Below are positions 1 through 10,686 of a stretch of DNA of 10,686 bases, one piece after another. Origin of the DNA: Promethearchaeota archaeon (GTDB lineage Archaea > Asgardarchaeota > Lokiarchaeia > Sigyniarchaeales > SOKP01); NCBI GenBank assembly GCA_048941015.1, contig JBHLNZ010000084.1:1-10686 (forward strand). Reading direction: 5' to 3'. Position numbers and translations under genes: made by a program. The notes under the pieces are model-generated. The model had not been told where the DNA came from. It was given only the letters and a program-made list of their open reading frames with translations, and made no database searches. Numbering within the stretch: position 1 is the first letter of the stretch; the number at the start of each line of letters is the position of its first letter.

Positions 1-141
1 GTAAAGGATGCAATTGAAGCATTAGGGCATGGAGGGGGATATATGTTATCACCAGCAAACTTTCATCCAAGTATATCCGTTGAACGACTAAGGTGGATGA
101 TCGAAGCCACTAAAAAATATGGAGAATATCCTCTATCTTAG
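1..141 (+). CDS. C-terminal fragment of a uroporphyrinogen decarboxylase / MtaA-CmuA methyltransferase family protein (5' part outside window)
   Basis: Manual translation of frame +1: VKDAIEALGHGGGYMLSPANFHPSISVERLRWMIEATKKYGEYPLS, ending at TAG 139-141. GGGYxLSP...H...MIEA..KYG.YP matches the typical URO-D superfamily C-terminus. Not in the ORF track because it is truncated. Confidence 0.8.
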   Translation, partial: VKDAIEALGHGGGYMLSPANFHPSISVERLRWMIEATKKYGEYPLS

Positions 142-282
142 AAAGAATTCGCTACTCGGACAATCCTACATTGAAGTTAAAAACTATTATGATAAACTTA
201 TTTATAAAAATTTCTTTTCTCTTTCAATATCCATTTAAAGAATTAGTTCTAATCCGTTAAATTAGATTTAAGATTGGAAAAT

Positions 283-1227
283 CTATTTTTTTTCCCTTAC
301 AATCATAAAAATTGAAAAGATAATGATTACTGTTCCAAATAGATGAAAAATTGTAAAGATTTCTCCAAGAATAAGAAAAGAGAAAAAAGATGAAACTATA
401 GGCGTAAGAGAGTTAATTATACTCGCTTTTCCAATTTGAATATATGTTAATGTTTTGTACCATAATAAAAGGCTCACTCCATAATCTACTCCCATAAGCA
501 TGAAGAAGGCGAAGTTATTGGGATCAAAGACTATTCTTATATTTTCAATTGGAAAAATCGCAAAATAAATTGAAATCAATAAAATCCCCGAAAATAAATT
601 TCTAATAAATCCTACTTGAGATGGAAATAACTCATTTTTTTCAAATCTGGTTTTTGTGAGGGTATGCACAAGAGTAAATAGTCCAACACTGAATAATAGG
701 GTTATTACACCAAGGTTGAACTCAATCAAATTGAATCCTCCGTTGGTTATAGCGAGCATAAGACCAAAGAATAAAAGGAAGCAAAAAGCAGTTTGGATCT
801 TTGTGATTTTTTCATCTAAAATAAAGTAGCCAAAAATAAGAGCAAATATAATTTCAGATTTCAAACTTAAAGAACTATTAATTGCACCTGCAAGTCCATA
901 ACCAATATAAAGTAAAATGGGGACAATACTGAATGACAAACCTATAATTATGAGTATTTTAATATTCTCTTTTTTTTTCCATCCATGAAGTAAGGAAGTA
1001 TTTCTTAAATTGAATTCAGGGGATAACTTTAATTCTTTTTTTAATTTATGTCTTTCAAATAAAAAAATTGGTAAGAACAAAATCGCTTCAATCAAAGCAG
1101 TTATTGCTCCAAATAAATACGGGTCAATGATGCTTGGTCGTGCATTAGAAATTACTGGTTGTAATCCTATGGTAAAAGCAGCAACAGATCCAAAAATAAT
1201 TCCCTTTTTTAAATTATAATTTTCCAA
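283..1227 (-). CDS. EamA/DMT family transporter (two EamA repeats, about 10 TM helices)
   Basis: 314 aa, highly hydrophobic, TTG start. Twin DMT signatures: 'GAINSSL...EIIFALIFGYFILDEKIT' and 'IGKASIINSLTPIVSSFFSFLILGEIFT'. Confidence 0.9.
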   Translation of the reverse strand: MENYNLKKGIIFGSVAAFTIGLQPVISNARPSIIDPYLFGAITALIEAILFLPIFLFERHKLKKELKLSPEFNLRNTSLLHGWKKKENIKILIIIGLSFSIVPILLYIGYGLAGAINSSLSLKSEIIFALIFGYFILDEKITKIQTAFCFLLFFGLMLAITNGGFNLIEFNLGVITLLFSVGLFTLVHTLTKTRFEKNELFPSQVGFIRNLFSGILLISIYFAIFPIENIRIVFDPNNFAFFMLMGVDYGVSLLLWYKTLTYIQIGKASIINSLTPIVSSFFSFLILGEIFTIFHLFGTVIIIFSIFMIVREKK

Positions 1228-1300
1228 GCTATTAGAAAAAAATTAATTAATAATTAAAAACTTGTGAATAAATCTCATCTATAAAAAATTGACCATAACT

Positions 1301-3121
1301 TCACTCTTTTGAATATTTTCCAAATTGAGGAAAAGATTTCAATTGCGTGGAATCAAATATTGGTCCTTCTTTACAGACTGTGATATTATTTTTCTCTCCG
1401 ATGCAACATGATCCACATAGACCTACACCACACTTCATCTTTCTCTCTAAACTTGCTTGAATTTCAATATTATTAGAGTTTGCTATTTCTAGGACCCGCT
1501 TCATCATAACTTCGGGTCCACATGTTAAAATTAAGTCTATTTTTTCTTTTTTGATGATATCTTCAATAGTATCTGTAACAAAGCATTTCTTACCAACAGA
1601 ACCATCATCAGTAGTACAAAGTGTATTAGGGATTAGATCTATCAGTCTATCGGAAAAAATTAAAGAGGGTTCATCCTTTGCACCTATCGCTATAAAAACA
1701 TTTTTTTTATTTTTCTTTAATGGTTCAATTAAAGATGTTAATGCGGCGATTCCCATGCCTCCTCCAACAATAAGTATATTTTCAGCATCTTCATAGTTCC
1801 ATGTATTTCCATAAGGGCCTCTAATTCCGATCAAATCTCCTTGAACCAAATCAAATAACTTAGAAGTCCCTTCTCCAATTCTCTCAACTGTAATTTCGAT
1901 CAAATTTCCATCAATTTTAGATATTGACATTGGTAAGAAGTCAATATCTAGTAACCATAAAATAACAAACATACCTGGCTTGTAAGCTTTGGCGATTCTT
2001 TGATTTCGAATAAAGAAGCTCTTTATTTTAGGTGAGTGTTCTATTACAGACTCAATTTTTACGATATCTGTCTTAGTTCTTGTAAGATCTAAGATAAGTT
2101 CCTCATCATCTTTATCAAGAGATTTTGCTGTGATAATTTCTTTTTCAATTGCTAATTCAAAGACTTTTTTACCTCTTTCAGTTCTTATTATAGTTGTATC
2201 CCATCCTATCTCACTTCCAAAATTACCAACTGAAATGTCTGCAAAAGATGCAGTGTAATCTGAACATGAGAAGCAAGCTTTTCTAATAGCATTGTCATAC
2301 AAATAATTCAATGGTATTTCTTTAACTAAAGAGTTTGTTCTGATTTTTAAAGTGAAGTTGTTTTTATCGGTATCGATTTGTTCAATTTCACTATCTTTAA
2401 TACCATTCTTGAGAAAGATCTCACTTAGAATCTTGTTGTAATAAGTGCCTGTGCAAAAGGTTCCAATTGCTAAAGTAACTAAATCATATGCTTCATAATC
2501 GAAAGTTGGATGAGTTTGCAACTTTCTTAACGCTTGAATTTGACATGGGGTCCCAACGACAGCAATGTCACTATGCTCTTTATTGATCGCCTCACCTATA
2601 AGAGAAATAGTTGGAGATTGACTTGGCTTATAACCAACTCCTTTTAAAAGATCTTTTGGACTTTCAGCGATTATAGGAATAGGCTTAAAATCCCCATCTT
2701 TATCTGTAATAATTGAGGCATCTATCAAACCATTTTCCATCGCTACATATAATAAAGCTGTTAAAGGACCTGCATTTGAAGGGAACTTTCCTAATGCTTT
2801 CTCAGTTAGTTTTACAGACTTTATATCGATATAGTGTCCTAAAATCCTTTCACTTCTTATACCAAAGACCCATTTATCTAATAAGGATATTGGTATTAGA
2901 TCTATTTCAGTTTTAGGACAAAGATTATAGCAAAGACCATATCCATCTCGACAAGTATTCATATCTTTACAAGATCCATCCTCAATTGGGACTTCTTTTT
3001 CTCTATCGAATTTTATATTAGCACAAAAAGCCCCACATGCTCCACAATAAACACATTTTCCTGTTTGAATGACTTCTTCATATAATTCTTGCCATCCTTT
3101 CTTAATCTTTTGAATAAACAT
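1301..3121 (-). CDS. Fusion protein: N-terminal ferredoxin + FrhB/FdhB (F420-reducing hydrogenase beta-like) domain, C-terminal PyrK-like FAD/NAD(P)/2Fe-2S (dihydroorotate dehydrogenase electron-transfer subunit-like) domain
   Basis: N-terminus has CVYCGACGAFC and C-x5-C-x6-C-x3-CP. FrhB motifs: LTALLYVAMENGLIDA, VGTPCQIQALRK, IGTFC, CFSCSDYTASFADISVG. PyrK motifs: PGMFV, PMSIS, GIRGPYGN, VGGGMG, CGPEVMM, ERKMKCGVGLCGSC...VCKEGPIF. The track's GTG start at 3133 lies inside an AGGTGA RBS, so ATG 3121 (1 nt after the upstream TGA) is the more likely start. Confidence 0.9.
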   Translation of the reverse strand: MFIQKIKKGWQELYEEVIQTGKCVYCGACGAFCANIKFDREKEVPIEDGSCKDMNTCRDGYGLCYNLCPKTEIDLIPISLLDKWVFGIRSERILGHYIDIKSVKLTEKALGKFPSNAGPLTALLYVAMENGLIDASIITDKDGDFKPIPIIAESPKDLLKGVGYKPSQSPTISLIGEAINKEHSDIAVVGTPCQIQALRKLQTHPTFDYEAYDLVTLAIGTFCTGTYYNKILSEIFLKNGIKDSEIEQIDTDKNNFTLKIRTNSLVKEIPLNYLYDNAIRKACFSCSDYTASFADISVGNFGSEIGWDTTIIRTERGKKVFELAIEKEIITAKSLDKDDEELILDLTRTKTDIVKIESVIEHSPKIKSFFIRNQRIAKAYKPGMFVILWLLDIDFLPMSISKIDGNLIEITVERIGEGTSKLFDLVQGDLIGIRGPYGNTWNYEDAENILIVGGGMGIAALTSLIEPLKKNKKNVFIAIGAKDEPSLIFSDRLIDLIPNTLCTTDDGSVGKKCFVTDTIEDIIKKEKIDLILTCGPEVMMKRVLEIANSNNIEIQASLERKMKCGVGLCGSCCIGEKNNITVCKEGPIFDSTQLKSFPQFGKYSKE

Positions 3122-3122
3122 C

Positions 3123-3719
3123 TCAATTTTCACCTTTTTCTAGCTTTTTTATAAATTCCAAGCCTTCTTGCCTACCAAGTTCAAATGCTTCAAGATTTTT
3201 GTCAATAGTCGACTTTGGTACAAAATTTTTAACAGTTTCAATTGCAGATTCTTCAGAAAAGATACCAGAAACTACTGTAAATATCCCAAATAGAATTGAA
3301 TTACCGAATACGATATTTCCAAATCTTTCAACTGCTAATTTTTGAATGGGAATCCCTAATGCTTTCTTTATTCTTTTTGCGGCCCTAAATTTACTAATCG
3401 TTGAGGTATCCCAGATTAGAAACCCAGTACCATTTTCTTTTATGAAGTTTGGTTTAACGTCACTAGCGGCTTCTTCAGATAAAATAATTAAAAAATCATA
3501 CGGTTGTAAGGCTTTTGGATAATCAATTAAATCCAGATTCTTATCTAACTCAATTACCACTTCTGCCCAGCATTTTCCCCCCCGAGCGGATGCCGAATAA
3601 GCTTCTGTTTGAGTAGCAGCCAAATTTTCATACAATGAGCTTGCGGTTATAATCATTTTACTAAGAGTAATAACCCCCTGGCCTCCATATCCGGCAATTC
3701 TAACTTCATAACGAGCCAA
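3123..3719 (-). CDS. korC: 2-oxoacid:ferredoxin oxidoreductase gamma subunit
   Basis: VRIAGYGGQGV, AYSASARGG and KNLEAFELG motifs; located in the OFOR operon; TTG start. The symbol is family-level and the substrate is uncertain. Confidence 0.9.
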   Translation of the reverse strand: MARYEVRIAGYGGQGVITLSKMIITASSLYENLAATQTEAYSASARGGKCWAEVVIELDKNLDLIDYPKALQPYDFLIILSEEAASDVKPNFIKENGTGFLIWDTSTISKFRAAKRIKKALGIPIQKLAVERFGNIVFGNSILFGIFTVVSGIFSEESAIETVKNFVPKSTIDKNLEAFELGRQEGLEFIKKLEKGEN

Positions 3720-3722
3720 GTT

Positions 3723-4640
3723 TTATTTTCCCCCCATTGCTATCTTTTGAATTTTAGCATATTCGTCTGAATATTCCGGTTTATTCGGTTCATATCTAAA
3801 TTCACCAATAACATATTTGTTAAACAATTCCTCTTCTGTCATAAATTTTGCTTGATTTATTCTAACTGTATTTCTTTTGATCCAATCTAACATTTTTAAT
3901 CCCTGATCCATTTTGGCTCCTTCTACACCAAGATTTTCAGCACCAAGACTGTCTAAGTTTTTCCGCCCAAAATAAGTAACACAAGGGGTTATTACTTCAA
4001 TTACTGAAGTTCCTTTATGCTTTAAAGCTTTTTTGAAATATTTAATATAAGTACGAGGATGTGCTACTGTAGTCCTTGCAACATAGGTAGCTCCTGCAGC
4101 TAAAGCTAAATTTACCCCATCAATTCTATTTTCAAACATTTTATAAGGAGTTGTTGTACTACTTGCACCATAGAGAGTAGTAGGAGCTCCTTGCCCTCCT
4201 GTCATAGCATAAATGCTGTTATTAAAAATAAAAAGGACACAATCTAAATTTCTTCGGCAAAGGTGTATAAAATGATTTCCTCCTATTCCAAGACAATCAC
4301 CATCCCCAGAAAAGATTATTGGCTTCATTTTAGGGTTTGCTAATTTTATTCCAGTCGCAACTGGAGGAGCTCGGCCATGAAGGGATAATATTTTTTGTGA
4401 TTTAGCATGTACATTCAATAAAATTTGGCTATAACAACCAATGCCTATTATTGTTGGAAATAAATGAGGATCTAATCCTTCATCTTCAAAAATTCGTGTA
4501 AATATTTGACCAATAATACCATATCCACAACCTGAGCAAAACATTGTGGAAAAATTACCAAATATACTACCAGCATAGGATACCATAACATAAGGATGCT
4601 CTGGTTTTTCATTTGGAACCATTCTTCCAATATCTGACAT
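3723..4640 (-). CDS. korB: 2-oxoacid:ferredoxin oxidoreductase beta subunit (TPP- and 4Fe-4S-binding)
   Basis: FCSGCG, GIGC, LHGR, GDGD...IGGNHFIH..RRN...NNSIYAMTGGQ (TPP motif) and TPCVTYFG. TAATG stop/start overlap with the alpha gene, GGAGG RBS upstream. Confidence 0.93.
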   Translation of the reverse strand: MSDIGRMVPNEKPEHPYVMVSYAGSIFGNFSTMFCSGCGYGIIGQIFTRIFEDEGLDPHLFPTIIGIGCYSQILLNVHAKSQKILSLHGRAPPVATGIKLANPKMKPIIFSGDGDCLGIGGNHFIHLCRRNLDCVLFIFNNSIYAMTGGQGAPTTLYGASSTTTPYKMFENRIDGVNLALAAGATYVARTTVAHPRTYIKYFKKALKHKGTSVIEVITPCVTYFGRKNLDSLGAENLGVEGAKMDQGLKMLDWIKRNTVRINQAKFMTEEELFNKYVIGEFRYEPNKPEYSDEYAKIQKIAMGGK

Positions 4641-5815
4641 TATTTTGCTACCTCCCTAATTGCATTCAATATCTCATCAGGGTGATGAAACACTCCTACC
4701 TTTGGTATCTTAATGATTGGCATCCCTAGTTTTGAAACTCTTTCAACTTGTTCAGCTATAATGCCAGTATAATTTAGTTCAGGTACAATAATTGCCTTAG
4801 CATCCTTTACAGCCTCTTTTACAATCGCATCAGGAAAAGGCCATACAGTTACAAGCCTTAAAATTCCTACTTTAATACCTTCATCACGAGCAAGATCAAC
4901 AGCACGATAACTTGCTCTTATTGGCAAACCATAACCAACAACTACTATTTCAGCATCCTCAAGCTTATACTTTTCAGTAATACAGATTTTATCTTTATTG
5001 CTATTGATTTTTTCTACTAATACTTCCATAAATTGCGTTAGTTTAGGTGAAGGTAATCCTTCATAATTATGAGCCATATGCAAAAATATTCCAGGGCAAT
5101 AATCAGTACCTATAACTGGGGGTTTTGGAATAATATATTTTCCACTTATGTCATCTTTATAAGAGAATTTCTTGATGAAATCTTCAGGTAACTCTCTTTT
5201 AACAATTCTTTTCAAAATTTCTTCTTTTGGAGGTATATTTACTATTTCATGTAGATGACCTAAATACGCATCAGACAGGATAAACACTGGACAACGATAA
5301 ATCTCTGCGAAATTAAATGCGGTTATGGTTAAATCAAACAATTCTTGGCAATTCATTGGTGCAATTGCTATAACTTGAAATTCTCCATGCCCAGAGAAAC
5401 GTACCAATCCAATATCATTGTGATGCGGTTCAGTTACAGGTCCAGCACTTCCTGGACCAGCTCGCTGAACATCACAAAAAACAAATGGTATTTCTAAATT
5501 TGCAGCCATTGATATTGTTTCTACCATTAAAGACAAGCCAGGACCTGAAGTAGCTGTCATTGCTTTTGCACCTGTCAATGAAGCTCCAATTACAGAATTT
5601 ATCGAAGCTAATTCATCTTCCATCTGCATACAAACCCCTCCAACCTCAGGTAATCTTATAGCTAGATGTTCAATTACTTCTGTACTAGGTGTAATTGGAT
5701 ATCCACCAAAATACGATAAACCAGCAGAAAGAGCACCCTCGGACATAGCAACATTGCCCATCATTAAATGTCTACCTGGTTTTAAAAACCTTTTACCATT
5801 TACATTACTCAACAT
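4640..5815 (-). CDS. korA: 2-oxoacid:ferredoxin oxidoreductase alpha subunit
   Basis: MMGNVA, GYPITPSTE, QMEDE, TATSGPG and VWPFP motifs. The track's GTG at 5821 lies within the GAGGTGA RBS (5824-5818), so the true start is likely ATG 5815 or TTG 5812. Confidence 0.93.
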   Translation of the reverse strand: MLSNVNGKRFLKPGRHLMMGNVAMSEGALSAGLSYFGGYPITPSTEVIEHLAIRLPEVGGVCMQMEDELASINSVIGASLTGAKAMTATSGPGLSLMVETISMAANLEIPFVFCDVQRAGPGSAGPVTEPHHNDIGLVRFSGHGEFQVIAIAPMNCQELFDLTITAFNFAEIYRCPVFILSDAYLGHLHEIVNIPPKEEILKRIVKRELPEDFIKKFSYKDDISGKYIIPKPPVIGTDYCPGIFLHMAHNYEGLPSPKLTQFMEVLVEKINSNKDKICITEKYKLEDAEIVVVGYGLPIRASYRAVDLARDEGIKVGILRLVTVWPFPDAIVKEAVKDAKAIIVPELNYTGIIAEQVERVSKLGMPIIKIPKVGVFHHPDEILNAIREVAK

Positions 5816-5825
5816 ATTCACCTCT

Positions 5826-6107
5826 TTAAGTTTCCGCTTTTTCAGCCAATTTTTCTTGTTCTTTTTCTAATACATAAATACACCATTCTGGGCAAGCAAA
5901 CTCGCATCTTCGACATCCTGTACAATATTTTTCTTTCCCTTGTTTAACTCGTGGTAAGTAAGCAACTCTCATATTTAATTCATCTCCCGGCTCCAAAATA
6001 CCTGTAGGACAAACTGCAATACAATTGTAGCATTCATTTCCACCGCATCTGTTTTTATTTAAAAATAAAGTGAATTTTTTCTCTTTATTTTCTATTAAAT
6101 TTGGTAT
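5826..6107 (-). CDS. korD: 2-oxoacid:ferredoxin oxidoreductase delta subunit (2x[4Fe-4S] ferredoxin), 93 aa; not in ORF track
   Basis: Manual translation: (I/M)PNLIENKEKKFTLFLNKNRCGGNECYNCIAVCPTGILEPGDELNMRVAYLPRVKQGKEKYCTGCRRCEFACPEWCIYVLEKEQEKLAEKAET, ending at TAA 5828-5826. Two ferredoxin Cys clusters, in the canonical delta position upstream of alpha. No ATG/GTG/TTG precedes the first Cys cluster; putative ATA start at 6107. Confidence 0.88.
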   Translation of the reverse strand: MPNLIENKEKKFTLFLNKNRCGGNECYNCIAVCPTGILEPGDELNMRVAYLPRVKQGKEKYCTGCRRCEFACPEWCIYVLEKEQEKLAEKAET

Positions 6108-6266
6108 TTTTTATCAACTCACGATTTATTAATTAATTATAGTAAATATTCTAATAATTATAAATTTCAATTTATTCAATTTTAAGTGTTTTTGAAAAAT
6201 TAGTTAATTCTAAAAATCATTTAATTCTATGAAAAAATATAGTTTTTTTAAGAAAGGTGAATCTTT
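6108..6266. promoter_or_regulatory. Divergent (bidirectional) promoter region between the OFOR operon and the DRE-TIM gene
   Basis: Very AT-rich gap between head-to-head genes. Minus strand has GAAA-TTTATAAT (BRE/TATA-like, 6168-6157) and RBS-like GAGTTGA (6120-6114). Plus strand has TTTAATT near 6220-6226 and AGGTGA at 6255-6260. Individual box assignments are tentative. Confidence 0.55.
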
Positions 6267-7487
6267 TTGGAAAATGCTTGGTTAAATGCTTGGATCTCCA
6301 TGAAAATGGGTAAAGATCAGAAATGGTGGAGTTGGGATTGGAATTTTAAAGAATCGGTAAGAAATCAGATGAATTTGCCTGAAAAGATTATAATTAAAGA
6401 TGATACATTGAGAGAAGGGGAAGAAACTCCTGGTTCATATTTTACCATAAATCAAAAAGTAGAAATCGCAAAACTTTTAGAAGAAATGGGTATTCCAGAA
6501 TTAGAAGTAGGATATGCTGCGGGAATTAAAGAACATGCTGACACTTTTAAAGAATTGAAGAGAGAGGGAATTAAAGCGAAATTATCATCACATGCACGAT
6601 TATATGCCAAAGATATAAAGAAAGAAGTAGATGATATCCTTGCAGCGGGGGCGGATCATATCAACTTTTTATTAGTTCCTGACCCTATATTGAATTCTAA
6701 GAAAGCTGTTTTTGAAAGAATATCTCATGGAATACAATATGCAAAGGATGAAGGTGCGTATGTCGCCTTTGGATCTGGTAGAGTATTACCTAAATATTGG
6801 GAGAAATTCTGTAGTTTAGCAATAGAAGCAGGGGTTGATAGGATAGTTTGTTATGACGGAAATGGATGTGCTCATCCTACAGCATTTAGGGATAATGTTG
6901 CATTTACCAAAAAAGTAGTTGAGAAAGTTCCAATAGAGGTTCATACCCATAACGATCTAGGATTAGCTTGCGCTACAACTCTTGCAGGTGTTGAAGGTGG
7001 AGCAGAAGTTGTTGATGTAGTTTTTAATGGGCTAGGCGATAGAGCAGGTAATGCAGCTACAGAAGAAGTAATAATGGCTCTTGAAATCTTATATGGGATA
7101 GACACAGGCATAAAATTAGAAAAAATAACAGAGGTATCTAAAATCATTGAGAAATATAGTAAAACTCCACTTCAAGCACATAAAGCAATAGTTGGAAAAA
7201 ATTGCTTTATTCATGAATCAGATTTACATGTTGAGCAGATTCTTATTGGTAATTGGATAACATGGGAGCTTTATCAACCTCAAGTTGTTGGACAAACAAG
7301 AAAGTTAATCTTTGGAGCTACAACTTTACAAAATAGAGCTCTTATAGCAAAATTGTCAAAAATGGGGTTAAATCCAACAAAAGTTCATATTGAAACTATT
7401 AGGAAAAAGATACAAGAGAAAACAAAGGTTAATCAATTCATTACAGAAAAAGAGCTTGAAAAAATAGCTAATGAAATTGTAAAATAA
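6267..7487 (+). CDS. DRE-TIM metallolyase, LeuA/AksA/CimA-like (homocitrate/2-isopropylmalate/citramalate synthase family), divergent, no C-terminal regulatory domain
   Basis: DDTLREGEETPG, ELEVG, HTHNDLG (metal ligands), NGLGDRAGNAATEEV and KAIVGKNCFIHES; 406 aa. AGGTGA RBS lies 6 nt before the TTG start. Confidence 0.88.
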   Translation: MENAWLNAWISMKMGKDQKWWSWDWNFKESVRNQMNLPEKIIIKDDTLREGEETPGSYFTINQKVEIAKLLEEMGIPELEVGYAAGIKEHADTFKELKREGIKAKLSSHARLYAKDIKKEVDDILAAGADHINFLLVPDPILNSKKAVFERISHGIQYAKDEGAYVAFGSGRVLPKYWEKFCSLAIEAGVDRIVCYDGNGCAHPTAFRDNVAFTKKVVEKVPIEVHTHNDLGLACATTLAGVEGGAEVVDVVFNGLGDRAGNAATEEVIMALEILYGIDTGIKLEKITEVSKIIEKYSKTPLQAHKAIVGKNCFIHESDLHVEQILIGNWITWELYQPQVVGQTRKLIFGATTLQNRALIAKLSKMGLNPTKVHIETIRKKIQEKTKVNQFITEKELEKIANEIVK

Positions 7488-7498
7488 AACCCTTCGAT

Positions 7499-8683
7499 TT
7501 AACTTAATTTTTTATATTCTTCTAAAATTTTATGTGCAACATCACCAGTAGTCCCAAATTTTCCTTCCTTCCGATAATTTGGCGGAACTGCGTCTTTAGG
7601 TAAATAACTCCAACTTTTTTCTATATTTAATCCACCAATAATTGTTTTTTCAATAGCTTTCATCAATCCTTTCGATTCTTTCTCATAACCTAAATAATCA
7701 AGCATCATTGTTGCTGAGATTATAGTCCCAATAGGATTTGCGATCTTTTCGCCTGCAATATCAGGAGCAGAGCCATGAGTTGGTTCAAAATACGGAATAT
7801 TTAGTCCATATACTCCTGATCCTGCTATTCCTAGTCCTCCTACTATTTGTGCTGCTTCATCAGATAAGATATCACCCATCATATTAGGTATAACAATAGT
7901 ATCATGGTAATCTGGAAATCTAATCAATCTAGCAGCAAAATCATCTACAATATATGTTTCTACTTGAAGTTCGGGATATTCCTTTTTAACTATCTCTTTA
8001 ATTCTTTTTATAAACATTCCATCTTGTTGACGAAAAATATTCGGTTTACATACGATTTCAAGCAAACCCTTTCCGATTCCTTCATCTTTACGCTTTATAC
8101 ATACTTCACAAGCCACTCGTCCTACTCTGTCTGTTGCTCTAGGAGATACTACTCTGAAACTATATATAGCATCCTCAGTCCATCTTTCTATATCTGGTTT
8201 ATAAATCAATCCTTTTTTGATTAATTTCGTTAATTTTCCTTCCTTGCCCGTAGCAGCATAGCATCCTTCTGTACATTCTCTTATAAAAATGTAATCAATA
8301 TTATCAACTAAATCTTGTTTTAGATTAGTATACATTCCTTTAAAATATTTTATAGGCCTTATATTGGCAAAATTACCTAACCCCCATCGTAAATATGCTA
8401 TAACTTGTACTGCAGATTCATGAGTTGCGCCAAATAAAACAGCGTCAGAATTATCAACTGCCTCTTTTGTTTCTGGTGGAAATGCGTTACCATAAGTTTC
8501 TATAGCACTTTCTCCGCATGGCATTATTTTTATTTCTAAATCACTAATATTCATTCCTTCTAATATAAAAACAGTCGCATTTACTACTTCAGGGCCTATT
8601 CCATCCCCCCCAAGTGCTATTACCTTTTTTAGCGATTTATTAATTTTAGGACTTTTTAAAATATTTCGACGTTCATTTTCCAT
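7499..8683 (-). CDS. leuB: Isocitrate/isopropylmalate (beta-decarboxylating) dehydrogenase family, archaeal LeuB/AksF-like
   Basis: GDGIGPEV, LFGA, LR...FANIRP, RECTEGCY, KPN, NMMGDILSDEAAQIVGGLG and FEPTHGSAPDIAG..IANP. The symbol is family-level only. Confidence 0.9.
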   Translation of the reverse strand: MENERRNILKSPKINKSLKKVIALGGDGIGPEVVNATVFILEGMNISDLEIKIMPCGESAIETYGNAFPPETKEAVDNSDAVLFGATHESAVQVIAYLRWGLGNFANIRPIKYFKGMYTNLKQDLVDNIDYIFIRECTEGCYAATGKEGKLTKLIKKGLIYKPDIERWTEDAIYSFRVVSPRATDRVGRVACEVCIKRKDEGIGKGLLEIVCKPNIFRQQDGMFIKRIKEIVKKEYPELQVETYIVDDFAARLIRFPDYHDTIVIPNMMGDILSDEAAQIVGGLGIAGSGVYGLNIPYFEPTHGSAPDIAGEKIANPIGTIISATMMLDYLGYEKESKGLMKAIEKTIIGGLNIEKSWSYLPKDAVPPNYRKEGKFGTTGDVAHKILEEYKKLS

Positions 8684-8734
8684 AAAATCAATTCTCTTTT
8701 TATTTTTCTTTAGATTTTAATAAAAACTTTAAAG

Positions 8735-9271
8735 TTAATCTGCCTCTTCTTTTAGCTCGGAAAGAAGCACTTCAATCAAACCTTTTTTCTTTAAAATTTT
8801 AAGTAAAATTGGATGAATTGCTTTTCCTTTAAATGTCTCACCAGATTTTAAATTTTTAACTTCTGCTTTAGGTATATTTAATTCAACCACATCTCCTGTT
8901 TGAAATTGTTTTGAAATATTTTCTATTTCAATAACTGGAAGTCCTCGAGCAATTGAGGAACGATAGAATATACGAGCAAAGCTCTCAGAAATAATTGCAA
9001 CTATTCCCTTCTCCTGTAGTATTGCTGGAGCTGTTTCTCTACTTGAACCACATCCAAAGTTCCTACCAGCGATAATAATGTCCCCCTCTTTTACTTTCAT
9101 GGGAAATTCTTTAATTATTGTTTCACAGGTATGCGTTAATGTTGCCTCTAAATCATCTAAATATTGACCTGGAGATATAGCATCAGTATCTACATTATCT
9201 GGAAATAGCCAAACGTTTCCCTTTATAATATCTTCATAATCTTTAATAGGTTTTTTACTTACTATTGCCAT
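8735..9271 (-). CDS. leuD: 3-isopropylmalate dehydratase / homoaconitase small subunit
   Basis: DNVDTDAISPG, AGRNFGCGSSRE and SFARIFYR motifs; GAGGTGA RBS 4 nt before ATG. The symbol is family-level only. Confidence 0.92.
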   Translation of the reverse strand: MAIVSKKPIKDYEDIIKGNVWLFPDNVDTDAISPGQYLDDLEATLTHTCETIIKEFPMKVKEGDIIIAGRNFGCGSSRETAPAILQEKGIVAIISESFARIFYRSSIARGLPVIEIENISKQFQTGDVVELNIPKAEVKNLKSGETFKGKAIHPILLKILKKKGLIEVLLSELKEEAD

Positions 9272-9281
9272 TTAATCACCT

Positions 9282-10550
9282 CTAAAACTCTCTTGGGTCT
9301 GTTATTTCGCCATTTAAGGCAGAAGCCGCTACTGTAGCTGGAGATCCAAGATATATTTCAGCAGCATTGCTTCCCATCCTACCCTGAAAATTTCTATTCG
9401 AACTCGATATGCATTTCTCACTAGGAGCAAGTAATCCGCCATGTGCCCCAAAACAAGCACCACAATTCGGATTTGTTATTATTCCACCTGCTTTGATTAG
9501 TTTCTCAGCTACACCCGATTTCGCAGCTTTTAACCAAGTTTCTTGCGATGCGGGAGTTATTATCATTCTTACATTGGGGTGTATTTTTTTTCCATCTATA
9601 ATTTTCGCTGCAATTTCTAAGTCTTCAAATCTTCCATTTGTACAGGATCCTAAAAATGCTTGGTTTATTTTTGTTCCTGCAACCTCGGATACAGGTTTAA
9701 CATTATCTATCGTATGTGGACATGAAACTTGAGGCTCTAAATCATTAACTTCTATTTCATATCTTTTTTCATAATTTGCATCTTCATCTGGTTTAATTAA
9801 TTCAAGTGAATTTTTTGTTCGATCTTTTAACCAATTAATTATCTTCTGATCGGGAATTCCAAAAGCAAATTTAGCCCCTAATTCTAATGCAAAATTAGAC
9901 ATAGTCATCCGAGATGCTATAGTTAAACTTTCCATAGTATTTCCAGAAAATTCAATTGATTTATATCTAGCTACCTCTGAAGTATAATCTCCTGCAATCT
10001 TAATTATTATATCTTTACTCATAACATTGTATGGTAATTTGCCATTAATCTCAAATTTGATTGATTGGGGAATTCTAAACCATAATTTTCCAGTCACATA
10101 AGCATAAAACAGATCTGTATTACCAACTCCACAACCAGCTGCATTAAAAGCTCCATAAGTTGTAGTATGACTATCTCCTCCAATTATAAGCATCCCAGGC
10201 TTAACAAAACCTTTTTCTGGTAAAACTTGATGACATATACCTTCTCTAATGTCATAAAAGTTTTTAATTCCTTGTTTTTTCACAAATTTACGGATAAGAT
10301 CATGAACCGCTGCCCACTTTTCTGTTGGCGCTGGAGCATAGTGATCAAATAGAACGACAATTTTGTTCGGATCAAAAACTTTTCTCTTCTTTGGTGGACG
10401 TATCTTTTGAAAATCTAAAAAGACTTTTGCGGTTCCAATATGACTCATTATTAAATCGACATTGGCAAAAATAATATCATTTATTTTCACATCTTTCCCA
10501 GATAAGGAATGAGATCCAAGTATTTTTTCAGCAATCGTTTTTCCACTCAA
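9282..10550 (-). CDS. leuC: 3-isopropylmalate dehydratase / homoaconitase large subunit (4Fe-4S)
   Basis: GKTIAEKIL, FDH, GICHQV, GDSHTTTYGA, FLGSCTNGR, PNCGACFG, SNRNFQGRMG and YLGSPATVAASA; all three cluster Cys present; TTG start. The symbol is family-level only. Confidence 0.94.
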   Translation of the reverse strand: MSGKTIAEKILGSHSLSGKDVKINDIIFANVDLIMSHIGTAKVFLDFQKIRPPKKRKVFDPNKIVVLFDHYAPAPTEKWAAVHDLIRKFVKKQGIKNFYDIREGICHQVLPEKGFVKPGMLIIGGDSHTTTYGAFNAAGCGVGNTDLFYAYVTGKLWFRIPQSIKFEINGKLPYNVMSKDIIIKIAGDYTSEVARYKSIEFSGNTMESLTIASRMTMSNFALELGAKFAFGIPDQKIINWLKDRTKNSLELIKPDEDANYEKRYEIEVNDLEPQVSCPHTIDNVKPVSEVAGTKINQAFLGSCTNGRFEDLEIAAKIIDGKKIHPNVRMIITPASQETWLKAAKSGVAEKLIKAGGIITNPNCGACFGAHGGLLAPSEKCISSSNRNFQGRMGSNAAEIYLGSPATVAASALNGEITDPREF

Positions 10551-10686
10551 TTAATACCACCAAAATATTAATTTAAAATTTTAAATTCTTCAAGTTTATT
10601 CTTATTTAACTTTTTTTCTGTATTTAAAGTATTTAGTTAAATCTTATAAAAATCTTAATAGAAAATAAGGTTCAATAAAAAGAAAT
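10551..10686 (-). promoter_or_regulatory. Putative promoter region of the leuCD-leuB-like operon
   Basis: AT-rich and non-coding. Minus strand reads GAAAAAAAG-TTAAATAA (10618-10602; BRE/TATA-like). An 18-bp palindrome lies at 10570-10587. Confidence 0.4.

Follow-up and report, generated by a model that had tools for sequence, protein, structure and literature searches.

The nine genes that we analyzed in a Loki-type Asgard archaeal genome are three separately inherited modules and not one fixed pathway. The module boundaries, the gene content, the synteny patterns and the absence of function-specific model matches are all read directly from the sequences compared. The explanation that we favor, with a probability of about 0.55, is a mosaic: a kor-fusion operon, an accessory hydro-lyase and dehydrogenase set that would feed the Kor oxidoreductase, and a separate synthase.

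Results

The window, by which we mean the whole 10,686-nucleotide stretch analyzed here, was examined by open reading frame (ORF) listing and by Pfam and NCBIfam scans. These confirmed the nine genes of the first-pass annotation, but what it had described as a single tight cluster consists of three transcription units on two strands. On the minus strand, a LeuC/HacA-type hydro-lyase large subunit (LSU; 9282–10550) is followed by its LeuD/HacB-type small subunit (SSU; 8735–9271) and by a β-decarboxylating dehydrogenase of the IDH/IPMDH/HICDH superfamily (DH; 7499–8683; Pfam Iso_dh, 4e-75). The second unit is a LeuA/HCS-family (DRE-TIM) synthase alone on the plus strand (Syn; 6267–7487; Pfam HMGL-like and HCS_D2), convergent with DH and divergent from korD. 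The third unit, again on the minus strand, encodes the δ (korD; 93 residues; 5826–6107), α (korA; 4640–5821; Pfam POR_N and PFOR_II), TPP-binding β (korB; 3723–4640; Pfam TPP_enzyme_C, 6e-31) and γ (korG; 3123–3719; Pfam POR, 2e-24; NCBIfam NF006323, 122 bits) subunits of a 2-oxoacid:ferredoxin oxidoreductase (OFOR), followed by an FrhB_N/FrhB_C and PyrK-type fusion (1301–3133), which was assigned by Pfam, NCBIfam and PDB searches. In a Pfam scan that excluded four short opposite-strand ORFs nested inside the nine genes, the sole further positive ORF of at least 80 residues encodes an EamA/DMT-family transporter (283–1227, minus strand; EamA, 1.9e-30), so the reported absence of aminotransferase, ilv, lysW/X and methanogenesis genes from the window holds. 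None of the window's enzymes reached the curated cut-off of a function-specific NCBIfam model.

The five-gene korDABG-fusion operon, with EamA beside it, is conserved within this archaeal order. The gene order is intact in all 20 related loci inspected, including one family whose fusion shares merely ~40% identity; the fusion follows korG in 19 of these loci, and EamA homologs lie downstream of it in 14. Because most relatives carry this operon without synthase, DH, LSU or SSU, the substrate of Kor is probably a mainstream 2-oxoacid. Kor resembles the KorABGD/OorDABC 2-oxoglutarate:ferredoxin oxidoreductases in its δ-α-β-γ subunits, its TPP-binding β subunit and its best matches; in the PDB, korA comes closest to 1YD7 and to 8YS5, a 2-oxoglutarate synthase. 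It differs from them in its fifth, fused redox gene and in scoring below the equivalog cut-offs, with 393 bits against 411 for korA (NF006412) and 197 against 364 for korB, whose best NCBIfam match is the 2-oxoglutarate ferredoxin oxidoreductase β model. KorA is the genome's only KOR/OOR-type α subunit, the others being of POR/VOR or two-subunit type. The two CxxCxxCxxxCP motifs of korD, which mark its two [4Fe-4S] clusters, appear only when the gene is read from an ATA codon, the sole possible start here; in relatives the homologous start is ATG, GTG, ATT, ATC or ATA, and the N-terminus is conserved.

The fusion gene begins 11 nt before the end of korG. Its product combines an N-terminal 2x[4Fe-4S] ferredoxin domain and an FrhB-type domain (approximately residues 1–360) with a C-terminal PyrK/NfnA-type FAD/NAD/[2Fe-2S] domain (approximately residues 355–610); in the PDB search, residues 16–366 match 8RIU_B (2.7e-55) and residues 365–596 match NfnA, 4YLF_A (6.8e-32). 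The former is the F420-reductase ζ subunit of the F420-reducing CODH (ACDS ζ) of Ca. Ethanoperedens thermophilum, in which FwdI (8RJA_E) is a further F420-reductase adaptor subunit (PMC11493965), and in ANME-1 archaea FrhB paralogs are clustered with pyruvate:ferredoxin oxidoreductase genes (PMC9012536). As in those systems, a two-cluster ferredoxin plus FrhB-type domain is tied by gene clustering to a normally ferredoxin-reducing enzyme. Unlike the solved adaptors, the window protein has a KOR-type OFOR as its predicted partner and is fused to a complete PyrK/NfnA-type domain. Since the genome encodes F420 biosynthesis (CofH and CofE score above their cut-offs), the F420 role earlier suggested for the fusion, as an F420/NAD(P) adaptor, is plausible.

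Both hydro-lyase subunits pass subfamily-level models, the LSU with 536 bits against a cut-off of 386 (TIGR01343, hacA_fam), equivalog models being missed, and the SSU with 161 bits against 109 (TIGR02087). The SSU matches 3VBA (2e-42) and 2PKP (8e-32) and has a conserved Y-[LF]-D loop. DH falls below every NCBIfam cut-off, matches HICDH, IPMDH and IDH structures alike (all ~1e-43 to 1e-49), and belongs by alignment and tree to a distinct clade with a ~20-residue insertion. Judged by the residue numbering of solved enzymes, DH appears to lack the Ser-x-Asn pattern of IDH, Arg85 of Thermus HICDH and the Glu-x-x-Leu-Leu pattern of IPMDH. The set thus shares with LeuCD/LeuB, HacAB/AksF and the Thermus and Pyrococcus HICDH systems (3VBA, 2PKP, 1X0L) a two-subunit aconitase-family hydro-lyase followed in one operon by an Iso_dh-family dehydrogenase, but it departs from them in scoring below every equivalog cut-off, in those three DH patterns, in its distinct clade, and in an operon that is linked to an OFOR and has no aminotransferase or Lys/CoB context.

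These LeuCD-like and LeuB-like genes are an extra, rare set. The first-pass annotation had suggested checking for canonical copies elsewhere: the genome has its own IPMDH-like LeuB with the ExxLL motif on contig C118, as well as LeuCD-like, LeuA-family, ilvC and ilvD genes outside the window, which is where its own LeuA and LeuCD probably lie. LSU-SSU is contiguous with DH in 16 of 37 contigs and co-occurs with it (five genomes tested); an LSU ortholog accompanies DH in the genomes G138, G144 and G186, and none was found in G065 or G071. In other surroundings, LSU-SSU-DH is found beside an MFS_2 transporter and a PrpB/petal-death-protein-like lyase, beside TfrA/SdhB-CCG genes, or beside an enoyl-CoA hydratase. 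The clade is shared with a few Halobacteriota-type MAGs, and two Halobacteriota/Methanobacteriota-type contigs carry their DH-LSU-SSU homologs next to a LeuA-family synthase.

A korD gene lies on the same strand within 2.5 kb downstream of DH in 9 of 24 informative contigs, spanning two separately supported DH clades, and no kor gene is near DH in the other 15. Partner genes vary: L123 has the order LSU-SSU-DH-korDABG-fusion with no synthase, and L125 has TfrA-like-DH-kor. In L057 an insertion is flanked by the stubs of an older DH gene, the 3′ stub lying ~130 nt from korD. The spacers of 144–515 nt argue that DH and korD are not translationally coupled. The recurrence of DH just upstream of korD makes Kor the probable recipient of the DH product, and such a hand-over from DH to the OFOR is plausible.

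The synthase reached no NCBIfam cut-off, subfamily or equivalog. It resembles solved homocitrate and isopropylmalate synthases (6KTQ, 3RMJ) in its HMGL-like TIM barrel with HCS_D2 domain, its HxH metal ligands and its HCS-like "REG"; where those enzymes have R(D/E)GEQ, GERAGN and HESGIH, however, it has REGEE, GDRAGN and HESDLH, and the FSxED acidic pair present in the aligned solved enzymes is deleted. This pair includes the catalytic base, and the synthase may therefore not carry out ordinary Claisen chemistry. The Re-citrate synthase of Clostridium kluyveri is probably another of its closest known counterparts. Orthologs with 74–92% identity occur in Asgard archaea only, the next relatives being at most 44% identical; P0077, at 44%, has PrpD, CitDEF and a PrpB-like lyase as neighbors. 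Each of the 11 species genomes with an ortholog places it in another neighborhood, usually with the paralog Syn2, an MFS transporter and a pair of Fe-S proteins, a departure from the characterized synthases. Synthase and DH adjoin in this species only, DH is missing from 9 of 12 synthase-bearing genomes, and G186 carries DH-SSU-LSU without the synthase, although the synthase is also present in three of the four DH-bearing genomes of the family. By its motifs the synthase is a member of a rewired, uncharacterized subfamily whose usual partners are elsewhere, and its position here is species-specific.

The interval that separates korD from the lactate-utilization genes lutAB is a hot spot of gene flux, and the three modules come together there. 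The sister contig L121 is 97% identical to the window contig over 168–7531 and 95% over 10854–12587 by blastn; the intervening strain-variable cassette comprises DH-SSU-LSU and the upstream spacer (7532–10686, continuing to contig position 10853). In its place L121 has Syn2 and a LAGLIDADG-like ORF. Among close relatives the lutA-korD spacer thus has four states: it is empty in L051, L044 and L039, with lutA directly abutting korD in the first two, which are of the same genus; it holds LSU-SSU-DH in L123; LSU-SSU-DH plus the synthase in the window and in L122, an independent metagenome contig with the same arrangement and 94–96% protein identity; and the LAGLIDADG-like ORF, Syn2 and the synthase in L121. 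The self-contained nine-gene unit earlier proposed is therefore not upheld: the kor-fusion operon mostly occurs without the other genes, the synthase lies elsewhere in its other hosts, and synteny, whose loss had itself been named as refuting that proposal, is not conserved.

Discussion

From the sequences we infer what the enzymes of the cluster act on, which way flux runs and what accepts the electrons. LSU-SSU-DH would be an accessory two-step module from a separate clade of the LeuCD/LeuB superfamily, in which the hydro-lyase converts a 2-substituted malate to its 3-substituted form and DH converts this to a 2-oxoacid by oxidative decarboxylation. Kor, predicted to be a KOR-type 2-oxoacid:ferredoxin oxidoreductase, would then act on the DH product to give an acyl-CoA and a second CO2. 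The low-potential electrons of Kor probably pass through the Fe-S clusters of the fusion to F420 and/or NAD(P)+ and not to free ferredoxin. It is also possible that the synthase supplies the hydro-lyase. Of the earlier idea that an elongated 2-oxoacid passes to the OFOR, the hand-over is thus favored by the position of DH, but the synthase is not part of the conserved set.

Because Kor serves most relatives that lack LSU-SSU-DH, the intermediate shared by DH and Kor should be an ordinary 2-oxoacid, and the non-standard substrate of the first-pass annotation is the less likely option. The substrate-position changes on which that idea drew are partly borne out, in the synthase (REGEE, no acidic pair) and in the SSU loop; those in DH are read against the residue numbering of solved enzymes. 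We lean, at somewhat under even odds, toward 2-oxoglutarate formed from isocitrate; arguing against it, DH lacks Ser-x-Asn, a canonical aconitase belongs to the core gene set of the order (49 of 61 genomes), and LSU-SSU tracks DH and is not dispensable. More tentatively, the intermediate may be 2-oxobutyrate (via an alkylmalate) or another alkyl 2-oxoacid, against which stand the 2-oxoglutarate enzymes that best match Kor. Some other compound is unlikely, and 2-oxoadipate is improbable.

It is also unlikely that the nine genes form one unit in this organism, starting with a synthase-catalyzed condensation of acetyl-CoA and a non-standard 2-oxoacid, after which LSU/SSU and DH finish a one-carbon elongation, Kor forms the acyl-CoA by decarboxylation, and FrhB-PyrK balances the redox carriers. 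All three elongation activities and an OFOR do adjoin here and in L122, a LeuCD/LeuB-type cassette would seldom land beside a LeuA-type gene by chance, and all four enzymes deviate from characterized specificity motifs; the synthase neighbors of the Halobacteriota-type clusters and the joint carriage in three of four family genomes point the same way. Nevertheless, none of the synthase orthologs in 11 species genomes has DH, LSU or kor nearby, most of their hosts lack DH, G186 and L123 dispense with the synthase, its acidic pair is gone, and Kor is common to genomes without the rest. Rather more doubtful is the opposite extreme, in which the modules are unrelated in function, recombination simply gathers accessory genes in the lutA-korD spacer, and Kor takes no part in the pathways of DH, LSU/SSU and the synthase. 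The four spacer states and the quite different surroundings of LSU-SSU-DH elsewhere fit this, but a hot spot alone does not account for the repeated return of one gene in one orientation: DH adjoins korD in two clades and with either LSU-SSU or TfrA-like upstream, and L057 retains the adjacency as stubs of an older DH gene.

We consider it improbable that the cluster runs reductively, with Kor as a 2-oxoacid synthase, DH as the subsequent carboxylase and LSU/SSU completing a reductive-TCA-like segment, while the fusion, as an Nfn-like electron-bifurcating module, drives Kor by taking in F420H2 or NAD(P)H and giving out low-potential electrons. The layout of the fusion, a PyrK/NfnA-type half and a flavin/three-cluster half, is indeed Nfn-like, fumarate-reductase-like genes (TfrA-like, SdhA and SdhB-CCG) flank DH in L054, L124, L125 and L135, and citrate synthase (PF00285) was not found in the genome. 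Bifurcation is not deducible from sequence, however, an NfnB-type subunit is absent, no citrate-cleaving enzyme was identified, and the cultured relative is reported to ferment amino acids with oxidation of 2-oxoacids (PMC7015854).

We therefore retain the mosaic of a kor-fusion operon, an accessory LSU-SSU-DH module and a separate synthase. Against this reading, the synthase-adjacent homologs in the two Halobacteriota/Methanobacteriota-type contigs favor a true synthase-fed elongation role for the LSU-SSU-DH clade.

Organization of the locus

The window covers positions 1–10,686 of C27, a 12.6-kb scaffold in a genome of 3.6 Mb that has 29% G+C and is 95% complete. An ORF listing combined with Pfam and NCBIfam scans confirmed all nine genes named in the first-pass annotation and added a gene for an EamA transporter. 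The nine genes form three transcription units. Genes for the LeuC-type and LeuD-type hydro-lyase subunits (LSU and SSU) and for an Iso_dh-family dehydrogenase (DH) lie together on the minus strand (10550–7499). The LeuA/HCS-family synthase gene (Syn; 6267–7487, plus strand) is a separate unit, convergent with DH (11 nt between) and divergent from korD (159 nt between). The third unit (6107–1301, minus strand) comprises korD, korA, korB and korG, which encode the delta, alpha, beta and gamma subunits of an OFOR (Kor), followed by a FrhB-PyrK fusion gene, with overlaps or gaps of at most 4 nt. Positions 1–141 hold the 3′ end of a URO-D-family gene, and an Rfam scan of the window returned no family at gathering score.

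Past the window end lie lutA and lutB, divergent from LSU. The 100-N scaffold gap at C27 10687–10786 is flanked by 76 identical bases (10611–10686 and 10787–10862); because the flanking ends overlap, the gap is an assembly artefact. The lutBA/LSU junction is the same in two independent related contigs, L122 and L123.

As supposed at first pass, the LeuCD/LeuB-like window genes are an additional set. They do not represent the ordinary leu, lys or TCA genes of the genome. The genome also carries a second LeuA-family synthase (contig C130), a LeuCD pair (C36) and an Iso_dh protein (C118), and these copies rule out the reading in which the window genes are its only leu genes. The C118 protein scores 346 bits with the LeuB model TIGR00169, just under the cut-off of 353, carries AESALLKIR (Glu-x-x-Leu-Leu), and has exclusively isopropylmalate dehydrogenases as its top PDB matches (6e-92). 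Also present are ilvC, two ilvD-family genes and a canonical aconitase of 642 residues (980 bits; cut-off 612) that is shared by 49 of 61 genomes from this order. Citrate synthase (PF00285) was not found in the genome, and tblastn recovered neither a McrG nor a B12 mutase homologue from it. Without McrG there should be no demand for coenzyme B; this, together with Aks equivalog scores far under cut-off, led us to reject a role for the window genes in coenzyme B (Aks) synthesis.

The Kor operon and its probable redox adaptor

Kor has the four subunits of a KorABGD enzyme; delta carries two cluster motifs, and beta is of the TPP-binding kind. A delta subunit with both cluster motifs requires translation from an ATA codon (6105–6107): no ATG, GTG or TTG precedes the first [4Fe-4S] motif, stop codons lie just upstream, and gene-caller models of korD are cut to 56 residues with one cluster motif missing. 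Among relatives (L039, L044, L046, L047, L051, L057 and L121), the homologous codon is ATT, ATC or ATA in several and ATG or GTG in others, and a conserved GAGTTG-like motif stands about 8 nt 5′ of the start position. The best matches of Kor are 2-oxoglutarate or generic 2-oxoacid models, every one under its equivalog cut-off. No other OFOR of the genome is KOR-type: the alpha subunits of the rest are POR/VOR-like or belong to two-subunit enzymes.

Of 41 genomes in the family, about 20 encode a full-length orthologue of the fusion (66–87% identity) and about five more have contig-end fragments; a second family has forms of about 40% identity. Wherever sequence exists in the 20 loci inspected, the gene before the fusion is korG, with korB, korA and korD further upstream; EamA lies downstream in 14. 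The neighbours of kor in relatives include lutAB and serine dehydratase, both pyruvate sources, and B12 mutase, of succinyl-CoA metabolism. Direct adjacency of lutA to korD is seen in L051 and L044, which share the genus of the window's genome, and in L039, from another genus.

The fusion resembles F420-reducing adaptors of the 8RIU_B type in both its ferredoxin and FrhB domains (alignment 2.7e-55). Its nearest solved relatives over residues ~1–360 come from ethane-oxidising archaea, where they serve as F420-reductase adaptor subunits in the F420-reducing CODH and in formylmethanofuran dehydrogenase (PMC11493965). In ANME-1, FrhB paralogues adjoin pyruvate oxidoreductase genes (PMC9012536). 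The fusion also has an NfnA-like half (4YLF_A, 6.8e-32), but the GltD-type NfnB domain is absent and FrhB takes its place, which sets it apart from NfnAB. The organism probably makes F420, since CofH (469; cut-off 374) and CofE (269; cut-off 181) both exceed their cut-offs.

An accessory hydro-lyase and dehydrogenase

Families were assigned by curated HMM cut-offs. Neither Syn, DH, LSU nor SSU reaches any function-specific NCBIfam cut-off, and only broad hydro-lyase subfamily models are passed. LSU (TIGR01343, 536; cut-off 386) and SSU (TIGR02087, 161; cut-off 109) belong to the LeuCD/HacAB hydro-lyase subfamily, but fall under the cut-offs of the equivalogs LEU2, HacA_Meth, leud and HacB_Meth. 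SSU matches the M. jannaschii isopropylmalate/citramalate isomerase better than homoaconitase (2e-42 vs 8e-32). In M. jannaschii small subunits, the loop YLRT marks homoaconitase and YLVY isopropylmalate isomerase. We dropped substrate assignment by this rule, as Pyrococcus 1V7L reads YNLT and the genome's own LeuD-like protein TLTL. An Asp is conserved in the SSU loop (Y-[LF]-D).

DH matches Pfam Iso_dh at 253 bits, but its best IDH equivalog, NF006673, gives 192 against a cut-off of 509. The DH clade also lacks the Ser-x-Asn of IDH, which we take to be S113/N115 in the E. coli enzyme, four to six residues ahead of the first substrate Arg; its sequence there is Q-V-[IL]-A-Y-L-R, placing Gln and Ile/Leu at these positions. 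Against LeuB (TIGR00169) DH scores 187 bits (cut-off 353), and Val..Ile-Ala replaces Glu-x-x-Leu-Leu. Against HICDH/AksF, AksF2_Meth gives 236 (cut-off 540), and Ala stands opposite Arg85 of 1X0L. An insertion of about 20 residues relative to LeuB and HICDH (residues ~146–167; GKEGK..KLIKKGLIYKPDIE.W) is kept throughout the DH clade, Halobacteriota homologues included.

Among 60 species genomes of the order, only 3 have a DH orthologue; others lie on 10 named MAG contigs and on about 25 metagenome contigs (66–94% identity), and forms of 49–55% identity are found in MAGs labelled Halobacteriota or Methanobacteriota. All three DH-bearing genomes have an LSU orthologue, 40 kb away from DH in one of them (G138), and none was found in two genomes without DH. 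The three genes LSU-SSU-DH are contiguous in 16 of 37 contigs. Of the 24 contigs of sufficient length, 9 have korD on the DH strand, no more than 2.5 kb downstream of DH. Contig L122 has the window's order; L123 reads lutBA / LSU-SSU-DH-korDABG-fusion-EamA and has no synthase; L125 reads TfrA-like-DH-kor-fusion; and in L127, L128, L131 and L148 DH is followed by korD. In the DH tree these DH-kor contigs are split between two separately supported clades, intermixed with contigs that lack kor. L057 retains the two ends of an older DH gene as short stubs (5′ and 3′) on either side of an insertion that carries an intact DH together with a pair of B12 mutase genes; the 3′ stub ends about 130 nt from korD. 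Such stubs were seen solely in L057, by a permissive search; among 19 kor loci without DH, LSU or SSU, no remnant of these genes appeared at E ≤ 1e-3. The link from DH to Kor is too frequent, and its backgrounds are too varied, for it to be dismissed.

The other neighbours of LSU-SSU-DH are variable, and include an MFS_2 transporter with a PrpB/petal-death-protein-like lyase, TfrA-like with SdhA/SdhB-CCG genes, and an enoyl-CoA hydratase. In L054:4855–9905, L124, L125:312–1946 and L135:4765–7301, DH is flanked by a TfrA-like flavoprotein and a pair formed by a divergent SdhA and an SdhB-CCG fusion, a thiol:fumarate-reductase architecture found here in non-methanogens. Upstream of LSU in L060:3112–6386, L136 and L130 are a gene resembling PrpB, petal death protein and 2,3-dimethylmalate lyase (KRCGH), a 238-residue Pfam-less protein and an MFS_2 transporter, with an IlvD/EDD dehydratase in addition in L136. 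These three neighbourhoods suggest an import-fed, catabolic use of LSU-SSU-DH. The nearest non-Asgard relatives of the window genes (DH ~50–55%, LSU ~62%) lie in synthase-DH-LSU-SSU clusters of Halobacteriota/Methanobacteriota-labelled MAGs (L064:1559–5789, L145 and L063). Their proteins likewise score under the Aks and Leu equivalog cut-offs, and the L064 cluster adjoins an AMP-binding enzyme and lies near an MCR gamma gene.

The REGEE synthase and a variable spacer

Syn has the barrel of the LeuA/HCS/CimA family (HMGL-like, Pfam 172 bits) and its HxH metal ligands (VHTHND), but reads REGEE rather than R(D/E)GEQ and stays under the cut-off of every NCBIfam model. Further subfamily motifs are GDRAGN and HES(D/E)LH. 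Opposite FTAEDATR of homocitrate synthase 6KTQ and FSCEDALR of isopropylmalate synthase 3RMJ, Syn has VAFG---SGR, so that an acidic pair is missing. Because this pair presumably includes the catalytic base of the solved synthases, Claisen condensation by Syn is only putative. An ESM Atlas look-up returned only generic HMGL-like/homocitrate-synthase clusters, and a literature search found no paper joining "Re-citrate synthase" and "Asgard".

Orthologues of Syn (74–92% identity) are restricted to Asgard archaea; the next relatives share at most 44%. In none of the 11 species genomes with an orthologue are kor, DH or LSU near it. Instead, Syn adjoins Syn2, a 35%-identical paralogue, at 8 of 13 loci, six of which also carry an Fe-S protein pair and an MFS transporter. 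More distant relatives have mixed, catabolic neighbourhoods, some with hydantoinases, acylases or permeases. The closest non-orthologous relative (P0077, 44% identical) lies in a cluster (L203:888–12140, also L204) with a LarA-like racemase, a TAXI-TRAP transporter, PrpD, a PrpB-like lyase, a PrpF fragment, the citrate-lyase subunits CitD/E/F and aconitase, which hints that REGEE-type enzymes handle tricarboxylates. In the window's species Syn may feed LSU-SSU-DH, but its usual neighbours and altered motifs point to a different primary role.

Contig L121, from another assembly, is 97% identical to the window over 168–7531 and 95% over the lutAB part, and has Syn2 and a LAGLIDADG-like ORF in place of DH-SSU-LSU. 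The contigs of close relatives thus give four states of the lutA-korD spacer: empty, LSU-SSU-DH, LSU-SSU-DH with synthase, and Syn2 with synthase. The spacer is a hot spot of gene turnover. L121 also carries, at 2580–3866 (against window 169/170), a 428-residue TIR_2-domain gene between the EamA and URO-D-family genes that is absent from the window's genome.

Proposed pathway

The first-pass annotation had described a self-contained nine-gene cluster for 2-oxoacid elongation and decarboxylation. The unit as a whole is not conserved in relatives and that part of the proposal falls; its gene content stands, as does part of its interpretation, since the DH-to-Kor link recurs. In the most economical model, the accessory LSU/SSU and DH pair would generate a 2-oxoacid that the resident Kor oxidises, and the fused FrhB-PyrK adaptor would pass the electrons onward to F420 and/or NAD(P). 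Both the substrates and the electron acceptors of this system are those we infer. An ordinary 2-oxoacid is the probable shared intermediate, given that Kor is kept by many genomes that lack DH.

One candidate for this intermediate is 2-oxoglutarate, to which the best matches of Kor and the TfrA/Sdh and mutase neighbours point; finding neither citrate synthase nor another IDH in the genome points the same way. DH, however, is without Ser-x-Asn, and LSU/SSU should be redundant beside the core aconitase. An alkyl 2-oxoacid such as 2-oxobutyrate would fit the Ile/Leu-Ala of DH where IPMDH has Leu-Leu, as well as the closer match of SSU to isopropylmalate/citramalate isomerase, and pyruvate and 2-oxobutyrate hold a central metabolic role in a cultured relative (PMC7015854), but the type of Kor speaks against it.

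On the broadest reading, to which we give a chance of about one in five, LSU/SSU, DH, Kor and the fusion constitute an undescribed catabolic line in some Loki-type archaea. A 2-substituted malate would be converted to an acyl-CoA through two successive decarboxylations, with both electron pairs delivered to F420/NAD(P) and no free ferredoxin; the substrate would be imported or, here, be made by the REGEE synthase from an unusual 2-oxoacid. Such a line would be the TCA-half analogue of the first-pass annotation with a non-TCA substrate. OFORs with FrhB-type adaptors and LeuCD/LeuB-superfamily paralogues are known kinds, and the window system is a new variant of them.

Implications

Two uncharacterised enzyme clades are flagged by these data, the REGEE synthases and the Y-[LF]-D hydro-lyase/dehydrogenase pair, and their "LeuA/LeuCD/LeuB" annotations are probably wrong. 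The locus also provides an example of accessory-gene turnover at one spacer between 97%-identical contigs. Eukaryotes have no closer known relatives than Asgard archaea, and genomes supply nearly all that is understood of the energy metabolism of these archaea. If Kor passes electrons directly to F420/NAD(P) and the isomerase/dehydrogenase pair feeds Kor, models of Loki-type fermentation would need revision, both in their yield of reduced ferredoxin and H2 and in the organic acids used.

Follow-up and report, generated by a model that had tools for sequence, protein, structure and literature searches.

A single polypeptide of 606 residues, in which an N-terminal ferredoxin domain and an FrhB-like domain are fused to a PyrK-like domain, is encoded by the last gene of a 2-oxoacid:ferredoxin oxidoreductase (OFOR) operon in the window, by which we mean the whole 10,686-nt stretch of DNA analysed here. 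It is an uncharacterised protein that closes the OFOR operon in one Asgard family. Our literature search found no paper naming both 'FrhB' and 'PyrK', and such a fusion was found neither in Asgard or F420 papers nor in the supplements of an archaeal fusion survey (PMC11237513). We propose, with the case for and against about equally weighted, that the fusion could combine an Fe-S wire with an NAD(P)+ reductase and make the OFOR a 2-oxoacid:NAD(P)+ oxidoreductase. F420 output or bifurcation of the Nfn type is less likely than such an NAD(P)+ outlet.

That the protein is a genuine single chain, as a preliminary description of the DNA had claimed, is supported by the gene itself, its Pfam domains and its homologues. 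The gene is intact, encoding 606 residues plus a stop codon (1303-1301), and the minus-strand frame is open throughout 1301-3133. The likely start is the ATG at 3121, which is preceded by AAAGGTG and lies, as described earlier, 1 nt past the TGA of the gamma-subunit gene (3125-3123). Pfam matches above the cut-offs cover residues 117-175 (FrhB_FdhB_N, PF04422, 41.5 bits), 185-337 (FrhB_FdhB_C, PF04432, 130.9 bits), 452-543 (NAD_binding_1) and 559-594 (DHODB_Fe-S_bind). In the AlphaFold2 model (pLDDT 90.2, pTM 0.86), helix 337-348 passes straight to strand 352-363, so that the two halves are predicted to meet at about residue 350/351 (nt ~2071) with no linker between them, in agreement with the linker-free junction previously placed near nt 2070. 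Since the pTM is high in the absence of a linker, a rigid single unit would fit the model. The same architecture of 602-626 residues recurs without stops in more than 118 independent assemblies, so the fusion is not an assembly artefact, and a stop or misassembly at the junction, against which the preliminary description had cautioned, is ruled out. Sixteen cluster cysteines are invariant in 118 fusions, four plus four in the ferredoxin domain, four in the FrhB-like domain and four for the [2Fe-2S] cluster, which backs the earlier count of up to four Fe-S clusters.

Table 1. Features of the fusion gene and the OFOR operon in the window
Feature	Position	Strand	Basis
T-rich intergenic stretch downstream of the fusion stop	1228..1300	-	T6 and T7 runs read directly
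Fusion gene, ferredoxin + FrhB-like + PyrK-like domains	1301..3121	-	open frame, start context, Pfam, AlphaFold2
PyrK-like domain, residues 351-606: FAD barrel, NAD(P)-binding fold, [2Fe-2S]	1304..2071	-	NF000796, 4ylf_A/5jca_S, Foldseek, motifs, tree
FrhB-like domain, ~residues 93-350	2072..2845	-	Pfam PF04422/PF04432, 8riu_B match, Foldseek, motif comparison
N-terminal ferredoxin domain, ~residues 1-85	2867..3121	-	aligns to residues 1-83 of 8riu_B
OFOR gamma subunit	3123..3719	-	PF01558; immediately precedes the fusion in all loci whose upstream DNA is available
OFOR beta subunit, TPP-binding	3723..4640	-	PF02775; NF007207 and TIGR02177, below cut-offs
OFOR alpha subunit	4640..5821	-	PF01855 and PF17147; NF006412 393 bits vs cut-off 411; 1yd7_A E 1e-77
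OFOR delta subunit, 2x[4Fe-4S] ferredoxin	5826..6107	-	open frame with two CxxCxxCxxxCP motifs; OorD NF007205

The Pfam content of the operon is that of a four-subunit Kor/Oor-type OFOR, with a POR_N/PFOR_II alpha subunit and the oorDABC gene order; the best NCBIfam matches (NF006412, NF007207, NF006323 and NF007205) all score under the equivalog cut-offs. The delta frame has no ATG, GTG or TTG ahead of its first Cys motif, and delta is 63-83% identical in related loci. Downstream of the fusion, the T-rich stretch is the likely end of the operon, and its T runs suggest that transcription may terminate there. Pfam detected neither pyrD nor a hydrogenase gene in the window, as had been noted before, and the operon, fusion included, has no GltD-like domain. 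A GltD-like domain is found elsewhere in the genome, on contig C85, where it is joined to another FrhB.

The link to OFOR suggested in the preliminary description holds nearly without exception. More than 118 full-length homologues of the fusion were found, all of them Asgard, and in our sample of the phylum the fusion is present in 42 of the 68 genomes of one GTDB family and in none of 233 elsewhere. The gene order delta-alpha-beta-gamma-fusion occurs in all but one Asgard locus that has upstream DNA, and it is the same around fusions that are only 36-43% identical. Five genomes of the family without the fusion, although 98-100% complete, also lack a close alpha orthologue, the best match being 43% identical. 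The sole exception, locus L047, has the fusion and gamma without alpha and beta upstream. Its contig begins with a 1036-aa acidic-repeat protein carrying a LAGLIDADG-like domain, in which we found no similarity to alpha or beta, and we treat this locus as a rearrangement or a chimeric contig. No split pair of FrhB-like and PyrK-like genes was found behind an OFOR. FqoF-type proteins are found among the closest standalone relatives, and of the nearest standalone FrhB-like genes, those that we inspected (P0133, P0162, P0141) are not linked to an OFOR.

One could argue that the protein is a free-standing ferredoxin:NAD(P)+ oxidoreductase that is merely co-transcribed with the OFOR and recycles its ferredoxin, forming no stable subunit. 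The operon still has delta, through which such enzymes usually face ferredoxin; soluble ferredoxin could donate electrons to the ferredoxin domain at the N-terminus; and L047 pairs the fusion with gamma alone. Nevertheless, we consider this unlikely: strict co-inheritance with one OFOR and absence elsewhere would suit a dedicated subunit better, and the homologous adaptors zeta and FwdI are stably bound to their partner enzymes (PMC11493965).

The C half of the fusion is of the PyrK type. It passes the NCBIfam PyrK equivalog NF000796 with 262 bits against a cut-off of 224, and its close structural matches include NfnA and HydG (4ylf_A, 5jca_S, 9nf0_C). Among PDB sequences, 4ylf_A and 5jca_S match it at ~1e-32, and Foldseek gives TM scores of 0.82-0.84 to NfnA and PyrK. 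The ligands of the [2Fe-2S] cluster, Cys564/569/572/583, are invariant in the fusions, and the FAD/NAD motifs of PyrK (PMSxS, RGPxGN, GGxGxA, TDDGS and CGPExM) are invariant or nearly so. In the tree, the fusion C halves group as a single clade nested among the archaeal PyrKs, which together with the NCBIfam score places them with PyrK and not with NfnA; their closest standalone relatives adjoin pyrD in 23 of 38 loci. An origin from the PyrK of this genome or from its Flx/HydG-like genes (38% and 31% identity, respectively) is not supported for the C half, either by these identities or by the tree. PyrK of DHOD B hands electrons to NAD+. The fusion differs from that PyrK in being joined to an FrhB-like module, in never lying beside pyrD, and at Asp483, just past strand beta2 of the NAD fold, which is invariant in the main fusion clade and stands where standalone PyrKs have Thr or Ser. 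This residue gives a weak hint that NAD may be favoured over NADP.

As the preliminary description had foreseen, the resemblance to PyrK has led to mislabelling. Public records name the fusion 'dihydroorotate dehydrogenase electron transfer subunit' because of its NCBIfam match (NF000796). The chance that the protein is a genuine PyrK of pyrimidine synthesis, as this match and this name would have it, is in our view negligible. Contig C58 of the genome carries a separate pyrK-pyrD pair, with a pyrK of 284 aa beside the only DHO_dh match of the genome, so the fusion is not the pyrimidine PyrK. Moreover, the C half is just 38% identical to that PyrK, no pyrD is present in the window, and related loci always place the fusion right after OFOR genes and never beside pyrD, the neighbour by which a role in pyrimidine synthesis was to be recognised. 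We reject the pyrimidine role.

The N half resembles proteins whose function has been established experimentally. The zeta subunit of ACDS/CODH and FwdI, both from Ca. Ethanoperedens thermophilum (8RIU chain B and 8RJA chain E), are proven F420-reductase adaptors that are anchored to CODH or Fwd via their ferredoxin domain (Lemaire et al. 2024, PMC11493965). They are the best solved sequence matches to the N half (8riu_B, E 2.7e-55; 8rja_E, E 3.2e-47), with Foldseek TM scores of 0.83 and 0.82, and of 0.82-0.83 across 8riu_B, 8rja_E and FrhB. Like the fusion, zeta and FwdI start with a 2x[4Fe-4S] ferredoxin domain, to which an FrhB-type domain with a single [4Fe-4S] cluster is joined. Their genes likewise belong to the operon of an oxidoreductase that normally works with ferredoxin, and they provide it with a built-in electron outlet, a role that the fusion would share. 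They differ in the partner, which is CODH or Fwd and would be the OFOR for the fusion; zeta further has a short C-terminal dimerisation extension where the fusion has its PyrK-type FAD/NAD/[2Fe-2S] domain. In the fusion, the two [4Fe-4S] motifs of the ferredoxin domain (Cys23/26/29/33 and Cys51/57/64/68) are invariant in all 118 homologues. The [4Fe-4S] ligands of the FrhB-like domain, Cys193/223/283/286, are invariant in the 118 fusions and in 27 standalone relatives; the ligands in FrhB are Cys104/134/192/195 (PMC3591093).

To compare the flavin and F420 pocket, we took the site definitions from the same FrhB study (PMC3591093). Where the long helix starts, the family has the flavin-pyrophosphate motif Q-[DN]-G-G; the fusion lacks it and reads S-N-A-G-P at residues 115-119. 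Across the 118 fusions, the four positions of the motif hold S/I/A/M, E/N/K/D, A and G, with Ala for the first Gly in 101, and the Gln and Asp/Asn sites are among the most variable; at the former, variability reaches the 99th percentile. The Lys-Tyr loop flanking the bent FAD, K75-Y76 in FrhB (PMC3591093), is replaced by G-Y-K-P at residues 163-166, with Pro166 in 118 of 118 fusions and RGTP or HATA in divergent clades. Zeta and FwdI, which bind FAD and reduce F420, retain both Q-[DN]-G-G and the loop Tyr, as does FrhB; among the 27 standalone relatives Q is kept in 96%, G-G in 100% and the loop Tyr in 100%, and seven other well-aligned FrhB paralogues in the genome retain [Q/T]-[D/N]-G-G. The F420-proximal IGKGK turn reads D-T-D-K-N-N-F in the fusion at sites between the 61st and 99th percentile of variability; the active zeta also varies one Lys. 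Residues 231-270, the beta-sheet with the equivalent of this turn, are the most variable stretch of the protein. The FrhB_FdhB_N score of the fusion, 41.5 bits, is well below the 66-69 bits of two paralogues, and in divergent fusions the domain is unrecorded by Pfam. On the other hand, the ADISVG loop, which lies next to F420 in FrhB, the G-Y-K-P loop and G118 are strictly conserved in the fusions, so the remodelled pocket is still under selection and may hold a flavin.

Since the Q-[DN]-G-G motif and the Lys-Tyr loop are lost and the IGKGK turn is variable, an F420 site in the FrhB half is doubtful: the ancestral FAD/F420 pocket has been remodelled, and a standard F420 site is unlikely. The two flavin hydride-transfer sites of the preliminary description, and the F420H2:NAD(P) transhydrogenase or bifurcating role derived from them, are thus unsupported as stated. 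Its other suggestion, that the fusion serves as the electron outlet of the OFOR, holds up.

The pocket is nonetheless where an F420-reducing OFOR, or a dual one acting on F420 and NAD(P), would find its footing: the modified FrhB pocket would bind FAD and reduce F420, and the PyrK half would give a further exit, or an entry, for NAD(P)(H). F420 reducers are the closest solved relatives of the N half, FqoF-type proteins are among the nearest standalone relatives, and ADISVG and G-Y-K-P are maintained. The genome also has genes of F420 synthesis, namely cofH, cofE and a CofD-family gene adjoining cofE, genes of the kind that the preliminary description had advised looking for, and cofE is present in 71 of the 71 genomes of the family that were sampled. 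A genomic precedent exists in ANME-1, where FrhB6 genes are clustered with pyruvate:ferredoxin oxidoreductase; on genomic grounds alone, they were proposed to link the oxidation of 2-oxoacids with a soluble hydride carrier (Chadwick et al. 2022, PMC9012536). ANME-1 FrhB6 thus likewise is an FrhB-family gene within an OFOR gene cluster, but it belongs to another lineage and another OFOR type, and the text on FrhB6 in that paper makes no mention of a PyrK fusion. In view of the motifs that the fusions have lost and their active relatives have kept, we regard F420 reduction as a possible but doubtful function.

We argue that the fusion could be a dedicated fifth subunit of the Kor/Oor-type OFOR. 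As we infer from cofactor motifs and homologues, electrons of the 2-oxoacid would pass to TPP and the beta-subunit cluster, from there to the two delta clusters, and on to the two clusters in the ferredoxin domain at the N-terminus of the fusion, which would dock as zeta does on CODH. They would continue to the [4Fe-4S] cluster of the FrhB-like domain, then enter the PyrK-derived domain at its [2Fe-2S] cluster and leave it by its FAD for NAD(P)+. Along such a path the complex would act as a 2-oxoacid:NAD(P)+ oxidoreductase with no recourse to free ferredoxin, and the FrhB-like half would serve mainly as Fe-S wire and scaffold, with its flavin perhaps kept, perhaps not. The architecture of the protein, its invariant ligands and motifs, its place in the operon and its joint inheritance with the OFOR are observed, whereas attachment to the enzyme, the direction in which electrons flow and their acceptor are inferred. 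In favour of this role we count the operon linkage, the joint loss of fusion and close alpha, the conserved cluster cysteines and PyrK motifs, the PyrK ancestry of the C half, the FrhB flavin/F420 motifs that were not kept, the linker-free model with its high pTM, and the build of the N half, which is that of adaptors anchored to CODH or Fwd through the ferredoxin domain. Against it we count the selection on the pocket and the flavin it may hold, the occurrence of cofE in this organism and throughout the sampled family, the proven F420 reduction by the closest solved relatives (PMC11493965), and the retained delta subunit, through which free ferredoxin could still be served. Moreover, passing electrons at -500 mV to NAD(P)+ wastes energy, something that one might not expect of an energy-limited anaerobe.

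In DHOD B and Nfn, the [2Fe-2S] cluster of the PyrK-type unit usually lies opposite the flavin of a partner. It is conceivable that F420(H2) reacts with a central flavin in the FrhB half, from which electrons would part into two branches, one through [2Fe-2S]/FAD/NAD and a low-potential one through [4Fe-4S] to the OFOR. The fusion would then be an Nfn-like system for bifurcation or confurcation that could, for example, power the reductive carboxylation of an acyl-CoA. The cofactor set of the fusion mirrors that of NfnAB (FAD and [2Fe-2S]; flavin and [4Fe-4S] clusters), its C half matches the NfnA structures, and the genome is rich in modules of the bifurcation type, with HdrA/MvhD/Flx-like clusters and the FrhB-GltD fusion. 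In NfnAB and in the sulfhydrogenase pair HydG/HydB, a PyrK-fold unit with FAD and [2Fe-2S] is likewise wired to a [4Fe-4S] partner; however, the fusion has no GltD/NfnB-like or HydB-like partner, its partner domain being FrhB-like. For an Nfn-like mechanism the central flavin/F420 site would have to be intact, yet no part of the protein is less preserved; a bifurcating central flavin is unsupported by the motifs, and the C half is not of the NfnA type. We thus find it quite improbable that the fusion works in this way. An F420-dependent five-subunit complex of this kind, with a site for flavin and F420(H2) flanked by the PyrK [2Fe-2S] cluster on one side and the [4Fe-4S] chain on the other, we think equally improbable; should it exist, it would link ferredoxin-, NAD- and F420-level redox pools in Asgard archaea. 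Its reaction, which we hold to be just as improbable, would be 2-oxoacid + NADH + 2 F420 -> acyl-CoA + CO2 + NAD+ + 2 F420H2, or the reverse.

An OFOR that delivers electrons to NAD(P)+, the reading we prefer, would not be without parallel. Phenylglyoxylate:NAD+ oxidoreductase PadEFGHI, the 2-oxoglutarate:NADP+ oxidoreductase of Azoarcus evansii and the pyruvate:NADP+ oxidoreductase of Euglena and Cryptosporidium all have a built-in acceptor. These enzymes have the function proposed here, a TPP/Fe-S OFOR core with a flavoprotein part that reduces NAD(P)+. To our knowledge, their extra flavoprotein parts have other folds, which would make the fusion an independent solution, next to those of bacteria (Pad and NADP-dependent Kor) and of eukaryotes (pyruvate:NADP+ oxidoreductase). 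In it, a module of F420 reductases may also have been put to new use as a plain Fe-S wire. In the fermentations of amino acids and 2-oxoacids that are attributed to Asgard archaea, the prokaryotes most closely related to eukaryotes, electrons leave mainly through OFORs, and metabolic reconstructions, as far as we know, take ferredoxin to be their acceptor. If a dedicated and strictly co-inherited fifth subunit passes them to NAD(P)+, or to F420, the predicted redox and energy balance of the lineage would change. We would like to point out that more than 100 public records bear the wrong functional name, that of PyrK. NCBIfam includes families for the Pad subunits, and the paper on the NADP-dependent Azoarcus enzyme is listed as reference 76 of PMC8163825.

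The fusion gene of the window joins a ferredoxin and FrhB-like N half to a PyrK-like C half and lies directly downstream of the genes for a Kor/Oor-type 2-oxoacid:ferredoxin oxidoreductase (OFOR). Sequence inspection places its start most plausibly at ATG 3121, preceded by AAAGGTG, giving a product of 606 aa; one base separates this ATG from the TGA (3125-3123) of the preceding gamma gene, and the spacer after the fusion stop is 73 nt and T-rich. The preliminary description, a single uninterrupted ORF starting 1 nt past the gamma stop, was correct in every detail checked; the strand (minus) had gone unstated. The delta frame contains no ATG, GTG or TTG before its first cysteine motif, and ORF listing yields only a 56-aa TTG-started fragment. 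The delta gene is uncalled at two related loci, L031 and L032, yet tblastn detects one in L031; either the start is non-canonical, it seems, or gene calling systematically overlooks delta.

Features of the window, domains of the fusion protein and further redox clusters of the same genome
Feature	Location	Strand	Remarks
Fusion ORF	1301-3133	minus	uninterrupted frame
OFOR gamma	3123-3719	minus	upstream of fusion
OFOR beta	3723-4640	minus	upstream of fusion
OFOR alpha	4640-5821	minus	upstream of fusion
OFOR delta, 2x[4Fe-4S]	5826-6107	minus	open frame from ATA 6107, two CxxCxxCxxxCP motifs
FrhB_FdhB_N	fusion residues 117-175		Pfam, above curated cut-off
FrhB_FdhB_C	fusion residues 185-337		Pfam, above curated cut-off
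NAD_binding_1	fusion residues 452-543		Pfam, above curated cut-off
DHODB_Fe-S_bind	fusion residues 559-594		Pfam, above curated cut-off
Three-gene cluster	C85:18787-26695 (L023:3788-11696)		about 1 kb from divergent aldehyde:ferredoxin oxidoreductase gene
Two Flx-Hdr-like clusters	C3:48719-56941 and C84:9825-15962 (L024, L025)		

Among solved structures, residues 12-362 of the fusion match zeta, a subunit of the F420-reducing CODH of Ca. Ethanoperedens (8riu_B, E 2.7e-55), next FwdI of Fwd (8rja_E, E 3.2e-47), then FrhB and Fsr; residues ~360-594 match NfnA (4ylf_A, 5jca_S, ~1e-32), PyrK and HydG. Both folds were confirmed by Foldseek (target-normalised TM 0.82-0.84) in an AlphaFold2 model built from an 86-sequence alignment (pLDDT 90.2, pTM 0.86). 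Since helix 337-348 of the model continues directly into the opening strand of the PyrK barrel, the halves are joined without a linker, as had been proposed. Sixteen cysteines (23/26/29/33, 51/57/64/68, 193/223/283/286 and 564/569/572/583) are invariant in 118 full-length fusions, and three [4Fe-4S] clusters and one [2Fe-2S] cluster are therefore predicted, in agreement with the earlier estimate of up to four. The PyrK FAD and NAD motifs of the C half are all invariant or nearly so in the same sequences.

Searched against 5.8 billion proteins, the fusion gave at least 120 matches with 70-100% identity, of which at least 118 are full-length (598-630 aa); among the matches listed, all named ones are Asgard MAGs. 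Clustering at 50% leaves only a few fusion clusters; of the two that were checked, P0125 shares 43% identity with the window protein and P0127 shares 36%. In a phylum sample of 301 genomes, the fusion is present in 42 of the 68 genomes of the window's GTDB family and in none of the 233 genomes of 29 other families. Wherever upstream DNA suffices among 44 related loci examined, the order is delta-alpha-beta-gamma-fusion, L047 excepted, and it is also kept with the 36-43%-identical fusions. Five fusion-less family genomes (98-100% complete) have no close alpha orthologue, the best being 43% identical. As fusion and alpha are missing together, the five genes come and go as one unit.

At one related locus only, L047:1-3811, alpha and beta are absent upstream of gamma and fusion. 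Their place is taken by an ORF of 1036 aa that is still open where the contig starts and that contains acidic repeats and a LAGLIDADG-like domain; insertion, rearrangement or chimerism of the MAG contig could account for it. On L113 (WJJB01000448.1), a record named 'Bathyarchaeota', a 36%-identical fusion is cut by the contig end; the delta-alpha-beta-gamma order is kept and an Arf/Ras/Roc small-GTPase gene is also there. Misnaming of the MAG could explain this, as could transfer of the operon.

Mislabelling as PyrK had been predicted and did occur: the label among the matches listed is always 'dihydroorotate dehydrogenase electron transfer subunit', a PyrK-type name that follows from the C half scoring 262 bits with NF000796, the PyrK equivalog of NCBIfam, whose cut-off is 224. 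The nearest standalone relatives of the C half (38-50% identity) are PyrKs, with pyrD adjacent in 23 of 38 loci and a GltD-like gene in none of them. Maximum-likelihood analysis groups all fusion C halves in a single clade (99/90) within the archaeal PyrK radiation; a sister relation to the genome's own PyrK or Flx/HydG-like genes was not recovered. The C half is therefore a PyrK-type module that was recruited, and acquired once. By sequence the C half belongs to PyrK, but the fusion has no PyrD partner and is almost certainly not the PyrK of pyrimidine synthesis, as one of the genome's five DHODB_Fe-S_bind matches is a separate 284-aa pyrK on contig C58, adjoining the only DHO_dh gene.

The cryo-EM structure of Frh defined four elements of the FAD/F420 site (PMC3591093). 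The bent FAD is close to the conserved loop Lys75-Tyr76, and F420 lies by S209-V210, also near the 163-IGKGK turn (PMC3591093). At the site positions, 27 standalone relatives have Q (96%), D/N, G (100%), G (100%) and Y (100%), residues also kept in zeta, FwdI and FrhB, and the genome's seven other well-aligned FrhB paralogues retain [Q/T]-[D/N]-G-G as an internal control. The corresponding motifs of the window fusion are S-N-A-G-P and G-Y-K-P. That the FrhB half keeps flavin and reduces F420 would fit its nearest solved relatives, which reduce F420 experimentally (PMC11493965), and the suggested check for cof/fbi genes, which found cofH (469 bits), cofE (269 bits) and an adjoining CofD-family gene in this genome and cofE above cut-off in 71 of 71 family genomes. 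Such activity is nevertheless rather doubtful. Across the 118 fusions, S/I/A/M occupy the Gln position (99th percentile of variability) and E/N/K/D the one after it (96th percentile); Ala replaces the first Gly in 101 and Pro the loop Tyr in all. The loop reads RGTP or HATA in the divergent clades, and the IGKGK turn and sheet (residues 231-270) are the most variable part of the protein. Since there is no variation in G-Y-K-P, G118 and ADISVG, the pocket is remodelled yet still under selection. The N half is of the same kind as the zeta/FwdI plug-in adaptors in architecture but differs from them in its flavin motifs.

In most family genomes the open frame around the cofE match (C64:118861-119634 in this genome) spans about 470-480 aa. 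The model has 244 positions, half as many, which suggests CofE fused to another domain. Most family genomes also hold a second, sub-threshold CofE-like copy.

Of the roles proposed earlier, F420H2:NAD(P) transhydrogenase or electron outlet for the OFOR, the outlet stands, and so does the operon coupling to the OFOR; the transhydrogenase is weakened on the F420 side, where Q-[DN]-G-G and the Lys-Tyr loop are replaced. Our best-supported reading, with about an even chance of being right, is that OFOR and fusion, as its fifth subunit, form a 2-oxoacid:NAD(P)+ oxidoreductase. Electrons would leave the OFOR via the delta clusters, pass through the fusion's own three [4Fe-4S] clusters and then the [2Fe-2S] and FAD of the PyrK module, and end on NAD(P)+; both this direction and this acceptor are what we infer, and a path ending there would make the complex such an oxidoreductase. 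Asp483, after strand beta2 of the NAD fold, is invariant in the main fusion clade and hints weakly at NAD. By analogy with zeta, the fusion would bind the OFOR physically; a free ferredoxin:NAD(P)+ oxidoreductase merely co-expressed with the OFOR seems improbable, and Nfn-like bifurcation among F420, NAD and a low-potential branch would be a long shot.

The nearest functional analogues of the proposed five-subunit oxidoreductase are OFORs with built-in NAD(P)+ reduction, namely Pad, the Azoarcus NADP-dependent Kor and pyruvate:NADP+ oxidoreductase. To our knowledge, these use other flavoprotein folds. ANME-1 PFOR-FrhB6, a genomic prediction, is a further functional analogue (PMC9012536). Our literature search found no published description of a ferredoxin-FrhB-PyrK fusion. 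The protein, uncharacterised and confined to one lineage, is systematically misannotated and has a bearing on redox models of Asgard archaea.

Window positions 6267-10550 carry a plus-strand gene similar to LeuA/homocitrate synthase, a member of the LeuB/isocitrate dehydrogenase family and aconitase-family subunits of LeuC/D type; none of them reaches its equivalog cut-off. Taken with the Kor-like OFOR, these genes look like either an oxidative branch from citrate to succinyl-CoA or a set for 2-oxoacid elongation. Beside the operon of other genomes, only the aconitase pair is found again, upstream and at about 9 loci; the HMGL-like gene showed no conservation at the related loci examined.

The same genome holds further redox clusters. 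A candidate for an F420-linked bifurcating complex is encoded by the C85 cluster: a 602-aa NuoF-like protein, an 1102-aa NuoG/FdhA-like molybdopterin protein that ends in a PyrK-type [2Fe-2S] domain, and a 910-aa ferredoxin-FrhB-GltD/NfnB-like fusion in which the FrhB part retains Q-D-G-G. In the C3 cluster, MvhD, HdrA and a further MvhD are joined by two Fe-S proteins, one of them Fer4_22/HydB-like, and by a FlxA-type protein resembling PyrK; the C84 cluster begins with a CCG-domain protein where C3 has its first MvhD. Their PyrK-like proteins are 84% identical, and a separate 370-aa FrhB-like gene follows the C3 copy only.
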